Source: Promethearchaeota archaeon (GTDB taxonomy: Archaea > Asgardarchaeota > Lokiarchaeia > Sigyniarchaeales > SOKP01). From it: a stretch of 64,000 nt of DNA. Of the stretch, positions 1 to 64,000 are shown one piece after another. The stretch covers positions 96,001-160,000 of the forward strand of contig JBHLOY010000008.1 in assembly GCA_048939995.1 (NCBI GenBank). The letters run 5' to 3'. A program made the position numbers and the translations under genes. How positions within the stretch are numbered: position 1 is the first letter of the stretch; each line of letters opens with the position of its first letter. The notes beneath the pieces are model-generated. The model did no database searches. It had not been told where the DNA came from and saw only the letters and a program-made list of their open reading frames with translations.

Positions 1-1320
1 CCCTTTTCTGCTATTACCGCTATTACATTTCAAACAGCTACAAAGTTTTTGGGGTATAAATCTCTTTCAGATGATCTAGAACGTCAATTGAATGCGATTT
101 TTTCAGCATATCCAATTAAGTTTGTAAAAATTGGCATGGTTCCAGATTTAAAAGCACTTAATATCATACTTGATTTTATAAAAAAGTATGATCTTTTTGT
201 TGTTTATGACCCTATTTCAGTTTCTAGCTCAGGAAGAAGGCTTTCAATCAAAGGTCTTGAATTAGAAATTGAAAAAAAGTTATTTCCGAAGGTAAAAGTT
301 ATTACACCTAATCTTTCTGAAGCTTTTGTTTATTCAAAGATAAATTATGAGAAATTTAATTTCGATAATTACAAAGAAATTGGTGAAGCATTACTGAAAA
401 AACTTTATAGCAATCCTTCAAAATTTGTTGAAGAAAAAGCAGTAATTGTTAAAAGTCTTGAGCTAGATAACAAAAAATTAGTAGACTTAGTCGTGATAAA
501 TAAAGAAGATAAGAAGAAATTTAATTTGCAGTTTGAATTTTATGAAAAATTAAGAAGGGCCTTTCAAGGGAATATTCATGGATCCGGATGTGTTTTTTCT
601 TCCGCGATTGCTGCCTTTTTGAGTAAAAATTATAATTTAAAAGAATCAATAACTTTAGCAGAGAAATTTTTTGATGAAAAATTCCAAACCTTTATAGAGT
701 TACCTGATAGGGGTAAAGTTATAGACCTCACCATTCCTGAGGAGAAATTAAAAGTAATAAATCAAATTAAAGAAATATACAATTTCATTTCTAATATTAA
801 AAAATTTTCAAAACTAATACCTGAGGTAAGATTAAACATTTCATGTTCTTTACCTAATGCTAAAAGCAAAATGGATATTGCAGGAATAGATGGTCGAATG
901 ACTATAGTGAACGATTTTCCTAGAGCTTCTGGTGAAATTAAATTTGGAGCATCAGATCATACCGCGAGACTTCTTTTATCTGCTAAAAAGTTTGATAATT
1001 CAATTAATTTAGTTATAAATCTTAAATATAGCCAAAATTTAGTCAAAAAACTTAATGAGACATCAAGTTTAAAACTTTATGAATTTGTAAGAGAGACAGA
1101 ATCCTATCAAACGAAATTAATGGAAAATTCCACTATGCAATGGCTTATTGAAAAAACTGTAGAAGATACAAATTGGATTCCTGATATTATATGGGATAAA
1201 GGGGAAATAGGGAAAGAGCCTATCATTAGAGTCTTTGCTAAGGATTCTAAGGATATGATAAATAAACTTCAAATTATTATAGAATTGATTGAAGATCACT
1301 CGGAAACTATTAAAAATTAA
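1..1320 (+). CDS. thiDN: Bifunctional HMP(-P) kinase / thiamine-phosphate synthase ThiDN, 5' end outside the window
   Basis: Frame is open from base 1 (PFSAITAITFQT...). ThiD motifs KIGM, YDP, ITPN, HGSGCVFSSAIAA; ThiN-type C-terminus LIPEVRLN, FGASDHTAR, PDIIWDKGEIGKEP. Confidence 0.9.
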   Translation, partial: PFSAITAITFQTATKFLGYKSLSDDLERQLNAIFSAYPIKFVKIGMVPDLKALNIILDFIKKYDLFVVYDPISVSSSGRRLSIKGLELEIEKKLFPKVKVITPNLSEAFVYSKINYEKFNFDNYKEIGEALLKKLYSNPSKFVEEKAVIVKSLELDNKKLVDLVVINKEDKKKFNLQFEFYEKLRRAFQGNIHGSGCVFSSAIAAFLSKNYNLKESITLAEKFFDEKFQTFIELPDRGKVIDLTIPEEKLKVINQIKEIYNFISNIKKFSKLIPEVRLNISCSLPNAKSKMDIAGIDGRMTIVNDFPRASGEIKFGASDHTARLLLSAKKFDNSINLVINLKYSQNLVKKLNETSSLKLYEFVRETESYQTKLMENSTMQWLIEKTVEDTNWIPDIIWDKGEIGKEPIIRVFAKDSKDMINKLQIIIELIEDHSETIKN

Positions 1321-1383
1321 AAAAAAGTAAACGAACTATTAATGCGAACATTTTAAGTAAACGAGTTAAGCCGTAAATTAGGA

Positions 1384-2697
1384 TTAAAACAAGTTTTTAG
1401 AACTTTTCTTTTCTAAAGCATCTTTTAAGATTTTAATAGCACAAAATTCACCACACATACTGCACACATCATCATCAAAATCACCATTTCTATAGTGTTT
1501 TTCTCTTGAAAGATCTGGATCAATAGATTCCTTTATCATTTCCTCCCAATTCAGATTTTTCCGAGCACAATCCATTCTATAATCCCAATCTGAGACTTTT
1601 TTGCCGAATTTTGCGATATTTACCGCATGAGCAGCGATTTTTGAGGCAATTACTCCTTGTTTAACTTCTTCTTTATCGGGTAAAGCTAGATGTTCAGAGG
1701 GAGTGACATAACACAAATAGTCGGCACCTGCGAGGCCAGCAAGAACACCTCCTATCGCACTTACAAGATGATCATAACCTGGAGCGATATCAGTTACTAA
1801 TGGTCCTAGCACGTAGAATGGGGCGCCATTACATACAGATTTCATTAATTTAATATTTCTTTCAATTTCATGCGCAGGAATGTGCCCTGGACCCTCAACC
1901 ATAACTTGGACGTTTTTATCCCAAGCTCGTTTAACTAATTTAGATATCTCCAATAATTCCTGAATCTGAGCATAATCTGTTGAATCAAAAATGCAACCTG
2001 GTCGCATTCCATCTCCGAGTGATAAGGTAAAATCATATTCTTGTGCTAATTCAAGAAGATAATCGTAATTAGTATAGAAGGGGTTTTCTAAATCATTTTC
2101 AAGTATCCAAGCCGCCAGAAAAGTCCCACCACGAGATACTATACCCATATGTCTCGGGTGTTCTTTTAAATAATTAACAATTTCTTTAGTTACTCCTACA
2201 TGTATTGTAAAAAAGTCTACTCCTTCTTTAGCTTGTGATTCAATAACTTTAAACAAATCATCTTCGTCAAAATTGATTATTGCTCCTTTTCTTTCAATCG
2301 CTCGTAGAGCAGATTGATAAATAGGTACTGTCCCTATTGGTACATCTAACTGATCTAAAATTAGTTTTCGAATCTTTTTTACATCTTGTTCAGTTATACC
2401 AGTACTTAAATCCATAACTGTATCTGCGCCATATTTAACAGCAATTTTAGCTTTTTCTAGTTCTCCTTGAATATTGCATACTTTTTTACTAGAACCTATG
2501 TTTGCATTAATTTTAACTAATAATCCTTCTCCAATTCCCAACGGGTTAGTATTGCCTCGATTAGATTTAGGAATAATAATACGCCCACTTGCGATACCCC
2601 GACGTATAAATTCTAGTTCAACTTGTTCTTTTTTGGCAACAATTTCCATTTCTTGTGTTATTTCGTTATTCTTGGCGGATTTCATTAAAGTAGACAA
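1384..2697 (-). CDS. thiC: Phosphomethylpyrimidine synthase
   Basis: KINANIGSS, GADTVMDLST, VSRGG, LGDGMRPG, VEGPGH, C-terminal CSMCGEFC. Confidence 0.97.
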   Translation of the reverse strand: MSTLMKSAKNNEITQEMEIVAKKEQVELEFIRRGIASGRIIIPKSNRGNTNPLGIGEGLLVKINANIGSSKKVCNIQGELEKAKIAVKYGADTVMDLSTGITEQDVKKIRKLILDQLDVPIGTVPIYQSALRAIERKGAIINFDEDDLFKVIESQAKEGVDFFTIHVGVTKEIVNYLKEHPRHMGIVSRGGTFLAAWILENDLENPFYTNYDYLLELAQEYDFTLSLGDGMRPGCIFDSTDYAQIQELLEISKLVKRAWDKNVQVMVEGPGHIPAHEIERNIKLMKSVCNGAPFYVLGPLVTDIAPGYDHLVSAIGGVLAGLAGADYLCYVTPSEHLALPDKEEVKQGVIASKIAAHAVNIAKFGKKVSDWDYRMDCARKNLNWEEMIKESIDPDLSREKHYRNGDFDDDVCSMCGEFCAIKILKDALEKKSSKNLF

Positions 2698-2832
2698 TTC
2701 TTTAAACCTTCAACTAACTAATTGATTTTAAATTCTCTATGAGAAAATAATTATCTTAGAATTAAATTATTTTGTTTATTAAAAATAATCTAAAAGAATT
2801 CAAATATTAAAAAAAAATTAATTAGATTATAT

Positions 2833-3144
2833 TTATTCCAGTCCAGCTAATCCAGAAGCCTCTTCGAATGTCATCCAAACATCTACGGAATATTCAAGCC
2901 CTTCTACATTGATGAATTCATAATAAAATCGTGAAACTCGATTGAGTGCTTTTTCTAATTGACCTTCTTTAACTTTCCAAATAGTCATTAGCTTCACTCC
3001 TTTTTTAGTTGTTTTAACTGGAGTGCCAAGATTTTCGAAAATAGTTTCATCTGGAGGATATTCATCTCTAATTTTAACATATACTTTTATAGCATCACCC
3101 TGTTTATGGGTTGGATAAGACATTGTTCCAATTATATATGGCAT
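2833..3144 (-). CDS. Hypothetical small alpha/beta protein
   Basis: 103-aa ORF, ATG with GGTG upstream, no recognised motif. Confidence 0.7.
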   Translation of the reverse strand: MPYIIGTMSYPTHKQGDAIKVYVKIRDEYPPDETIFENLGTPVKTTKKGVKLMTIWKVKEGQLEKALNRVSRFYYEFINVEGLEYSVDVWMTFEEASGLAGLE

Positions 3145-3245
3145 AACAATTACACCTTTAATTATTATGTTTTAAAATTATTTAGATTTCAATGCAAGTT
3201 ATTTCTAGATAAATAGCTATTTAAATATTATAATTTTGTAAATAT

Positions 3246-3719
3246 TTAATAACCTATTCTAAGTTGCTTTAGTAGTTCTATAAGCGAATCAGTCAACATA
3301 TAGTCTTTCAACTCCTCAAATGGTACAAATCGTGCTTCTAAGGCATCGTCTTGTGCCTTAGGGGGTTGATTACTATCTCCTTCAATCTGTTCTACAAAAT
3401 AATTGATCAAGACATAGTGATATTCTATTTTATCCTCCTTATCATACATAATTTTATCGATGATTCCTGCAACGTTAGTTACTTTAACGATAAAACCAGT
3501 TTCTTCTAACGCTTCTCTTTCTGCTGCATCCTCAACTCTTTCCCCAAGATCTAAATGACCTCCAGGAATTGACCAAAAACCAGCATCCGGATTATATTTA
3601 CGTTTTACTAACAATAATCGATTATCTCGTACTAGCATAATCCCAACACCAATATGAGGCCTAACAGGATAACGCCGATCATTATGATTCCTCGTTTTTA
3701 TTATACGGGCCATTATCAT
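3246..3719 (-). CDS. NUDIX hydrolase (ADP-ribose pyrophosphatase-like)
   Basis: Nudix box GGHLDLGERVEDAAEREALEETG. Confidence 0.92.
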   Translation of the reverse strand: MIMARIIKTRNHNDRRYPVRPHIGVGIMLVRDNRLLLVKRKYNPDAGFWSIPGGHLDLGERVEDAAEREALEETGFIVKVTNVAGIIDKIMYDKEDKIEYHYVLINYFVEQIEGDSNQPPKAQDDALEARFVPFEELKDYMLTDSLIELLKQLRIGY

Positions 3720-3750
3720 TAAAAAAAGTATCTATTAAGTATTATTAGGT

Positions 3751-4284
3751 TTGAAACATTATAAAGGTTCAAGGCTATATTATTTTAAGGGGATAATTAT
3801 AGTAAGACCATGGTATTGGCCTAAAGGAGGGCAACCTCACAGGACAGAAGAGTTTACGTGGATAATCAAAGAAATATTAGCCGCAAGTTGGTGGCCAGAC
3901 CCTCCTGTTTTTGAGAGATATAAAAAAGAGAATATATCAGTTATAATTAATTGCTCTGAATTTGATAACAAAAACAACATTCCTGATAGATTTATTTACT
4001 ATCACATAAATGTTCCTGATTTTGGTTTACCAACAGAGGAACAAATTGAGGAGTTCCTTAAAATTTGTGATATATACATTAAATTAGGAAAGGCAATTGT
4101 GGTACATTGTGTGGGAGGATGTGGGAGAACTGCCCAATTCATTGTAGCATGGGCTGCAAATAATGGATTCTTGCCAAAAGGGATAGATCCGGTTAGATGG
4201 ATACGTAAACTAAGACCTTGCAGTTTAGAAACTCGGGAGCAAATGGAAAATGCTAGAAAAATAGCGAAAAAGTATCAGAAATAA
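3751..4284 (+). CDS. Dual-specificity / tyrosine protein phosphatase; true start possibly ATA at 3799
   Basis: CX5R loop HCVGGCGRT, acid loop VPDFGLP, RPCSLET. Confidence 0.88.
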   Translation: MKHYKGSRLYYFKGIIIVRPWYWPKGGQPHRTEEFTWIIKEILAASWWPDPPVFERYKKENISVIINCSEFDNKNNIPDRFIYYHINVPDFGLPTEEQIEEFLKICDIYIKLGKAIVVHCVGGCGRTAQFIVAWAANNGFLPKGIDPVRWIRKLRPCSLETREQMENARKIAKKYQK

Positions 4285-4378
4285 TGATAATGTAAAGCTT
4301 ATATTGTATTATTTTTATATGTTAATTAATTTCTTAATTTTATTTTAGGCATAATATTAAATATCACAAATTAGAAAC

Positions 4379-5539
4379 TTGCATATGAATAAAACTGACT
4401 ATCTTTACATGATTCTAGATAATATATTAGTGTTTAATATTAATCTTCCTGCGGAATTTCAAGATGAGAGATTAAATGAGCACCTCAATAAATTTGATGA
4501 ATATGGATTGAAAATAATTGCCGGATTTAATAAAAATTTCTTGGAATATTTCTTAAAGATCTCTGGTGGGAAAAATCAAAAGAAAATTGAAGACACTCTT
4601 AAGAAAATGGAGAAAATTTCTTACATGATTGGTCCTATAGGCAATTTAAGTTATTTGACCCCAGAACAGGCAGATTATATACTTAAAAAGATAGACTTGC
4701 TCAAATTAGAAGAAATAAATGAAGAAAAGATTAGTTTGATTGCTGACGACTTATTAAGGGAACAGTTTGGAGGCTCAGGTAATTATAGTGCGTCTGATGC
4801 TTTGGAGAATCAATTAGCTAGTGCAGCTTTCTATTTAATGAATATGGGATACTCACGAGAAGAAATTCAAGAAAAGTTTAATGAAGTGAGGCAAGACCAA
4901 TCAAAATTAGGTGAATTGTTTACTCTCCCTCAAAAAGAAATTTATAGTATGCCCACTGAAATCGGGATTGCTGATTCAGTGTCACCCCCAGCAAATCTAG
5001 AATCAAGTATTGATGATAATCGAAGTATCAATGAAGCAATTGCTCGTACCGTTCAATCAATCCACCAAGATATCACTGCTGAAAGAGCTCAAAAAGTAGA
5101 TGAAATCATACAAGAGATAAGGGCTTATGTTAAAGATAGTATGTCAGAACTTCAAGAAAAGGTATTTAGGCAAATGCATCCAGATAGATTAAATCGCGCT
5201 TTAAAGATGCTGAAAACGACCAAAAGAAAATCCAAAAGAATGGAACTTTACCTTGAATGGTTTACAACTAGTTTTCTACTTTCAAAAATAGAATTAAAGG
5301 TTGAACACTGGCAGGTTTCAAGTTCAGCAGGTCATGGAAATGCTGGAGTTTATACAGCAGGTATCGATTTCTCTAGGTATGATAATATTATAAGAGATTT
5401 TCCAGACAGCAAGTTAACAAAAGTCATCAATTTAGCAAGACGAATAATACAAAATCCCACTAAAAATGCAATTCAAAAACTTGGGCAGGATCTGATCGCT
5501 GAAACAGGATTTGATGAGCATCTTTACTTCACAGATTGA
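4379..5539 (+). CDS. Hypothetical helical protein
   Basis: 386-aa ORF, no recognised motif. Confidence 0.75.
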   Translation: MHMNKTDYLYMILDNILVFNINLPAEFQDERLNEHLNKFDEYGLKIIAGFNKNFLEYFLKISGGKNQKKIEDTLKKMEKISYMIGPIGNLSYLTPEQADYILKKIDLLKLEEINEEKISLIADDLLREQFGGSGNYSASDALENQLASAAFYLMNMGYSREEIQEKFNEVRQDQSKLGELFTLPQKEIYSMPTEIGIADSVSPPANLESSIDDNRSINEAIARTVQSIHQDITAERAQKVDEIIQEIRAYVKDSMSELQEKVFRQMHPDRLNRALKMLKTTKRKSKRMELYLEWFTTSFLLSKIELKVEHWQVSSSAGHGNAGVYTAGIDFSRYDNIIRDFPDSKLTKVINLARRIIQNPTKNAIQKLGQDLIAETGFDEHLYFTD

Positions 5540-5560
5540 ATAATGCTCCTAATTAAAAGA

Positions 5561-7177
5561 CTAATTTTGCTTATAGACACTCTTTCCTCTAATAAATGTC
5601 TCTAATACTTTAATCTCTCTTATCTTATTCTTATCAAAAGTAAGAGGATTATGACTTAATATAACAAAGTCTGCAAATTTTCCGACTTTGATACTACCCT
5701 TTATATCCTCTTCAAATGCAGCATAGGCAGCATTGATTGTATAAGTTTTTAAAGCGGTTTCAACAGAAATGCATTGCTCTGGCACAAATCCATTCCGTGT
5801 GACTAATGCATGTATCCCTAAAATTGGGCTTGGATCCTCAACTGGGCAATCTGAGCCAGAAATTAATACTATGCCAGAATCTATAATTGATTTAAAAGGA
5901 TAGGTGTATTTACAACGTTCTTTACCTAAGCGCTTCTCAAGCCATTTATATTCAGAATTTATAAAGGGTGGTTGGCAGGAAGCAATGATGCCATATTCTT
6001 TCATATCTTTTAAAACATCCTTTGACAGCATTGAAGCATGCTCAATCCTATGCCTATGATCCTTTTTGGGAAATTCTGTTAACAATTTTTTATATAAATT
6101 CACTGCGATTCTATTCCCTTTATCTCCAATAGCATGAATTATGATATGAATTCCATTTTGGTGTGCTCGTTTCATTCTATTATAAATCTCGTCCTCTTCA
6201 ATTACACAAAATCCACATAACGAAGGGTCATCAAAGAAAGATTCATACATACAAGCAGTTTTTGCCCCAAAAGAACCATCTAGAAAAAGCTTTAATCCTC
6301 CAAATTTGAATTTATCATCGACTTGCTGGTCAAAAAAAAAAGACTCTTTAATCCTAAATAATTTTTTTACTCTCTCTATATTGATAAAAGTATAGCAGTT
6401 TTGAAGCATTTTATCTTGCAAGAATCTAAATAATGGCAATTCAATAGCTCCCACTTCCCCAAATTCACCACTTTTATCTCCACTAACTATGCTGTGTAAA
6501 GAAGTTAATCCATTAGCAGCAAACTTTTTAAATGCTTTAAATGCAGCATCTATTATAGCTTGTGCTTCGGGAAATTTCACTTTTGACAGGATTAGGTTGA
6601 TGGCTTTCTCACATATTATCCCATTAAGGTTTCCATCTTCATTTTTTCGAAATTCTCCACCTTCAGGAACTTTTGTATTTTCATCTATTCCAGCTAGATC
6701 CAAAGCTTTTGAATTCGCAATACCAATATGACTATCATATCTTAAGATGAATACTGGATGATCGGTACATGCGTCATCTAAATCCTGCCGTAAAGGTAAA
6801 ATAGGCACCTTAAACTTTTCTTCGTTAAAATTGAAAGCTAATAATAATTCAGATCTATTCTTTCCTTTAACATATTTTCTTAAGAGAAGCTTTAATTCTT
6901 CAATACTCGTTGTATTAGTTAGATCGGGAAACAATTGGTATAATATGTATAAAATAGGGTGAAGATGGCAGTCAATAAATCCTGGTAGAAGCGTATTTCC
7001 ATTTAAATTAATTAATCTGTAATCTGATTTCAAAATACTGAGGACATGATCCATTGACCCAACGGCTACAATTTTTTCTCCTTCAATACCAATAGCTTCA
7101 ACTATAGGTTGTTCTTCCTCTATTGTTAGAATTGGCCCACCAAAAATAAGTTTTTTTTCTAGATTTTGATTATACAT
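5561..7177 (-). CDS. Amidohydrolase family 3 (YtcJ-like) metallohydrolase
   Basis: PGFIDCHLH, KLFLDGS, HAIGD, RIEHA, GSDCP, GSIKVGKFADFV. Confidence 0.93.
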   Translation of the reverse strand: MYNQNLEKKLIFGGPILTIEEEQPIVEAIGIEGEKIVAVGSMDHVLSILKSDYRLINLNGNTLLPGFIDCHLHPILYILYQLFPDLTNTTSIEELKLLLRKYVKGKNRSELLLAFNFNEEKFKVPILPLRQDLDDACTDHPVFILRYDSHIGIANSKALDLAGIDENTKVPEGGEFRKNEDGNLNGIICEKAINLILSKVKFPEAQAIIDAAFKAFKKFAANGLTSLHSIVSGDKSGEFGEVGAIELPLFRFLQDKMLQNCYTFINIERVKKLFRIKESFFFDQQVDDKFKFGGLKLFLDGSFGAKTACMYESFFDDPSLCGFCVIEEDEIYNRMKRAHQNGIHIIIHAIGDKGNRIAVNLYKKLLTEFPKKDHRHRIEHASMLSKDVLKDMKEYGIIASCQPPFINSEYKWLEKRLGKERCKYTYPFKSIIDSGIVLISGSDCPVEDPSPILGIHALVTRNGFVPEQCISVETALKTYTINAAYAAFEEDIKGSIKVGKFADFVILSHNPLTFDKNKIREIKVLETFIRGKSVYKQN

Positions 7178-7326
7178 CGTTTTGTAGAATGTGTAGAGAG
7201 ATATAATAGGAAATTTGTATCAAAATAATTATAAATTTTAATATAATTTTAATTTTTCAAAATTTTCTAAGAAAAGTTTAAAAAATTAATTTTAATTCTT
7301 AGGATTAACATAAAATAATATCACGC

Positions 7327-9702
7327 TTGATAGGCGAATTTATTATGGTAAAGAAATCAGATTTGAAAAAGCTGAACTCTCTGATGGAAAAAGCTGAAGA
7401 GCTTAAAATTGAAAAAAAATATAATAAAGCGGTTGAGAGTTATTTAGAGGCTATAAACTTTGTTGAAGCTAAGATAAAAGAAGAGGAAAATAGAAAAGAC
7501 GAGATTGAAAACATTAAATCCCAGATCGATCAAATATATTCTGTTGAGATAATTGATATTCTGGAGAAAGCTTATTCTTATGTCAGTAATAATAATTTCA
7601 ATGATGCATTTATTGCCTTTGATGAGGCTATAAGGATCGCAGACAAAATTGAGGACGTTGATTTAAAGGAAAGTGAACTAAATGAAATAATTGCGAAAAT
7701 TGATTATTATCGATTAGAAGAATCAATTTATCAGGGAGAGAAATTAATTTCAGAAGAAAAATTCGATAACGCAATTGCTTATTTAAAAAATACACTAGAA
7801 AAAGCAGCTCAGGTTTATAAAAGCCAACCTAATCATGAGATTATCACCAGAATAAAGGATAAAATCAATCAAACGTATTCCCAACAAGTTGATATATTAG
7901 TTGAAGAGGGAAATCAATCAAATGTACTTGGAAATTCAGATTTAGCAATAAAAGTCTATGAGGATGCTCTGAAAATTACAAAAAGTTTCTTTGAATCTGA
8001 ACTAAAAAACTCCCAAGTAACAAAAATTAGAAATTTAATTAATCAAATTTATAGTAATGAAATTAAACCATTAGTTGAAAAGGGAAAACATTTCATTGAA
8101 CAGAAATATTTTGAGGATGCTGTAAAAGAATTCGAAAAGTCATTAGAGTTGGCTTACAAAATGTATGAATCTGAGCAAAAGAAAAATGTAATAAGTCAAA
8201 TAAATGAAGTAGCTGCTGATGTATTAAATCCAGTTTATGAAGAAAGATTAAAGCCGATTCTTAGTAAGGGAAAGGAATTAATTATTAAGGAAAATTATGC
8301 TGAAGATATAGTAATTGTCAATGATGCGTTAGGTTTTTTTGAAAAAGCATTAGATATCGCCAGACGTATGGCAGATTCAAAAGAAAAAACCTTAAAAGTG
8401 ACAGAAATAGAGGATCTAATCAATAAAACATGTAAGAAAAGAATTAATTTACTGAATGATAACTCTCTAAGAAAGATTGCTCAAAGAGATTTTGATGGTG
8501 CAGCAAGTGAATTATATGGGGCAATAAGTATTGCAAAAAGAATGACTATACCAGAAGACCACAATAAAGAACTTGAAAAATTAAAAGCTGATGTTAATAA
8601 AACGTACACTTCTCAAATTGAAGAAATACTTCGAGAGGGAAGAGGATTACTGGAACAGAAAGATTACGATAATGCTTTGAACATCTTTAATAAAGCTTTG
8701 GATATCACAAATAAAATGTATCTTAATGAACAAATGGAGCAAGAAGTAAACAAGATTAAAAGTTTAATTTATCAAGCTGAATTGAAACATTTAGTGGGAA
8801 GAGGCGACTTAATTGAAGAGCAGAAGAACTTCGAAAGAGAATTGGAAAAATTAAACAAAAAGATGGAATATGCTAAAACGATAGATGACTCTGAAAGAAA
8901 ATTCGAAGAAATGAATAAGATAAAAAAAGCTATTGATAAGGTGCATCATTCCGAAATTAAATTATTTATTGAACAAGCTGAACAACTTTCAGAAAAGCAT
9001 CAATTTAATGATGCTTTTGAATATTTTGAAAAAGCAATCTCTATTAATGATTTAATTGAAGATTCTGAATATAAAGATAAAATACCAATCAAGACAAAAT
9101 ATAAAAATGAACTCATCAATAAATCAAAATTAGGGGTCAAGAATAAGAATTACGAGAGTGCCATAGAAGATTGTAAAAAGGCGCTCGGTTTAGATAGTAC
9201 ATTTATAGAGGCCTATTTCTATATGGGAATCATAAATACAGAACGCCAAAATTATGATACTGCTATTCAACATTTTAAAAAAGCCTTAGATTTAAATAAA
9301 AATCATTCTAAATCATGGAACTATTTAGGTTTAGTTTATGAGAAGAAAATGGAATTAAATAATGCCATCGCTTCTTATTCTAAGGCTGTGGAGATAGAAC
9401 CTTTCTATACTGAAGCCTTCTATAATTTAGCAAATTCCTATAGATTGAAGCAAGATTATAGTAAAGCTATAGATAATTATAAAAAAGCCATTGAAATTGA
9501 ATCTGATAATGCATTGGCTTGGTTATTTTTAGGGTATACCTATATGGATAGAAAGGAATATAGTACTGCTATTGATCATATTAGTAAAGCGATAGATTTA
9601 AATCCAGAATTTGTATCCGATTTATCTCCCTTGATCAAGGAATTTAAGGAAACAATTAACAAAATAGAAAATAAATTGTCTAATAAGTTTGAGAATCGAT
9701 AA
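7327..9702 (+). CDS. Large TPR-repeat protein
   Basis: Canonical C-terminal TPRs (AYFYMG, SWNYLG, AFYNLA, AWLFLG) after longer helical repeats. Confidence 0.9.
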   Translation: MIGEFIMVKKSDLKKLNSLMEKAEELKIEKKYNKAVESYLEAINFVEAKIKEEENRKDEIENIKSQIDQIYSVEIIDILEKAYSYVSNNNFNDAFIAFDEAIRIADKIEDVDLKESELNEIIAKIDYYRLEESIYQGEKLISEEKFDNAIAYLKNTLEKAAQVYKSQPNHEIITRIKDKINQTYSQQVDILVEEGNQSNVLGNSDLAIKVYEDALKITKSFFESELKNSQVTKIRNLINQIYSNEIKPLVEKGKHFIEQKYFEDAVKEFEKSLELAYKMYESEQKKNVISQINEVAADVLNPVYEERLKPILSKGKELIIKENYAEDIVIVNDALGFFEKALDIARRMADSKEKTLKVTEIEDLINKTCKKRINLLNDNSLRKIAQRDFDGAASELYGAISIAKRMTIPEDHNKELEKLKADVNKTYTSQIEEILREGRGLLEQKDYDNALNIFNKALDITNKMYLNEQMEQEVNKIKSLIYQAELKHLVGRGDLIEEQKNFERELEKLNKKMEYAKTIDDSERKFEEMNKIKKAIDKVHHSEIKLFIEQAEQLSEKHQFNDAFEYFEKAISINDLIEDSEYKDKIPIKTKYKNELINKSKLGVKNKNYESAIEDCKKALGLDSTFIEAYFYMGIINTERQNYDTAIQHFKKALDLNKNHSKSWNYLGLVYEKKMELNNAIASYSKAVEIEPFYTEAFYNLANSYRLKQDYSKAIDNYKKAIEIESDNALAWLFLGYTYMDRKEYSTAIDHISKAIDLNPEFVSDLSPLIKEFKETINKIENKLSNKFENR

Positions 9703-9812
9703 GAAAAAAAATTCATAAAAAATAACTACTTTTTTTATGCTTTTTGTGATTATGTACCGAATAAGTTTTGTACAAAATATCATTTAATCACAAGTTTGTG
9801 GTAAAAAAATAA

Positions 9813-11078
9813 TTATTTCAGCATTGCTTTAAAAAAACGGGGACCTAAAGTTATTTTTGAGAGTGTTGGAAGTGCGTTAAATAGGCATTCTCCTACATAA
9901 CGATCTTTATCTGTATCGTATTTTGAAAGGTCTTGGATTGTATGGGCTTCATAAACATACCTTCTAACAGTTTTGTTTGTAAGAAGAAGATTTGTATACT
10001 CATTCCAGAGAGATTTCACATAAGAGCTCCCACTATAAAATAAATATTCACAAGCATCTCCGTTTCTGAAATAACCTTTAAGTAAAACTCGGGCTATTTC
10101 CTGATCGTATTTAGCCAATTCTGCTTTAGTTAAATTACTGTTTTTCTCAAAAAGGGGTTTTACTACATCGTTCGCAATTTGAGCACATAACAACCCACAT
10201 AAAATACCTTCATAAAAGTATGATGTTACTAACCCAGCAGCTTCACCTAAGATAATTACCCTGTCTTTTGTAAATGATTTTATAGGGTGTTTTGAGATTG
10301 AACCGCTAACGAAATCACTTTTATTCCATTTTAATCCATGTAAATATTTTTCTACTTTTTTGTAATTATGCAAGATACGATCTAACTTATCAATTAGTTC
10401 ACTATGCGATTCTTTATTTCCCAAGTAGCCTGTAGAAATCCTTCCTTTTCCTACATTAAAGAAAAATGGACCATTTGGACTTATATTTGGGTTTAGGTGG
10501 AACATATATTGAAAATTGAAATTATCATTAAGTAATGTCTCATCAGCCCAAATATTAGTGTATATCCCCATAAAGGAGTCTGGAATCTCGAATCCTAAAG
10601 ACTGCTGTAGATTAAAAGCACGTGAGCCTGTAGCTAAAACTAATAGCTTTGTTTTATAAGATTCAGCTTTATTATTGATTAATTCAATGTAATCATTATG
10701 CTTATTAACTCTTTTAATTTTTTCATCGTAATGCGGTATACCTCCTCTACTTTCAAAGCTTTCAAGAAGTTTTTCAATGAAAATTTCTGTATGTGATATC
10801 TTTCCTAAAGGACTCCCGAACTCTTTTGAATTTAATAACCCATCATACTTTTCGCTTTTATAATTCAATTGAAGAAACGCTCTAGGAAAAATTGATTCAT
10901 CATTCCAAAACTTATCTTCAATAAAAGGTTTATTATGTTCAGCAAATATGTTAGTCCTTTTTGGAATTTCTTCATTATAATCTTGTGCCTCAATAAGAAG
11001 TGTTTTTGCAAAGTGAGATACTTTATTCGCAAAAGACGCACCGGATGTACCAGCACCAATGACGATTACATCATACAT
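9813..11078 (-). CDS. FAD-dependent oxidoreductase, geranylgeranyl-reductase-like
   Basis: YDVIVIGAGTSG; LGEAAGLV...EG motif. Confidence 0.8.
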   Translation of the reverse strand: MYDVIVIGAGTSGASFANKVSHFAKTLLIEAQDYNEEIPKRTNIFAEHNKPFIEDKFWNDESIFPRAFLQLNYKSEKYDGLLNSKEFGSPLGKISHTEIFIEKLLESFESRGGIPHYDEKIKRVNKHNDYIELINNKAESYKTKLLVLATGSRAFNLQQSLGFEIPDSFMGIYTNIWADETLLNDNFNFQYMFHLNPNISPNGPFFFNVGKGRISTGYLGNKESHSELIDKLDRILHNYKKVEKYLHGLKWNKSDFVSGSISKHPIKSFTKDRVIILGEAAGLVTSYFYEGILCGLLCAQIANDVVKPLFEKNSNLTKAELAKYDQEIARVLLKGYFRNGDACEYLFYSGSSYVKSLWNEYTNLLLTNKTVRRYVYEAHTIQDLSKYDTDKDRYVGECLFNALPTLSKITLGPRFFKAMLK

Positions 11079-11126
11079 ATTAAGAGTTTAAATTATTAAC
11101 CATAAAAAAATATTATTTTTCTATTA

Positions 11127-11879
11127 TCATATGATATTTTCAATTGTTTTGGAAATTTTATATAAATTGACTTCTGCCATTCCTAGTGGTACTGAAGATT
11201 CAAATAGAACCACAATTAACAAAGGATCTAACTTCCATGGGATTTTCACAATTTTCGAAAATATTTTTTGGTTATTATCTAAACTATAGAAGGTTGTGTT
11301 GAAATCGCTGGCGACCATATATCGAATCTCTAATTCTTTTAATGAGGATAAGAGAATCTCTTGGGGAAGGGAAGAATAAATTACTTTTCCATTAATCGCA
11401 AAAAGAGCCGCTCCAAGAATTTCATTTTCAAATATAAGCGTTTTTATCATCTCAACTATTTTTCTATAGAGCGCTTGACTTGCGGTAATCTCTTCCTCAC
11501 CAGTAATCATTAAATCTATTTTTGAATCAAAATCGGGATTATCGATTTGTTCATATTCTTCAATATCATTTTCCGCTAAAAAAGTGTCAAATACTCTCGC
11601 TATGCCATTTAATCTAGAATTTATGAATAACAGACTAGCACTTGAATCTGCTAAGATTGCAAAAATATGCTCTATTTCAGTTTTAAATACAAACCTAAAA
11701 CCTCCCATTTCAAGGACTTCCGGAGTTTTCTTTGAAATTACAGACTGAGAAAACGAAAAGATTGCGGAAAAGAAAGGAGTAATTAAATTGGGCTCAATAT
11801 TCTCGAAATCACCTGTAAAGTTCCGACTATATATACATGCTCCGCTTTTCGTTAAAATGAACAATGAATGAATTTTCAT
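11127..11879 (-). CDS. Longin-like domain plus roadblock/profilin-like domain protein
   Basis: N-terminal FILTKSGACIYSR...LITPFFSAIFSFS; C-terminal ILGAALFAINGKVIYSSLP. Confidence 0.65.
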   Translation of the reverse strand: MKIHSLFILTKSGACIYSRNFTGDFENIEPNLITPFFSAIFSFSQSVISKKTPEVLEMGGFRFVFKTEIEHIFAILADSSASLLFINSRLNGIARVFDTFLAENDIEEYEQIDNPDFDSKIDLMITGEEEITASQALYRKIVEMIKTLIFENEILGAALFAINGKVIYSSLPQEILLSSLKELEIRYMVASDFNTTFYSLDNNQKIFSKIVKIPWKLDPLLIVVLFESSVPLGMAEVNLYKISKTIENII

Positions 11880-11980
11880 TAACCTTAAACACTCCTATAA
11901 ATGCATTTAAAGAAATATAGGTTTATAAGTATTTTTAGAAAAAGCTATTGAGATAATATATTTCAAAATGATTTTTATTC

Positions 11981-12544
11981 TTAAAATTCTAAAATTTTCC
12001 CCATTTCAAGTCTTACCTCATGACGATCAATATCATTATTAGAATACGCAATTAAATCAAAACCAGTAAAAGTATATCCATAATTTAAGTAGAATTGAAT
12101 AGCAGTATAATTTGAACTTTGGCACTCCAACACAATCGCCCTACAATTCCACTCTACTGCGCGTTTTTCAGCAAACTTTAATAATTTTTCACCAAACCCT
12201 TTTCGTTGTGATTCTTCATTTATAGAAATATCCCATATTCTGGCAGTATTATTCCAAGACTGTTTACCCACTACTATTAATCCAATTTCTTTTCCATTGT
12301 CATTAAATGCTATATAATATTCTGCCCCTTCTTTATATTTTTGAAAGATATCCCCCTCAGAATACTTTGTAAATGTACTTGGAAATTGTGTTTTTTGTAA
12401 ATCGATTGACCATCCACTATTCTTCTTTTTTTCTTTAACTGAAATATCGTAATAAAATTTCGAATAGTATTGGAATATATCTTTCTTATTGTTCGGAAAG
12501 TCTTTTTCGAAAATCTGTATTATTTTAATAAATTGATCACCCAG
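11981..12544 (-). CDS. GNAT acetyltransferase (streptothricin acetyltransferase-like), extended to a CTG start
   Basis: QRKGFG, ECQSSNYTAIQFY, WNNTARIWDI. Frame is open 91 codons upstream of the track start, to a CTG overlapping the upstream stop. Confidence 0.8.
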   Translation of the reverse strand: MGDQFIKIIQIFEKDFPNNKKDIFQYYSKFYYDISVKEKKKNSGWSIDLQKTQFPSTFTKYSEGDIFQKYKEGAEYYIAFNDNGKEIGLIVVGKQSWNNTARIWDISINEESQRKGFGEKLLKFAEKRAVEWNCRAIVLECQSSNYTAIQFYLNYGYTFTGFDLIAYSNNDIDRHEVRLEMGKILEF

Positions 12545-13397
12545 ATAATTTATTAGATTTTAAGATTCTTTCAAATTGATTTTTTATTTCGCTCCATGAC
12601 GCCATTCGTTTAATTAACGGCTTATCATTCATAATCACTCCTCGAGAAATACCGTACTTTTTAATTATTTCTTTGTTGTCTGTATTTATTAAATTTAAAT
12701 TAATATTTGGATAGTTCTTTAGATTTCTTTTAATATCATCGACCATAAAACAGTTCCATGGACATTGACTATTCAGAAAAAGATTAAGGCCGCTAATCGA
12801 ATTTAATTTCTGATATTTTATTAGAGAGGGAGCTGCTTTTGAGCCTAAATCTAAATAAAGAAGAACTCTCTCATCCTCACGATCGACTTCTTTAAATCCA
12901 AATTTTTGAAAAAATTGTGATGGCATGTACTTTATTGTTGTTCCGAACCATTTCTCATTATCATACGCTAAAACGCTAATTCCTCCAACTTTTTTCGCCC
13001 GTTCAATCAATCTTTTTATTAATGCTTTCCCAACTCCTTTATTCCAGAATGCTGGTAAAATCCAGATACAATTGATAAATAAGGAATCCTTACCCTCAAG
13101 GGGTTCTAATGCAAATTCAATTGGAATACTTTCAATGAGTCCCATGGGTACATAACCTTTTATAGCAAGGTCTGAATGACGCATTTTACCAGCCCATTTG
13201 TAATAAATTATTTCATTTTTAGGCGTATCAAGAGCTAAAAGGATTTCTAAACCAAATCTCATCATTTTCTTTATCCATGATATTCTTTGCTCCATACAGT
13301 TTTTCATCACTTTCTTTAATCCCTTCCCTACACTTGGGTCCATACAAATAGCAGGGATGAATACTAATTCATCTTCAGAGACAATTTTTATTTCCAA
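12537..13397 (-). CDS. GNAT acetyltransferase with C-terminal thioredoxin-like (YoaP-like) domain
   Basis: FINCIWI...NKGVGKAL, FFQKFGF, SQCPW. Confidence 0.78.
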   Translation of the reverse strand: MEIKIVSEDELVFIPAICMDPSVGKGLKKVMKNCMEQRISWIKKMMRFGLEILLALDTPKNEIIYYKWAGKMRHSDLAIKGYVPMGLIESIPIEFALEPLEGKDSLFINCIWILPAFWNKGVGKALIKRLIERAKKVGGISVLAYDNEKWFGTTIKYMPSQFFQKFGFKEVDREDERVLLYLDLGSKAAPSLIKYQKLNSISGLNLFLNSQCPWNCFMVDDIKRNLKNYPNINLNLINTDNKEIIKKYGISRGVIMNDKPLIKRMASWSEIKNQFERILKSNKLSG

Positions 13398-13647
13398 GAT
13401 TAATTACCTTGATAATTTGAATGTGATTAATTTTTTATATAATTTTTTTTCTAACAATTATTAATCATAAGTACGCTGAAAATATCTTAATATCGTATAT
13501 TTATAAGTAATTTGTGCAAATTTTCATGTTTTACCCTTAAGTTAGGATTTTTTTTTCACAATAAAGACATTTAAATATATTAGATGACTTTTTCAATTAA
13601 AAAAAGGTTATGAAATAGTAACGCACAACCTTTAAAACCAAAAAAAA

Positions 13648-14070
13648 TTGGAGAAGAGAATGTCTAAAGACGAGATAAAACAAATACGGCTTAAAAAGGC
13701 TGAAATGCTATTGAAATCACAGAATATGCCAAAACAGATAATTAAAGTTCATTCAATTGAGGATTTTGATGCTTTATTAAAAGATTATCCTGAAAAAGTA
13801 ATAATCATAGATTTCTGGGCCATTTGGTGTGGACCTTGCATGATGTTTGCTCCTATATTTGAGAAATTACAAAAAGAACATGCAAATGAATTCATATTCG
13901 TAAAAGTAAATGTGGATGAAAACCCATCAATTGCACAGAGATATAGGATAACTGGTATTCCAACCACCCTTTTTATACAAAATGAGAAACAAGTGCATAA
14001 GATAGCAGGAGCTGTAAATCAAGAATACATGGAACGTGTTCTTGAAAAACTTAAATCATTTTCTAAATAG
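13648..14070 (+). CDS. trxA: Thioredoxin
   Basis: DFWAIWCGPC, GIPT. Confidence 0.95.
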   Translation: MEKRMSKDEIKQIRLKKAEMLLKSQNMPKQIIKVHSIEDFDALLKDYPEKVIIIDFWAIWCGPCMMFAPIFEKLQKEHANEFIFVKVNVDENPSIAQRYRITGIPTTLFIQNEKQVHKIAGAVNQEYMERVLEKLKSFSK

Positions 14071-14115
14071 GTTTATTTTTTATTTTTTTTAATTTTATAA
14101 TGAGGATAAAAAACC

Positions 14116-14556
14116 ATGGAAAGCATTATTGAGCAATTAGATGAAAAAGAAGTATTTCGAAGTGAAAAATTATTTAAATGTATTCTTGGATTAAATGAAA
14201 TCCAAGCAAATGTATTTTCCTATATTCTGAAGCATGAAAATGTGAGTACAATGGAATTGAAAGAAGTTTTGGATAAAGATAGAAGCTCAATTCAAAAGGC
14301 ACTAGGAGAATTAATTAAGTTAAAAATTATTAGTAGAAATTCATTTTCATTGAAGGATTATTTCGAGGCTAAGGGAATCAGTAATGAAACTAATGATAAA
14401 AGGGGTTATATTTACTTGTATAGCGCAAAAGATATAAATGAGATTAAAGTGGAATTTAAAGATTTATTAGATAAATGGTATCACTCTATGGTTAACTATA
14501 TTAATGATCTAGATAGTTTATTTGATTGCTATGAAATAGATGGAAAACTTTGTTAA
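14116..14556 (+). CDS. TrmB-like winged-HTH transcriptional regulator
   Basis: CILGLN, ELKEVLDKDRSSIQKALGEL, RGYIYLY. Confidence 0.8.
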   Translation: MESIIEQLDEKEVFRSEKLFKCILGLNEIQANVFSYILKHENVSTMELKEVLDKDRSSIQKALGELIKLKIISRNSFSLKDYFEAKGISNETNDKRGYIYLYSAKDINEIKVEFKDLLDKWYHSMVNYINDLDSLFDCYEIDGKLC

Positions 14557-14612
14557 GTTGAAATAACAGAAATAAATTTTTGAATTTATATTTAAATAGA
14601 AAATAAGAGAAA

Positions 14613-14972
14613 TTATAAATATATACTTAATTTATCGATATCATCCCTTAATTTAGAAATTCTTCTTAATTGCTCTTCTTCTTTATCTACTCCTTGCAAG
14701 TCTTCTTCTGAACTTGTTCGTTCATCTTCATATGCTTGTTCAACCATCATTCCATATCTAATTGCGTAAGCAACTAACTCAGGTATTAATGATATCATAC
14801 TTTTAAAAGTAAAAATCCCACTTAAAGTACTTAAGATATTGATCATTTCTCCGAAAGGGTCAATCTCAATTTTAGGCTTCTTCATTAACTCCATTATCTT
14901 TCGAAATAGAATTTCATAAAATAGTTCAAGTTCTTCTCTATTGAGTTTAAATTCTTCCTCTTCTTCACCCAT
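14613..14972 (-). CDS. Hypothetical protein
   Basis: 119-aa ORF with GGTG SD upstream. Confidence 0.7.
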   Translation of the reverse strand: MGEEEEEFKLNREELELFYEILFRKIMELMKKPKIEIDPFGEMINILSTLSGIFTFKSMISLIPELVAYAIRYGMMVEQAYEDERTSSEEDLQGVDKEEEQLRRISKLRDDIDKLSIYL

Positions 14973-15121
14973 TATTCACACCTTTAAATTAACAAAATTT
15001 TAGTTTCTAGTGAAAAATTAAATTAAAAAATGCATTTATTTCTTTTACTTTATTTCACATAAATTTAAAAATTTTCTAAAAAAGCTCTAAATATATTACA
15101 ATAATTTACTTAAAATAACAA

Positions 15122-15934
15122 ATGTCTTTTAATCCAGAAAAAACCGAATTGCGAATTGTAAGAAATCTACTCTATAATATCATAATTCTGCTTATCGTCT
15201 TTTTTTGGTTTTTTCGCTCTACCTATGATAACCTCTCTGGCTCATACATATTATCCTTTTTAATAATAAGTTCTATTACATTATCATTTATTTACAATAT
15301 TAAAAAAGGATGTAAAAATTCTGTTAAAATCTTTCATCTAATTCTATTTTTGATACCAATCTCTTTTATTATTGAATTAATTTATGTTTATGAACCATTC
15401 ACGTCAGCTATCTTTATTTCATTTTACAATTTGATTGGAATCAGACATAATCATGATATTTTTTTGATTACTCTCTATTTTGCTTTAACAGTATTGAAAG
15501 TTCTCCCTATCAAATTATTTTATAATAGAATTATTAAATTAAACGAGAAAAACAGATTTGATGATTTTTTTGAGTATTTTGCGAAGGACTTTAATAGAAA
15601 TAAACTCATTCTTATAATTCTTCTGCTTCCTCTAGCGGCATTTATTGAAGAATTTATTTTTCGAAGTTTATTGTTAACTGTTTTAGTAAATTATCTCAAC
15701 TGGAATAATATTATTGCAGTTCTATTTATATCTCTTGTCTTTGGATTTAGTCATTATTCTTCCTCGAAAAATTGGTTACATTTTCTTTCAACTACCTTTT
15801 CCTCTATAATATATTTTTTGGCTTTAATCCAATTAGGTTTATTATATCCTTGGTTATTACATTTAACCACAAATAGTCTTGCGTTATTATTTTTCTATCA
15901 AAATAACAAATTAAAAACTAAGGAGAATACTTAA
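15122..15934 (+). CDS. CPBP (Abi/CAAX) intramembrane metalloprotease
   Basis: EEFIFR, FGFSH, HLTTN; multi-TM. Confidence 0.88.
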   Translation: MSFNPEKTELRIVRNLLYNIIILLIVFFWFFRSTYDNLSGSYILSFLIISSITLSFIYNIKKGCKNSVKIFHLILFLIPISFIIELIYVYEPFTSAIFISFYNLIGIRHNHDIFLITLYFALTVLKVLPIKLFYNRIIKLNEKNRFDDFFEYFAKDFNRNKLILIILLLPLAAFIEEFIFRSLLLTVLVNYLNWNNIIAVLFISLVFGFSHYSSSKNWLHFLSTTFSSIIYFLALIQLGLLYPWLLHLTTNSLALLFFYQNNKLKTKENT

Positions 15935-15941
15935 ATTATTT

Positions 15942-17726
15942 TTAATGATAAAGATAAAGAAATCTCTCCAAATAATAAAGAAAAATTTGAGTGTAATATC
16001 CTGGAAAATAAAAATCGCAACCATGTCCTCCTAACGGCATCCATAAAATTGCACATTCATCATTTTCATGTGATAAATAAATATTCTGGATATTTGTTGC
16101 TATGCTGAAATAATTCAAAATATCATGAGTCCCTTGGAAAATTAGACAAGGGGGGCTATCATTATTAATTAAATTTTCTGGATTTTTGAATTCTTCTTTA
16201 CCGTCTATTCCGAACCATTGCATTGCTCCATTCGCGGGATAATATGGTATCATTCCTTTTACTATAATACTTGGACTAAAAATATCGGTATAATTTCCGC
16301 TTGCTATTGCTAATGCGACAGCGCATGTAAGATGTCCTCCCGAAGACCCACCTGTTATAAACACAGAATCTAAACTAGCACCATACTCAAGGGCATGATT
16401 ATCCAGATAATAAGTAAAATTCCCAATATGTTGCATCATATCATCAATATTGAAATCTCCTTTTGTATACTTTGGAGTAATTGGATCTATTGGAGTTAAA
16501 AAGGTATCAAATAATCCATACTGAATATCAAATACAATATATCCTTGTGCTGCTAAGTATTTATTAAATGGTATCATATCTGATCCCCCTTTATCTCCTA
16601 AAATCCAACCACCACCATGGATACGAATTATAGTCGAATTTTGTCCAGGAAGGTTCCTCCCATTATTTAATGGCATGTAAGCATCAAAATAAAGATTAAC
16701 ACCTTCATTACTATAAAAAAGGATGTTTTCTTTTACGATACAGTCCTCGGCAGGGATTCCAAGGAAGTAGCTTGAAGTTGAAAAAGGCGTTTTTAGAAAA
16801 AAGTCATTTATATTCGTAGGAATTCTATTACGCCAATCATATCCAAAAGCAGTTGAAAAATTATTATGGGCGGAATAAGTTGTTACATGAGTTAAAAATA
16901 ATGGTAGAAGCATAACAAATGCAACAACAAGACCCATAATTGTTTTTCGTTTGAATTTTTTGGGAGACCATTTATTTCTCTTTAATTTTATTAAAATAAG
17001 TGTATTTATTAGAAAGATTAATGAAAAAAATGCTCCAAATTGAGCAGAAAACATAGCAAAAATAGTGGTGACTATTTCAAATGACCCAAATATAGTGACA
17101 AAAGCACATAATATTCCAATATAGAAGGTAATATTACTTAAAATAGTAAGAATTTTCTTTAAAATCCTCTTAGTCCGCATTTTTCTTTTAGATGGAAATC
17201 GTGTTTTATTCCTATTAGAGTTCCAAAGCTTCTCATTTTTAATGTTTAGAATATCGAATAAGGCAATAAAAAAGTTAAATCCAAACAAACTGAAGTAACA
17301 AAAATAGACTAAGAAATAGCCAAATCCACTAAATATGCTTAGTGGGCGATAACTTGAATAAATAAGTAGATTACCACCCATTATCCCCAATACTGCGATG
17401 ATCACAAAACCTAGATAGATATAACAGATCAGGTTTAGTTTTTTCCCTAATCTTAAGGTCTTATTTACTTTAATTGAGTTAATATATACTAATAATCCAT
17501 TGAGAAATAGCGTAATAATAATTAAGATGCCTAATAAATCCCAGAATACATTATATATTGGAAAGATCAAATAAAAAATTCCAGAAATAAGACAAATAGG
17601 ATTTAAAATAATTGAAAAGAAACTAACTCTTTTAATCGTAAAAAAAGCTACAAGATTTTCAACTAATATTCTTGTACTTTTTAATTTGAACTCTATTTGA
17701 ATTAAAGATGGCTGTTCCATCTGCAA
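15942..17726 (-). CDS. Membrane-anchored alpha/beta hydrolase (esterase/lipase)
   Basis: N-terminal TM helices; HGGGW, GGSSGG, QGTHD, GGHG. Confidence 0.85.
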   Translation of the reverse strand: MQMEQPSLIQIEFKLKSTRILVENLVAFFTIKRVSFFSIILNPICLISGIFYLIFPIYNVFWDLLGILIIITLFLNGLLVYINSIKVNKTLRLGKKLNLICYIYLGFVIIAVLGIMGGNLLIYSSYRPLSIFSGFGYFLVYFCYFSLFGFNFFIALFDILNIKNEKLWNSNRNKTRFPSKRKMRTKRILKKILTILSNITFYIGILCAFVTIFGSFEIVTTIFAMFSAQFGAFFSLIFLINTLILIKLKRNKWSPKKFKRKTIMGLVVAFVMLLPLFLTHVTTYSAHNNFSTAFGYDWRNRIPTNINDFFLKTPFSTSSYFLGIPAEDCIVKENILFYSNEGVNLYFDAYMPLNNGRNLPGQNSTIIRIHGGGWILGDKGGSDMIPFNKYLAAQGYIVFDIQYGLFDTFLTPIDPITPKYTKGDFNIDDMMQHIGNFTYYLDNHALEYGASLDSVFITGGSSGGHLTCAVALAIASGNYTDIFSPSIIVKGMIPYYPANGAMQWFGIDGKEEFKNPENLINNDSPPCLIFQGTHDILNYFSIATNIQNIYLSHENDECAILWMPLGGHGCDFYFPGYYTQIFLYYLERFLYLYH

Positions 17727-18077
17727 TACCCTGTTATTTTATATTAGACAAAAGTCTAATTATAATATTATAAATGCTCCTAATTTTTATTGGTCATGTT
17801 AAGAGCGATTTATAGTAACTTGACAATTTTATAATTAATGAAATTACAAGAATTTAATTTTACCTAATTAGTAAAAATTTATAAAAAAATTTTAAGAAAT
17901 AGTTAGCTTATCTTATTTTTTGAAGCTTATTGATCTTTATTGATCTTAGGTTAAATATTTTAGTTGTTATTCATTTACTTACAATTAGTAGTTAAGGGTA
18001 AAACCCTAAAAAATAGATGATTTTCAATTTAAATTATAAGAATTAAAGTAATAAATACCGTCTAAATATGTTTAACT

Positions 18078-18923
18078 ATGATTATTTGGATTCTTGAAAG
18101 TGACTCAGGTTCAAAATTGCTGTATAAATCTTTTTTAAAGACTGATGCGGATGAAGATATAGTATCTGGTTTTTTAACAGCATTCCACCATTTTTCGATG
18201 GTAGAATTTCATCAATCTTTGGAATCAATAGAAATGGGAGGGTTGAAGTGGATTTATATATTAGAACCAAAGTACAATTTGCTTTTTGTGGCAGCCGGTA
18301 CAAAAAATGTTAGGACTGAAATTTTAATGGGCAGATTGAATGTGATAAAAGAAGCTTTTATAAAACAGTTTAAACCAACATGGAAAAAAAGAGGTGAAAA
18401 CTGGGATGGAAGCATTAGTGTATTCAAAAGTTTCTTGAATACCATTGAAGATTATTATAAACAATGGGAAGAAGTAGAAACTTTGACTCAAGTCGCTGAT
18501 TTCTTTGATATTCTGGGAGTATTTCAACAAATTTTTATTATACTTAGAAATATAATTGAAAATAGAATGTATACAAAATCCAAGAACTTTATATTAAATA
18601 AAGTAGAGGAAAGATATAAAAATCTAATCGAAAAAGGAGAATTTAAAGATCAACAACACTTAACAAATGTTACCTTCTCTAAAGAAGCATGGTTCAACAT
18701 TATTGATGAAAAATTAATTAAGTGTGAAAAGGAATTAGTTATCAAATTTCTGAAACTTTTACTTTCAGATATTGTCTATACCTTGCAGGATGTTAAAGGA
18801 AGTCATCTATGTTTGAAATACTTCAGTGAAGATAACATCTATGCCTATATTTTTAACAACATGAAATTGTTGAAAGATTTAAATTTAGATTCTTTTATGT
18901 TAGAATTGTTTTTATTATTATAG
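18078..18923 (+). CDS. Longin-like domain protein
   Basis: WILESDSGSKLLYK...DIVSGFLTAFHHFS...IEMGG pattern. Confidence 0.62.
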   Translation: MIIWILESDSGSKLLYKSFLKTDADEDIVSGFLTAFHHFSMVEFHQSLESIEMGGLKWIYILEPKYNLLFVAAGTKNVRTEILMGRLNVIKEAFIKQFKPTWKKRGENWDGSISVFKSFLNTIEDYYKQWEEVETLTQVADFFDILGVFQQIFIILRNIIENRMYTKSKNFILNKVEERYKNLIEKGEFKDQQHLTNVTFSKEAWFNIIDEKLIKCEKELVIKFLKLLLSDIVYTLQDVKGSHLCLKYFSEDNIYAYIFNNMKLLKDLNLDSFMLELFLLL

Positions 18924-18987
18924 AATTTAAATCTATAATTATTAATAATATTTTTATTAATTAACAGCATTATCTTAAAATATTGAT

Positions 18988-20079
18988 ATGAAGAGATTCA
19001 AATCCATAGACTTTTTAAGAGGGATACACGTTTTTTTGATGATTGTTCTACACTACAGTGAATGGTGGCTAGTAGTAGATGCACAATCGCTAAAAATTTG
19101 GCTATTTCATATTTTTGAACCTATAGGTGCAACAGGGTTCTTATTTATTTCAGGAGTGAGTGCATCTTTATCATATAAGAGTAGTAAAAAAAAACTTACA
19201 AGCACAAGCTTAGATTGGTATAAAATAAAAAATATTTATTTATTAAGAGCTTTAATCCTTTTATTTATTGCATTAATTTATAATTTAATATTATCATTTA
19301 GATTTGGTGATTTGTCAGATATTTGGAGTTGGAATGTACTACAAACCATTGCTGTTTCTCTCATTATTGTATGGCCGCTTTTAAAACTCTCTAAAACTGT
19401 AAGATTAATCGTTGGAATTTCTATAATAATCATTAATCAAGCCTTATTAATTTTTTTAAGCCCCTTTGAGGATCAGTTAAATTTCTATGGCATATTGTTT
19501 CATTTATTATATAATCCCTTACAACAATTTACTATCTTGTCTTTTTTCCCTTTTTTTCTCTTTGGAACTGTTATTGGAGATATTATATTTGGAATCAGCG
19601 CAATGGAGGATGAAAATGAAAGAAGAAGTGCTATAAAAGACACATTTCTTAAAAGTGTCTTAATATTGGGGGGTGGATTAATAGTAATTGGAGTATTATA
19701 TCAATTTCCCTATTTTTTAGAGCGTAATACGTTCCCATCTTTTATCTATTCGATAGGAGTGATTTTAGTGATATTTTCAATTTTAATCTCGATCGAAGAA
19801 TTTAATCTTATTAAGGCTAGGAAAAATTACAATTTTTTCTTCTTTTATTCATATTATTCATTTACTGTTTATTTAGGGCACAATGTATTCTATTTTCTAT
19901 TCTTTAACCAGTTAAATGCTATTAGTTTTTGGATTCCTATTATTCTTACAATGAGTTTTATAACCATTTTAATTAGAATAATTTATAAAAAATTAGGACC
20001 AAAAGCTTCTTTAAAAACAGGAATATCAACATTAAGCTATCTATTGGTAACTAAATTTAATAGGAAAGAAGCACATTAG
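18988..20079 (+). CDS. DUF1624 / HGSNAT-like membrane acyltransferase
   Basis: RFKSIDFLRG, FLFISGVS, NVLQTIA; multi-TM. Confidence 0.8.
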   Translation: MKRFKSIDFLRGIHVFLMIVLHYSEWWLVVDAQSLKIWLFHIFEPIGATGFLFISGVSASLSYKSSKKKLTSTSLDWYKIKNIYLLRALILLFIALIYNLILSFRFGDLSDIWSWNVLQTIAVSLIIVWPLLKLSKTVRLIVGISIIIINQALLIFLSPFEDQLNFYGILFHLLYNPLQQFTILSFFPFFLFGTVIGDIIFGISAMEDENERRSAIKDTFLKSVLILGGGLIVIGVLYQFPYFLERNTFPSFIYSIGVILVIFSILISIEEFNLIKARKNYNFFFFYSYYSFTVYLGHNVFYFLFFNQLNAISFWIPIILTMSFITILIRIIYKKLGPKASLKTGISTLSYLLVTKFNRKEAH

Positions 20080-20160
20080 TTTAGATTAGAATTATTAATT
20101 TTATAAGATTGCAGAATTGATATAAGAATTTAATTAAAAAAAAAAGTAGATTTCAAAAAT

Positions 20161-21075
20161 TTATGATTTTGGTTTTATTGCTTTCACTTTTATACTAGTA
20201 CTATCAATATCTAATTGATCCAATTCTTTAACTTTTTCAATTTGATCTCCTAATGCTTTTTTGATGTTATCGTCATTGAGCAGAAATTCGTTTGTAGAAA
20301 AATTACTTTGTTCAATAATTTCAATTTCTTGAAACCCGGCTTTTCCAATAGCCTCCAAGTATTTATTTTTCATAATTGCTCCACCAATACAACTTACATA
20401 AGCTTGTGCATTCTTTCTAATAACATCAGGAAGTTCTTTAAGTAGAACAATGTCAGATACCATCACCCTCCCTCCTGGTTTTAAGACGCGATAAGCATCT
20501 CGAAATACTGCTTCTTTATCTGGTGAAAGATTAATAACACAATTTGATATTATAAGATCAATGCTATTATCTGCAACAGGTAGATGTTCAATTTCACCAA
20601 GCCTAAACTCAACATTATCGTAATTACCCTTTTTTGCATTTTCTCGCGCCTTATCAATCATAGCAGGAGTCATATCTACACCAATAACTTTTCCAGTTTT
20701 CCCAACCTTTTTTGCTGCAATAAAGCAATCTAACCCACCTCCTGAACCGAGATCTAAAACGATTTCACCTTCTTTTATGGAGGCATGAGCTGTAGGATTA
20801 CCACACCCTAAAGCTAAATTGGCACCGGATGGAATATTGTTCAAATCTTCTTCTGTATATCCTAATTGTTCGCTATATTTCTTTAAGAATTCATCCCTTT
20901 TATCAGCAGGAATCCTAATTGCTGTACCGCAACTACAAGAATTTTCGATTTTTGTTTTAGCTTCGGGAGATGGTCCGCAACAACTCGAACTCAATTTGCG
21001 GTTTGCAGCAATCGAATACTTCTCTCTTACAATTTTCCTTATATTTTCTATTTCTAAAGGTTTATCTTCTTCCAT
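20161..21075 (-). CDS. arsM: Arsenite S-adenosylmethionine methyltransferase
   Basis: N-terminal [36 protein letters not shown]. Confidence 0.93.
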
Positions 21076-21205
21076 TTTTATCTTCTTTATTTTCTTTTTA
21101 TAAATTTAAATAGTAGTCTAATATTCCAATTGCTTTGACTACTTTCAAAAAATTTTTTTGAATTACATGTGCCATATGTATCTCACTTTGTTTGATGTTA
21201 TTCAT

Positions 21206-21496
21206 TTACTCACTTTCTCTTCTTACAATAATTTTCAAAGCTGGTCCTAACGCATCTTGGACCATTGGCTCCAGAATATCCGCTTTCATTAAAATTAGGC
21301 AACAAGGTTTCCCTTTTGGTGCTACATTTATAATAGCAAACTTATCGCCTTTTTGAATATTTTCGTTTTCTCTGAGATCTTTTGGTAATAATATTTGTCC
21401 TTTTGCATCTACAGTAACAAGTGCTTCAACTTTACAACATGTGGAATCTGTATTTGGTGAGTCACAAGCACAATTTTGATTTTCTTGTCCGGACAT
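21206..21496 (-). CDS. AbrB/MazE-fold Cys-rich protein, HgcC-like
   Basis: CCKVEALVTVDAKGQILLPKDLR...GDK...CCLILMKA. Confidence 0.75.
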   Translation of the reverse strand: MSGQENQNCACDSPNTDSTCCKVEALVTVDAKGQILLPKDLRENENIQKGDKFAIINVAPKGKPCCLILMKADILEPMVQDALGPALKIIVRRESE

Positions 21497-21505
21497 ATTT
21501 TATAT

Positions 21506-21517
21506 AAGAAATTTCTT
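21506..21517. promoter_or_regulatory. Palindrome AAGAAATTTCTT just upstream of the HgcC-like gene
   Basis: Perfect 12-bp palindrome between a minus-strand TTTATAA box and the ATG. Confidence 0.3.
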
Positions 21518-21728
21518 CCTTATAAACTTTTTCCCCGATTTCTGATTTTTCTTATTAATCCTATTTTTCACTGTTAAAAAATTTATAGAAAAGGGGGATG
21601 GAAATAAGCTCACTGACTCAACAATCATTAAATTTATTTAGGACCTATAAATCCTTCAATAAGAATTAATCTTTAGATATATAATTTATATAGGAAATAG
21701 ATAAATTGGTCAAAATTAAAAAGTAGAT

Positions 21729-22442
21729 ATGATAAAAGCAATAACTTTTGATCTTTGGAATACTTTGTTCGAAAATAAATCATTCTCGAAAATCAGATTA
21801 GATTTTCTTGAAAATTTCCTACAAAAAAAGAATTATGACTATAACTTCAAAACTATTAAGGATTCCTATGAAAACTCCTTTAAATTTTTAGATTATAAAG
21901 AAAGTGGTTTTGATTTCCATCATATATATATTGAAGAAAGAATCTCAAGTATGGTTAACAAGCTAAAACTTCAAATTTCTGATGCCGAAAAGAAAATTAT
22001 TAAGAAAAATTTGGAGGAGGCTATGTTAAAAGATCCTCCATTATTAAAAAAAAGCGTTAAAAGAACTTTAGAAATTCTTTCAGAAAATTATAAAATTGGT
22101 CTTATTTCAAATACAGGTATTACTCCCGGCTATGTAATAATTGACATTTTTCAAAAATATGATATTCTTAGATATTTTCAAGTTACCATTTTCTCTGATG
22201 AAATCGGCTATTATAAACCACATTCATTATTGTTTGAATATGCTCTTAAGAAGCTCCAAAGTAAACCGGAGCATGCTGTTCATATTGGAGATTTATTACA
22301 TACAGACGTTAAAGGTGCAAAGAGTTATGGGATGCGAGCTATTTGGTTTAACGATACTAATCAAGTAAAAGCACCAGAAATCCAACCGGATTATGAGGTA
22401 AAAGAGATGTTAGAAATAGTAGATATAATTAAAACGTTTTAG
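21729..22442 (+). CDS. HAD-superfamily hydrolase
   Basis: FDLWNTL, ISNT, KP, HIGDLLHTDVKGA. Confidence 0.9.
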   Translation: MIKAITFDLWNTLFENKSFSKIRLDFLENFLQKKNYDYNFKTIKDSYENSFKFLDYKESGFDFHHIYIEERISSMVNKLKLQISDAEKKIIKKNLEEAMLKDPPLLKKSVKRTLEILSENYKIGLISNTGITPGYVIIDIFQKYDILRYFQVTIFSDEIGYYKPHSLLFEYALKKLQSKPEHAVHIGDLLHTDVKGAKSYGMRAIWFNDTNQVKAPEIQPDYEVKEMLEIVDIIKTF

Positions 22443-22451
22443 TGATAATAA

Positions 22452-23477
22452 ATGAAAGTAATTGAAGAGATCAATAGAAGAAGAGAAGTAATTGCCTATA
22501 TCTTGTTAATAATTGCTGGAATAATATGGGGGGGAACATGGCCTCTTGGAAGATGGTTGGTCTTTGAAGGTTTTGGACAAACTATCCCTCCATTGATGAT
22601 TGCAACAATCCGATACATTCTAGCAGTTATTTGCTTTTTTCCTCTGCTTAAGCTTCGGGATGGAACGATAAATTGGCAATTTGCAAGAGCAAATTGGAAA
22701 ATTTTAATGTTTATGGGATTAACCTCCGTTACAATATATCAAATAGGCTATCTCTTTGGTGAAATGTTTACTGCAGCAAGTGATGCAAGTATAGTTGTCG
22801 CTACAAATGCCATCTGGGTGGTAATACTTTCTAGTTTTTTCTTAAAAACAGAATTTTTTAGTTGGAAAAAGCTTTTTGGAACCCTTGTAGCATTCACAGC
22901 TGTAATTATCGTTGTAGGGTTCTCTAAGAATATAGAAGTGTCAAATAGAATCTTTGGAGACCTCTTAATATTAATTGGGGCATTTTCCTATGCAACTTAC
23001 ACTATAACCTCACGTGTTTTTTTAAATAAAACTGCTGGTGTACCTGAATCGTACCAACCAAGCTCTTTATGGATAATAACGTGGGTCTCATTTTTTGGTC
23101 TTTTAACAACCGCTCCAATAGCTTTACTTATTAGCCCTCAATATCTTAACCCAATAGAATATTTTACTATTCCTCCTCGTATATGGTTTGGAATTGCATA
23201 CTTAGCATTTCTATCAACTGTCGGAGCATATACGTTTTATCTAGAAGGAGTCAAACGCTTAAATGCTAGCAGAGCAGCAATATTTCAAACACTTGTACCA
23301 TTATTTGGAGTAGTTTTCTCAGCTATATTTCTACAAGAACCTTTTGATGTTTTCGTTTACCCTTTCGCCTTATCTTTAGTAATTCTAGGCATAACGCTTG
23401 TAAATATTTCCCCAAAAAAAACTCAAAGCTTTGATAAGGTCGAAGAAAAGCCTCCACATTTAAAAAATGAAAATTGA
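22452..23477 (+). CDS. DMT/EamA transporter
   Basis: IIWGGTW, about 10 TM in two EamA repeats. Confidence 0.9.
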   Translation: MKVIEEINRRREVIAYILLIIAGIIWGGTWPLGRWLVFEGFGQTIPPLMIATIRYILAVICFFPLLKLRDGTINWQFARANWKILMFMGLTSVTIYQIGYLFGEMFTAASDASIVVATNAIWVVILSSFFLKTEFFSWKKLFGTLVAFTAVIIVVGFSKNIEVSNRIFGDLLILIGAFSYATYTITSRVFLNKTAGVPESYQPSSLWIITWVSFFGLLTTAPIALLISPQYLNPIEYFTIPPRIWFGIAYLAFLSTVGAYTFYLEGVKRLNASRAAIFQTLVPLFGVVFSAIFLQEPFDVFVYPFALSLVILGITLVNISPKKTQSFDKVEEKPPHLKNEN

Positions 23478-23530
23478 AAGTCGGTTGTAAATTAATTTAT
23501 TCAAAATAACAAGATTAAAAAAAAGTTAAA

Positions 23531-25657
23531 TTATAATTTTCTTTTCTTTTTACGCCAAATTAACACTAGGGTTGTTATGGCTATAACCGCTCCGACACTA
23601 ATAGTAGAGATCACAATAATGAGTTCAATAGGAATATCTTCATTTTTGGGAATAACCTCAACATTAACAATATCATATGCTAATTTATATGTATTTGAAA
23701 CGTAGATCTCATATTTATATGTACCAACAGAAAGATCATCTAAATCAACAATTATGGGAACATTATTTTGCCAAGTACCTGTTTCATTAGGAGGAGGAGG
23801 AACAAGTAAATATGCTCGATTAATATAGATATCATATGATGGATTTGCAAGCTCTTCAGCAGTTATTATCCAAGTTATATTATTTCCCGTAGAACCCTTT
23901 ATAAATGACATATCTCCTGAACTAATAATATTTATACTATATGAGTCCTTCCATTTATAATAGTAGAAATAAGTCCTTTGTAAGACATTTTGATTAAAAC
24001 CAGTGAGATCAATGTGATGAGCGTCATACATCTTGCTGACATCAAGCCAAGCCATTGGTATAAGTTCTTCAACAAGATATCTTTGAATTTCATTATAAAT
24101 TCCATTCCTTAGAATTGGATCAACTTCTTCTGTCCCTAATTCGATGAGATTTTGAAGATAAGAATCACTGCTAAATCCAAACATCCAACGAAATATTGAA
24201 GAATTTGAGAACATTGAGTTAATATAATTGGAAGGATCATTATAATCAGCAAGCCAACCCCCGACCCAGGTATCAATCCAATTAGAATCTATTTGCATAC
24301 TATCCACCCATGTAATCCAATCTGTTTCTCTCTTACTAAGATTAACGCCTATCGTTCTGAAAGTCCTATTTAGTGAAGTAAAGAGATCCTTATGAAATTG
24401 ATTTGTATTTAATACCCACATTGAAAAATTGAGTTTTCCAGTATCTGCTAAGGCATCCCAATTTGAATCATCTGGTCCTGGATAGCTTGGATTTAGACTA
24501 CTCCCATGTCCTATACTCTGGATAATTTCTCTTGCTTTAGTTATATTAAAGTAAGGATAATTTAAAGTTGCATTAGAATATAAAATCCCTGGAGGAATAG
24601 GAGATTTTAATCTAATTGAAGTCCCTTCATGTAATTCATCAATAATGTCTGTATAATTTACAGCATAAGAAAAAGCTTCACGAAGTGTTTCATTTAATGT
24701 GTTGTAATTAAACACTAAATATCTTGCTAGACTATTTGTTTTTCCATCATCAACGACTACTAAATCTGAATCAGCTTTAAACATATCAATATATGCTGGA
24801 AGGGGGGGATCTATAAAATCAATATTATGCGCCAACATTGCCATATTCAAAGTTATAGGATCAGAAAAGTATGCGAATACCATCCGTTCAATATTGGCTT
24901 TTTCTCTCCAATAACTTTCAAATGCATGAAATCTAGCCTCTAATCCCGAAACATAATATTCAAAAACATAAGGACCAGTACCAATAATTTGATCTGTTCC
25001 TAAATTTAACTTATTAAAAAATGGTGTCGAGTTCATGGACAGCATAGCAAAAGCTGAATGTGTCAATAAGTTAAACACACCAGCATTAGGTTTGGTTAAC
25101 ACTAATTTAATTGCATACTCATTAACAATTTCAACTTTATTGAAGATTGGTGTTATTCCATCTTCCCAATAACCTAGGTAAGTTGCATATCCCAGAATCT
25201 CATAAGAAGGTAATAATCCAGAAATGTTCCACCAATAACTCATTCTATCAAAATTCCACTTTACTACTGTTGAATTGAACTCAGATCCATCATGAAAAGT
25301 GACTCCCTGCCGTAAATATAAAGTAATATTAAGTTCTTCAACTGGCTCTAAATCATAGCCTGTCGCCAATAGCGATAATAATGGCAATGATGGATCAGAA
25401 TAGTTATAAGTGAATAATGTCTCAACTACTTGGTCTATAATGATACTTGAACTACGGTCTGTGCAATCAACAGGATCTAAACTGTTTGGAGCTGAAGATG
25501 AGCCGTACAAAAATGTGTTATCAATGGGAGGAAGATTACTTTTTAAAATTTTATTGAATTCACTTTCTGATTTACTATCTGCTATTCTTATCGTACTATT
25601 AAAGGTAGAGATTAAAAGAAATAAAAATATTACATATAGAATTGCCCTTTTTCTCAT
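23531..25657 (-). CDS. Peptide/nickel ABC substrate-binding protein (family 5) with C-terminal beta domain and TM anchor
   Basis: Signal peptide, SLDP, LRQGVTFHDGSEF, GTGPY, WLADYNDP, C-terminal TM followed by KKKRKL. Confidence 0.9.
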   Translation of the reverse strand: MRKRAILYVIFLFLLISTFNSTIRIADSKSESEFNKILKSNLPPIDNTFLYGSSSAPNSLDPVDCTDRSSSIIIDQVVETLFTYNYSDPSLPLLSLLATGYDLEPVEELNITLYLRQGVTFHDGSEFNSTVVKWNFDRMSYWWNISGLLPSYEILGYATYLGYWEDGITPIFNKVEIVNEYAIKLVLTKPNAGVFNLLTHSAFAMLSMNSTPFFNKLNLGTDQIIGTGPYVFEYYVSGLEARFHAFESYWREKANIERMVFAYFSDPITLNMAMLAHNIDFIDPPLPAYIDMFKADSDLVVVDDGKTNSLARYLVFNYNTLNETLREAFSYAVNYTDIIDELHEGTSIRLKSPIPPGILYSNATLNYPYFNITKAREIIQSIGHGSSLNPSYPGPDDSNWDALADTGKLNFSMWVLNTNQFHKDLFTSLNRTFRTIGVNLSKRETDWITWVDSMQIDSNWIDTWVGGWLADYNDPSNYINSMFSNSSIFRWMFGFSSDSYLQNLIELGTEEVDPILRNGIYNEIQRYLVEELIPMAWLDVSKMYDAHHIDLTGFNQNVLQRTYFYYYKWKDSYSINIISSGDMSFIKGSTGNNITWIITAEELANPSYDIYINRAYLLVPPPPNETGTWQNNVPIIVDLDDLSVGTYKYEIYVSNTYKLAYDIVNVEVIPKNEDIPIELIIVISTISVGAVIAITTLVLIWRKKKRKL

Positions 25658-25932
25658 TATAATCCTCTTAATTATTTCATTTTAGATTACGTATATGCAC
25701 GAGATATAAAAAACTTAGATAAACGGCTATATAACGATATTGCTTATACATTTTTGTAAATGGCTCAGTAATGATTAGATTCACCCTTGTATTTATATCC
25801 TAAGAGAAAAAATTCCAATTAATGTTAAAAAAAGAAGTTAATTTATAATATTGGTTTTATAGTATAACGTCAATTTTTAAATTAGACTCTGAAATATCTT
25901 AATAAAGATTCTTAAAATATGAGGTTTATATT

Positions 25933-26253
25933 ATGAGTTTAGATTTCAACTTCTACTTAAACTTAATTTGCTCTATTGGAGGCATCATCTTTTTTATATA
26001 CAGCCTATACTTAATTAGGAAAATTAAAAAGTTATTTCCAGGAGGTAAAGTCACTAAAAAATGGCTTCTCAGGCAGAGTTTAATTATTATATTTCTGGCA
26101 GGCTACATTCTAAACATTATATTTCTTTTGTATGATTTAGTTGATTTAGTCGCTATTATGACAGCTTTAGTTTATTTCTTTGGTGGATTATTTGTTTTTA
26201 TTATCATTAAATTAGTTCATAAAACTTATAAAACCATACTTTTATCGAAATAA
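25933..26253 (+). CDS. Small 3-TM membrane protein
   Basis: Three hydrophobic segments; GAGG SD. Confidence 0.7.
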   Translation: MSLDFNFYLNLICSIGGIIFFIYSLYLIRKIKKLFPGGKVTKKWLLRQSLIIIFLAGYILNIIFLLYDLVDLVAIMTALVYFFGGLFVFIIIKLVHKTYKTILLSK

Positions 26254-26408
26254 TAGAAGAACTTTGGATTTTGTCCATAGAAGGCTCTGATTAACCTATT
26301 TAACTGGAATAACTCCATATCTTATAATAGTTTTAATCAGAGTAACTATAATAATTTATAGTAAGTTTGCAACAAGTAGAAAGGACTAATAAGCTAGCAG
26401 TTGATTAA

Positions 26409-26888
26409 TTATGATTTAGGGATAATAATGGAATGATCTTCCTTTATCCTGTCTAAAACGAGCTGGGTTTTTATTTCTTCTACTTCTGGAAGATTACGGA
26501 GATTCTCAATCAGTTTCATAGAATCTTCATGATCAAGACATTTAGCCATTATAAAGATTGGATAATCTCCTGTGATAACATAGGCGTATTTAATTTTATC
26601 CATCCGTTCAATTTCCTCTTTAATTTGCTGAAGTGGTTTCCTTGAATTCACTCGAAGGGACGCAATTACCATCTCCCGATAGTTTAATTTTCGGCAGTCT
26701 ATAATCGCCATGTACTTTTTAATAAAAGTCTCTTCTAATTTCTGAATACGAGCCCTTATTGCCGTCTGGCTCATATTAGTCTGTTCTGCAATTTCTCGAA
26801 TTGTTATTTTACCATCTTCTTGTAATAACTCTAAAATTTGTTTATCAATCGCATCAAGCGTTCCAGGGGTAGAATTTGCTATTACCAT
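26409..26888 (-). CDS. Lrp/AsnC transcriptional regulator
   Basis: LDAIDKQILELLQEDGK, HTH, ITGDY. Confidence 0.92.
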   Translation of the reverse strand: MVIANSTPGTLDAIDKQILELLQEDGKITIREIAEQTNMSQTAIRARIQKLEETFIKKYMAIIDCRKLNYREMVIASLRVNSRKPLQQIKEEIERMDKIKYAYVITGDYPIFIMAKCLDHEDSMKLIENLRNLPEVEEIKTQLVLDRIKEDHSIIIPKS

Positions 26889-27147
26889 TTAAAAACTCCT
26901 TTTTGAAAAAATTATAATTTATTATAGATCATTAATTATTAATTGCCTTTTATACTTATATTTTTTTTCACTAAGAATCAACTAATAAAAGTTTTATTTC
27001 ACTAATAATGCTTTCGATTGTAAATTATTTAGCTATGATTTAAATATGAGAAAGTATTTTTATCCATAAAGTAATTCACATTTAAATTATTGTGATTGAA
27101 AAAGTTGAAAAAACAGATAAAATAACTAAAAAAGGTGGAAATTTTAA

Positions 27148-27372
27148 ATGTCGGATTTAACACTTGATTGTTTAGGAAAGAAATGTCCAATGCCAGTTTT
27201 AATGACCAAAAAAGAATTGAAGAAGTTGAGTCCAGGTCAGACACTTGAGTTGGTAGTTGATGATAAGGGAGCATTAAAGGATGTACCTGCATTATTGACT
27301 AAAACTGGTGATGAATTGCTTGAAACAAGAGAAGATAATGGTAGAATTACATTCGTGATTAAGAAAGCCTAG
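27148..27372 (+). CDS. tusA: TusA-family sulfur carrier (copy 1)
   Basis: LDCLGKKCPMP, GQTLELVVDD. Confidence 0.93.
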   Translation: MSDLTLDCLGKKCPMPVLMTKKELKKLSPGQTLELVVDDKGALKDVPALLTKTGDELLETREDNGRITFVIKKA

Positions 27373-27384
27373 AAAAAGGAGAAC

Positions 27385-27759
27385 ATGAGAATGTCAACAT
27401 ATACTTTCATGATATCTACTGAGCCGTATAAGTTCGAAGCAGTTGATACTTTGCTTAATTTATGTAGAGCAGTGTTACAAAAAGGACATAATATTAAGGG
27501 AATATTTTTTTACGGAAGCGGTGTCTATAATATTAAAAAAGATATTGAAACTGGTATTACTGTTCGTAATTTACCAGCACGTTTGGAAGAATTTATTAAG
27601 GAGAATCAGATTCCAGTCGCTGGGTGTACAACATGGATTGGACTTTGTGGATTAAATGAGCATTGTTTTATTGATGGTGCAAAAGAAGAAGGATTGGGTG
27701 AATTGTCCAATTGGACAGCAGAATCAGATAAACTAATAATGTTTGGAACAGGGGGATAA
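27385..27759 (+). CDS. dsrE: DsrE/TusD-like sulfurtransferase (copy 1)
   Basis: EPY, IFFYGSGVYN, conserved Cys in AGCTTW, GLGEL. Confidence 0.85.
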   Translation: MRMSTYTFMISTEPYKFEAVDTLLNLCRAVLQKGHNIKGIFFYGSGVYNIKKDIETGITVRNLPARLEEFIKENQIPVAGCTTWIGLCGLNEHCFIDGAKEEGLGELSNWTAESDKLIMFGTGG

Positions 27760-27764
27760 GGAAA

Positions 27765-28133
27765 ATGATCAAATCGGTTGTAATAGTAAGTGACCAATCT
27801 CCAGTCGGAAAAAACTCTGCCATTGAAGCTTTAAGGCTAGGGTCAGGATTTAGGGGATTAGGGGAGGAGATTGACTGCCAGGTGGTACTTATGGGTGATG
27901 CGGTTTACTTATTGAGTAAACACGCAGATCCCTCTAAAATTGGAGTTGATTCTTTTGATGAACCAATGGAAATGGCGGAATTGTCTGATTTAGAAATATC
28001 AGTACTTGACAGCGCTATAAGTGATGCTGGATTAACAAAAGAAGATCTTGTGGAATTTGAGGGTTTAAAGATAATCGATCTCAAAACTCTTGCAGAAATA
28101 ATCGAAAATGCCGATACTACATTTAGATTCTAA
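27765..28133 (+). CDS. dsrF: DsrF/TusC-like protein (copy 1)
   Basis: SPVGKNSAIEALRL, LMGDAVYLL; lies between dsrE and dsrH. Confidence 0.82.
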   Translation: MIKSVVIVSDQSPVGKNSAIEALRLGSGFRGLGEEIDCQVVLMGDAVYLLSKHADPSKIGVDSFDEPMEMAELSDLEISVLDSAISDAGLTKEDLVEFEGLKIIDLKTLAEIIENADTTFRF

Positions 28134-28147
28134 GGTGGTGAATAAAA

Positions 28148-28489
28148 GTGGAAAAAGTTATTGATATGGTATATCTTTTTGGATTTAGTCCTAGATTTGG
28201 GAATGAATTAAACCGATTAGTACCAATTCTAAAAAGCCAGATAGAAAAAGGAAAGAAAATAAGCATAGTGTTCATTCATGATGGCGTTATTGGTACTAGT
28301 TCAAAAGGAAAAATTACAGAATCAGTGAATATACTTAGAGGGTTAATGCTTAAGAAATATGTTATGACTCCTGACTTAGCCGCAAGAGGAATTCCATTAG
28401 AGCATATTCAAGAAGATTTACAGCCCATAGATTATATGGAGCTTGTTGATATAATGGAGAATAGTAATAAAATTATCTCATGGATGTAA
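28148..28489 (+). CDS. dsrH: DsrH/TusB-like protein (copy 1)
   Basis: FIHDGV, DLAARGI, DYMELVD, IISW. Confidence 0.88.
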   Translation: MEKVIDMVYLFGFSPRFGNELNRLVPILKSQIEKGKKISIVFIHDGVIGTSSKGKITESVNILRGLMLKKYVMTPDLAARGIPLEHIQEDLQPIDYMELVDIMENSNKIISWM

Positions 28490-28616
28490 TTTAAGAAAAA
28501 ATAGATAAAGTAAATTCAAAAATATTTTTTAAAACAAATAAATCATGGTTAACAAATAGTTAACTCACATAATTAACAAAATCAAAACAAACAAATTTAA
28601 AAAAAAGGTGTAAATT

Positions 28617-29033
28617 TTGGTAGAAAAAATGAACTTTATTGTAAAAGACAAATCTTTTGAAAAGTTTATGATGATGACAATCTTGGGAACCACTGGAAGT
28701 GCAATGGATGTGGAAATGAATTTCTTTTTCACTTTCTGGGGATTAAACCTTTTAAAGAAGAAGTTTAAGCCCAAAGTAGCCGGAATGCCAACACCTATGA
28801 AAGGTATGGCAGCTGGAATGTTCAGGAAACGATTAAAGAAATTTGGTATGGAAGATCCATGGGCCTTGATCAAAGAAGCTATTGACGAGGGAAAAATGAA
28901 ACTATATCCATGTCAAATGACAATGGATTTAATGAACATTAAAAGAGAAGAAATGTGGGATTTTGTAGAAGATCCTATCGGTGCAGCTGGTTTCATAGAA
29001 ATGGCTGATGGTGGCCAAGTAGTCTCATTATAA
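28617..29033 (+). CDS. DsrE2/DrsE-type sulfur-transfer protein
   Basis: FFTFWGLNLL, YPCQMTMDLM, GAAGF. Confidence 0.88.
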   Translation: MVEKMNFIVKDKSFEKFMMMTILGTTGSAMDVEMNFFFTFWGLNLLKKKFKPKVAGMPTPMKGMAAGMFRKRLKKFGMEDPWALIKEAIDEGKMKLYPCQMTMDLMNIKREEMWDFVEDPIGAAGFIEMADGGQVVSL

Positions 29034-29036
29034 AAA

Positions 29037-29047
29037 TTTTTTTTTTT
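29037..29047 (+). terminator. T11 tract after the dsrE2-like gene (possible internal terminator)
   Basis: Oligo-T just after the stop, typical of archaeal terminators. Confidence 0.35.
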
Positions 29048-29073
29048 ATTTTATATTTAAAGAGGATGATAAA

Positions 29074-29634
29074 ATGTCTGATGTGGAAGAAGAACAACAT
29101 CGGGAATTTATGATTGATGAGGATTTTGACTCAGAGTTTTTTAGAAATATTGAACGTAGATCAAATATATTAAAATGTATCCAATGCGGCACTTGTACTG
29201 CCAGTTGTGAAAGCGGAAGATGGACCGCATTAAAAACACGTTCAATTATCAGGAAAGTTGTGCTAGGAGATTTATCGGTATTAAAGGATCCTGATATTTG
29301 GTTATGCACAACATGTTATCAGTGTTATGAACGATGCCCACGAGATGTAAGGCCTACAGATGTAATTATGGAATTACGAAATTATGCTACTAAGTTAGGA
29401 AACATTTCTCCTAATCATAGAGCGGTTGTTGGATACTTGAAACAATTTGGGCATGCAGTACCCATAAATGATGAGATAAGGAAGCGAAGAGTTGAATTAG
29501 GTTTAGAAGAATTACCTCCTACTGCATTCAAGTTTAAGCAAGAGGGGGATGATAAAGATTTAAAAAATATTGAAGAAAAAATGTTTGATTTACCTCCTGT
29601 TAAGGAGGAAAAAAAGAAAAAAGAGGAGGCATAA
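29074..29634 (+). CDS. hdrC: Heterodisulfide reductase subunit C
   Basis: CIQCGTCTASC, IWLCTTCYQCYERCPR, GHAVP. Confidence 0.95.
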   Translation: MSDVEEEQHREFMIDEDFDSEFFRNIERRSNILKCIQCGTCTASCESGRWTALKTRSIIRKVVLGDLSVLKDPDIWLCTTCYQCYERCPRDVRPTDVIMELRNYATKLGNISPNHRAVVGYLKQFGHAVPINDEIRKRRVELGLEELPPTAFKFKQEGDDKDLKNIEEKMFDLPPVKEEKKKKEEA

Positions 29635-29637
29635 AAA

Positions 29638-30552
29638 GTGGTAAAAGAAAAAACTTTTGCGTTTTTCCTTGGTTGTATCATGCCCAACCGTTATCCTGCG
29701 ATTGAAAAGTCAACCAAATTTGTTATGGAAAAGTTAGGATACGAGATTTTAGACATGGAAAGAGCAACATGTTGTCCTGCACCTGGTGTATTTCGCTCAT
29801 TTAACAAATTTGATTGGATGGTTGCAGCAGCTAGAAATCTTTGTATCGCTGAAAAAATGGATGCTGATATTTTAACAGTATGTAATGGTTGTTTTGGTAC
29901 ACTTCAAGAAGTAAATAAACATCTTAAAGAAAATGAAGATCATAGAGATAAGGTAAATGAGAAGTTGAAAGAAATTGGAGATTATCAGTTTCAAGGAAAA
30001 ATCAACGTCCGACATGTAGCAGAAGTTCTGGGATATGAGGTTGGACCTTGGGGGATTGAAGATTATATTGTAAGGAAACTGAATGCTAAGGCGGCTGTTC
30101 ATTATGGATGCCACTTTTTGAAACCAACAAGGATTCGAGAAATTGAAAGTTCTGAAGGACCAACAATTATCGAAGAATTCGTGGAAGTCTTAGGAATACA
30201 ATCAGTTAGATTTAAAGAACAACTAACGTGCTGTGGCGCAGGAGGAGGTGTAAAAGCATATTCAGGTGATGCAAGTATGACAATTTTTGCGGAAAAAATG
30301 AAGAATATTGATGAAGTGAAGCCAGATTTTATATTAGATATATGTCCCTTCTGTCATTTACAGTTCGAATCGGGACAGGATTACTTAAACAAAAACAAGG
30401 CATGTAATTATGATTACCCTGTAATCCACCTTTCTCAATTAGTTGCATATTGTATGGGCATGGATCAAGAATTTGTGGGTTTACAATACCAATTAATGGG
30501 TCGGGATTATATTTTTGGGGAAGTTGAAGCGAAAAGAGAGGAGGTAGCGTAA
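29638..30552 (+). CDS. hdrB: Heterodisulfide reductase subunit B
   Basis: FLGC, CCPAPG, CNGC, HYGCH, CCGAGGG, CPFCHLQF. Confidence 0.96.
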   Translation: MVKEKTFAFFLGCIMPNRYPAIEKSTKFVMEKLGYEILDMERATCCPAPGVFRSFNKFDWMVAAARNLCIAEKMDADILTVCNGCFGTLQEVNKHLKENEDHRDKVNEKLKEIGDYQFQGKINVRHVAEVLGYEVGPWGIEDYIVRKLNAKAAVHYGCHFLKPTRIREIESSEGPTIIEEFVEVLGIQSVRFKEQLTCCGAGGGVKAYSGDASMTIFAEKMKNIDEVKPDFILDICPFCHLQFESGQDYLNKNKACNYDYPVIHLSQLVAYCMGMDQEFVGLQYQLMGRDYIFGEVEAKREEVA

Positions 30553-32583
30553 ATGACTGTCAAAGAAGAAAAAGTAAAAGAGACAAATGACACTCAAGAG
30601 TCATTAGAGCATGAGGAGAGTGAACCTAGAATTGGAGTGTTTGTTTGTCACTGTGGGCATAATATAGCTGGTACTGTTGATGTTGCTGAAGTTGCAGAAT
30701 ATGCAAAAAGTTTACCGAATGTAGTGAAAGCAGAACATTATATGTTTATGTGTAGTAAACCAGGCGTCCAAATGGTTAAGGATTCAATTAAAGAATTAGG
30801 AGTAGATAGAACTGTGGTTGCCTCATGTTCAAAAAATCAACACGGAAGAACCTTTGCTAATGCCATCCAAGAGATGGGTTTAAACAAGCATCGTCATCAA
30901 CAAGTAAATATTAGAGAATTTGATAGTTGGGTGCATCAAAAAGAAAAGGATAAAGCAACTAAAAAAGCAGAAAGATTAATTGAAGCAGGGGTCAATAGAG
31001 CACGTAAATTAGAAGATGTAGAAACTCGGAGAATTCCTACAACCAAAGCTGCATTAGTTATTGGTGCAGGTATTGCCGGTCTTCGAGCAGCCCACGATCT
31101 AGCAGAATTAGGGATTCCAGTTTATCTGGTTGAGCGAGAATCAACTATAGGAGGACATATGACCCAATTAAACAAGACCTTTCCAACCTTAGAATGTCCC
31201 CAGTGTTCCATATCTCCACTTACTAATGGAGTTGCGAATCATCCATTAATCGAACTTTATACAAATGCTCAAATTAAAGAAGTAGAAGGTTCAATGGGTA
31301 ATTTTGAAGTGGAAATTGAAATCAAACCACGATATGTTAAAGATAATTGTACTTCGTGCGGGGAATGTGCAATTCATTGCCCTGTAGAAGTTCCCAGTGA
31401 ATGGGATAAAGGCATGTCTATAAGAAAGGCTATTTATAAAGCATATCCTCAAGCTATCCCAGCCACATATGTGAGAGACAAGAAAAATTGTATCGAGTGT
31501 AATACATGTATTAATGTTTGTCCAGTTCAAGCTGTTGATTTTTCAATGGAACCAGAAACAAAAAGATTTAAAATAGGCTCTATAGTTGTAGCTACTGGGT
31601 ATGATGAATACGATCCTTCCGAAATTGAAGCTTATCATTATAAACAAGAGGGTTATGAAAATGTTATAACCCAACTGCAGGTAGAACGGATGCTTGCTCC
31701 TGGCTCTTTAACTAACAGTCAAGTACTAAGACCTTCTGACGCTAAAATCCCAAAAAATGTAGTGATGATTCAATGCGTTGGAAGTAGAAATGATCAGGTA
31801 GGGAATATATATTGCACAGGAGTTTGTTGTAAATTTGCGATTAAAAATGCTCGAATTATTAAGGAAATGTATCCTAATTCTAATGTTACCATATGTTATA
31901 TAGATGTAAGAACTCCTGGGTTAAATTTTGAGGAATTATATAAATCCTCCCAGGAAGTGGGAGTACGATTCATAAGGGGAAGACCTTCTGAAATTCTTCG
32001 AGATCCTATTTCTGGAGAATTAAGGGTAATAGTTGAAGATACATTAAGTCAAACACCATTGAAGTTAAAAGCAGATTTAGTAGTATTATCTGCAGCCATG
32101 GTTCCACCAGAAGGAATCGGTCCTTTAGGTTCAAAATTGCATGTTCTTCGATCTAAAGAAGGGTTTTTAAAAGAATTTCATATTAAGATGAATCCCACCT
32201 TAAGCAGTAAAGGTGGTATTTTTTTAGCTGGAGCAATTCAAGGTCCAAAAGACATTTCAGAGTCTGTAGCTCATGCTGGAAATGCTGCTGCATTAGCAGC
32301 TGCTCCCTTAGTAAAAGGATATATTGAAAAAGAAATGTTAATCCCATCCATAGATTTAGACTTATGTGTTAAATGCGGGCTTTGTAAAACTGTATGTGCT
32401 CCTGCTGCGATTGATATAAATGAGGATGGAATCCCTAAGATTAATGAGATAGCATGTAAATCATGTGGTATGTGTATGCCTGCATGTCCAACAGGGGCTA
32501 TTCAATTGTTAAATTTTAGTGATGAGCAACTATTAGATGAAATTGTTGCTGTATCTGGAGGTGTTATATGCGAAAATGAGTGA
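30553..32583 (+). CDS. hdrA: Heterodisulfide reductase subunit A
   Basis: VCHCGHNI, IGAGIAG, KTFPTLECPQC, inserted and C-terminal ferredoxins, QCVGSR, CTGVCC. Confidence 0.96.
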   Translation: MTVKEEKVKETNDTQESLEHEESEPRIGVFVCHCGHNIAGTVDVAEVAEYAKSLPNVVKAEHYMFMCSKPGVQMVKDSIKELGVDRTVVASCSKNQHGRTFANAIQEMGLNKHRHQQVNIREFDSWVHQKEKDKATKKAERLIEAGVNRARKLEDVETRRIPTTKAALVIGAGIAGLRAAHDLAELGIPVYLVERESTIGGHMTQLNKTFPTLECPQCSISPLTNGVANHPLIELYTNAQIKEVEGSMGNFEVEIEIKPRYVKDNCTSCGECAIHCPVEVPSEWDKGMSIRKAIYKAYPQAIPATYVRDKKNCIECNTCINVCPVQAVDFSMEPETKRFKIGSIVVATGYDEYDPSEIEAYHYKQEGYENVITQLQVERMLAPGSLTNSQVLRPSDAKIPKNVVMIQCVGSRNDQVGNIYCTGVCCKFAIKNARIIKEMYPNSNVTICYIDVRTPGLNFEELYKSSQEVGVRFIRGRPSEILRDPISGELRVIVEDTLSQTPLKLKADLVVLSAAMVPPEGIGPLGSKLHVLRSKEGFLKEFHIKMNPTLSSKGGIFLAGAIQGPKDISESVAHAGNAAALAAAPLVKGYIEKEMLIPSIDLDLCVKCGLCKTVCAPAAIDINEDGIPKINEIACKSCGMCMPACPTGAIQLLNFSDEQLLDEIVAVSGGVICENE

Positions 32584-33028
32584 ATGTGAATATATCAAGC
32601 CCGAAGTGCTCGAGAAGATGGAAAATATTGTAGTGTTTATGTGTAATGAGTGTGGCCAAGGTTCTGCAAATACAGCTGGAGTAGCTCGAATGGCATATAA
32701 TCCAGCTATACGTATAGTTCGAGTCCAATGTACGGGTCAAGTAGGACCGATCCAAATTATGGATGCATTGAGTAATGGAGCTGACGCAGTTGCATGTGTC
32801 GGATGCTGTCTAGGGGCATGCCATTTCTTCAATGGTAATATTCTTTCAATGCACCGAATTAAGCTTATGAAGAAGTTATTCAAAGAATTAGGCTACAGTG
32901 ACCAAATTATTAACCAATACACCTCACGAGCTGCAGAAGGTGAAACTGCAGTAGGTGATTTTGAAGATATTGTAGAGAGATTAGCAACTGCAATTAGAGA
33001 GGAGGCGACATTCAAAGATGGATGTTAA
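32576..33028 (+). CDS. mvhD: MvhD-type [2Fe-2S] adaptor; start reassigned to ATG 32576
   Basis: FMCNEC, RVQCTG, GC.LGACHF; GGAGGTG upstream and overlap with the hdrA stop. Confidence 0.9.
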   Translation: MSECEYIKPEVLEKMENIVVFMCNECGQGSANTAGVARMAYNPAIRIVRVQCTGQVGPIQIMDALSNGADAVACVGCCLGACHFFNGNILSMHRIKLMKKLFKELGYSDQIINQYTSRAAEGETAVGDFEDIVERLATAIREEATFKDGC

Positions 33029-34253
33029 AGTTTTTCAATTTAATGGATGCAATAAATGCTTTAATGAAACTATTCTATTAAAAGCAGATTCAAACCATAA
33101 AATTGGGTTTGTATCTAATCCTAGGAATTGGAAAGAGGAGAAAATTGATGTTTCTGTAATTACGGGTTATTTATTACCAGAGGATAAAGAGACTTTAGAT
33201 AAAATTATAAGAAATTCAACAAAAATTATTGCATATGGAGATTGTAGCGCTACTGGTGGAGTTTTTGCCTTATCCAATCAACGGGGTCATAAAGTAACAC
33301 CTTTAAGAAAGATGCAGGAAGGTATCTTGAATGTGTATGGTTGTTTGGGTGAAATAGAAGAACTAGAAGCATTAATTATAGGTAAAGATTTACCGAAACT
33401 AAATAATTTATGTATTGTATGTGGAAGAAAGAAAACGTGTGATTATTTAGAAGAAGTCAAGCGTCAAATAGAATTAGATGACGAAGAGAAATGTTTTAAT
33501 GATCTTGGATACTTATGTAATGGATTTATAGCAAAAGAATGTAAAGAACGATGTATCGATTACAATGCGCCCTGTCGTGGTTGCAAACCTATAATTGAAC
33601 GTTCAGGAATCAGAATGCTGGGAATGTTTGGAACTTTAATGGGAAATATTGAAGTCTCTACAGAGCATTCTGAAAAGGGAGCTACAGATAAACTAGCAGA
33701 TAATGATGACGATGTTACGGCAAGTTTACCTGATATCGTTGGTAATTTCTTTAGATTCACGTTATCTACCTCTGGTTTGCCTAAAGGGAGAATCAACTCT
33801 TCAGGAAGCCTATTAGAAGATGTATTTACAGGGAGATTAATAGAAGAATTACCTTTAATTACGGGTTTATTGGGGGGAGATCGCTCGATTTCACTAACGC
33901 TTAAAGTCCTAGAGACCTATGAAGAAGGTAATAATATAGAAGTAAGTGAGACTACAAAACAATATCGAAAGGAATTATTAGAGTTAGAAAATGAATTACT
34001 AACAACAATAGAATCCAAAGATCCAAAAAAATATAAAGAGGTGACTGATAAGATTCGAAAAATTGCTGGTAATATGAATTTATCTAATCTCTACTATGGG
34101 GGATTTAAATCACAAATTAATGAGAATGATAATTTTGAGGACTATAAAACCCATGTTTTTGATGTGGTTGAAGGTACTTATAAAAATGGTTCGATTGAGC
34201 TTACAATTGATTCCATAGGTATTGTAAAAGAAATAAAAATTAAAGAGGGTTAA
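33018..34253 (+). CDS. MvhG-like Fe-S small subunit fused to a degenerate NiFe large-subunit-like segment
   Basis: GCNKC, GDCSATGG, GC, CIVC, GYLCNG, CKERC...PCRGC; C-terminal LEDVFTGRLIEELPLIT. Confidence 0.75.
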   Translation: MDVKVFQFNGCNKCFNETILLKADSNHKIGFVSNPRNWKEEKIDVSVITGYLLPEDKETLDKIIRNSTKIIAYGDCSATGGVFALSNQRGHKVTPLRKMQEGILNVYGCLGEIEELEALIIGKDLPKLNNLCIVCGRKKTCDYLEEVKRQIELDDEEKCFNDLGYLCNGFIAKECKERCIDYNAPCRGCKPIIERSGIRMLGMFGTLMGNIEVSTEHSEKGATDKLADNDDDVTASLPDIVGNFFRFTLSTSGLPKGRINSSGSLLEDVFTGRLIEELPLITGLLGGDRSISLTLKVLETYEEGNNIEVSETTKQYRKELLELENELLTTIESKDPKKYKEVTDKIRKIAGNMNLSNLYYGGFKSQINENDNFEDYKTHVFDVVEGTYKNGSIELTIDSIGIVKEIKIKEG

Positions 34254-34255
34254 AC

Positions 34256-36724
34256 ATGAGTTTTGAATTATTAAAAGTTGAAATTGTAGACGCTGGCCTT
34301 TGTCAAGGATGCGGCTTATGTGCTGGATCGTGTAAGCATATTGAGATGGAAGTAAAGCGTCCATCCCTTAAAGACTACTGTATTTTAGAGAGAGATGGTC
34401 AAGATTGTGGAAAGTGTTATCAGAACTGCCCTCAAGTTATTCAAAAGAAGTTTGAGGAAAAAGAGCCGTTAGCTTTATATTCTTTAAGGAGTAAGAATCT
34501 TGATGTTCTATCTAAAGCTGCTAGTGGAGGCTTTATCACTACTTTTGTTAAGGAACTTTTAGAGAACCAGACACTTAAGAAAATAGTAATGGTACATGAA
34601 GAGGATGAAAAACCAATTGCGGAAATTGTTTCAAATCCTGAAGAAGCGGTTAAAAAAGCAGGAGTAGTTTATGGTAGATCTGGAGTGTTAGAGCGGTTAG
34701 TAGAAATTACAGGCGAATCTTTTGATCAAATAGGTATTGTTGGTGTGCCCTGTGAAATGCGTGGAGCTGCTGAAATAGAAGAGGAAATGAAACGGGACAT
34801 TCTAAAAATTGGATTGTTTTGTAATTCACAAATTCGTACCGAAGAAACAGATAAAGGCTTAGTATGCTCTCCATGCTGTAATGGCTGTCCTTCTGGAGTA
34901 AATGCTCAGGGATATATTTCATTAATACGTCAGGGCAAATATCAAGATGCTGTAAATCTAATTAGAGAAAACAATCCGCTACCATCAATATGTGGTCGCA
35001 TTTGTACTAATGAATGTGAATATGGATGTACTTTAATCGGAGACGACCATCCCGTCGCAATTCGAGAATTAAAGAAGTTTGTAACGGAGTGGGAGATCGA
35101 AAAAGCAAAAAAAGAAGTAAAAAATATACCGAAATTGAAGAAGAATGCTAAAAAAGTGGCAATTATTGGATCTGGTCCCGCAGGTTTAACTGCGGCTTAT
35201 TATTTGAGAAGAATGGGATATGTAGCAACTATTTTCGAAAAAACCGATCAGACAGGAGGGATGCTACGATTTGGAGTACCCCAATTTCGATTACCTAACT
35301 ATGTCTTAGATTATGACGTTGAAAGGATAATAGAATCTGGAGTTAAAGTAGAACTTAATAAACCATTAGGACATGAAATGACCATTGAGGATTTGAAAAA
35401 TAGTGGTTTTGAGGCAATTTTTATAGCAACAGGTCAATATAAGCCTCGAACCTTGCATTTAGAAGGAGAAGAGCTTCCAAATGTATTTGTGGCAATCAGT
35501 TTCTTAATGGATAGAAAATACCGTTATTGGGAAAATAAAGAAGAATTTAAAGGAAAAACTATAGGGATAATTGGAGGTGGCCCTGTTGCTGTTGATGTTG
35601 CTCAAACTGCATTAAGGTTAGGTGCAGAAAAAATTCATTTAGTAGATATAATGTCAGAAGAACAACTAGAATTAGTTTTAAAGGATATTCCTGAAAATGA
35701 AATGGCTTTCATGCAATATCACTTCAAAACATCCACTTCAAAAATTACACAGAATGATGATGGCAAATTAGTTTTGAATTGTTATAACATAGAATGGGGA
35801 AAACCAGATGAGAATGGAAGGAGACCATTAAATAAAGTACAACAATCCGAATTTGAAATTCCTATTGATAATATCGTAATAGCAGTTGGTCAAGCCGTTG
35901 ATTTTGACCAGATAGATGTTGCTACTAATAACAAGTTAGAAAAAGAACGCAATAAAATCAAGGTAAATGAAATTACTTTTGAAACAAATATTCCAGGAGT
36001 TTTTGCTGGAGGAGACATCATTAACAATTCCAAAGCTGTAGCTATTGCCGCAATAGCACACGGAAAAGAAGCAGCAATTTCAATAGACAAGTACTTGAAA
36101 GGAGAAAATTTAGTAGATGGACGATATAAGAGAGTAAATTCATTTTTCACTGGACCTAATAGACCTCCTAAAGATTACTCTTTGAAACCAGAATCCTTAG
36201 AGGAAGCAACTGAAGAGATAAATTGGTCTTTTGAAGAGATAGATAAGATGTTTAATGAAGATATGGCTTTACAAGAGGCACGTAGATGTTTAAGTTGTAA
36301 TCATTTCTGTTCCCACTGTCAAGATTTCCCAGCAATTTATTCAGATTTAACTGCAGGGGAAATCGGTTCACAAAAGGGATATACTACCGTTGTAGTATGG
36401 ACTGAACGTGGGAAAGAACTTGTTGAACAGGCAATTCAAAAAGGATTGTTTGAACAAGGTAAAGTGAATGAACAAGAACTCAAAACTGCTATCAATTTGA
36501 AATCAAAGAGAGAACTTATGATTTTTAAAAAGACTCCACGACAATATGTATTGGATTATATTACACTTCAAGGGCCTAGTACAATAAATGATATAGCAAA
36601 AAATACTGGAATCGAGGCAAAAAAAGTTAGATATGAAGCACTTCGTTTAGTCCAGTTAATGGAATTAGAAATGAAAGCAGATCAGGATATGGATGAACCA
36701 GTATTTTCAATTATGTGTGATTAA
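34256..36724 (+). CDS. Ferredoxin-FrhB protein with inserted GltD/SudA-type flavoprotein and C-terminal wHTH
   Basis: CQGCGLC/CGKCYQNCP; FrhB SGG, GVPCE, IGLFC; then CCNGCP, CGRICTNECEYGC, GSGPAG, GGGP, FAGGD, EARRCLSC; then FrhB CSHCQD...SDLTAGEIGSQKGYTTVVVWTERG. Confidence 0.88.
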   Translation: MSFELLKVEIVDAGLCQGCGLCAGSCKHIEMEVKRPSLKDYCILERDGQDCGKCYQNCPQVIQKKFEEKEPLALYSLRSKNLDVLSKAASGGFITTFVKELLENQTLKKIVMVHEEDEKPIAEIVSNPEEAVKKAGVVYGRSGVLERLVEITGESFDQIGIVGVPCEMRGAAEIEEEMKRDILKIGLFCNSQIRTEETDKGLVCSPCCNGCPSGVNAQGYISLIRQGKYQDAVNLIRENNPLPSICGRICTNECEYGCTLIGDDHPVAIRELKKFVTEWEIEKAKKEVKNIPKLKKNAKKVAIIGSGPAGLTAAYYLRRMGYVATIFEKTDQTGGMLRFGVPQFRLPNYVLDYDVERIIESGVKVELNKPLGHEMTIEDLKNSGFEAIFIATGQYKPRTLHLEGEELPNVFVAISFLMDRKYRYWENKEEFKGKTIGIIGGGPVAVDVAQTALRLGAEKIHLVDIMSEEQLELVLKDIPENEMAFMQYHFKTSTSKITQNDDGKLVLNCYNIEWGKPDENGRRPLNKVQQSEFEIPIDNIVIAVGQAVDFDQIDVATNNKLEKERNKIKVNEITFETNIPGVFAGGDIINNSKAVAIAAIAHGKEAAISIDKYLKGENLVDGRYKRVNSFFTGPNRPPKDYSLKPESLEEATEEINWSFEEIDKMFNEDMALQEARRCLSCNHFCSHCQDFPAIYSDLTAGEIGSQKGYTTVVVWTERGKELVEQAIQKGLFEQGKVNEQELKTAINLKSKRELMIFKKTPRQYVLDYITLQGPSTINDIAKNTGIEAKKVRYEALRLVQLMELEMKADQDMDEPVFSIMCD

Positions 36725-36763
36725 ATTTTATTAATAATTAAAAATAAGATAAGGAGAGAAACC

Positions 36764-37003
36764 ATGAAATTTGATCAAGAGTTAAATGTATGCGGGTTAG
36801 TATGTCCCGTTCCAGCGCTTAAGACAAAGAAGGAATTAATGAAAATGAGGCCTGGAGCAGTTTTAAAAGTAATCACTGACTACAAACCCGCATCTGAGAG
36901 TGTTCCTAGAGACTTAGCTAAACAAACTAAACACAAACATTTAGGAACCGAATTCATCGAAGATGAAGAACAATGGTGGATTTATTTTGAAGCTGTTAAA
37001 TAA
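36764..37003 (+). CDS. tusA: TusA-family sulfur carrier (copy 2)
   Basis: LNVCGLVCPVP, GAVLKVITD; AGGAG SD. Confidence 0.9.
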   Translation: MKFDQELNVCGLVCPVPALKTKKELMKMRPGAVLKVITDYKPASESVPRDLAKQTKHKHLGTEFIEDEEQWWIYFEAVK

Positions 37004-37004
37004 A

Positions 37005-37027
37005 TTTTTTTAATTTTTTTTCTTTTT
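37005..37027 (+). terminator. Oligo-T terminator closing the hdr cluster
   Basis: Three T runs directly after the tusA stop. Confidence 0.5.
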
Positions 37028-37111
37028 CTATAAAAAGGAATATTTTTGTGTTAATTGAGAAATTAAGTTGGTTCAGTATACTTATATACTTATTTTCTAT
37101 TAATTTTTATT

Positions 37112-38302
37112 ATGGATCTAAATATCTTTTTATTTCTGAGCATGATATTTTTACTTACATACATTATTGGAATGTTGATAGAAAAGATTCACATTCCTTG
37201 GATTTTTGCGGCGCTGATTTTAGGGTTTATTCTTGCAATTTATAACCCCTTTTCTTCGATTACTTCTTCTCCCATATTTGACTTTTTTTCCCAATTAGGG
37301 ATGTATTTTTTACTTTTTATTATCGGTTTTGAAATAGATCTAAAAGAAATGAAAAAAATGGGAAAATTTATTATTAAATCAACTATATTAACGATTTCTT
37401 TAGCAACCATTTTTGGTGCTTTACTCATCTATTTTGTTTTCAGAGTAGATTTATTAATCTCAATTATTGTCAGTTTATCATTTGCAACGGTAGGAGAAGA
37501 AATTTTAATTCCTATTTTGGACGAATTCAATTTGACTAACAAACCATTAGGGCAATCTATTATTGGAGTAGGGAGTTTGGATGATATAATTGAAATTATT
37601 TCTTTAATTTTTGTCATTTTATTGGTAGGGTCAAATTCTCCTCAAGGAGATTTTAATATATGGGTAATAATTATTGCTCTTTTTGTTTTATTTTTACTAT
37701 TGATTGGATTGATTAAGTTTAAAAAAGAACATAAAAGATTTAAACATACAGGAGTAGAAGCACTCTTCGTATTTGTTATATTTGTTTTATTTTTATTTAT
37801 TGGTGTAGGCATATATGCTGAAGCTGCTCCACTTGCAGCGCTGTTCGCAGGGATTGGTCTAAGAACATTTTTACCAAAGGAGAGATTAAAAGCTATAGAA
37901 TCAGAAGTTAAAGCAATATGTTATGGTTTTTTTGCTCCGATCTTCTTTTTAATGGTAGGTGTATCAATGGACTTAAAATATCTTATTGCTTTTCCAATAA
38001 TGATAATTTTAGTTGTATTGATCAGCATTGCAGCAAAAATTATAGCCAGTTATTTGAGTGGAAAAAAAGAACTTGGTAAAAAAGATTCAATTTTACTAGG
38101 AATTGGACTTTCGGTAAAATTTAGTACTAGTATTGTCATTTTTGCAATATTCTTTGAAAATAATTTAATAACACCTGATTTATATACAGTTCTCATTGCT
38201 TCAAGCATGATTTTTGCTTTTCTAATTCCGATATTATTTGCGACATTATTGTCAAAATGGAAAATGTCACTACAAAATAATAAAAAAGAGAATAATAATT
38301 AG
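37112..38302 (+). CDS. Cation:proton antiporter (CPA2 family)
   Basis: LLFIIGFEID, SLDD, FFAPIFF; about 12 TM. Confidence 0.88.
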   Translation: MDLNIFLFLSMIFLLTYIIGMLIEKIHIPWIFAALILGFILAIYNPFSSITSSPIFDFFSQLGMYFLLFIIGFEIDLKEMKKMGKFIIKSTILTISLATIFGALLIYFVFRVDLLISIIVSLSFATVGEEILIPILDEFNLTNKPLGQSIIGVGSLDDIIEIISLIFVILLVGSNSPQGDFNIWVIIIALFVLFLLLIGLIKFKKEHKRFKHTGVEALFVFVIFVLFLFIGVGIYAEAAPLAALFAGIGLRTFLPKERLKAIESEVKAICYGFFAPIFFLMVGVSMDLKYLIAFPIMIILVVLISIAAKIIASYLSGKKELGKKDSILLGIGLSVKFSTSIVIFAIFFENNLITPDLYTVLIASSMIFAFLIPILFATLLSKWKMSLQNNKKENNN

Positions 38303-38379
38303 AAGTTTCATTTATTAATTTCAGTTAGAATTATATTTTTTTTTTTCGAATAAAAAAGAGTATTAACCTTACTTGATTT

Positions 38380-38462
38380 TAATTTTCTTATCTTTTACAT
38401 TTTACTTTTACATTATATTTAAAATTATTATTAGCTTAAACAATCATAAAGTTATAATCCAA
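38380..38462 (+). repeat. Upstream element copy 1 (with 13-nt duplication)
   Basis: Matches 41035-41104 except a TTACTTTTACATT insertion and one substitution. Confidence 0.9.
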
Positions 38463-38475
38463 TCTAACTATAATT

Positions 38476-40962
38476 ATGTCCCATACAGAATCTAAAGAAC
38501 TAATTCAGGCTAAAAAACTCATTGATGTATCTAAACTCGATGAAGCGGACCACATTATTAAGAATTTTGAGGAAAAGGGAGGTCTAACTCTTCGTGATAT
38601 AGTTTTCTGTCATTTTCTCAAGTGTAAGCTCTTAAGTGAGCGTGGATTAAATGAGGATGTTGTCAAACTTGCCGAAAAAACGCTTAAAGAGAGTTCAGGA
38701 TTAGAAAGAAACCTTTTGTTGGTTGATATTTTACTAGAAATGGCTTTAGCCCTATTACGCATTGCTAAAGTAGATAAAGCTTTCGAAATCATTAAACAGG
38801 GAGAAGACCTGCTAAAAACTTTAACACAAGAATTATCCACAGAGTATAAGCAAAGAGAGGCATATACAGCCTTGCTTAAAGGATGGGCTTATGATCAAAA
38901 ATCAGATATTGATCAGGCAATAAAACAGTTTGAACTCAGTTTATCATTAAGAGAAGAGCTTGGGAATAAAAACGAAATTGCTCAAACACTTGTAGGAATT
39001 GCCCACATGTGTATAAAAAGAGGTGAATTTGACCGTGCTTTAAAATCCCTGGAGCAAGGAGTGGTTTTAGCCGAGGAAGGTGGTAATAAAGGGATTCTAG
39101 GACAATATTTATATTATATGGGAAGGGTACATACATTTAAAGTTGATTTTGACCGTAGTAGTATGTATATAAACCGTAGCTTGGCAATTTATAATAACCT
39201 TAATAATAAATTTATGATATCAAGGAATCTTGACACTCTAGGGGAAATTTATATGATTAAGGGGGAAATTGATAATAGTATTAGATTTTATGAGCAAAGT
39301 TTAGAACTTCTAAAAGAAATTAACAATAAATTAATCATGAGTGATGTTTATAATAGTTTAGCTTTCTGTTACAAAATGAAAGGAGAATTAAATCGTGCTT
39401 TAGAATGTATAAAACAGGCTATGGCACTAACTAATGAGTTAGGAACTTATAATCCCTATAATAATCATTTTCTAGTTCAAATATTTATTGATAAGGGTAA
39501 TCTTGAACAGGCACAAATTTCACTTCTTGAATTCGAACAATTGAATAGTCAATACAAAAGTAGATTTATTAATTCAATGTATCTTCTTGATAAGGCTTTA
39601 CTTTTGAAAACTAGTCCTCGAGCTCTCAATCGTGGTAAAGCTGAAGAAATACTAAAGCAACTCCTTGAAGATGGAAATTTATATTATGACATAAATTTAG
39701 AAGTATTACTTAATTTATGTGAACTACTCCTAACTGATTTAAAAGTAACTAATGAAACAGAGATTTTAGAAGAGATTAAACCCCTTATTATCCAACTGTT
39801 AGATTTCTCTGAAAAGTCTCTTTCTTTTTGGGTTTTTGGGGAAACTTGCCTTCTACAAGCAAAATTGGCATTAATAGAATTGAATTTGGAAGAAGCTCGA
39901 CGATTAATGACTAAAGGACAACAAATTGCAGAAAAATATGGACTTATTCAACTAGCTATAAAGATTTCAAACGAACATGATCAAATGCTTAAAAAACTAG
40001 AACTTTGGGAAAAAATAAAGGCCTCGAAAGCGCCCTTAGCAGAGCGTATAGAATTATCCCGCTTAAACGAACAAATGGAGGGAATGGTAAAGAGTCGCAT
40101 AGATAAAATCCCAAAATTAGTAGCTGAACAGCCAGTTTTACTTACTATCATGTCAAGACAAGGGAGTATATTATTATCAAATCCATTTACTGCTGATGTA
40201 AAAATTGACAGCACTTTTTTTAGTGAGTTTCTATCCTCTTGTAATACCTTTTGCGACCAAGTTCTTTCCGAATCATTTGATCGTGTGAAATTCGGTCAAC
40301 ATACAGTGCTTATCACAGCAATCGATTCTTTCTCTGTATGTTATATGTTCCAAGGGCAGACATACAGTGCCCGACAGAAATTACTCCACTTTTCAGATGC
40401 TATTAGAAAAGAACCTGAAATTATGAACAAACTAAAAGATGCTAATAGCAAGAATATAGAGATAAATGTAAATGAAACAGCATCTCTTGAGGAATCGATT
40501 TATGAAAGTTTTCTTTCAGATTCAGAGCAATTTCAGATGCCATTTAAGGCTTATGAAGGAGATGAATCATTTATTTTTGTCAGTTATTCTCACACTGACA
40601 GACTGCAGGTATATCCCATAATTGATTACCTTAATAAGACCGGCATAAACGTTTGGTATGATGAAGGAATTCATGTAAGCGAAGATTGGAAAAACATAAT
40701 TGCGGATAATTTGGAGCGATGTAGTGCTTTTCTCATATTCATTACACCACATATAATTGATTCAGTAACAGTAAACAAGGAGATTAGCTTCGCCTTAAAA
40801 AAGCAAAAACCATTTTTTAGTATATACCTAAAAGAGACTCAATTGCCCAGTAAATTAGAATTTGAGATTGGAGATATTCAACACATGAAAAAATATCTTA
40901 TGTCTGAAACCGAATTTTATAATAAATTAAATTCCTTATTTGGGAGAGTTTTAAAAAAGTAG
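38476..40962 (+). CDS. TPR - longin-like - TIR domain protein
   Basis: TPR array; PVLLTIMSRQGSILLS...FSEFLSS; TIR FIFVSYSHTD, VWYDE, VNKEISFA. Confidence 0.85.
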   Translation: MSHTESKELIQAKKLIDVSKLDEADHIIKNFEEKGGLTLRDIVFCHFLKCKLLSERGLNEDVVKLAEKTLKESSGLERNLLLVDILLEMALALLRIAKVDKAFEIIKQGEDLLKTLTQELSTEYKQREAYTALLKGWAYDQKSDIDQAIKQFELSLSLREELGNKNEIAQTLVGIAHMCIKRGEFDRALKSLEQGVVLAEEGGNKGILGQYLYYMGRVHTFKVDFDRSSMYINRSLAIYNNLNNKFMISRNLDTLGEIYMIKGEIDNSIRFYEQSLELLKEINNKLIMSDVYNSLAFCYKMKGELNRALECIKQAMALTNELGTYNPYNNHFLVQIFIDKGNLEQAQISLLEFEQLNSQYKSRFINSMYLLDKALLLKTSPRALNRGKAEEILKQLLEDGNLYYDINLEVLLNLCELLLTDLKVTNETEILEEIKPLIIQLLDFSEKSLSFWVFGETCLLQAKLALIELNLEEARRLMTKGQQIAEKYGLIQLAIKISNEHDQMLKKLELWEKIKASKAPLAERIELSRLNEQMEGMVKSRIDKIPKLVAEQPVLLTIMSRQGSILLSNPFTADVKIDSTFFSEFLSSCNTFCDQVLSESFDRVKFGQHTVLITAIDSFSVCYMFQGQTYSARQKLLHFSDAIRKEPEIMNKLKDANSKNIEINVNETASLEESIYESFLSDSEQFQMPFKAYEGDESFIFVSYSHTDRLQVYPIIDYLNKTGINVWYDEGIHVSEDWKNIIADNLERCSAFLIFITPHIIDSVTVNKEISFALKKQKPFFSIYLKETQLPSKLEFEIGDIQHMKKYLMSETEFYNKLNSLFGRVLKK

Positions 40963-41034
40963 ATTCTACTTAATAGAGGTTGTAAAATAAATATATATAT
41001 CTTAAATTTAATTTTTTTATCATGATTTTTTTTG

Positions 41035-41104
41035 TAATTTTCTTATCTTTTACATTATATTTAAAATTATTATTAGCTTAAACATTCATAAAGTTATAAT
41101 CCAA
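41035..41104 (+). repeat. Upstream element copy 2
   Basis: TAATTTTCTTATCTTTTACATTATATTTAAAATTATTATTAGCTTAAACATTCATAAAGTTATAATCCAA, near-identical to 38380-38462. Confidence 0.9.
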
Positions 41105-41138
41105 ATTTTTCTGAAATTAGTCTTACCTGGCTAAGTAT

Positions 41139-43082
41139 ATGTCTAATTCAGAATCTAAGGTACTCACTCAGGCAAGAAGACTTATCGAAGAGTGTAAACT
41201 CGATGAAGCCCTCACACTCTTGAATAGTTACGAGCAAGAGGAAGGGCTCAGCCATCATGATAGAGCTTCTTGCCATTTAGTTCAATGTCAAATTTTTTTT
41301 TGGCAAGGAAAGCTCAAAGAGCTTATTAAACGTACTGAACATATATATAGAGAAAGCGCAGAATGGGAAAGTAATCTCTTTATAATCGACAACTTACTTA
41401 TAATGACGCATGTACAAGTAAAGCTTTTTAGATTTGATATAGCTTTTAATTTGATTAAGCAAGGAGAAGAACTTATAAAGTCACTTCCACAAGAATTAAA
41501 AGAAGCCTGCAAGCAAAGGGAAGCTTATCTAGCTTTTATAAAAGGATATTATTACAACTTAACCAGAGATTTAGATACCGCAGATCTTGCACTGAAATAT
41601 TTGGAGCGCAGTTTAGTACTTCGAGAAGAATTGGGGATTCAGGCTGAAATTTCACAGTCTCTTGGTCAGATCGCATGGAATCTATTGATTTTTAAAGGTG
41701 AGATGGATCGTGCCTTAAAATATTCCGAGCGAAGTCTATCTCTTGCTAAAAAAAGTCGCAGAAAGTATTACGTCGCATCTAGTCTTCAGATTATGGCGCT
41801 TATTTATGCTTCTCTAGGGGAAATAGATCATTGTATAAGAATTAATGAGCAAAGTTTAGAATTTTTCAATGAACTTAGCAATAAATATGGTATGGCATTA
41901 GTTCTTAACAATTTAAGTTATGATTATAACTTGAAAGGAGATTCAGATCGTGCATTAGAATGTATAGAACAAGCTATAGAACTAAACCGTGGTTTGGGGG
42001 ATCTAAGTCAACTAACTAATAACCACGACTTTTTAATTGAAATATTAATAGATAGGGGAGATCTTGAGCGAGCACAGCAAAACCTTAACAACTTAGAGCA
42101 TTTGACGCGTCAATTAAAAAATAAGCAATGGGACTTAATGTATCTTCTTGATAAGGCTTTATTATTGAAAACAAGTCTTAGAGCACGCGATCGAGGCAAG
42201 GCTGAAGAATTATTGATACAACTCCTTGAAAATGAGAATAAAACTCATGATCTTAGTTATAGAGTTTTAATTAATTTATGTGAATTGCTCCTAACTGAAT
42301 TACGAATAACTAATGATCTTAGTGTGTTGGATGAGTTAAATCAATTCCTTGGTCAACTGTTAGAACTTGCTGAAAAATCGCATTCGTACTGGATTATGGG
42401 AGAAACTTATCTTTTACAAGCTAAATTGGCATTAATAAAGTTGGACTTTAAAAAGGCAAGAAAATTACTGACCCAAGGACAGCAAATTGCTGAAAAGTTT
42501 GGACTAAACGTGTTAGCAATTAATATCTCAGATGAACACGATGAATTACTTATTCAATTAGAAAGATGGGAGATATTAAAAAAATCTAAAGCATCTTTAG
42601 CTGAACGTATGGAATTATCACATTTAGGTGAAGATATAAATCGAATGGTTAAAAAGCGTAGAATAGAGTTCAAAGAACCCGTTAATGAACTTCCAGTCGC
42701 AATTTTTATTATAGCGGAAAGTGGGTTGCCTGTTTTCACTCAATTGTTTGAAGTGGGATTATCTTTCGAAAATCATCTTCTTGGAGGATTCTTAACAGCT
42801 TTTAATGCATTTAGTGATGAATTTTTTTCTGAAGGCCTAGATCGTGCTACTTTTGGACAATATACCTTATTAATGAAGTCTATCACACCCTTCTCAATAT
42901 GTTATCTTTTTAAAGGGAAAACTTACTCTGCTAAAAAAAGAATAAATTTATTTATAGAAAGTCTAATTAAGGAACAACAAATTTGGCAAACATTTTGCGA
43001 ATTTTACAACGTAAATCGAGTAGTTCAATTAAAAGATCTTCCATTATTAAAAGTTCTGATAAAAAAAGTTTTTAAAGATTGA
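41139..43082 (+). CDS. TPR - longin-like protein, TIR-less paralog of 38476
   Basis: Shared blocks MYLLDKALLLKTS, NLCELLLT, GET.LLQAKLALI; PVAIFIIAESG...LLGGFLTAFNAFS. Confidence 0.85.
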   Translation: MSNSESKVLTQARRLIEECKLDEALTLLNSYEQEEGLSHHDRASCHLVQCQIFFWQGKLKELIKRTEHIYRESAEWESNLFIIDNLLIMTHVQVKLFRFDIAFNLIKQGEELIKSLPQELKEACKQREAYLAFIKGYYYNLTRDLDTADLALKYLERSLVLREELGIQAEISQSLGQIAWNLLIFKGEMDRALKYSERSLSLAKKSRRKYYVASSLQIMALIYASLGEIDHCIRINEQSLEFFNELSNKYGMALVLNNLSYDYNLKGDSDRALECIEQAIELNRGLGDLSQLTNNHDFLIEILIDRGDLERAQQNLNNLEHLTRQLKNKQWDLMYLLDKALLLKTSLRARDRGKAEELLIQLLENENKTHDLSYRVLINLCELLLTELRITNDLSVLDELNQFLGQLLELAEKSHSYWIMGETYLLQAKLALIKLDFKKARKLLTQGQQIAEKFGLNVLAINISDEHDELLIQLERWEILKKSKASLAERMELSHLGEDINRMVKKRRIEFKEPVNELPVAIFIIAESGLPVFTQLFEVGLSFENHLLGGFLTAFNAFSDEFFSEGLDRATFGQYTLLMKSITPFSICYLFKGKTYSAKKRINLFIESLIKEQQIWQTFCEFYNVNRVVQLKDLPLLKVLIKKVFKD

Positions 43083-43106
43083 AATTCGCATTTAAATAAA
43101 TATTTA

Positions 43107-43880
43107 TTATAAGAAAAGTAATATTGTCCTCCCAGTCCAATTAGTTAAATAATGACATATCACTGAAGGCCAGATATTTCTTGTTTTCATGAAAATAATT
43201 CCATAATTTATCCCATGGACAAATTGAAATGTAAAATTCCAAAAAAACCATATCAGATTTCCATCATTAACAAATCTAATTACATTACCAGGAATATGAA
43301 TTAACATGAAAAGAATACCTTGATATATAACCGCCTTTTTCTGTCCTAATGCTCTTTCTAATTTTGATTGTAGGATGGCCCTAAAAAAAAATTCTTCTAA
43401 AAATGCATTTGAATAAAAAAGAATTATTAAAACATACCAGTAAAATTCACTCTGTTCCAATCGAAAAAAGCAGTAAATTCCAAGGAAGAGATAAGATATA
43501 ATACTAAATATCGCTATAGAGGGCGATTCTATCTTATTAGTTAATCCAAAATCTGCTTTATTCCATTTATTTACATAAATCACAAAAGCTAAAGGAATAA
43601 TTAGAATAAAGATAGTATTAAGAAGCACTCCAATATAGAACGAGTCCCCTATTAATTGTATGAAGATAGGGCTTAATAGGAAGATAGATACTGAAAAATA
43701 TAGAAATACTATTCCCCATAAAAAAATGATTTCTTTAATTTCCTTCTTAGGTTTTTCTGATAGTTGAAAAGGTATTGGGTATTTTCCAATGAATTTTACC
43801 AAGAAGAGTAAAATTACTATTAAGAAGATAAAAAAGAGGATATAACCAAATTCCCCAAAAAAGAAATCCCAAATGTCCAT
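43107..43880 (-). CDS. CPBP (Abi/CAAX) intramembrane metalloprotease
   Basis: EEFFFRA, FMLIH, HYLTN. Confidence 0.88.
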   Translation of the reverse strand: MDIWDFFFGEFGYILFFIFLIVILLFLVKFIGKYPIPFQLSEKPKKEIKEIIFLWGIVFLYFSVSIFLLSPIFIQLIGDSFYIGVLLNTIFILIIPLAFVIYVNKWNKADFGLTNKIESPSIAIFSIISYLFLGIYCFFRLEQSEFYWYVLIILFYSNAFLEEFFFRAILQSKLERALGQKKAVIYQGILFMLIHIPGNVIRFVNDGNLIWFFWNFTFQFVHGINYGIIFMKTRNIWPSVICHYLTNWTGRTILLFL

Positions 43881-44048
43881 TATAATACTTTTTACTTTAT
43901 AATGATTAGCTATGAATTTCTTTGTAAACTTAAAAATTTTTATGATAAGGATTTATTATGTCTACTTATTTTATATAGGAAATATGCCCAATTCCATATT
44001 TTAAATACTAAATGAAAAATTTAAAAAAAAAAAAATTTCTTATATAAT

Positions 44049-44453
44049 TTATTGCCATACTGCTAGTATTACTCCAGCAACCAGTAGTGCTACTAAGTAA
44101 GCACCATATTCTATTAAAAATAATTTAACTCCCCTGTCATTAAAGATGTTCTGGTTTACTGCCACCATTGCTATAAATGCGATCCATATGAGTAAGCTGA
44201 GCAAAAGAGCTGATGGTATATCATTCATCCCAGTTAAATCCATTAGAATTTCAAGTATCAGTACCGAAACAAAACTAGTAAATATCATTATAATGGTTTC
44301 TCTGATTATCTTTGATTTTTCTACACCTTCTTTTCCTACTAATTTAAGCCATGTATTTCCAAAAATATTAGGGTAGTACCAGAAAAATATTATAAAGCAA
44401 TATATTACTGCTACAACGATCACACCTAACCAATTAATATCTATTGCCATCAT
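44049..44453 (-). CDS. DUF1761-like membrane protein
   Basis: INWLGVIV, WYYPNIFGNTW, LFLIEYG. Confidence 0.75.
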   Translation of the reverse strand: MMAIDINWLGVIVVAVIYCFIIFFWYYPNIFGNTWLKLVGKEGVEKSKIIRETIIMIFTSFVSVLILEILMDLTGMNDIPSALLLSLLIWIAFIAMVAVNQNIFNDRGVKLFLIEYGAYLVALLVAGVILAVWQ

Positions 44454-44698
44454 TGCTCACTTTTTATATGTTTAAGAAAATATAATTCAAATTTATTTAG
44501 GATTATCACAAAACATTATTTATTTGTTTTTTGTATAAAATATAAATCGCGAAGATATACCCTATTTTGATGTAAAAACAATTTCATTTAAAAATTATTA
44601 TTCTGTTTTTCAAGATAAAACTTATAAAAACTTTGAGAAATCATTAAATAATAAAAAGGATATTCTAGATTCAAATTTTTTATAAAAGGAGTGATATT

Positions 44699-44875
44699 AT
44701 GAAAAAAGTAAAATTACCCGAGAAATGTGAACATTGTAATGCCGAGTTAGTTTGCTGTGAGGATAGTACCTCCCATACTAAGGATTCTCGCATTATTGAA
44801 GCACGGAAATGTCCTGAATGCGAGAGAGTGTATTATATGGGCTACACCGATTATAATACATGGATCTCCCGATAA
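44699..44875 (+). CDS. 58-aa zinc-ribbon microprotein, absent from the ORF track
   Basis: MKKVKLPEKCEHCNAELVCCEDSTSHTKDSRIIEARKCPECERVYYMGYTDYNTWISR; AGGAGTGA SD; two CxxC. Confidence 0.8.
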   Translation: MKKVKLPEKCEHCNAELVCCEDSTSHTKDSRIIEARKCPECERVYYMGYTDYNTWISR

Positions 44876-44896
44876 AACTTCGAATGCTTTTAGTAA

Positions 44897-45247
44897 TTAT
44901 AACCAAGATATAATTTTCGAATTGGCAACCAATAGATCAACAAGATTTGCATACTCGATTTTTGCAATTTTATCCAAAATGAAATTTGGATTAATTCCAC
45001 GAGCTTTAAGATCGGGTTGAAGAATATAAAAAGAAATAGGTAAATTAATAAGATCTAATAAATGTTTACTCATTTTAGACTTTTTGGTAAGTCCGATAAC
45101 CGCGTCATGCATAAATACGAATGTGATATTTACTCCTAATTCTTTTTGTTCTTTTATGATATTTATCATTTTCTTTAATGGTCTGTAATTGTTTAAACTA
45201 TAGCCAAAAAGATAAATAATGTTTTTAGACTTTTCCAATTTCGCCAC
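44897..45247 (-). CDS. dsrH: DsrH/TusB-like protein (copy 2)
   Basis: FMHDAV, DLKARGI, IISW; paralog of 28148. Confidence 0.87.
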   Translation of the reverse strand: MAKLEKSKNIIYLFGYSLNNYRPLKKMINIIKEQKELGVNITFVFMHDAVIGLTKKSKMSKHLLDLINLPISFYILQPDLKARGINPNFILDKIAKIEYANLVDLLVANSKIISWL

Positions 45248-45253
45248 CTCCTC

Positions 45254-45619
45254 CTAATATTTAAAACAAAAATCATTATCTAACAATAATTTAGAAATCG
45301 TCTTATAATCTATAATTTTTAAATGTTCATAAGGAATTAAGTCATTTTTATCAAGATCTAATGCTATAAGATCTTCAAGTGCAACAAGAATATGAAGTTC
45401 CGATAATTCGATTAACCTAATCATATCATCAAGCGAATCCATATTCAAATCCGAAGGGTTTACATTTTTATTAAGAAATAAAATCGCATCTCCTAAAAAT
45501 AGCACTTGGCAAGTCTCAATATCTCCCATACTTAAAATTCCAGCAGCTAGTCTTATTGACTCAACCGCAGAATTTTTTCCAAAGGGAGAATCTTCACAAA
45601 TTATCAAAATAGAAGTAAT
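45254..45619 (-). CDS. dsrF: DsrF/TusC-like protein (copy 2), probable ATT start
   Basis: SPFGKNSAVESIRL, FLGDA; ATT just after GAGGA gives (M)TSILIIC, matching copy 1 MIKSVVIVS. Confidence 0.82.
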   Translation of the reverse strand: MTSILIICEDSPFGKNSAVESIRLAAGILSMGDIETCQVLFLGDAILFLNKNVNPSDLNMDSLDDMIRLIELSELHILVALEDLIALDLDKNDLIPYEHLKIIDYKTISKLLLDNDFCFKY

Positions 45620-45625
45620 GTATCC

Positions 45626-45994
45626 TCACCTCCCTGGTCCAAAAAATACAACTCGATCAGATTTACCGATTAGTTCTGAAAGTCCACCTAATCCATCCAA
45701 ACATGCTCTTTTGATAAAATCTGATTCCTTTAATCCAGTTATACTTATCCAGGTACTACAAGCAGCTATATCGGCATTACTTTTCTCAATAAATTTTTGA
45801 AGTCTTTTTGGTAAATCTCGAATCGAACTAAATAGTTTTCTATCTTTCTTAATGTTATATACTCCACTACCAAGGAAGAAAATGCCTGCTACTTGATGCC
45901 CTTTTTTAATAATAGCTTCTCCTAGATTAATTGCAGTATCTATTGCTTGATATTTATATGGTTCAGCGGTAATAACAAAAGAAAATTTTAGCAT
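45626..45994 (-). CDS. dsrE: DsrE/TusD-like sulfurtransferase (copy 2)
   Basis: EPYK, IFFLGSGVYN, AACSTW, GLGGL. Confidence 0.85.
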   Translation of the reverse strand: MLKFSFVITAEPYKYQAIDTAINLGEAIIKKGHQVAGIFFLGSGVYNIKKDRKLFSSIRDLPKRLQKFIEKSNADIAACSTWISITGLKESDFIKRACLDGLGGLSELIGKSDRVVFFGPGR

Positions 45995-46038
45995 ATTATT
46001 AAAAATACTTTAATCAATATTTTTAATTTATCATTTTC

Positions 46039-46986
46039 TTATCCAGAGTAGTGTTCTTTTTCTGGATGAATCATATTGGTGAATTGAAAATCAAAAATAT
46101 CTTTAATGCTGAGTTGCTTATTTACATAACCTAGATTATGAAGAATCTGTATAAATCTCATTGTAGACCCTATATACTCTTCAGAAAGTGCAACGCAATA
46201 TTTTGGTGAGATTTTAAGTACAGACAAAACATATTTTGTATTAATAAATCCAAATGATTTTGAAATTATTTTAGCTGCTTTCTTTTTCTTATTTCTCAAC
46301 ATATATGAAGCTTTCTTGTGCTGTTCTAAAAAGGTTTTTCCTATATTATGATGATCTTTAATTAAGTTTTCATGAAAGAATATCCCATAGCTTGGATTAT
46401 AAGACCATAATTCAAATGGGGGGATTATAATATGAGCGTTTAGTATAGTTGAAGCAAAAACACTTAACGAAGGAGTTCCAACACCTGCTTCTAACAAATT
46501 CCTTTTCATATCAACAGCAATGAATTCTGCCTGTTCATAATTAACTATTGTTATATCATTCTGTAAATCATGTTGTTTAAGATAATATCTAATTATTACA
46601 TCATGAATAGAACCTTTACTTGGAACACCGACAGCTTTTCCTTTGAATTGAGAGAGTACCATATTCATATCACCATTTGATTCTTCCATTTTTTTGTATC
46701 TCATTTTAGCAATCATTATTGTGCCTTCTACATGACCTCCAGCAACGCATTTAATAGGAACTCCAGAATCGATTCCAATAATAGCAGGAGGGAGCCCCAT
46801 ATATCCAATATCTAACCTACCTTCTCTAAAAGCTTTAACCATTGATGGTCCAGTTCCAAATAAAAACCAATCTATATCGCTTTTAATGTGTTTCTGAAAA
46901 TCTTTTCTTTCCTTTAAAATGAAAGCTGTATGATAAGCAGTGGATAAATAACCAATATTAACCTTATTTTTTTTGATATAAATCAC
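46039..46986 (-). CDS. SsuA/NrtA/THI5-fold substrate-binding-like protein without signal peptide
   Basis: IGYL, GPSMVKAF..G.LDIGYMG, GVPSKGSIHD; no N-terminal hydrophobic segment. Confidence 0.8.
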   Translation of the reverse strand: MIYIKKNKVNIGYLSTAYHTAFILKERKDFQKHIKSDIDWFLFGTGPSMVKAFREGRLDIGYMGLPPAIIGIDSGVPIKCVAGGHVEGTIMIAKMRYKKMEESNGDMNMVLSQFKGKAVGVPSKGSIHDVIIRYYLKQHDLQNDITIVNYEQAEFIAVDMKRNLLEAGVGTPSLSVFASTILNAHIIIPPFELWSYNPSYGIFFHENLIKDHHNIGKTFLEQHKKASYMLRNKKKKAAKIISKSFGFINTKYVLSVLKISPKYCVALSEEYIGSTMRFIQILHNLGYVNKQLSIKDIFDFQFTNMIHPEKEHYSG

Positions 46987-47079
46987 TATTCAATTTTATT
47001 AAAAATTAGAAAATTATGAACTATTATTTAAAATTATAAAGGAAATAATTAATTCTTAAAAGTTATTTTTTAAATATAA

Positions 47080-47391
47080 GTGAATGATATTAAAAAAGAT
47101 TATATGATCCAAATTAGAGTTTGTTTTTTCTCAGTAATAAGCGATTTTACTAATAAGGATGAAATCACATTATCTACTGATGAAAAATCTACTATTAAAG
47201 ATGTCATAGATAAAATAACTCTAAATTTTGGAAGAAAGTTCGGAGAACTTGTATTAAAAACTCCGAATGAGATCAATGATTATATAATCGTTGCAAAGAA
47301 TGGAAAAGATGTCCGTTCCTTAAATAATTTAAAAACATTTTTACAGAATGGTGATGAAATCTCATTTTTACCTGCAATTGCGGGTGGATAG
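47080..47391 (+). CDS. MoaD/ThiS/SAMP ubiquitin-like sulfur carrier
   Basis: NG.D, LQNGDEISFLPAIAGG C-terminus. Confidence 0.92.
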   Translation: MNDIKKDYMIQIRVCFFSVISDFTNKDEITLSTDEKSTIKDVIDKITLNFGRKFGELVLKTPNEINDYIIVAKNGKDVRSLNNLKTFLQNGDEISFLPAIAGG

Positions 47392-47414
47392 AAACAAGGA
47401 ACGAGGAGAGTTTA

Positions 47415-47681
47415 TTAAATTCTTTTAAGTCTAAGCATCCATTCCTTAGGTTTTGAATTAATTGATTTTCCTTTTAAAAGTATTGCTAATTTTTGGCGTT
47501 TACAGCTATCAGGTATATTTTTAAGAGCGGGTTCAAAATCTAATATTACTTCCAAAATTTCATCCTTATTAAGCTTCTCAAGCTCTACTTTTGTATATAC
47601 GAAAGTCATCGGACAAACTTTTCCTCTTATATCCAAAGAATGAACCTTCGTATCTTTTACTTCTTTACTTTTTACCGGCAG
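47415..47681 (-). CDS. tusA: TusA-family sulfur carrier (copy 3); start probably upstream of the track TTG (CTG 47681)
   Basis: LDIRGKVCPMT, EILEVILD; frame open to a CTG overlapping the E1 gene end. Confidence 0.85.
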   Translation of the reverse strand: MPVKSKEVKDTKVHSLDIRGKVCPMTFVYTKVELEKLNKDEILEVILDFEPALKNIPDSCKRQKLAILLKGKSINSKPKEWMLRLKRI

Positions 47682-48478
47682 AATTCTTCACTCCAATAAT
47701 CTACAATTTCTTCAAATTTTTTTGGACTTTCACCACAAGATTTACAATTTTCATTTCGCTGAACTTCAATAAAGCTAAAATTATTTCTAAGAATATCAAT
47801 AAACAGAATCTTATTTGTTATCAAATCTCCAATGTTTAATAGGGCTTTTATTGCTTCATTAGCTTCTATGCAACCAAAAATTCCGGGTGCTAATCCAATA
47901 ACACCAGCTACAGAGCAGGTCATATTTGGGTCCATCCCATCAACATTATCAAAAATACATTTATAACATGTAGTTTTCTTTTCAGGTACAACTGTCATTA
48001 TTTGACCATGAAATCTTAAAACTCCTGCTATTGTGAAAGGAATTTTTAAATGTACACAGGTATCATTAATTAACATCTTTGTTGGGAAATTATCTGAACC
48101 TTCTATAACAAAATCAGAATCCTTTAAAATTTTTCTTGAGTTTTTAGGGGTAATTCGCTCAGTAATAGTTTCTATTTTGCAATCTGGATTAATAGAATTT
48201 AACTTTTTAATAGCACTCTCTGTTTTATACTTATTTATATCTTCAGTATAATAAAGTATTTGGCGATGCAAATTAGAAATTTCCACAACATCATAATCAA
48301 TTAATTGTAAATTTCCTACTCCTGCAGCCGTTAAGTAGTAAGCTGCTGAGGATCCTAAAGCACCTAAACCAATTAATGACACTTTAGAATTTAATAACTT
48401 TTTTTGTCCGATACTCCCTATTTCACTTAAAATTATTTGACGAGAATATCTTTCAATTTGATCTTTAGTTAATTCCAT
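47672..48478 (-). CDS. moeB: HesA/MoeB/ThiF (E1-like) adenylyltransferase
   Basis: RYSRQI, IGLGALG, SNLHRQ, CYKC, TCSVAG, CKSC. Confidence 0.92.
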   Translation of the reverse strand: MELTKDQIERYSRQIILSEIGSIGQKKLLNSKVSLIGLGALGSSAAYYLTAAGVGNLQLIDYDVVEISNLHRQILYYTEDINKYKTESAIKKLNSINPDCKIETITERITPKNSRKILKDSDFVIEGSDNFPTKMLINDTCVHLKIPFTIAGVLRFHGQIMTVVPEKKTTCYKCIFDNVDGMDPNMTCSVAGVIGLAPGIFGCIEANEAIKALLNIGDLITNKILFIDILRNNFSFIEVQRNENCKSCGESPKKFEEIVDYWSEEFCR

Positions 48479-48655
48479 CTTTAAATCTATTTCAATATTA
48501 TAATTTAAAAAATATTTTGATTATAAAAAAAAACATATATTATCTTGAAGAAGAAAGCTCATTTCAAAAACTATAAAATTTTCTAACTTTTAATTAATTA
48601 AACGAAAAAAGATTAACGCATCGAAGATATTAGTATATTTTCTTAAAGGAAAAAA

Positions 48656-49879
48656 ATGAAAAGGAGTAAATATTTTGAACTTTTTGGGGATAAAAACTTT
48701 CTATTCCTTTGGATTGGAACGCTTGGGTTCGGTTTAGGCGGTGCTATATTTTCAATCAGCCTTAACTGGTGGGTTTTGATTGAGACTAATTCAGAAGTAC
48801 AGCTTGGCATTGTAAATACCTTAATTTTCTTGCCAATGTTAATACTTTGTTTCTTTTCAGGATTATTGACGGATATGTTCAATCGTTTAAACTTAATGGT
48901 ATTTTCGTTGATGCTCAGGGGAATTATCATACTAATCTTTCCAATACTCCAAATCCTTCGCATTATTGAACTATGGCATATTTATATTCTTTCATTTCTT
49001 CAAGGCATATCATTCCCCTTTTTTCTTAATTCAATAAATGCGATTATGCCAGAAATAATTAAGAGAGAGAATCTTTATCCGGCAAATGCTTTAATAGATT
49101 CAGCTATGTGGTTCTCAAATGTAGTAGGATACTTATCAGGAGGATTTTTAATTAATACGTTAGGATATATAAGTCTATTTACAATTTCAGCATACACCTT
49201 AATTATCGGAAGTTTGATGTTTTTCCCAATAAAATATACATATAGAAACAAGATAGAAAACATTTCTCTTCGAAGAATTCTCTCAGACATTAAAAAGGGT
49301 TTAGTAATAATGAAAAACGATTCAGTTTTGCTTATGTTAACAATAACCTGGACAATAATTATGATGTTGTTCTCTAATGGTCCAATATCAATAGGATTGC
49401 CAGTTTTTTCTGAAAGGATTTTGAATGCCGGTTCTGAAGGGTATGGTATATTGGTTACAGCAGTTTCAGCCAGTTCATTGATAGGAAGTCTTATGATTGG
49501 ACATTGGGGTTCTAAAATTAAGAAGGGAAGGCTTACTCTTATTGGGTATATTTGGGGTGCCATAGGGATTCTAATTTTTACCTTTACTACAAACATTGTT
49601 TTTTCGGCTTCAATTTTGTTTTTTTGGAGTTTTTATTTTCCTTTAATCAATATCCCATATTGGACTGCGATGCAAGAAAGAATACCACATGAAGAATTAG
49701 GAAAAATCACTGGTGTCTCCTTCACTTTAAATTCTGTTGTTGTTCCAATATCAACCATGATGACTGGATATGTTATGGAATTTATTTCAATCACCCTACC
49801 ATTTATTCTCTTTTCTACTTCATTTATCCTATGTTTCTTCATAATATATCTTCATAAAAAAAGTAGAAAACTTGTTTGA
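48656..49879 (+). CDS. MFS transporter (DHA3/macrolide-efflux-like)
   Basis: GLLTDMFNR motif A; about 12 TM. Confidence 0.88.
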   Translation: MKRSKYFELFGDKNFLFLWIGTLGFGLGGAIFSISLNWWVLIETNSEVQLGIVNTLIFLPMLILCFFSGLLTDMFNRLNLMVFSLMLRGIIILIFPILQILRIIELWHIYILSFLQGISFPFFLNSINAIMPEIIKRENLYPANALIDSAMWFSNVVGYLSGGFLINTLGYISLFTISAYTLIIGSLMFFPIKYTYRNKIENISLRRILSDIKKGLVIMKNDSVLLMLTITWTIIMMLFSNGPISIGLPVFSERILNAGSEGYGILVTAVSASSLIGSLMIGHWGSKIKKGRLTLIGYIWGAIGILIFTFTTNIVFSASILFFWSFYFPLINIPYWTAMQERIPHEELGKITGVSFTLNSVVVPISTMMTGYVMEFISITLPFILFSTSFILCFFIIYLHKKSRKLV

Positions 49880-49958
49880 TTCACAAATTTTATTTAATAA
49901 AGTGTTATTTTAATAAAATCTGTTTCTTTAATTTATTTAGAGCAAAAGATAGTGATCA

Positions 49959-50873
49959 TTGATGAGTAAAACTAACTTTTCTGAACATTTATTTCAATAT
50001 CGTTTAATAGAAAAGAGAAAGTTGGTATTATCCTTACTTATTACATCAACAGTTATGATTTTAGAAATTTTTGGAGGTATCATTACAAATAGTATTGCAT
50101 TATTAAGTGATGCGGGTCATATGTTTACCCATTCCTTTGCAATTGGTATAAGTTTATTAGCTATCATCATAGCAAGAAAACCTCCTTGTCACCATAAAAC
50201 ATTTGGGCTCTATCGAGCAGAAGTGTTAGCTGCATTCATTAATGGTCTTTTTCTTATTCCTATAGTAGGGATCATGGTTTATGAAGCAATTCTTAGATTT
50301 ATAAACCCCCAAGAAGTATTTGGATTTTATATGTTAATAATAGCTTTAATAGGTTTATCAGTTAATATTACAAGTGTTCTCATATTACGTGGTAGCCAAA
50401 GGAATAATCTGAATGTAAAAAGTGTATTTTATCATATGATTGCTGATGCAGCATCCTCTATAGGAATAGTAATTGCATCAATTATCATATCCTATACCGG
50501 ATTCAACTTTTTGGATCCGCTAGTAAGCTTGGGGATCTCTGTTATAATTTTATATTGGGCTTGGAGTGTTTTACGGGAATCAACAAGAATTTTATTAGAA
50601 ATGGCTCCAAAAGGAATGAATATTGATATTATTAGAGAAGAACTTAAGGAAAATTTTCAAGAGGTTATTGATCTTTATAATGCTCATTTATGGACTATTA
50701 CTCCAGATATGTTAGTTTTTTCCGCATATCTAAAAGTAGATGATAATATATTAAATAGTAATCAAGGAGATTTAGTTTCTAAGATTAACAATTATTTAAA
50801 TGAAAAGTACAATATTATTGAATCGACTTTACAACTAATATCTGTTAATAATCCCGAATATTGTAACATTTAG
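49959..50873 (+). CDS. CDF family Zn/Co/Cd transporter
   Basis: SIALLSDAGHM, TFGLYRAE, HMIAD, DP. Confidence 0.92.
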   Translation: MMSKTNFSEHLFQYRLIEKRKLVLSLLITSTVMILEIFGGIITNSIALLSDAGHMFTHSFAIGISLLAIIIARKPPCHHKTFGLYRAEVLAAFINGLFLIPIVGIMVYEAILRFINPQEVFGFYMLIIALIGLSVNITSVLILRGSQRNNLNVKSVFYHMIADAASSIGIVIASIIISYTGFNFLDPLVSLGISVIILYWAWSVLRESTRILLEMAPKGMNIDIIREELKENFQEVIDLYNAHLWTITPDMLVFSAYLKVDDNILNSNQGDLVSKINNYLNEKYNIIESTLQLISVNNPEYCNI

Positions 50874-51535
50874 AAAGATGTAATAATAGTTATAACTCCA
50901 ACTAAAATAAAAATTAATACTGAGATCAATTTTAAATAAAATTTTGGTACCTTTTTAGCGATTGTCCCACCAATCAATATTCCTATCCAAGCTACTGTTA
51001 TTAAAGCAAGAAATGAACCGATCCATACCTCTACAAGAGGGTTTGTGGAAGCAAACGAAATTGTGGCAATTTGGGTTTTATCTCCTAACTCCATTAGAGA
51101 AATGAACCCAAACCCCGCTAAATAAGGATTTTTCCTTAATTTAGCAAGTTTTGAGTTTCCTTTACCTTCTAAATTCTCTTTTCTTTCGTTGCTTTCACTT
51201 TCAATAATTTCATGGTTCTTTTGCTTCCTATTTAAATAAAGCGATTTGAGTGAACGAGTCTCCAGAAGTCCAATTATTATAAATACAATCCCTGATACTA
51301 TAGATATGATAATGTAAGGTAATAATTCTGCAATAATCGCTCCAAAAAACACTCCAACAGTAACTATTAATGCAAATCCAAAAGTGACTCCTATACCAAC
51401 TTTATAGAATTTCTCATATTCTAAAGCAAGGTTAAAGACAATCAATTGAGTTTTGTCCCCTAGTTCACTAAGGAATAGAAATCCATATGTTATTAGAATT
51501 ACCACAAAATCCATGATTATATAAATTAATTCCAT
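50870..51535 (-). CDS. TMEM165/GDT1 (UPF0016) Ca/Mn transporter
   Basis: Two ELGDKTQ motifs. Confidence 0.93.
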   Translation of the reverse strand: MELIYIIMDFVVILITYGFLFLSELGDKTQLIVFNLALEYEKFYKVGIGVTFGFALIVTVGVFFGAIIAELLPYIIISIVSGIVFIIIGLLETRSLKSLYLNRKQKNHEIIESESNERKENLEGKGNSKLAKLRKNPYLAGFGFISLMELGDKTQIATISFASTNPLVEVWIGSFLALITVAWIGILIGGTIAKKVPKFYLKLISVLIFILVGVITIITSF

Positions 51536-51712
51536 TTGATATATCTTTTTAAATTCGATTCATTTGAATTTTAGCTCAATTAATCCATATATTGATTTAT
51601 ATTAACCATATTAGGATTCTGGTGCTTTTTATAATCAAATTAATGTTTATAGATTATAATTTATATAGGGATTCAAATAAATTGAACTTCTAAAAAATGA
51701 AAAAACCTTATA

Positions 51713-51726
51713 TTAGATAAGCCTAA
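51713..51726 (+). promoter_or_regulatory. Candidate DtxR/MntR-type operator TTAGATAAGCCTAA
   Basis: One mismatch to TTAGG-N4-CCTAA; abuts A-rich BRE and TTATA box upstream of the iron permease. Confidence 0.5.
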
Positions 51727-51793
51727 AATTTATATGATTTCTTTTTAGTATTTACATAGTAAACTTTTAACAATTATTAAGGTGACATGACTT

Positions 51794-52717
51794 ATTTCAA
51801 TTGTAGATTTACCAATCCCCATATTTCTAGCATTTAGGGAAGGATTAGAAGCTGTTTTAGTTATAGTGATTATTATTTTATATCTTAAAAACTCAAAACA
51901 AACTCAATATTACAAATATGTTTTTCTTGGTGGTTTTTTAGCCATACTTGCGAGTATTTCATTTGCAATATTATTTAATATGCTTTTTGGAGAATTTACA
52001 GGTATTATAGAAGAATTATTCGAAGGAATTACGTTTATTATTTCAGGGATTTTCATAATAACGTTAATTTTATGGATGAGCAGAGAAGGACCCAAATTAA
52101 AGCAATCTCTTGAAATGAAAATTGAGGAATCTATTGAGACCAGAAAACTCTTGTCAATCACAGCTCTTACATTTGTAATAATAGTGAGAGAAGGAATTGA
52201 GTTGGTACTTCTCCTAACTGGAGCTACCTCAGTAGGTTCCTTAGGACAAGGTGATGTAATAGTTGGATCATTAATAGGATTATCAACAGCGACTTTTATA
52301 GGGCTTTTAACCTTTTATGGTATCAAATCCATCAATATTACTAAGTTTTTTAAAATAACAAACATCATTCTGATTTTATTTGCAGCCGGCTTAATAACCT
52401 ATGGTATTCATGAACTAATAGAAGCTGGTTTTATTAATCCAATAATCCCAGAAGTCTGGAATCTCAAATCAATATTACCCGAAAGTTTTCCAGATGGAAA
52501 TCCTTTAACTCCAGAATTTCTCGAAATTATCGGCTCTTTAATGAAAACATTATTTGGATACAATGCTAATCCCTCTTTGTTGGAAGTCATTATCTATCCT
52601 GCTTTATTAATATCAATAGGCATAAGTTCTTTACTTTTATGGAGAAAAAGCAGTAAAAATGTTTTAAGTAAACAAAATCGGGAAAATAAATTGAAATTGA
52701 AAGAAATTATAGCCTAA
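51794..52717 (+). CDS. FTR1/EfeU iron permease, probable ATT start
   Basis: First REGLE motif lies upstream of the track start; second REGIE; in-frame TGA just before ATT 51794; GGTGA SD 8 nt upstream. Confidence 0.88.
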   Translation: MSIVDLPIPIFLAFREGLEAVLVIVIIILYLKNSKQTQYYKYVFLGGFLAILASISFAILFNMLFGEFTGIIEELFEGITFIISGIFIITLILWMSREGPKLKQSLEMKIEESIETRKLLSITALTFVIIVREGIELVLLLTGATSVGSLGQGDVIVGSLIGLSTATFIGLLTFYGIKSINITKFFKITNIILILFAAGLITYGIHELIEAGFINPIIPEVWNLKSILPESFPDGNPLTPEFLEIIGSLMKTLFGYNANPSLLEVIIYPALLISIGISSLLLWRKSSKNVLSKQNRENKLKLKEIIA

Positions 52718-52777
52718 ATTTCTCTTTTTTTTAACTGCTCTAAGAAAAAAAAGAGTTAGAATTAATTTTTTATTCAT

Positions 52778-54604
52778 TTATCGTTTGTTATAATCTTGAA
52801 ATCCCTCATGAATAAGAAAGAATCCTAAGGTTAAGAGTAATATAGCTAACCCTGGCCATAGGGTTGCCCATGGAGCTGAGTAGAGGAATGATCTTCCTTG
52901 ATTAATAGTATAACCCAGTTGTTGATAATTAGCTGAACTAACGTAAAAATTTAAAAAGCCAAAAGTATTATAAAGTACGATCGCAAATCCCAAGAATAAA
53001 GGAATGTATATAATTAGCTTTTTAATGATATCAAAAATTCTATAATCTGTCTTTACAAATATCCAAGTACATAACGGGATTAAGAAGATGCCAATGGTTA
53101 ACATTAGAAATAAATAGATTGGACCAAAAATACCCTCTATTATTGGGATAAGCATTATAATGGGGATCAAGTAAAAGAGGAACATAAAACCCAAAATTGG
53201 CCATCTAAGGAACCATTTAATAAATTTCTTTTCATAAAATCTCTTGTTTGCAAGAAAACCAAATAGAAGGCCTCCTCCTATACCTATTAAAGTGGTTAAG
53301 ATTCCAAAGATTAATGATTCTTGGATACCATACATTGTAAGTGCTAAAATATCTCGGCCAAATTGTCCCTGTCCTAAGGGATGACCAGGTGATGGAGGAT
53401 CCCACGCACCTGCATATACACCTAATGCTTCAGCAAGAGTATATTGTGTAAATAATTGAGGCGCAATTGTTATTATCAAATGAAGTATTACTAAAACCAA
53501 TCCAACAGGTATACATATCCAAAAAATAGGTGATTTCAGTTTTGATTTAAGATATCTCTTGAAATTACTATAACTTTTTTCTTGATTTTGAGTATTCAGA
53601 ACTTCCTCTTGAGTTATTACTTCCTTCCTTATCCACGTGGTTGGCCAAATTTTCTTTTCTACAAATAGATGATATACTCCATAAAGTATGTTAAAAACTA
53701 AAGTGACTAAAATTATAATAATAATAACAACGAAGAGACATCCTTGAATCAAAAAGTAGTCAGAAGAAAATATAGCAATAAAGAATAAACTGCCAAAGCC
53801 ATTTAAACCAAATATCAGATCAATTAAAAGTGCAAACCCAAAGATTAAACCAAAAAACAGTGCAATTCTAGAAGTATGATAAATTACAGAGGTGCCTTGT
53901 GCCTTATTTACTGAATTTATGCGTACAAATTTAATCATCAGAGCTGAGATTGTGACTCCTAATATAAGTCCGGGTAAGATATAATGAAGTGCTGTATCTA
54001 GGGCCAAATCCCATCGTCCCACAAGAATAGAGTCCCATATTCGAAACCCGGTGACGAAAGGAGGATCTGAATAAGCCATATCTTTAAATCCATAAGTAGG
54101 TAGAATTCCCGTCTGAAATGCTATAAATTGAAACATTAGTCCAAGGAAGATTATGGGTAAAGCATATCCAAATAAACTAATAATTTGAAATAAGGCTCTC
54201 AACCACTTAAATCTGGTTTTAGTTGAATAGATTCCAATTAGAATACCTATGAGTGCACCTACTATCAAAGGTAAGAGTAAAACTTCGAAAGTTCTCGGAA
54301 CTCCTTCTAATAGTAAGCTAATAACTGGAGTACCTGGTGAAATTCCACTAGTAATAAACCACCGCCCTGAAAAGAATCTACCAAGGAAGTATACAAATTG
54401 AAAAATCAAAGGTTGATCAAAGTGATACAGAGCTGCGATAGCTTGATATTCAGCCGGAGTATAAACTGGGGGTAAAAAAACTAATACTGGATCGATTGGA
54501 AGTAGGTTCATAAGGAGGAAGATAAAGATGAGCCCTACAAATAAAACTACTACAGCAATGATAAATGTTTTTATTAGATTTTTGACAACATTTTTCATTG
54601 GCAA
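52778..54604 (-). CDS. Fused DppB-DppC-type peptide ABC permease with degenerate EAA loops
   Basis: DppB features (P.DP, DQPL..QF, PRTFE, LPTYG, HYILP, DY..IQG) followed by DppC features (PPSPGHPLGQGQFGRDI, APWATLWPG). Confidence 0.85.
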   Translation of the reverse strand: MPMKNVVKNLIKTFIIAVVVLFVGLIFIFLLMNLLPIDPVLVFLPPVYTPAEYQAIAALYHFDQPLIFQFVYFLGRFFSGRWFITSGISPGTPVISLLLEGVPRTFEVLLLPLIVGALIGILIGIYSTKTRFKWLRALFQIISLFGYALPIIFLGLMFQFIAFQTGILPTYGFKDMAYSDPPFVTGFRIWDSILVGRWDLALDTALHYILPGLILGVTISALMIKFVRINSVNKAQGTSVIYHTSRIALFFGLIFGFALLIDLIFGLNGFGSLFFIAIFSSDYFLIQGCLFVVIIIIILVTLVFNILYGVYHLFVEKKIWPTTWIRKEVITQEEVLNTQNQEKSYSNFKRYLKSKLKSPIFWICIPVGLVLVILHLIITIAPQLFTQYTLAEALGVYAGAWDPPSPGHPLGQGQFGRDILALTMYGIQESLIFGILTTLIGIGGGLLFGFLANKRFYEKKFIKWFLRWPILGFMFLFYLIPIIMLIPIIEGIFGPIYLFLMLTIGIFLIPLCTWIFVKTDYRIFDIIKKLIIYIPLFLGFAIVLYNTFGFLNFYVSSANYQQLGYTINQGRSFLYSAPWATLWPGLAILLLTLGFFLIHEGFQDYNKR

Positions 54605-54681
54605 AATAAAGCCCTCATTTATTTTAAATAATAGGTATTACATAATAATCAAGGTAGAAATTTAAATGTTCTTTTAAAACT

Positions 54682-55860
54682 CTAATCAAGAGATTTGTTA
54701 ACTAATTCTGTTAAGTCCATCATTTGGATATTAGAATTAAGAGCTGTTATGGCATCTGATAAATTTCGATAACAAAAAGGACAGATACTAATGATATGCT
54801 CCGCTCCAGTTTGTTCTGCTTCCTTAATCCTACTTTTGGCTATGTTTATTGCTAAATCGGGAAATCCTTTTTTCACACCACCCCCTGCTCCACAACATTT
54901 AGCTTGCTCTTTAATTGTTTTCATTTCGGTTAATTTACCAATTTTACGTATTAATTCTCGAGGTTCTTCATAAAGAGGATTATTACCACAATTTCTTCCA
55001 GTATGACATGGATCATGATAAGTTGAATTAATGTCTAAATGTTTCATTCGAATTTCACTCTTTTCTATATAATTTTTAATAAATTCTATTGAATGTAAGA
55101 TCTCAATATTTAAGTCTTTAAGAACCTCCCCATAATCAACTTTTAAAGTTCTAAAACAGCCGGCGCAGCTTGTTATGAGGGTTTTTATTCCACTTTTTCT
55201 GAATAATTCATAATTTTTACGTGATACTTTGTTAAACGCTTCCGTATTTCCCGTCCTTAAAACAACACTTCCACAACAAATTTCGTGTTGTCCATAAATT
55301 CCATAATCAATATTTAACTTTTTTAAAATTTCTGCAGTATTTGTTGCCACAGCTTGGATTTCTGGAGTTAAAGCGGTAGTACATCCCACAAAATATAATA
55401 CTTCTGCCTCTTCAGAATATAAATCCTTAATTCTAAAGTTTAATTTTTTAGTCCATTCATTTTTTTGCTTATTATCACGTTCATAAGGATTTAGTAACTC
55501 GATAATAGCTTTATTCATGGGAATGTGTGCTTCTAATCCATAACCAGCATCTACTAATTCTGCCCGCAGAGCTTCAAACATTAAAGCATTGTCCATTTCA
55601 TAAGCACACGCTTCAGCGCAAGCATTACACGTAGGACATTGGTAAATGACTTCTGCCAGATCTTTACTTAATTCCAATTTCCCCTGCCAGAGTGACCTTA
55701 TAACTTGCATCTTTCCTCTTCCAAAATAAGGTTCAAATCCCGAAGTGTGATCTTTAGCTACACAAACCCCCCATTTTTGGGGATCTGCAGTATAATCTGT
55801 AGCCTCCCTACAATCCCCACAACTAATGCATTGAAGGAGAAGAGTTCCAAATCGACTCAA
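54682..55860 (-). CDS. CCG-domain Fe-S oxidoreductase (HdrD/GlcF-like); start may be ATA 55896
   Basis: CISCGDC, CPTCNACAEAC, FVGC, CCG, CAGC, YHDPCH, CCGAGGG, CPFC. Confidence 0.9.
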   Translation of the reverse strand: MSRFGTLLLQCISCGDCREATDYTADPQKWGVCVAKDHTSGFEPYFGRGKMQVIRSLWQGKLELSKDLAEVIYQCPTCNACAEACAYEMDNALMFEALRAELVDAGYGLEAHIPMNKAIIELLNPYERDNKQKNEWTKKLNFRIKDLYSEEAEVLYFVGCTTALTPEIQAVATNTAEILKKLNIDYGIYGQHEICCGSVVLRTGNTEAFNKVSRKNYELFRKSGIKTLITSCAGCFRTLKVDYGEVLKDLNIEILHSIEFIKNYIEKSEIRMKHLDINSTYHDPCHTGRNCGNNPLYEEPRELIRKIGKLTEMKTIKEQAKCCGAGGGVKKGFPDLAINIAKSRIKEAEQTGAEHIISICPFCYRNLSDAITALNSNIQMMDLTELVNKSLD

Positions 55861-55892
55861 ATGTGGGAATTTTTCTTTTGGATTAAATTCTG

Positions 55893-57425
55893 TTATAATT
55901 CCTCGCCGTTTATAATATATTTTTTGATATCATCATTATAGCTATACATGTGAAATTTATTTGGACTAAGTAAATAATTTGGGTCCACCGTTCTTTTCAT
56001 ATCTTTAAAAAATTGAATGAATTCAGGAGTGTATGCATCAGCTTCTACTAAAGATTGAGAAATAGCCTCTCCAAGCCAATAATGAACTCCCCCATACTTC
56101 ACTTGATTTCTTAATTTCTTATGCCACATATCCATAGAAATTTCTCGTTCTTCATCTGTATTATCAGCATTGAAACCCCCCACGATAACACAATGTCCAT
56201 TAGGCAAAAGAAATATAACTGTAGCAAATAAGGATATACTCTGCGAAGGAAATTCACTAGCATGATTCATATCAAATTCATTACTTAGTCGTGCAGCTTC
56301 GGGAATTTCTGAGATAGGAATCTTATGGCAAGTTGTACATGAAATTTTTGGTGGTACAACTGAGATATATTTATTAAAATAATTGTAAACATACTTTAAG
56401 TTAAACTTCCAATCCTTTGATAAGGGGACATCTAAATCCATTTCTTGGTATTCAAAAGGTCTTGTATCTTTTTCCATAATTTCAGAAACTTTCTTTAAAT
56501 ATATTTCTAGGACTTGTTCATCCATAGATTCCACCAAAATTGAAAACACTGGTCCTTTTAATCTTGGCCTTCTAGCAGGTTTATTTTCAACCATGGTTGA
56601 TAGTATCTGTAATAATGCTAAAGGAATAACTAATACATCATGTAATCCATCACGTACTTCTTTTCTCAACTTATATAATAACTCGACAACCTTATTATAA
56701 TCATTTTTATTAAGCATATAATATCTCTGAGCTTTATAAGGAGTTTCAGGGAATAAACGTAGGAAAGCTTTGGTTTTAATCCCCATTGTTCCAACGTCCC
56801 CCATAAATAGCCCAGTAAAATCAGGAGCAACTCCATATCTACAAAAGGGTCTCGCATATTTATTAGTAGCAGCCCCAGTTCGAATAATCGTTCCTTGAGG
56901 GTTTGCTAACACAACTTCTACTCCTAGACAAATATCTGGAACAACACCATATTTAGTAGAACCAAATCCAGCCGTACTGTTGGAAAGTCCGCCTCCAATT
57001 GTTGCAGAAAATCCGCTTCCAGGACCAAGTACTCCAGTTGTTAAACCTTTTTGGTGCAGCTGAGAAATCAAGCTGCCCCACGTAATTCCACATTCAACTT
57101 CACAATAATAATTATCTTCATTAATTTCAATGATATCGTTCATTCGGGTAAGGTCTATGAGAATGCCCCCTTGGGTCACGGATCCACCCACCAAATCAGC
57201 ACCACCTCCTCTAGGAACCATATGCACTTTATGTTTATTTGCGATCTTTACAATTTCCGAGATTTCTTCCGAAGTTTTAGGTCTAACTATCATATCTGCC
57301 CATCTATCTGGGAACGCGGGATCTACATTGCGTGAGTATGCTGCCTTCATAAAATCTTTATCAGTAATGAATTCTGTCCCCACAATCGCTTCAATTTCCT
57401 TATATAATTTAGATAAAGAAGACAA
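55893..57425 (-). CDS. FAD-linked oxidase (GlcD / D-lactate dehydrogenase-like)
   Basis: PRGGGADLVGG, ATIGG, G.MGI.TK, DP..LLSP.K. Confidence 0.88.
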   Translation of the reverse strand: MSSLSKLYKEIEAIVGTEFITDKDFMKAAYSRNVDPAFPDRWADMIVRPKTSEEISEIVKIANKHKVHMVPRGGGADLVGGSVTQGGILIDLTRMNDIIEINEDNYYCEVECGITWGSLISQLHQKGLTTGVLGPGSGFSATIGGGLSNSTAGFGSTKYGVVPDICLGVEVVLANPQGTIIRTGAATNKYARPFCRYGVAPDFTGLFMGDVGTMGIKTKAFLRLFPETPYKAQRYYMLNKNDYNKVVELLYKLRKEVRDGLHDVLVIPLALLQILSTMVENKPARRPRLKGPVFSILVESMDEQVLEIYLKKVSEIMEKDTRPFEYQEMDLDVPLSKDWKFNLKYVYNYFNKYISVVPPKISCTTCHKIPISEIPEAARLSNEFDMNHASEFPSQSISLFATVIFLLPNGHCVIVGGFNADNTDEEREISMDMWHKKLRNQVKYGGVHYWLGEAISQSLVEADAYTPEFIQFFKDMKRTVDPNYLLSPNKFHMYSYNDDIKKYIINGEEL

Positions 57426-57577
57426 AATAATGCACTTTTATTGAATCAATAATTATAAAATAGATCCTCTAGATTAATAAAAGTTTATAAGTATTTAGCA
57501 AAATAGTTTTTATTAACTTTATTTGAAAATAATTAGCATATTTTGTTAATTAATTATTTTATCAATAGTGCGATAGT

Positions 57578-58369
57578 ATGAGTTTTGTTAAAACTCCAGA
57601 AGAGTTGGAAAAATTAAGAAGGACATCATTTGATTTTTATGATGCTGAATTTTTAGCAGTATTTTGGGAGACAAAGCCAGAAATTGTTAAACGTTTACTT
57701 CCACCTCCTTTAAAGCCAGTTAAATATCCAGTGGTACAGGCAATGATTGCAAATTATCCTAGAACTAATTTTGGGGTGACTTATAAAGAAGCAGCACTCT
57801 TTTTATTCAGTGAATATGATGGCGTAATTGGGGCATACTGTCTTGCAATGCCAGTAGATAATGATATGGCAATGATTGGAGGTAGAGAAGTATTTGGTTA
57901 TCCAAAAAAAATTGCGAGCATTCAGTTCAAAAAGGAGGGAAAAGTATTCGATGGTTGGGTTGAGCGCCATGGAATTCATTATTTTGAGTTAAAAGCGGAG
58001 CTTAATAATAAATTAAATGAAAAGGATGCTATGAAAATTGTATTAGAGCTGGGATTAAATCCAAATAAACCAAGAAGCATAACTTATAATTATAAATTTT
58101 TCAGATCTCCACTTTATGAGGGATTTGATTTCAATCCGCGTTTGATTAGAGAAGAAATAACAATGCAAGCGTCTGAAATGATACTAGGGGAGGCAGAAGT
58201 GAAGTTAAATGTATCGGAATATGATCCTTGGAGTGACTTAGTCGTTGAGAGAGTACTTGGCTGTCTTTATTTAAAAACTAACAGTCAAATGCAACCAGGA
58301 GAAGTTGTTGCTGAAATAAACCAGGAAGATTTTGAGCCTTATTCATTCATGAAAATCGATCCATATTAA
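57578..58369 (+). CDS. Acetoacetate decarboxylase-family protein
   Basis: LLPPPL, YKEA, GREVFGYPKK. Confidence 0.88.
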   Translation: MSFVKTPEELEKLRRTSFDFYDAEFLAVFWETKPEIVKRLLPPPLKPVKYPVVQAMIANYPRTNFGVTYKEAALFLFSEYDGVIGAYCLAMPVDNDMAMIGGREVFGYPKKIASIQFKKEGKVFDGWVERHGIHYFELKAELNNKLNEKDAMKIVLELGLNPNKPRSITYNYKFFRSPLYEGFDFNPRLIREEITMQASEMILGEAEVKLNVSEYDPWSDLVVERVLGCLYLKTNSQMQPGEVVAEINQEDFEPYSFMKIDPY

Positions 58370-58385
58370 ATAAAAAAATTTAGTT

Positions 58386-59177
58386 TTATTTTTTTAATTT
58401 TTTAACTTTTTTTACAATTTTCTTTTTTATATCCTCATAAGAGGGCGGTGGTCCAGTCCTAATCTCTTTACTATCAATAAATAGCCCAGTAAAGATACCC
58501 CATTCTAAGAAGGTCTCTCTATTAAAAGTATCAATTTCTTGGAAGATTACATCATCACCAAATTCCAAAGCTGCTCTTTTTGCTCTTTCATAAACAATAG
58601 ATTGAGCAGGACACCAACCATTCTTAAACACAGTGATAGTTACTTTACCCGGAATTTTTTGTGGTTTTCTTTTTTGCTTAATCCATTTAGGAGGGACGGC
58701 ATCTTCAGTAAAAGGTTTCCAAAGCAAAACAGCTACACTATCCTTATCTATTTTAATATAACCCTGCTTTTTATACCATGAAGCTTTCATCCAAAAAGGT
58801 AATGAAAGTCCCCATGCTACTATTCCTTTTGCACCCTTTGATTTCACGTCCTCTTCAGCAGCTTGAAGTAATTTCACTCCATAGCCTTTTTTCTGATGAT
58901 TTCCTATCCCTTCTTCATAGCCATGTATCCAGATACAATTAATAAAGTATAAATCTCTACCTTCCGCATTAGAATATTCAATTGGGACATATTGAATCAT
59001 GCCTACACACTTTTCACTATCAGCTAGAGCAAGTTTAACTCGTAAACCTTTTTCTTTAATACGTTCATACCAGTTTTCTTTATGATTTCCTGCCTCCTTC
59101 ATCTCATCAGACCAATCTTCTAAACACATAAAATAGGTCTTTTTATACTCGTCTGTTAGATTTATTATTTCCATCAT
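58386..59177 (-). CDS. GNAT acetyltransferase with thioredoxin-like C-terminus, paralog of 12537
   Basis: IQYVPIE, FINCIWI, QKKGYG, GWCPA. Confidence 0.8.
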   Translation of the reverse strand: MMEIINLTDEYKKTYFMCLEDWSDEMKEAGNHKENWYERIKEKGLRVKLALADSEKCVGMIQYVPIEYSNAEGRDLYFINCIWIHGYEEGIGNHQKKGYGVKLLQAAEEDVKSKGAKGIVAWGLSLPFWMKASWYKKQGYIKIDKDSVAVLLWKPFTEDAVPPKWIKQKRKPQKIPGKVTITVFKNGWCPAQSIVYERAKRAALEFGDDVIFQEIDTFNRETFLEWGIFTGLFIDSKEIRTGPPPSYEDIKKKIVKKVKKLKK

Positions 59178-59308
59178 TTCGCACTCTTTGTTTATATGAT
59201 ATGTATAATAATATCCTTTTTAAAATAGCATGGTTATAAAATTTTTAATATCTTACAGTATATTAAAGGAAAATTATAAATTCCCAAATTATTACTTTTC
59301 AACATAGA

Positions 59309-60322
59309 ATGGTCATCCATTTTGAATCTTCTGGCAATTTTACTTCTGGAATTCCGTCCTTTAGAGCTCTTATATCAAAAAGAGCAAGGGTGAAAATTCA
59401 ATTAACCGAAAATAAAATATCTTTTCAATCTGAAATTGATAAAATACGGTACGAGGTAAAATTATCAGATATCAAAGAATTTTATATAAAAAAAAGAAAT
59501 ACAATTCCAGTTATTGAATTAATAGATACTCAAGAAAATTATTATACTTTTTTTCCACTCTTAAATAGACATAACATTCGCTCGAATTCAAAGCGATTTT
59601 CGGAAGATTTATTTAGGCAAATCACTCGATTATACGTAAAAAATGAAATGCCCATCCTTTTTGAATCCAAAGGAGCTTTTTGGGAAGGCACTCCAACAGC
59701 AGATCATTGGAAGTCAAATTTGAATAAGGGAATAATTCTATTAACTGAAAATTCTTTTAGTTTTAAACCGTTTAAAGAGGGATACTTAAAACAAATTAAA
59801 ATTTTTGATATCAAAGAAGTAATAGGGCCATCAGAAAGTTTGGATTTATTTACTAAGTTAATAACAACCAAAAATCAAGCTTTTTCATTCTTATTCATTA
59901 GAAAACATCTGAAACGTATAACTAAAGACAAAATAAAGACAGATAAATTTCTAAAACTTTTAAGTCAAGTGTTAATTTATAAGGACTCTGAACGGATTCA
60001 CATGATTGAACTAGAAAAAAAACGTATCGAAAAACTTAAATCTATGATTAAAGTTTCTAATAGAATCAAGCTAGATATGATGAGAAGTGCGTTGGAAATG
60101 GATGAGAAAACCTTTGCTAACAAGATTTTTAAATGGGCAAAGAAATTTGATTTTGTTATAGATGGAGAATATCTAATCGTGACTAATGAAAATATTAATG
60201 CGTTTATTCTAAGTTTAAATAATAATGATATTAGCGAAAAAATAAAATGCCCCTATTGTAATAATTCGCTTGATACAGAAGTGTTGATTTGTCCTTATTG
60301 TGGAAAGGAAATTAAGATTTGA
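59309..60322 (+). CDS. Tandem PH/GRAM-like domains, winged-helix/PCI-like domain and zinc ribbon
   Basis: Internal repeat LTENKISF...LSDIKE / LTENSFSF...IFDIKE; C-terminal CPYC...CPYC. Confidence 0.55.
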   Translation: MVIHFESSGNFTSGIPSFRALISKRARVKIQLTENKISFQSEIDKIRYEVKLSDIKEFYIKKRNTIPVIELIDTQENYYTFFPLLNRHNIRSNSKRFSEDLFRQITRLYVKNEMPILFESKGAFWEGTPTADHWKSNLNKGIILLTENSFSFKPFKEGYLKQIKIFDIKEVIGPSESLDLFTKLITTKNQAFSFLFIRKHLKRITKDKIKTDKFLKLLSQVLIYKDSERIHMIELEKKRIEKLKSMIKVSNRIKLDMMRSALEMDEKTFANKIFKWAKKFDFVIDGEYLIVTNENINAFILSLNNNDISEKIKCPYCNNSLDTEVLICPYCGKEIKI

Positions 60323-60868
60323 TTATCTTCTTTTTAATACACCAATTTTGTCACCTATTTTTTGTCTTGAGCTTCCTTCTGATATTTCAAAAATTCCTTC
60401 TTCAATTAGGTCATAAACTGCATGCTTTAAAGTAATTAGAGGGATTTTTTGTAATTCTCTTACTTCTATTAATTCATCAATGCTAATAGATTCACCGGGG
60501 AGTAATAAAGCCTTTATAAATCTCTTTATATCACCAAGATCACTTTTTATGGTTATAACATCTCTATTTTCTTCTTTTGAGATTTTTAGTTCGCTTACAC
60601 TTATTTTTGACATTAAAAATTTTACTTGTTCTTCCAATAGCTTTATTCTTCCTTTTAACTCTACAATTAAATCTTTAGTTGATTTCTTACCTTCAGATTT
60701 TAGAGTTAGATATTTATTAATAAGCTTTTCAAGCTGATTCTTCGGAATACCAGAGTTTAAAATGGCTGTAATTTTATCTGCTTTTTTATCTCCTTTTTTA
60801 AAAGAAATTCCACTTTCTTCTGCTAATTTTTCTAATAATGGTACTGTAAGTTTCTTAATTGCCTTCAT
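60323..60868 (-). CDS. Hypothetical: HeH/Rho-N-like N-terminus, coiled coil, wHTH-like C-terminus
   Basis: KKLTVPLLEKLAEESGI...KKADKITAIL; ELKGRIKLLEEQV. Confidence 0.55.
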   Translation of the reverse strand: MKAIKKLTVPLLEKLAEESGISFKKGDKKADKITAILNSGIPKNQLEKLINKYLTLKSEGKKSTKDLIVELKGRIKLLEEQVKFLMSKISVSELKISKEENRDVITIKSDLGDIKRFIKALLLPGESISIDELIEVRELQKIPLITLKHAVYDLIEEGIFEISEGSSRQKIGDKIGVLKRR

Positions 60869-60913
60869 GATTAGGGTAATAATTAAATAAAAAAAGAGTG
60901 AATTTAAATTTTT

Positions 60914-61375
60914 TTAACCTACGCCATGTTTACCAGCATAATAAGCTCCAAATAATTGCATAAAATAGGTGATTCCGGTGATAATGCCATAAAGTAATCC
61001 CAAGATCCAAGTTAATCCCCACATTAAAATGATACTAATATAGAATAGAATAAGAAAAGGAATCAAAATTGATAGTTTGCGGGGATTTCGAAATTCTATT
61101 TTCATAAGATAATCTACAATCAAAGTGAAGATAATAAATGATATAAAAAGTAAAGGAAAAACCCAGTACCACCACTCTCTTAATAAGAAAAGATTACAAA
61201 TAGCTATTATCAATATTGGAACTCCAAGTAATAAAGAAACTATCCCAATCTTTTTGGATATGGAGGGTTTTTTCACGCGAGATAAAAAAAGTGCAAATAC
61301 TGTTAGATTGAATATATTAATAATAACAAATTGACTAAGATCAATAATGTCATATATATTCAGATTAGCCACCAT
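60914..61375 (-). CDS. Hypothetical membrane protein
   Basis: About 5 hydrophobic segments. Confidence 0.7.
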   Translation of the reverse strand: MVANLNIYDIIDLSQFVIINIFNLTVFALFLSRVKKPSISKKIGIVSLLLGVPILIIAICNLFLLREWWYWVFPLLFISFIIFTLIVDYLMKIEFRNPRKLSILIPFLILFYISIILMWGLTWILGLLYGIITGITYFMQLFGAYYAGKHGVG

Positions 61376-61430
61376 TGATACAAAATTTTTTATTTTTATT
61401 TCAAAAAAGTATAAGAATTATTAGATTTTA

Positions 61431-62420
61431 TTGGAATTAAAAAATACTAAAAAAATAGATAATGAGATAGAAATGAAAACCAATACATTTACCTTCAAGG
61501 ATCAAGATGATATTGAGATCTTTGTTTATAAATGGGAACCCGAAATTACTCCAAAAGCAGCTTTACAAATTGTTCACGGATTAGCAGAACATGCTGGTAG
61601 GTATGCGAGATTCGCGGAAGCTTTCTGTAAGGATGGTTTCATTTGTTATGCAAACGATGCTCGCGGACATGGATTAACAGCTGGTGATTTAACTGAAGCC
61701 ACTATAGAAGGAAAGGCAGGAGTTTTGGGACAGAATGGATGGCGTGGTGTGGTTAATGATCTTCACGAATTATCCAATATCATTAAGAAAGAAAATCCCA
61801 ACCTTCCTTTATTCTTAATTGGACATTCTTGGGGAGCTTTGCTTTCACAAGACTATATTCAAGAATGGGGAAATGAAATAAAGGGATGTATTCTAAGTGG
61901 TACTAATGGTAAAATAAGAAAAATGGTGCTTAAAGCGGGAAAATTAATTGTAAAAAACGAAATTAAAAAGTTAGGACCTACCACACCAAGTCAGAAAATG
62001 CATGATATGAATTTCGCATCCTATAATCATGATTGGCAGAAAGATGAAGAAGCTACGGGATTTGAATGGCTTAGCAGAGACAAAACAGAAGTTCAAAAAT
62101 ATATTGATGACCCTTGGTGTGGATTTGTTTCCCCAGCTACTCTTTGGTTAGAATTTATATATGGAAATGAAAAGATCTATGATGAGAAAAATGAACAAAG
62201 AATCCCTAAGGACCTACCAATCTATTTCATTTCAGGATCTTTGGATCCTGTCGGAAATAAAACAAAAGGCGTTATGGCAATGATAGAAAGACTCAAGAAG
62301 TTTGGTGTTAAAGACATTGCATATAAATTTTATGAAGGTGCCCATCATGAAATCTTTAATGAGATCAACCGAGATGAAGTCTATAATGATGTAACCGCTT
62401 GGCTAAATTCTCATTTATAA
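61431..62420 (+). CDS. Lysophospholipase-like alpha/beta hydrolase
   Basis: VHGLAEH, DARGHG, GHSWG, GSLDPV, HHEIFNE. Confidence 0.9.
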   Translation: MELKNTKKIDNEIEMKTNTFTFKDQDDIEIFVYKWEPEITPKAALQIVHGLAEHAGRYARFAEAFCKDGFICYANDARGHGLTAGDLTEATIEGKAGVLGQNGWRGVVNDLHELSNIIKKENPNLPLFLIGHSWGALLSQDYIQEWGNEIKGCILSGTNGKIRKMVLKAGKLIVKNEIKKLGPTTPSQKMHDMNFASYNHDWQKDEEATGFEWLSRDKTEVQKYIDDPWCGFVSPATLWLEFIYGNEKIYDEKNEQRIPKDLPIYFISGSLDPVGNKTKGVMAMIERLKKFGVKDIAYKFYEGAHHEIFNEINRDEVYNDVTAWLNSHL

Positions 62421-62430
62421 AAAAGAGTAA

Positions 62431-62880
62431 TTACTTCTTTTTCTTATTATATTCTATAAGATTATTTAAAATTCTTCCCAAATAGTTTTCAAATTTATTT
62501 ATTTCAATCTCAGTGAAATTATTATAGTAAATCATAGCCATATCTTTGGAGACTTCTATATATTTAGCTTGAAAGTTCTCATGTTTATTTGTTAACTGGA
62601 TTAAAATCTCTCTTCTATCTGTTCTTGATGGTACTCGTTTTATAAATCCTGATTGTTCAAGGCGATCAAGCATTGAAGTCAAAGTTGACTTGCTTAAAAG
62701 AGTTCTTTTTGAAATTTCATGTATAGAGATGTTATCTTCTTGCCATAAAACAAACATTATTCTTCCTTGTGCGGGATTCAGTTCAGTAAGATTTGCTTTT
62801 CGAAGGATTTTTGCGAAAGTTCTCTGAGATAGTTGGTGTATTTTAGCGATTAAGAATCCCCCCTTTTTTAGAGATTCCAT
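62431..62880 (-). CDS. MarR family regulator
   Basis: KSTLTSMLDRLE, DRREILIQLT. Confidence 0.92.
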   Translation of the reverse strand: MESLKKGGFLIAKIHQLSQRTFAKILRKANLTELNPAQGRIMFVLWQEDNISIHEISKRTLLSKSTLTSMLDRLEQSGFIKRVPSRTDRREILIQLTNKHENFQAKYIEVSKDMAMIYYNNFTEIEINKFENYLGRILNNLIEYNKKKK

Positions 62881-62915
62881 TAGTAGGTAATCATATTTTA
62901 TTTTTAAATAGGATT

Positions 62916-62929
62916 GTACTATATAGTAC
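62916..62929. promoter_or_regulatory. Perfect palindrome GTACTATATAGTAC upstream of marR
   Basis: 14-bp palindrome flanked by GATT/AATC, about 35 nt before the marR start. Confidence 0.55.
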
Positions 62930-62976
62930 TAATCAAAATTCATTTAAAAAGATATTTGATTTGAAATCTAAAATTC

Positions 62977-63972
62977 TTATATTTGCTCAGTCTTTAATGC
63001 AAAAGCATCTCTCAAGCCGTCACCAATAAAGAGAAAACCCATAATCGTAGCAATAATCATAATCATAGGCCAAAAGCTAGCCCAAGGTGCCCTATATAAT
63101 TGATTTATGGTATATATAACATCTCCGCCCCAATCGACCCAACTGAGTCTACTTATTCCTAAGAAAGCTAGCACGGTATATCCTAATAAAACTTTTCCAA
63201 CATTAAAGCTCGCTGAAACCAAAATCGGTTGATAACAGTTTGGTAATATATGGCGAAACATGATTCTCCTGTTTCGTGCCCCAATCACCTTCGCTGCTTG
63301 TATATATGGCAATTCCTTTTGTTTCAAGGTAAAAGTTCTGATTATTCTTGAAAAAGTAGGGATTCCAATAATTCCAAAAGCAAGAATGATATATTCAATA
63401 CTACGCCCCCAAATTAGGAGGAAAAGTATTGCAAATACAACACCTGGGAAAGACAATATGATATCCATAATTCTCATTACCAGCATATCAAACCAACCAC
63501 CATAATAAGCAGAAATTAATCCGATTATAGTACCAGCAATAGCGCTTATGAGAGTAGAACTTAAAATTATAATCAGTGTAAATCTTGCGCCGAAAACTAT
63601 CCGTGCTAAAACATCAAGGCCTCCCCAAGTCGTTCCTAAGGGGTGTTGACTCGAAGGAGGTGCCCAAGGTCCAAGTTGGGTCTGAGTGGCTTTTTCATAA
63701 GACGAGATCCAATGTTGAAATACAGCCATATTGACAACTATAAAAACGAGGATAATACCAATTACAAATATAAAAGACTTCGATCTTCTCATAAATCTTC
63801 TAATTGAGCGATCTTTTTCTGTGATCAATTGAAAATCTTCTAATTTGCGAGGTATTTTTCGTAAAAAAAAAATAAATTTAAGATTCGTAAGGACTTTAAA
63901 GAAGTCTTTGATAAAAGTACCTTTTGCGGTACTTACTACTTTTGTCACCCGCTTTTCTTCTGCTATTATCAT
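62977..63972 (-). CDS. Peptide ABC permease, DppC/OppC type
   Basis: HPLGT..G.D, intact EAA loop YIQAAKVIGA...RHILPN. Confidence 0.92.
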   Translation of the reverse strand: MIIAEEKRVTKVVSTAKGTFIKDFFKVLTNLKFIFFLRKIPRKLEDFQLITEKDRSIRRFMRRSKSFIFVIGIILVFIVVNMAVFQHWISSYEKATQTQLGPWAPPSSQHPLGTTWGGLDVLARIVFGARFTLIIILSSTLISAIAGTIIGLISAYYGGWFDMLVMRIMDIILSFPGVVFAILFLLIWGRSIEYIILAFGIIGIPTFSRIIRTFTLKQKELPYIQAAKVIGARNRRIMFRHILPNCYQPILVSASFNVGKVLLGYTVLAFLGISRLSWVDWGGDVIYTINQLYRAPWASFWPMIMIIATIMGFLFIGDGLRDAFALKTEQI

Positions 63973-64000
63973 TGAATCAAATATATAGGGATATTATAAT

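Follow-up and report, generated by a model that had tools for sequence, protein, structure and literature searches.

An Asgard Hdr operon encodes an MvhG-type small subunit fused to a predicted nickel-free remnant of a [NiFe] hydrogenase large subunit

The closest described systems to the operon reported here are the group 3c MvhAGD-HdrABC and Vhu-Hdr complexes of methanogens (5ODC, 9SW2), the group 3a hydrogenase FrhABG (6QGR, 4OMF), and the Elp-Hdr complex of Methanothermobacter marburgensis. The partner at the distal end of the small subunit is FrhB in Frh and MvhD in Mvh. Asgard HdrABC genes accompanied by “Mvh” genes are routinely read as an electron-confurcating hydrogenase, an interpretation on which hydrogen-syntrophy scenarios for the origin of eukaryotes draw. 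Elp-Hdr consists of a truncated FdhA, a FrhB-like F420H2 oxidiser and MvhD (PMC12350162). By cryo-EM, its electron path runs from the ElpB clusters to the HdrA N-terminal clusters and on to the [2Fe-2S] cluster of ElpC (MvhD), while the truncated ElpA lies off the path (PMC12350162). Nickel cysteines have been lost in NuoD (the 49-kDa subunit of complex I) and in MbsL of the membrane-bound sulfane-sulfur reductase, which belong to the large-subunit superfamily, do not act as hydrogenases, and are paired with a small-subunit homologue.

The window that we analysed (64,000 nt, positions 96,001-160,000 of contig JBHLOY010000008.1, assembly GCA_048939995.1, from a Promethearchaeota archaeon of the Lokiarchaeia) carries on its forward strand hdrC (29074-29634, Pfam Fer4 dicluster), hdrB (29638-30552, Pfam CCG), hdrA (30553-32583, Pfam HdrA-type FAD/Fer4), mvhD (32537-33028, Pfam FlpD), a fusion gene that we refer to as mvhG* (33018-34253), and the gene for an 822-aa FrhB-like flavoprotein (34256-36724). 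The PF04422 and PF04432 domains of this flavoprotein are split by an inserted GltD/SudA-like module (PF14691 and PF07992). mvhD and mvhG* overlap by 11 nt, and the FrhB-like gene begins 2 nt past mvhG*. Genes for dsrE, dsrF-like, dsrH and DsrE2-like sulfur carriers lie upstream on the same strand (27385-29033, Pfam DsrE, DsrH and DrsE_2), tusA lies downstream (36764-37003, Pfam TusA), and an Lrp/AsnC regulator is encoded divergently on the reverse strand (26409-26888, Pfam AsnC).

The order hdrC-hdrB-hdrA-mvhD-mvhG*-frhB-like, with genes overlapping or abutting, was found in the window and in six other loci. The FrhB-like protein has the insert in strain MK-D1 (819 aa) and is about 345-385 aa long on a Thorarchaeota contig; it is plain on a Thor-type contig (345 aa), in an uncultured archaeon (345 aa), in another Asgard family (356 aa), and in a Methermicoccaceae locus (389 aa). 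DsrE and/or TusA genes flank several of these related operons, distant ones among them. No large-subunit gene was found in the operon, the window or the six related loci. Of 400 genomes of the phylum, about 79 encode mvhG*, closed genomes among them, and MK-D1 and Lokiarchaeum ossiferum are cultured carriers. The gene extends over several Asgard classes (Lokiarchaeia, Thorarchaeota) and the methanogen family Methermicoccaceae, with a patchy occurrence in the genus (24 of 41 genomes). Its 321 close homologues are mostly 411-413 aa long. Among the short representatives of the tail described below, no stand-alone gene was found. One candidate (P0127) was rejected as a fragment, its frame running upstream into MvhG sequence. 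The start of another short representative (P0138) is overlapped by a called gene.

mvhG* is a single open frame of 411 aa plus stop on the forward strand. Residues 1-256 (33018-33785) form a complete MvhG-type [NiFe] small subunit, as recognised by PF01058, PDB alignments and fold matches to small subunits, and residues 257-411 (33786-34250) form a reduced, Cys-free [NiFe] large-subunit core, recognised by profiles, predicted structure and dN/dS. The first-pass annotation had described the last ~147 aa after the MvhG part (33810-34253) as free of cysteine. This was confirmed, as base 33810 opens codon 265 (LLEDVF...), base 34253 ends the stop codon, and all 13 cysteines fall within residues 11-189, leaving none in residues 265-411 (147 aa). 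The product is an intact MvhG-type small subunit followed by a ~155-aa Cys-free large-subunit remnant (the relic). Judged by its model, the fused remnant would represent about one third of the large-subunit fold.

In the small-subunit part, PF01058 (Oxidored_q6) matches the N-terminal portion with an E of 4.7e-11, and the best solved relatives are MvhG (5odc_E, E 2.3e-12) and VhuG (9sw2_E, E 2.5e-12). FrhG (E 0.03-0.4) and the sulfhydrogenase delta subunit are far weaker matches, and we therefore assign this part to the Mvh/Vhu (group 3c) type. The MvhG and VhuG alignments extend to query residue 255-256, which is chain position 295/299 in 5odc_E. Because small-subunit homology reaches the chain end, the tail is extra to a full-length small subunit. 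Eight cysteines (Cys132, 135, 159, 167, 175, 179, 186 and 189) pair one to one with cysteines of 5odc_E and 9sw2_E and would fit the medial and distal [4Fe-4S] clusters; Cys11, 14, 76 and 109, with a flavodoxin-like N-domain, would fit the proximal cluster. These 12 cluster cysteines are invariant or nearly so across the family, even though its lineages are just 33-50% identical overall. The GCPP motif reads GCLG in Lokiarchaeia and is retained in distant members. In the full-length predicted model, the cluster-binding region (residues 134-253) has pLDDT <50.

Single-sequence searches placed the tail in no known family. Pfam and NCBIfam, searched up to E 0.1-1, gave no family and no PF00374 match; in the PDB, phmmer met a chance match only; and phmmer against 1.84 billion representatives returned 21 sequences, none of them a large subunit, which were the tail family itself, short fragments and two long multi-stretch matches. 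Only a profile of the tail itself reached large subunits, over about 60 residues. This profile was built from 20 diverse tails without structural input. Searched against the PDB with hmmsearch, it matched FrhA best (E 9.7e-5), and [NiFe] large subunits made up the top seven matches and 12 of 19 among the matches listed, all with the same stretch aligned (their residues about 40-105). FrhA, 9sfi_g, sulfhydrogenase alpha, MvhA and the HydABCSL large subunit were included. The 9sfi_g chain has 418 aa and was deposited as an F420-reducing hydrogenase alpha subunit. Run across the 400 genomes of the phylum, the profile also retrieved genuine large subunits (E about 1e-5). We inspected one of them, which is 445 aa long, carries RICAICSASH and DPCISCSAH, and adjoins a small subunit.

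Profile-profile comparison gave the same answer. When the tail was aligned with 21 Asgard large subunits, including both real ones from this genome, hhalign returned 87% probability (E 4e-6), and 91% (E 1e-6) with the first 75 tail residues only. The register runs without a gap from the RGFE-like start past the L1 motif and pairs E267, G272, R273, E277, P279, I281 and G287 with E41, G46, K47, D51, P53, I55 and G61 of a same-genome large subunit. This sequence-level signal is confined to about the first 60 relic residues; the L2-like loop and the terminal hairpin are placed by predicted structure alone. The loop (IRKIAGNMNLSNLYYGGF, residues 346-363, 34053-34106) is put at the place of the L2 motif (GGxxxHP...GG) by colinear superposition, and its G351, L355, S356 and G362 are invariant in the family. 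Compared directly with GGxxxHP..GG, it (IAGNMNLSN..GGF) scored 0.2 bits in hmmsearch and E 0.3 in hhalign, values short of significance, and it can be aligned in two competing registers. About 60 aa separate this motif from L1, vs. about 95 aa in real large subunits. The proposal in the first-pass annotation that motif spacing matches a group 3 large subunit is therefore borne out for the first (L1) block and not for the second motif.

The AlphaFold model of the tail (pLDDT 91, pTM 0.86) consists of five helices and a small beta-sheet. In an exhaustive VIA-align comparison with 48,161 PDB representatives, the top 15 chains were all [NiFe] large subunits or complex-I/MBH/MBS homologues (Z 9.8-13.7), aligned over 145-156 of 157 residues, 14 of them at 2.2-3.3 Å and 6cfw_L at 5.5 Å. 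The highest score (Z 13.7) covered 148 of the 157 residues at 2.4 Å, MvhA (5odc_F) reached Z 12.4, and NuoD/MbsL-type chains reached Z 9.8-11.4. The 16th match was an unrelated bundle at Z 5.2. Large subunits also ranked first in Foldseek, with weak E-values of 0.06-1, and an ESM Atlas search returned the protein's own cluster followed by large-subunit clusters (TM 0.57-0.79). The superposition is colinear and spans residues 40-402 of FrhA (437 in total) and 38-398 of MvhA. On this model, the relic would be a large-subunit core that lacks the N-terminal 40 aa, the greater part of the middle and the C-terminal helix bearing DPCxxC. It had been suggested that the DPCxxC half is absent, and the superposition, which stops at FrhA 402 of 437, agrees that the tail bearing this motif is lost. 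Still, the C-terminal half is not simply missing, since the core spans ~40 to ~400 of the large subunit.

The terminal beta-strands (residues 386-408, 34173-34241) are modelled at 386-390, 393-397 and 402-408 and would correspond to the hairpin that follows the PRGxxxH (L4) motif. Their best local hhalign match, large-subunit residues 369-382, has an E of 0.04 and is not significant alone. We rejected the possibility that these strands are the N-terminal hairpin moved by circular permutation, because the superposition ends near residue 400 of FrhA and MvhA and the best local match lies at 369-382. The sole point favouring permutation was one weak, negative-scoring HMMER stretch to FrhA 17-30. 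Because the profile, profile-profile and fold searches agree on large subunits, a large-subunit origin of the tail is supported, as the first-pass annotation had proposed; membership in the [NiFe] large-subunit superfamily would be by homology, not by function.

The relic appears to have lost every nickel ligand. The L1 counterpart of RxCGxC reads LLGGDR (residues 284-289, 33867-33884) in the gap-free hhalign register onto RICGLC of the same-genome large subunit, exactly the replacement that had been read from the sequence beforehand, and G286 and R289 align to the two L1 nickel cysteines. This loss is family-wide. Among the 134 of 139 aligned family sequences in which the L1 columns could be scored, the first column holds G in 128, Y in five and F in one, and the second holds H in 78, K in 38, R in 10 and otherwise N, L, Q or S; cysteine occurs at neither, so the expectation that homologues consistently lack the L1 cysteines was upheld. 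In total, 129 of the 139 members have no cysteine in the relic domain. The L5 motif DPCxxCxxH/R is likewise absent from mvhG*, whose product ends right after the post-L4 hairpin and has no cysteine past residue 189. With neither L1 nor L5 cysteines, the protein would have no Ni-Fe site. The most divergent members (403 aa, labelled Methermicoccaceae) retain SR(V/I)(F/Y)G and the small-subunit GCPP, and by sequence they look nearer to the ancestral state.

Despite these losses, the relic is well conserved. Comparison with twelve relatives gave it a dN/dS of 0.06-0.11, and mean identity stands at 76% for the relic vs. 64% for the small-subunit N-domain. In addition, 14 of its positions are invariant, and the length of the whole protein is conserved, at 403 aa in the Methermicoccaceae type and 411-421 aa among Asgard lineages. 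These values point to strong purifying selection. The term “vestigial” used in the first-pass annotation thus suits the origin of the domain and not its present state, which does not appear to be one of decay.

Set beside MvhAGD-HdrABC and Vhu-Hdr, the operon shares HdrABC, MvhD, an MvhG-type small subunit predicted to bind three [4Fe-4S] clusters, and the mvhD-mvhG-large-subunit gene order, and its relic is homologous to MvhA. It differs in that the large subunit has been joined to MvhG and shortened to about 150 aa, with neither L1 nor L5 cysteines left, in that a FrhB-like gene comes next and DsrE/TusA genes flank the operon, and in that most hosts are non-methanogens. FrhABG likewise brings FrhB together with both hydrogenase subunits, small and large, and the relic matches FrhA best in sequence as well as in fold. 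However, FrhABG is a working Ni-Fe enzyme that has neither Hdr nor MvhD, and the small-subunit part of MvhG* is nearer to MvhG and VhuG. NuoD and MbsL differ from the relic in being full folds of about 370-590 aa with a new quinone or sulfur cavity; they are group-4 related, membrane-bound and separate polypeptides. In gene content, the operon has the architecture of an Elp-type donor module. The parallel with Elp drawn in the first-pass annotation fits what is described there (PMC12350162), as both systems have a truncated, cofactor-free catalytic subunit, a FrhB/FdhB-type flavoprotein donor and an MvhD link to HdrA. The likeness is one of analogy only, as no homology links the relic to ElpA, a separate polypeptide: Elp goes back to formate dehydrogenase, with FdhA stripped of the molybdopterin domain, and not to a hydrogenase. 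Moreover, ElpABC-HdrABC has been demonstrated biochemically and structurally, whereas the mvhG* system is known here from sequence and predicted structure.

We consider it likely that MvhG* is a nickel-free, hydrogenase-derived electron-transfer subunit in an HdrABC-MvhD-MvhG*-FrhB-like complex with the flavoprotein as input. The Hdr operon around it would probably be fed by this flavoprotein rather than by H2. The two real group-3 large subunits of this genome are encoded on other contigs (C13 and C17), each beside its own small subunit, and at one of these loci the order is mvhD, small subunit, large subunit. Given this order, read-through fusion of a G-A pair is the simplest origin of mvhG*. 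After fusion of an mvhG-mvhA pair, the large subunit would have been cut to a core made up of a small sheet and the helices that surrounded the former active site, and both L1 cysteines would have been replaced. The small-subunit part would supply three [4Fe-4S] clusters, and the relic would most likely have stayed packed on the face normally covered by the large subunit, where it could stabilise and shield the proximal cluster and shape a surface for a new partner. The substrate oxidised by the FrhB-type flavoprotein may be F420H2 where the protein is plain, and NAD(P)H, by way of the GltD-like insert, in Lokiarchaeia. From there, electrons could pass through the Fe-S clusters to the [2Fe-2S] cluster of MvhD and the bifurcating FAD of HdrA, which would split them between ferredoxin and a disulfide or persulfide at HdrBC.

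The scaffold and electron-wire role suggested at first reading is inferred. Some observations count against the favoured reading. FrhB and MvhD are both distal-end partners in Frh and Mvh, so a simple linear wire would need a new docking geometry; MvhG* could lie off the path like ElpA; and the gene is patchy even within the genus. A more specific version turns the hydrogenase inside out, with the proximal cluster, otherwise buried beneath the Ni-Fe site, as the entry point for electrons from the FrhB-type flavoprotein and the relic as its new docking surface; we regard this as a tentative and rather doubtful proposal. A complex prediction for a Thor-type MvhG* (P0136) and its plain FrhB-like neighbour (P0265) gave a score of 0.20 (mark 0.32), a value that speaks neither for binding nor against it.

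Two alternatives concern the nature of the tail. It could be an unrelated helical bundle with a hairpin that resembles a large subunit by chance or convergence. Helical bundles easily give middling Z-scores, the Foldseek E-values are weak (0.06-1), and the single-sequence search was empty, all points in favour of such a reading. However, profiles built without any structure find large subunits at the same residues, and the top 15 VIA-align matches belong to one superfamily and cover 145-156 of 157 residues before the drop from Z 9.8 to 5.2, which makes a chance resemblance extremely unlikely. The tail could also be a functionless, pseudogene-like appendage decaying after a recent fusion, as the loss of every catalytic ligand might suggest. 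Such decay is scarcely credible for a domain with a dN/dS of 0.06-0.11, 14 invariant positions and a conserved length that occurs in several Asgard classes and a methanogen family.

The other alternatives accept the relic and concern the role of the protein. The main rival makes MvhG* an off-path scaffold like ElpA: the FrhB-like protein would deliver electrons directly to the HdrA N-terminal clusters and MvhD, and MvhG* would hold a mobile arm or store electrons. The normal docking of both FrhB and MvhD near the distal cluster of the small subunit would be compatible with this, and so would the Elp-Hdr path, which bypasses the truncated ElpA (PMC12350162). We nevertheless find it unlikely, because (near-)invariance of 12 cluster cysteines across lineages 33-50% identical goes beyond the need of a pure scaffold, and because the D-G*-FrhB gene order and translational coupling fit direct contact. 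Alternatively, the complex could still be a real hydrogenase, with MvhG* recruiting a genuine large subunit from elsewhere to form the MvhADG-HdrABC of Asgard metabolic models. The genome does encode two real group-3 large subunits, and the MK-D1 paper speaks of MvhADG-HdrABC. Yet each real large subunit already has an adjacent small subunit, as does the MK-D1 one, listed in the supplement of that paper as MvhA DSAG12_03951 with MvhG DSAG12_03954. Furthermore, the very portion of a large subunit needed for binding at this site is the one to which the fused relic is homologous. The relic is under strong selection, and mvhG* is conserved together with the FrhB-like gene, not with a large-subunit gene. 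A hydrogenase of this kind is therefore very unlikely.

If MvhG* is instead the nickel-free electron-transfer subunit that we favour, several consequences would follow. Because it carries a dead large subunit, this Hdr operon could not be a hydrogenase by itself, and the donor pointed to would be F420H2 or NAD(P)H. Together with Elp, it would make two independent examples in which a catalytic donor subunit has been reduced to a scaffold, and the relic would offer a natural minimal core of the large-subunit fold. Should the inside-out arrangement also prove true, a nickel-free complex, and not an H2-evolving MvhADG-HdrABC, would be the Hdr machine of many Loki- and Thorarchaeia, and hydrogen-based syntrophy models of Asgard archaea and eukaryogenesis would read these genes differently.

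We found no description of the fusion or of the nature of the tail in the literature, the MK-D1 paper included, although one may exist. Public RNA runs give weak evidence of expression and do not prove transcription: one MK-D1 “RNA” library has the mvhG* locus on a 20-kb contig with flat depth, possibly of DNA origin, and contigs 90-95% similar over hdr, mvhG* and the mvhG*/frhB junction are present in two sediment metatranscriptomes. The gene of MK-D1 itself is already known, annotated as MvhG and reported as expressed. Judged by gene order and annotation, DSAG12_01145-01150 is the orthologous MK-D1 operon, matching our MK-D1 locus (L091) in order and content, and the MK-D1 paper gives these genes at RPKM 265-318.

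The FrhB-like partner of the MvhG-type fusion protein is encoded at 34256-36724 in the window, at 10256-11290 of the Thor-type locus L022, at 10199-11365 of the Methermicoccaceae-labelled locus L023 and at 8379-9446 (minus strand) of L027, which comes from another Asgard family. In all lineages, the partner begins with a 2x[4Fe-4S] ferredoxin domain, and its C-terminus, judged by eye from the sequence, looks like a winged-helix domain. A GltD/SudA-like module of ~450 aa is an insertion exclusive to the Lokiarchaeial versions, including the 819-aa protein of the cultured strain MK-D1; the Thor-type and Methermicoccaceae versions are plain, at 345-389 aa.

Methermicoccaceae is a methanogen family, and the operon, with DsrE and TusA, is also found in MAGs carrying this label (L023; fusion family members P0132 and P0134). 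These copies of the fusion retain GCPP and the Arg of RxCGxC. These observations suggest that the operon either was exchanged between Asgard archaea and methanogens or goes back to an old common origin. In precomputed Pfam annotation, one member of the fusion family (P0014) carries PF28234, and some large subunits carry PF27537 (HoxH); neither model was among the matches in our Pfam scans.

We turn to the two genuine [NiFe] large subunits of the genome, which are encoded outside the window. At L001 (G000:C17:418910-422146), a Vhu-like large subunit of 434 aa (1384-2688) carries RICGICP and ends in ...LPDPWIK, without DPCxxC. Its end is overlapped by a small ORF (2676-2945) that includes FDCULSCAAH if TGA encodes selenocysteine, and the pair resembles a VhuA/VhuU-type [NiFeSe] large subunit encoded in two pieces. 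The sole large subunit of MK-D1 (L098) has the same kind of ending, ...LPDPMVK. The small subunit preceding the L001 large subunit is double-length, at 437 aa.

The second, Mvh-type large subunit (L002, contig C13, 1390-2691) carries RICGLC and DPCISCATH. Its open frame contains no ATG, GTG or TTG start within the first 94 codons, and a database entry with 100% identity across 99% of the query begins 5 residues in; thus, translation seems to start at a non-canonical codon. The MvhD upstream is fused to a ferredoxin-like domain of a longer protein.

FlpD matches number 14 in this genome. Several of its MvhD (FlpD) homologues, on contigs C8, C26, C17 and C21, contain two in-frame TGA codons, as do a homologue in MK-D1 (C1:1865294-1865668) and VhuD of Methanococcus. 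These codons suggest that Lokiarchaeia possess selenocysteine-containing MvhD paralogues.

Follow-up and report, generated by a model that had tools for sequence, protein, structure and literature searches.

The window, a 64,000-nucleotide stretch of a Promethearchaeota archaeon contig (JBHLOY010000008.1), contains an open frame at positions 34256-36724 (+) encoding an 822-amino-acid protein in which an NfnB/GltD-like module interrupts an FrhB-type subunit. The domain order is ferredoxin domain, FrhB N part, NfnB/GltD-like module, FrhB C part, and winged helix. Judging from sequence comparisons, the insert takes the place of the ~57-residue sub-domain of the F420-channel wall that lies between the second and third cluster cysteines of FrhB. 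We propose, with moderate confidence, that pyridine nucleotides enter (or leave) a hydrogenase-less HdrABC-MvhD-MvhG-like complex through this FrhB::NfnB protein as one of its subunits. FrhB-type proteins normally pass electrons from F420 to a heterodisulfide reductase; here the F420-channel part has given way to a rearranged NAD(P)H-oxidising cassette, and the complex, hydrogenase-derived in origin, is probably fed by NADH. The operon and the parts of the protein are as follows:

27385..29033, + strand: DsrE, DsrE, DsrH, and DsrE2-like genes, upstream in the same operon (Pfam; conserved synteny)
29074-29634, + strand: hdrC (Pfam; synteny)
29638-30552, + strand: hdrB (Pfam; synteny)
30553-32583, + strand: hdrA (Pfam; synteny)
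32537-33028, + strand: mvhD (Pfam; synteny)
33018..34253, + strand: mvhG-like gene, 411 aa, directly upstream (only Oxidored_q6 above the Pfam cut-off)
34256..36724, + strand: whole FrhB::NfnB frame, 822 aa, beginning 2 nt past the mvhG-like gene stop
34256..34450, + strand: N-terminal 2x[4Fe-4S] ferredoxin domain, aa 1-65 (Fer4 matches)
34463..34864, + strand: FrhB N part, aa 70-203 (FrhB_FdhB_N; FrhB_FdhB_C profile 2-49; PDB alignments; column counts)
34865..35110, + strand: Fe-S sub-domain of the insert, aa 204-285 (Fer4_20 profile 30-111; alignment to 8oh5_C, 9bov_A, 9n5u_A, and 4ylf_B)
35144..36106, + strand: FAD and NAD(P)H Rossmann domains of the insert, aa 297-617 (Pyr_redox_2; alignment)
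36107..36298, + strand: linker of the insert (aa 618-647) and permuted first helix with C678xxC681 (aa 648-681; second Fer4_20 match, profile 4-35)
36299..36490, + strand: FrhB C part, aa 682-745 (FrhB_FdhB_C profile 71-148; alignments to 8rja_E, 8riu_B, 3zfs_C, and 7np8_A)
36533..36721, + strand: C-terminal winged-helix domain, aa 760-822 (AF2; Foldseek; conserved across the family)

Pfam profiles place the module within the FrhB domain. FrhB_FdhB_N matched aa 75-146 at 36.6-39.8 bits (cut-off 22), and FrhB_FdhB_C scored 67.5 bits (cut-off 23.3) over two stretches separated by ~460 residues: profile positions 2-49 at aa 157-200 (24.5 bits alone) and 71-148 at aa 659-738 (49.8 bits alone). Between these pieces lie Fer4_20 (aa 194-283; 80-86 bits) and Pyr_redox_2 (aa 299-603; 99-101 bits). 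The initial annotation of this DNA had read the gene as one domain inserted into another, not as two fused end to end, and had suggested looking for a split FrhB_FdhB_C; the two pieces bear this out. A true end-to-end fusion of FrhB and canonical NfnB is also encoded by the same genome. The landmarks that it had picked out lie where it placed them, i.e., IGLFC (aa 185-189; nt 34808-34822), CCNGCP (aa 207-212; nt 34874-34891), EARRCLSC (aa 674-681; nt 36275-36298), and CSHCQD (aa 685-690).

Clustered at the 90% level, ~820-aa proteins with 70-92% identity and the same set of Pfam domains make up more than 120 clusters, a degree of conservation that rules out an assembly chimera or gene-call artefact. 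Of 301 genomes sampled from the phylum, 38 have a full-length match, and the gene is restricted almost exclusively to one Asgard (Lokiarchaeia) family. The literature searched yielded no description of an FrhB chimera with GltD, SudA, or NfnB in Asgard archaea. The initial annotation had named an architecture both common and characterised as grounds for refutation; the architecture is common within a single Asgard family but not previously characterised.

Modelling predicts that the two flanks assemble into a single FrhB fold. Both flanks of the AlphaFold model (residues 66..756) aligned with the solved FrhB 9r51_B with a Z of 22.9 (rmsd 2.6 Å; 201 residues aligned; VIA-align), and matches were also obtained for ElpB 8rvu_E (Z 21.3) and for HCAR 5dqr, an FrhB-fold protein that lacks F420 (Z 18). 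Foldseek searches with the full model returned NfnB/GltD/DPD-type chains only, and FrhB surfaced with VIA-align wide. The full-length model (AF2) has a pLDDT of 69.7 and a pTM of 0.45; all cluster regions fall below pLDDT 50, and hence inter-domain geometry, cluster distances, and the old F420 pocket are not readable from it.

The FrhB-derived parts retain their cluster ligands. The eight cysteines of the ferredoxin domain (C16, C19, C22, C26, C42, C51, C54, and C58) are all invariant in the family, and this domain aligns with ferredoxin domains located N-terminally in Fsr (7np8) and C-terminally in FrhG (6qii_G and 3zfs_B). The FrhB N part bears the flavin-site motifs A(S/A)(S/N)GG and VVYGR together with cluster Cys 1 and 2 (GVPC166 and GLFC189), and the C part supplies Cys 3 and 4 (C685xxC688-D) and a DLTAGEIGS motif. 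The four cysteines, in a PC...C...CxxC pattern, are invariant in 50 sequences and align with C104, C134, C192, and C195 of FrhB. In FrhB these residues ligate the [4Fe-4S] cluster, and residues 128-188 (Mm FrhB, with the IGKGK turn) line the F420 channel (PMC3591093; PMC3930138). It is this channel segment that is missing: a 14-residue stub remains after Cys 2 and three residues before Cys 3, in place of the ~57 residues kept in six intact FrhB paralogs of the same genome. A simple loop insertion into an intact FrhB was rejected, since ~43 of the ~57 host residues are absent at the site.

Two outcomes of the insertion had been put forward in the initial annotation. One, that it took the place of the F420-binding part and thereby changed the donor, fits the absence of the segment between Cys 2 and Cys 3 and its presence in the intact paralogs. 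The other, that the chain has two flavin entry points and resembles an F420:NAD transhydrogenase, was not supported. In such a protein the FrhB flavin would still exchange hydride with F420, and one chain would connect F420H2 and NAD(P)H with the Hdr wire; we regard this as unlikely. The flavin-site residues G91, G92, Y139, G140, and R141 do not vary across the family, and the end-to-end FrhB-NfnB fusion shows the pairing of modules to be a recurring one. The organism itself makes F420, judging from its genes (CofD and CofH above family cut-offs, plus F420_ligase matches of the CofE type), such that F420 use by the FrhB::NfnB protein would be compatible with its physiology. Against dual donors, however, the insert has displaced the sub-domain that makes up a wall of the F420 channel, and F420-free FrhB-fold proteins such as HCAR are known. 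Column counts further show that the flavin motifs have changed from QDGG to A(S/A)(S/N)GG and from (K/R)Y to V(V/I)YGR, with the new forms being invariant. Both the Asp of QDGG and the basic residue of (K/R)Y are thereby altered, whereas both are kept in the F420-dependent relatives Fsr and 8rja_E, and QDGG is kept in Frh and the six intact paralogs. That the altered motifs are nonetheless invariant suggests that a second cofactor site may persist in the FrhB part.

The inserted module had been described as a complete GltD-like module. Its content is indeed complete, but the order of its parts is a circular permutation of that in GltD/NfnB. In a two-domain phmmer alignment to Tm NfnB (4ylf_B), aa 204-617 match NfnB 45-462 and aa 648-681 match NfnB 9-42, i.e., the first helix and CxxC of canonical NfnB sit after the flavin domains of the insert. 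The module is instead collinear with StnC (8oh5_C) and the NfnA proteins 9bov_A and 9n5u_A. Its glycine motifs are GSGPAG (aa 305-310) and GGGPVA (aa 440-445), and its Fe-S sub-domain carries C207, C211, C250, C254, C258, and K273 (nt 35072-35074). Every cluster ligand of the protein is conserved. The invariant K273 aligns with K170 of StnC, a ligand of the FAD-proximal cluster (PMC10482914; PMC12018979); canonical NfnB, including that of the end-to-end fusion, has Glu at this position.

These features bear on whether the chain could bifurcate electrons by itself, with the FAD of the insert acting as in NfnB and the FrhB flavin standing in for that of NfnA. One chain does carry two probable flavin sites along with five clusters, and NfnB 4ylf_B and 5jca_L are strong matches to the insert. 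Yet the proximal ligand is Lys as in non-bifurcating StnC/NfnA, rather than Glu as in bifurcating NfnB/NfnL, and the best-scoring relatives are input domains of the Bfu type. Pfam detected no NfnA-like [2Fe-2S] or FNR module, and the operon to which the gene is tied already includes an HdrA that bifurcates. Self-contained bifurcation is accordingly a very unlikely reading.

The insert differs from its relatives in the motif at the end of strand beta2, which we read per column from BLAST alignments. Here the sequence is HLVDIMSE (aa 461-468; nt 35636-35659), at the position of YRR in NADPH enzymes. Of 118 related modules, 97 have YRR, as does every solved relative, and VDI(M/A) occurs in 48 of 50 family members; the exceptions are P0121, with VEIR, and P0122, the most basal member, with YRR. 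In Rossmann folds, an acidic residue at the beta2 end generally favours NAD, and Arg-Arg favours NADP. Because YRR is replaced by VDIM, this general rule suggests that the inserted module prefers NADH. Nothing on cofactor-specificity residues was found in PMC12221290. The permutation, the kinship to StnC/NfnA-Bfu input domains, and the NADPH-to-NADH-type change in motif were all absent from the initial annotation.

Returning to the proposed input subunit, we infer an electron path along with the NADH preference, physical association with Hdr, and direction of flow. NADH would donate hydride to the FAD in the NfnB-like insert, from which single electrons would pass via its two [4Fe-4S] clusters: a FAD-proximal one with the predicted ligands C211, C250, C254, and K273, and a distal one with C678, C681, C207, and C258. 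The next carrier would be the FrhB-derived [4Fe-4S] cluster (C166, C189, C685, and C688), predicted to adjoin the distal cluster given the mere three-residue gap that separates C681 from C685. Electrons would then move through the two N-terminal ferredoxin clusters, the MvhG-like protein, and MvhD to HdrA's bifurcating FAD. The insert would thus be a plain converter of two-electron to one-electron transfer, of the StnC/NfnA-Bfu type, rather than a bifurcating site, and the FrhB body, with its F420 channel wall gone, would provide a scaffold for docking and wiring. NADH has a potential of ~ -320 mV. With this donor, bifurcation to ferredoxin would need a fairly positive sulfur acceptor; run in reverse, the same wiring would suit NAD+ reduction by confurcation.

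Gene context points to the same complex. The order dsrE-like, hdrC, hdrB, hdrA, mvhD, mvhG-like, and FrhB::NfnB is found at nine of 10 loci, with the mvhG-like gene always adjacent to the FrhB::NfnB gene and the latter being the last of its dsrE-hdrCBA-mvhD-mvhG-like operons. Several HdrA-MvhD-FrhB clusters are present in the same genome. Given their mvhD- and mvhG-like genes, operons of this kind could pass for an MvhADG-HdrABC hydrogenase in the reconstructions that feed models of eukaryogenesis; the actual operon is without a catalytic hydrogenase subunit and ends in what is predicted to be a NADH-type input protein. The same operon order occurs in cultured Ca. Lokiarchaeum ossiferum, making the donor (NADH, NADPH, F420H2, or H2) and the acceptor directly testable; in the paper on this organism, Hdr, hydrogenase, F420, and NADH all go unmentioned.

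Comparison with known systems helps to place the protein. The FlxABCD-HdrABC complex of sulfate reducers is a NADH-dependent Hdr system with a MvhD-like connector and a sulfur-carrier acceptor. The overall reaction type is the same as that proposed here, whereas the input proteins are unrelated, FlxA not being known as an FrhB/NfnB chimera. FlxABCD-HdrABC is named in PMC7015854. FrhB-family proteins are themselves established Hdr input modules, as with FdhB and ElpB (PMC12350162). FdhB (Fdh-Hdr-Fmd, 7BKC) and ElpB (Elp-Hdr, 8RVU) have in common with our protein the FrhB fold and its single four-Cys [4Fe-4S] cluster, and with the proposed path the extra ferredoxin clusters and delivery via MvhD to HdrA. 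However, they oxidise F420H2 at the FrhB flavin, whereas in our protein the insert stands in for the channel sub-domain and the flavin motifs have changed.

The best match to the insert, in both sequence and structure, is the NfnL/GltD-like domain found in StnC (Sporomusa ovata StnABC, 8OH5) and Bfu-type NfnA (9BOV and 9N5U), which is embedded in a larger Fe-S protein and serves there as a NADPH input that does not bifurcate (PMC10482914; PMC11829005; PMC12018979). Both share the permuted order, with the CxxC helix C-terminal, the Lys on the FAD-proximal cluster, and an Arg aligned with StnC R239. They differ in host (FrhB here; NuoG/Fdh-like there), in operon partners (Hdr, MvhD, and MvhG-like here; HydBC/BfuBC there), and in the change from the YRR NADPH motif to VDIM. 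In HdrA9-11 of ANME-1, a NfnB-like cassette of ~500 aa interrupts the Fe-S domain and was proposed as a NAD(P)H entry (Chadwick et al., 2022, PMC9012536). An HdrA with a NfnB-like insertion also occurs in this genome, and its cassette shares a clade with the FrhB insert; the Asgard permuted cassettes form one clade with a support of 99 (FastTree, SH-like support only). In contrast to the FrhB insert, which lies in a donor subunit and lacks YRR, ANME-1-type HdrA cassettes lie within HdrA's own ferredoxin domain and keep YRR.

A broader interpretation, which we hold with somewhat less than even confidence, is that the permuted NfnL-like unit is a portable NAD(P)H port. Since both ends of its chain come together at its distal cluster, it could be spliced between the [4Fe-4S] ligands of a host and be wired in at once. 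The unit may have moved among at least three Lokiarchaeia hosts (FrhB, an HdrC-HdrB fusion, and HdrA) and been re-tuned once from NADPH to NADH, displacing the F420 channel in FrhB and so converting a donor arm of F420/H2 lineage into a NADH-driven arm of an Hdr complex that acts on protein-bound sulfur. The FrhB::NfnB protein itself is probably a natural case of donor swapping by domain replacement in flavin-based electron-bifurcating systems, with the junction (cassette CxxC, three residues, host CxxC) showing how the wiring was kept.

The C-terminal winged helix raises the question of whether the protein is instead a redox-sensing regulator, with this domain binding DNA and the flavin/Fe-S part sensing the NADH/NAD+ ratio. 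The domain is conserved; modelled alone, it has an AF2 pLDDT of 81 and an H-H-H-E-E order, and some homologues are labelled predicted transcriptional regulator by JGI. Its Foldseek matches to MarR/AspA/Z-alpha-like folds are weak, however (E ~1e-3; TM 0.6-0.7), no Pfam HTH family scored above cut-off, and an HMM search found no second copy in this genome. Regulation is a highly improbable function, as the length of 822 aa, the five clusters, and the translational coupling to the Hdr genes have the look of an enzyme subunit, and a dedicated Lrp/AsnC regulator gene lies divergently upstream.

The FrhB::NfnB chimera lies in a window of approximately 30% G+C. All sequence motifs named in the initial annotation were found at the positions assigned to them there. 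Pfam mapping also agreed with the proposed splitting of FrhB_FdhB_C around a GltD-like module, as two pieces of this profile were matched with Fer4_20 and Pyr_redox_2 between them.

Features of FrhB::NfnB (nucleotides of the window, then residues of the protein)
34256-36724, + strand: FrhB::NfnB open reading frame, 822 residues
Residues 1-65: N-terminal two-cluster ferredoxin domain, aligning with the N-terminal ferredoxin domain of Fsr and the C-terminal one of FrhG
Residues 75-146: FrhB_FdhB_N (Pfam)
Residues 157-200: FrhB_FdhB_C, first piece (Pfam, profile 2-49)
Residues 194-283: Fer4_20 (Pfam), between the FrhB_FdhB_C pieces
Residues 299-603: Pyr_redox_2 (Pfam), between the FrhB_FdhB_C pieces
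Residues 659-738: FrhB_FdhB_C, second piece (Pfam, profile 71-148)
Residues 760-822: C-terminal winged-helix domain (AlphaFold of the domain alone, pLDDT 81; Foldseek)

The C-terminal domain matched MarR/AspA/Z-alpha-like folds in Foldseek (E ~1e-3). It shares its chain with ferredoxin, FrhB and Pyr_redox_2 domains, and we consider a regulator less likely than a redox subunit.

A full-length AlphaFold2 model was built from the 50-sequence alignment of the family. The model was mediocre overall (pLDDT 69.7, pTM 0.45), being confident for the FrhB core and flavin domains and below pLDDT 50 in all iron-sulfur regions. VIA-align superposed the solved FrhB structure 9r51_B onto model residues 66 to 756 (Z 22.9, rmsd 2.6 Å), and the 201 aligned residues approximate the sum of both FrhB flanks. 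The next matches (Z 18-22) were ElpB (8rvu_E), Ethanoperedens FrhB-like proteins (8rja/8riu), Fsr (7np8) and HCAR (5dqr). Because the solved structure spans both flanks, the flanking segments are predicted, at the level of the model, to assemble into one FrhB fold.

In Methanothermobacter FrhB, a [4Fe-4S] cluster is bound by Cys104, Cys134, Cys192 and Cys195, and the stretch between Cys134 and Cys192 forms a helix and small sheet with a conserved IGKGK turn (PMC3591093). The counterpart cysteines of FrhB::NfnB (C166, C189, C685 and C688) are all invariant. In six FrhB paralogs of this genome that are intact, ~57 residues, including a D-I-D/N-K-G-x-F turn, separate the second and third cysteines; in FrhB::NfnB, only 14 host residues follow C189 and 3 precede C685, with the foreign module between them. 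These remnants rule out a loop insertion leaving FrhB intact and indicate, from the alignments, that the cassette has replaced the F420-channel sub-domain. The domain insertion first described, as distinct from an end-to-end fusion, is supported. The family has also fixed altered versions of the two flavin-site motifs known from F420-dependent relatives, with A(S/A)(S/N)GG in place of QDGG and V(V/I)YGR in place of (K/R)Y. The suggestion that one chain holds two flavin entry points, and so accepts electrons from two donors, is less likely given the replaced sub-domain and changed flavin motifs.

The inserted module is circularly permuted. With phmmer, residues 204-617 matched residues 45-462 of Thermotoga NfnB, and residues 648-681 matched NfnB residues 9-42, containing the first helix and R-C-x-x-C motif, in a separate alignment. 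Pfam concurs, since the Fer4_20 match that opens the insert starts only at profile position ~30, and a second match, to positions 4-35, falls at its end. This order is collinear with StnC (8oh5_C), Caldicellulosiruptor NfnA (9bov_A) and Thermococcus NfnA (9n5u_A), also the top-scoring PDB sequences, which identifies the insert by homology as a permuted cassette of the already known StnC/NfnA type. In such domains, NADPH is oxidized at a non-bifurcating FAD and electrons pass through two [4Fe-4S] clusters to a longer chain (PMC10482914, PMC11829005 and PMC12018979). The FAD-proximal cluster is ligated by Lys in StnC/NfnA-type enzymes, whereas bifurcating NfnL uses Glu. K273 of FrhB::NfnB is invariant in the family and aligns with this Lys; the canonical NfnB domain of the same genome has Glu at this position. 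A self-bifurcating enzyme resembling Nfn is considered less likely than a non-bifurcating port of the StnC type.

By homology with DPD and StnC, the predicted ligands are C211, C250, C254 and K273 for the proximal cluster and C678, C681, C207 and C258 for the distal cluster; in the two family members most distant from the rest, C204 and C208 are not conserved. As the permutation cut point falls inside the first Cys motif, both cassette ends lie at the distal cluster. The resulting junction, C678-x2-C681-x3-C685-x2-C688, resembles a ferredoxin motif and would force the distal cluster of the cassette and the FrhB cluster of the host to be neighbors.

The coenzyme motif of the cassette also differs from that of its relatives. 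At the beta2 end of the NAD(P)H Rossmann fold, NADPH-dependent solved relatives have V-Y-R-R, as do 97 of 118 related modules in the 50%-identity library. V-D-I-(M/A) occupies this position in 48 of the 50 family members; the homologue P0121 (56% identity) has V-E-I-R, and P0122 (45% identity), the most basal member, retains Y-R-R. As a general rule for Rossmann folds, an acidic residue at this site combined with loss of both arginines points to NAD rather than NADP.

FrhB::NfnB ends an operon ordered DsrE-like genes, hdrC, hdrB, hdrA, mvhD, mvhG-like and FrhB::NfnB in nine of ten flanked loci and in Ca. Lokiarchaeum ossiferum; the tenth locus stops at a contig edge. In the window, the mvhG-like gene stops 2 nt before the FrhB::NfnB start codon, and FrhB::NfnB is followed by a gap of 388 nt. 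Upstream of the operon, and divergent from it, lies a gene for an Lrp/AsnC-type regulator (26409-26888, - strand). The genome encodes CofD and CofH above family cut-offs and has F420_ligase (CofE-type) matches, indicating that it makes F420. It also encodes eight other FrhB-family paralogs, at least 12 HdrA and ~13 MvhD paralogs (contigs C7, C8, C13, C17, C19, C21, C26 and C33), with several HdrA-MvhD-FrhB clusters (e.g., C26:42498-47615 and C21:21515-25509). Genes for true [NiFe] large subunits lie elsewhere in the genome, one adjoining an HdrA-like/MvhD pair (C13:239985-244314).

Donor arms formed by FrhB-family subunits are well established for Hdr complexes; FdhB/ElpB pass electrons from F420H2 through iron-sulfur clusters and MvhD to HdrA (PMC12350162). 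FrhB::NfnB keeps this scaffold and cluster chain but, unlike FdhB/ElpB, has lost the wall of the F420 channel and acquired a pyridine-nucleotide port of the StnC type, whose motif is of the NADH type. For these reasons, we favor, with some caution, a role for FrhB::NfnB as the subunit through which a hydrogenase-less Hdr complex takes up electrons from, or releases them to, the NADH (possibly NAD(P)H) pool, with sulfur carried by DsrE-type proteins the probable acceptor. This fits the earlier proposal that the F420-binding part was replaced and the donor switched.

Across a library of 1.84 billion proteins, the whole architecture formed only two further 50%-identity clusters plus fragments. 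The permuted module alone occurs in hundreds of multidomain proteins, including HdrA-MvhD, NuoG/molybdopterin and ferredoxin-CCG proteins. Related Asgard genomes encode it within 920-residue fusions of HdrC-like ferredoxin and HdrB-like 2xCCG domains, whose cassettes are 41-56% identical to the insert.

Other fusions (homologous loci L025 and L029; contig C17 of the window's genome)
L025:1101-3863, - strand: HdrC-like/cassette/HdrB-like 2xCCG, ~920 residues
L029:1413-4196, + strand: HdrC-like/cassette/HdrB-like 2xCCG, ~920 residues
C17:~300800-305700: HdrA interrupted by permuted cassette (40% identical to the insert, YRR), 1655-residue open frame
C17:80303-83050: end-to-end fusion of FrhB and canonical NfnB, 907 residues

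Five more HdrC-like/cassette/HdrB-like loci were found within L026-L031; the window's own genome had no match to this protein at E <= 1e-100. These cassettes comprise a VDIL type (53-56% identical to the insert) and a YRR type (41-45%). The interrupted HdrA, followed by further HdrA and MvhD matches, reproduces in an Asgard genome the arrangement of ANME-1 HdrA with an NfnB-like cassette (PMC9012536). The 907-residue fusion contrasts with the inserted protein: its FrhB is intact with the F420 sub-domain, its NfnB-like module is non-permuted with the YRR motif and Glu ligand, and its N-terminal extension is common to two other FrhB paralogs. It could be an F420:NADP-type enzyme.

A FastTree phylogeny of 66 cassettes united those from Asgard archaea, whether hosted by FrhB, HdrCB or HdrA, in one clade (SH-like support 99). 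Within it, four HdrCB-hosted cassettes paired as sister with the main group of FrhB-hosted ones to the exclusion of P0122 (support 99). These four have V-D-I-L; HdrCB and HdrA cassettes farther away have Y-R-R. The host label changes at least twice. This is most simply explained by movement of the cassette between hosts once the motif had switched, which we treat as a lead because the tree is midpoint-rooted and without bootstrap.

Neither the two building blocks nor the concept of a nested NfnB-like cassette is new. In the literature searched, we did not find an FrhB host for the cassette, replacement of the F420 sub-domain by it, circular permutation as a feature allowing splicing between cluster ligands, or its motif switch and link to an Asgard Hdr operon. 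Public annotations of FrhB::NfnB read only "FAD-dependent oxidoreductase" or "glutamate synthase beta subunit-like".

Among 301 genomes of the phylum, 38 carry FrhB::NfnB, full-length or cut by contig ends. Thirty-five belong to the window's own family, its own genome included (34 of the 68 others), two to a sister family (of seven genomes) and one, with 9% contamination, to an unrelated family; the other 27 families sampled had none. A copy at 55-56% identity is present in the complete genome of Ca. L. ossiferum Loki-B35. The single-contig 4.4 Mb genome G210, of the same order and possibly from a cultured strain, had no FrhB::NfnB match with this query, its only match being a 488-residue canonical NfnB-like protein (C1:312219-313553).

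Named records are nearly all Promethearchaeota/Promethearchaeia MAGs. Records titled Hermodarchaeota, Hodarchaeota or Odinarchaeota hold copies 71-90% identical (L032, L038, L041, L046, L058, L061, L072 and L088), and the homologue P0004 is Hodarchaeota by NCBI name but its contig (90% identity) is a Hermodarchaeota record in L032. Since these titles conflict with GTDB-based placement, which puts most copies in one family, the MAG phylum labels look unreliable or the bins mixed. In a Promethearchaeum sp. MAG, a second FrhB::NfnB copy lies directly downstream of the first (L090:3801-5197); its two tblastn pieces (residues 1-150 and 147-471) abut at 4226, and the copy may carry a frameshift or be truncated where the locus ends.

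What the first reader, a model, noticed from the sequence alone, without database searches (positions are those of the whole stretch)
38476..43082. TPR-longin-TIR protein paired with a TIR-less paralog: candidate Asgard immune or signalling module
Seen: tandem paralogs share TPR and longin-like regions. Only the first has a C-terminal TIR (about 40540-40962), with FVSYSH, WYD and the Glu in VNKEISFA. Known: TIR domains with this Glu are oligomerisation-activated NADases or signal synthases in Thoeris, SARM1 and plant NLRs; TPRs act as sensors in prokaryotic defence proteins. No NTPase (STAND) domain is present. Inference: a receptor in which a longin-like domain links TPR sensing to TIR, with the TIR-less copy as co-sensor or inhibitor.
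Basis: partly seen in the sequence, partly recalled or inferred. Interest (0 to 1): 0.72.

Follow-up and report, generated by a model that had tools for sequence, protein, structure and literature searches.

The report
Asgard TPR-longin-TIR sensor, effector missing
This Lokiarchaeal gene joins a swappable TPR sensor, a eukaryote-type longin domain and an NAD-cleaving TIR domain; its relatives sit in front of an alarmone-synthetase/SLOG gene like an untested Thoeris-type immune circuit, but this genome lacks that gene and the TIR-less neighbour is one of many family copies rather than a dedicated partner.

Summary
Observation confirmed: 38476-40962 encodes TPR array, longin (fold Z 12.4 to VAMP7 longin) and TIR with an invariant Glu769; 41139-43082 is a TIR-less paralog. 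The 'pair' is not a conserved module. The genome holds 12 TPR-longin paralogs, two with TIR. Of 60 other fusion genes only one is followed by a complete TIR-less copy; 17 are followed by another fusion and 13 by a RelA/SpoT-TPR-SLOG gene with intact synthetase motifs. Nine of 18 fusion genomes carry that gene, and its distant homologs flank unrelated TIR sensors. The fusion therefore most likely works like a Thoeris ThsB signal maker. This 98%-complete genome has no such effector, so it is an orphan here or uses an unrecognised one. The neighbour's TPR array is 73-82% identical to a fusion in another genome, its longin only 32-38%. The fusion arose once and was found only in two genera of one family. 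No activity is shown. The scan noted this fusion and the TIR plus RelA-SLOG pairing earlier on other DNA.

The parts
38476..40962 (+). TPR-longin-TIR fusion gene, 828 aa
38476..40110 (+). TPR/helical solenoid (residues 1-545); variable N-terminal part, conserved last ~100 residues where modules are exchanged
40120..40533 (+). longin domain plus two trailing helices (residues 549-686)
   Evidence: model pLDDT 81; VAMP7 longin Z 12.4, TRAPP, AP sigma/mu
40540..40959 (+). TIR domain (residues 689-828); Glu769 codon at 40780-40782
   Evidence: Pfam TIR_2 E 2.5e-16; Glu invariant 118/118; dN 0.08-0.10 against dS about 1 or more
41139..43082 (+). TIR-less TPR-longin paralog, 647 aa; residues 1-480 are 73-82% identical to a TIR fusion of genome G045, longin 42681-43079 is of the TIR-less type; break near residue 486 (about 42596)
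38405..38462 (+). 58-bp AT-rich upstream element, probable promoter, found before most family genes
   Evidence: 98% identical to 41047-41104; 80-92% matches before homologs in other genomes
41047..41104 (+). second copy of the 58-bp upstream element, before the TIR-less gene (own transcription unit, inferred)

Best explanation
The 828-aa protein is the sensor and signal-making half of a Thoeris-like circuit of one Lokiarchaeal family. Shown: an exchangeable, fast-diverging TPR array sits on a conserved longin-TIR cassette that arose once; such genes form tandem arrays, often ending in a RelA/SpoT-TPR-SLOG gene. Inferred: a ligand (viral or stress protein) binds the TPR array, the protein oligomerises (longin as hinge or contact surface), the TIR turns NAD+ into an ADP-ribose-derived messenger, the SLOG domain of the effector binds it and switches on a (pp)pNpp synthetase or pyrophosphokinase that arrests growth. 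In this genome that effector is absent, so the fusion is an orphan or signals to an unrecognised receiver. The TIR-less neighbour is an ordinary family member that shares the promoter element and takes part in TPR exchange; it is not a fixed subunit.
For: Glu769 invariant; TIR and longin under purifying selection, TPR much freer. Effector gene 36-67 bp behind a fusion in seven genomes and several metagenome contigs with different flanking genes; SLATT gene follows in one. 9 of 18 fusion genomes carry this effector subtype and 9 of 10 effector genomes carry the fusion (kin not independent). Effector has intact synthetase motifs and a SLOG fold (TM1055 Z 17.2, TRPM2 Z 14.7; SAS1 Z 13.6). Distant effector homologs flank unrelated TIR sensors: TIR-LRR and membrane-anchored TIR proteins, so the link follows the TIR, not the sensor. 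SLOG reads 3'cADPR in type I Thoeris, and type III has several TIRs with one SLOG effector (10.64898/2025.12.03.692087). TPR mosaicism: max chi-square 130, 0 of 1000 permutations.
Against: No effector in this genome by five searches (98.26% complete, 38 contigs), nor found in eight other fusion genomes. The window is not a defence island (Hdr-like cluster, antiporter, CAAX protease). Some effector homologs have no TIR nearby (L061, L115, L121). This TIR departs from the family consensus near the catalytic helix (P733H, E764V, Y765T, R767N). TPR divergence is a trait of the TIR-less family too. No enzyme activity, ligand or antiviral effect is shown.
Confidence: 0.5

Rival explanations
1. Self-contained sensor-executor: ligand binding to the TPR array oligomerises the TIR, which drains NAD+ directly (SARM1 or Avs-TIR logic, with longin in place of SAM or STAND). 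The RelA-SLOG gene is an optional add-on.
For: Half of the fusion genomes, this one included, show no effector, yet the TIR stays under purifying selection; many fusion genes stand alone.
Against: Tight, repeated linkage to a SLOG-bearing effector in several contexts, and the same effector family beside unrelated TIR sensors.
Confidence: 0.2
2. Non-immune signalling: TPR-longin proteins regulate Rab-like small GTPases (longin domains build Rab GEFs such as TRAPP and Mon1-Ccz1; established knowledge), and the TIR adds a nucleotide or protein-contact output to stress or growth control.
For: TIR-less paralogs lie beside small GTPase genes in several loci; 3 of 11 in this genome are within 1.5 kb against 9.5% of large genes; best fold matches are trafficking longins; housekeeping neighbourhood.
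Against: The window pair is 39 kb from the nearest small GTPase; patchy distribution, tandem expansion and module exchange fit conflict systems; the GTPase count is small and not independent.
Confidence: 0.15
3. One reading: the TIR-less neighbour is a dedicated co-sensor or inhibitor that heterodimerises with the fusion.
For: Adjacent and co-oriented, with a 98% identical upstream element suggesting co-regulation; longin domains often heterodimerise (knowledge); the second fusion of this genome also heads an array of TIR-less copies; TIR-less copies exist in fusion genomes and could act in trans.
Against: Adjacency is not conserved: 1 of 60 other fusions is followed and 1 preceded by a complete TIR-less copy; the neighbour's closest TIR-less relatives are unlinked and occur in genomes without the fusion; longins are only 35% identical.
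Confidence: 0.1
4. A relic: after loss of the effector from this locus the fusion is drifting and has no current function.
For: Same locus behind the Hdr-like cluster carries three fusions plus the effector in G260; five departures at conserved TIR columns against a median of one.
Against: Open frame, Glu kept, dN far below dS, departures shared with an 81% identical relative; rank only 27 of 117.
Confidence: 0.05

Closest known systems
Thoeris type I (ThsB TIR + ThsA SIR2-SLOG) and type III (several TIRs + SLOG effector); 10.64898/2025.12.03.692087
   Same: TIR with catalytic Glu; several TIR sensors to one SLOG-bearing effector in relatives; SLATT genes nearby in two loci.
   Different: Sensor is an 800-aa TPR-longin-TIR protein; effector output is a RelA/SpoT synthetase, a term absent from that paper's text and held supplements (its figure 1C list could not be read); no effector in this genome; nothing tested.
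SARM1 and STAND/Avs/NLR-TIR receptors
   Same: Repeat sensor plus C-terminal or N-terminal enzymatic TIR activated by oligomerisation (knowledge).
   Different: No SAM, NB-ARC or NACHT domain; a longin domain occupies the middle.
Eukaryotic longin proteins (VAMP7, TRAPP small subunits, AP sigma/mu, Mon1-Ccz1) and Asgard NPRL2-like longin fusions (10.1101/2020.10.19.343400)
   Same: Longin fold; that paper reports many Asgard longin fusions with signalling domains.
   Different: 7-12% identity; fusion with TIR is not mentioned there (TIR: 0 occurrences); no GTPase or trafficking role shown.
BcTir/BcTpr (10.1101/2023.05.26.542521) and type VIII Thoeris ThsI
   Same: TIR and TPR domains in one defence unit.
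   Different: There TPR lies on the separate effector; here it lies on the TIR protein, with a longin between.
Small alarmone synthetases and toxSAS (SAS1, RelP, CapRel); PADLOC candidate PDC-S33
   Same: The linked effector matches them in sequence and fold.
   Different: Fused to TPR and SLOG and linked to TIR genes; not encoded in this genome.

Membership tests
Thoeris | TIR domain with the catalytic glutamate | tested here: met
Thoeris | Adjacent gene for a signal-responsive effector, in this genome | tested here: not met
   neighbours are an antiporter, the paralog and a CAAX protease; no RelA_SpoT, LSDAT or TPR-S match genome-wide
Thoeris | Adjacent effector with an ADPR-sensing domain, in relatives | tested here: met
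   RelA/SpoT-TPR-SLOG gene directly behind fusions
Thoeris type I | SIR2-SLOG effector | tested here: not met
   linked effector is RelA/SpoT-TPR-SLOG; the one SIR2_2 gene of the genome is an unlinked SIR2-TPR protein
Thoeris | TIR makes an ADPR-derived messenger that activates the effector | not testable with these tools
   needs biochemistry
Thoeris | Protection against viruses | not testable with these tools
   needs infection assays
STAND/Avs/NLR | Central STAND NTPase domain | tested here: not met
   no NTPase family hit; all 828 residues are accounted for by TPR, longin and TIR
SARM1 | ARM-SAM-SAM-TIR architecture | tested here: not met
   TPR and longin instead
Longin fold superfamily | beta-beta-alpha-beta-beta-beta-alpha-alpha fold | tested here: met
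Longin heterodimer GTPase regulators | Longin-longin dimer acting on a small GTPase | not testable with these tools
   only gene-neighbourhood hints for TIR-less copies

The most novel reading that the evidence does not exclude
A Lokiarchaeal family keeps a receptor repertoire with variable and constant parts: TPR sensor modules are shuffled by recombination from a pool of TIR-less paralogs onto a constant longin-TIR cassette, and the receptors signal through an ADPR-type messenger to a SLOG-gated alarmone synthetase; a eukaryote-type trafficking domain has thus been recruited as the activation hinge of an immune receptor in place of a STAND NTPase.
Probability: 0.3. Interest if true: 0.85.

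Novelty: new variant of a known kind. Interest (0 to 1): 0.55.

Why it matters
Thoeris-type signalling is barely documented in Asgard archaea. If the reading holds, it adds a TIR-to-alarmone-synthetase route, a longin domain inside a TIR receptor, and receptor diversification by module exchange in close relatives of eukaryotes. The fusion is confined to two genera, so it is a late, parallel invention and not an ancestor of eukaryotic TIR receptors. The window's own copy is a poor test object because the effector is missing; intact arrays (L053, L051, L033) are the ones to test.

Tried and rejected
Complex prediction of the helical-longin parts of the two window proteins gave no verdict (score 0.02); not used as evidence either way. 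No RNA holder was listed. Pfam and NCBIfam do not detect the longin; a profile comparison with the longin-like tail of the second effector subtype was not significant, so that tail rests on visual likeness and earlier scan notes. PADLOC gave only single-domain TIR and TPR hits. Paper searches for Asgard+TIR+longin, SLOG+RelA+TIR+TPR-S and SLOG+RyR+TIR found nothing; two comparative-genomics papers by Burroughs and Aravind that may describe such architectures were not held, so novelty against them is unchecked. Pseudogenisation of this TIR was considered and found weak. The SIR2 gene and the five other TIR genes of the genome have no recognisable effector beside them (judged from translations). 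No formal test of positive selection on the TPR array was run; pairwise dN/dS did not clearly exceed 1. Neighbour counts include loci fetched through the effector and so overstate its share; the genome-level count (9 of 18) does not. Genome searches scored only the best 3-6 candidates per genome, and many genomes are incomplete.
Full report
Observation. The window encodes 38476-40962 (828 aa) and 41139-43082 (647 aa) on the plus strand, 43% identical over 652 columns. Both hit TPR families; only the first hits TIR_2 (E 2.5e-16, residues 700-802). Glu769 is invariant in all 118 homologs with a residue at that column, as are SYxH, WYDEGI and W738, and it aligns with the helix C glutamate of AbTIR in a weak match. 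Residues 545-686 fold with pLDDT 81 as strand-strand-helix-three strands-helices and match longin domains best: VAMP7 Z 12.4 (rmsd 3.3, 122 aligned), TRAPP 11.6, AP2 11.4, with roadblock proteins lower. No NTPase domain is present. A contig from another study bridges the gap between the genes. Homolog names place the host in Promethearchaeota/Lokiarchaeia.

The pair is not a module. The genome carries 12 TPR-longin paralogs and one shorter relative; two have a TIR. TIR-less members occur across the order, whereas the fusion was found in 18 of 400 Asgard genomes, all in two genera of this family. In a tree of the helical-longin core, 57 fusions form one side of a branch with support 99/98 and the window's second gene lies among the TIR-less ones. 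Among 60 other distinct fusion genes the next gene is another fusion in 17, a RelA/SpoT gene in 13, a complete TIR-less copy in one (the second fusion of this same genome), a truncated family member in one, unrelated in 21, and a contig end in 7; one is preceded by a TIR-less copy (loci fetched through the effector inflate its share). The neighbour's best TIR-less relatives (63-69%) have no fusion beside them, and G250, G256, G008 and G238 showed no fusion at all.

The conserved partner lies elsewhere. In three assemblies tandem arrays of fusions are followed by a 669-aa gene with RelA_SpoT and TPR-S hits. The same gene follows a fusion at 36-67 bp in G004, G017, G020, G049, G226, G249 and G260 and in further metagenome contigs, with four different sets of flanking genes. 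Its model shows a small-alarmone-synthetase domain (SAS1 Z 13.6), a TPR array and a C-terminal SLOG domain (TM1055 Z 17.2, TRPM2 Z 14.7); the synthetase residues R49, K51, S55, K59, D79, Y125, H129, E156, Q158 and R160 are invariant in 23 sequences. Nine of 18 fusion genomes carry this subtype and 9 of its 10 carriers have the fusion; the tenth gene runs off a contig end. Kin are not independent, so the Fisher value (1e-8) overstates. Independent support comes from distant homologs: RyR-tailed forms sit among TIR-LRR, TIR and SLATT genes, and a second Lokiarchaeal subtype with worn synthetase motifs sits beside membrane-anchored beta-helix or multi-pass proteins with a C-terminal TIR. All 15 genomes with that subtype carry that TIR clade and none carries the fusion. 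A few homologs have no TIR nearby. By analogy with type I and type III Thoeris (10.64898/2025.12.03.692087) the SLOG domain is the likely receiver of a TIR product; this step is inference.

This genome lacks the effector. Protein, tblastn, profile and family searches found no RelA_SpoT, LSDAT or TPR-S gene (98.26% complete). The locus behind the Hdr-like cluster is the one that holds three fusions plus the effector in G260, and the closest relatives of the window fusion in the tree lie in effector-ended arrays (L049, L133). The TIR still looks constrained (dN 0.08-0.10, dS about 1 or more), although it carries five departures at conserved columns against a median of one, partly shared with a relative. 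It is therefore an orphan, a stand-alone NADase, or linked to a receiver that I could not recognise.

Variable sensor, constant cassette. Against nine fusions the window protein is 81-87% identical in the TIR, 75-82% in the longin and 21-62% in the TPR core. TPR divergence is also seen among TIR-less paralogs, so it is a family trait. More specific is mosaicism: residues 1-480 of the TIR-less neighbour are 73-82% identical to the fusion of G045, its longin only 32-38%, while that fusion's longin-TIR is 73-81% identical to the window fusion. Informative sites switch from 148:36 to 6:81 at residue 486 (0 of 1000 permutations); three other triplets give the same pattern. A 58-bp upstream element, 98% identical before the two window genes and 80-92% before homologs, and the conserved helices before the longin flank the variable part and could serve as recombination arms (inference). 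The direction of exchange is not determined.

Rivals. A self-contained NAD-draining receptor fits the effector-less half of the genomes (0.2). A non-immune role tied to small GTPases fits the longin fold and the neighbourhood of TIR-less copies (0.15). Decay after effector loss is weakly supported (0.05).

Comparison and novelty. It works like a Thoeris sensor but cannot be filed as Thoeris in this genome, since the effector criterion fails here and no messenger is shown. The architecture and the RelA/SpoT-SLOG effector were not found in the papers searched, with the caveat that two relevant papers were not held and one figure could not be read. Earlier notes of this scan describe the same fusion and the same TIR plus RelA-SLOG pairing on other DNA; I reached the linkage before reading them and treat them as agreement, not as evidence. 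Verdict: new variant of a known kind, interest 0.55.

Noticed in passing
G000:C38:4895-28817 (L031, L032): Second fusion of this genome heads an array of five TPR-longin genes; two more paralogs, two Rab-like GTPases and two related HTH-like 634-644 aa genes lie in the same 25 kb.
   Followed up: partly
L105:2040-11137, L110:832-9602, L114:5579-11183: Toll-like architecture in Lokiarchaeia: signal peptide, beta-helix ectodomain, one transmembrane helix, cytosolic TIR, directly before a RelA/SpoT-TPR-SLOG gene with worn synthetase motifs and a longin-like tail; mutually exclusive with the fusion in the genomes searched.
   Followed up: partly
L075:852-11313: Cluster of a SLATT gene, three TIR-LRR-type genes and a RelA/SpoT-TPR-SLOG-RyR gene on a metagenome contig.
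   Followed up: partly
L127:1-597 versus L120:10445-11605: In G251 the fusion array is followed directly by the gene that follows the effector in G246, suggesting deletion of the effector there too.
   Followed up: partly
L156:2-4505 (G252:C19): The same slot behind the Hdr-like cluster holds a single TIR-less paralog in a genome that uses the membrane-TIR system.
   Followed up: no
window 38476-40962: The longin-TIR part is closer to another genus (about 80%) than to most genomes of its own genus (57-74%), which may mean transfer or a binning effect (genome contamination 5.33%).
   Followed up: no
G000:C7:61345-65400 (L143:11346-15401): 1351-aa SIR2-like plus TPR protein without a neighbouring TIR gene.
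   Followed up: partly
window 29074-36724: HdrABC/MvhD-like electron-bifurcation cluster ending in an 822-aa FrhB-like/glutamate-synthase-like flavoprotein fusion.
   Followed up: no
window 44897-48478: DsrEFH-like trio, ABC substrate-binding protein, MoaD/ThiS-like and MoeB-like genes: probable sulfur relay.
   Followed up: no
L040:7522-8997, L041:5555-6967, L042:5461-6396, L048:4953-6047: The same TIR subfamily (about 40% identity) occurs in other Lokiarchaeal architectures: SWIM-like N terminus, TIR-TIR, LRR-TIR.
   Followed up: partly
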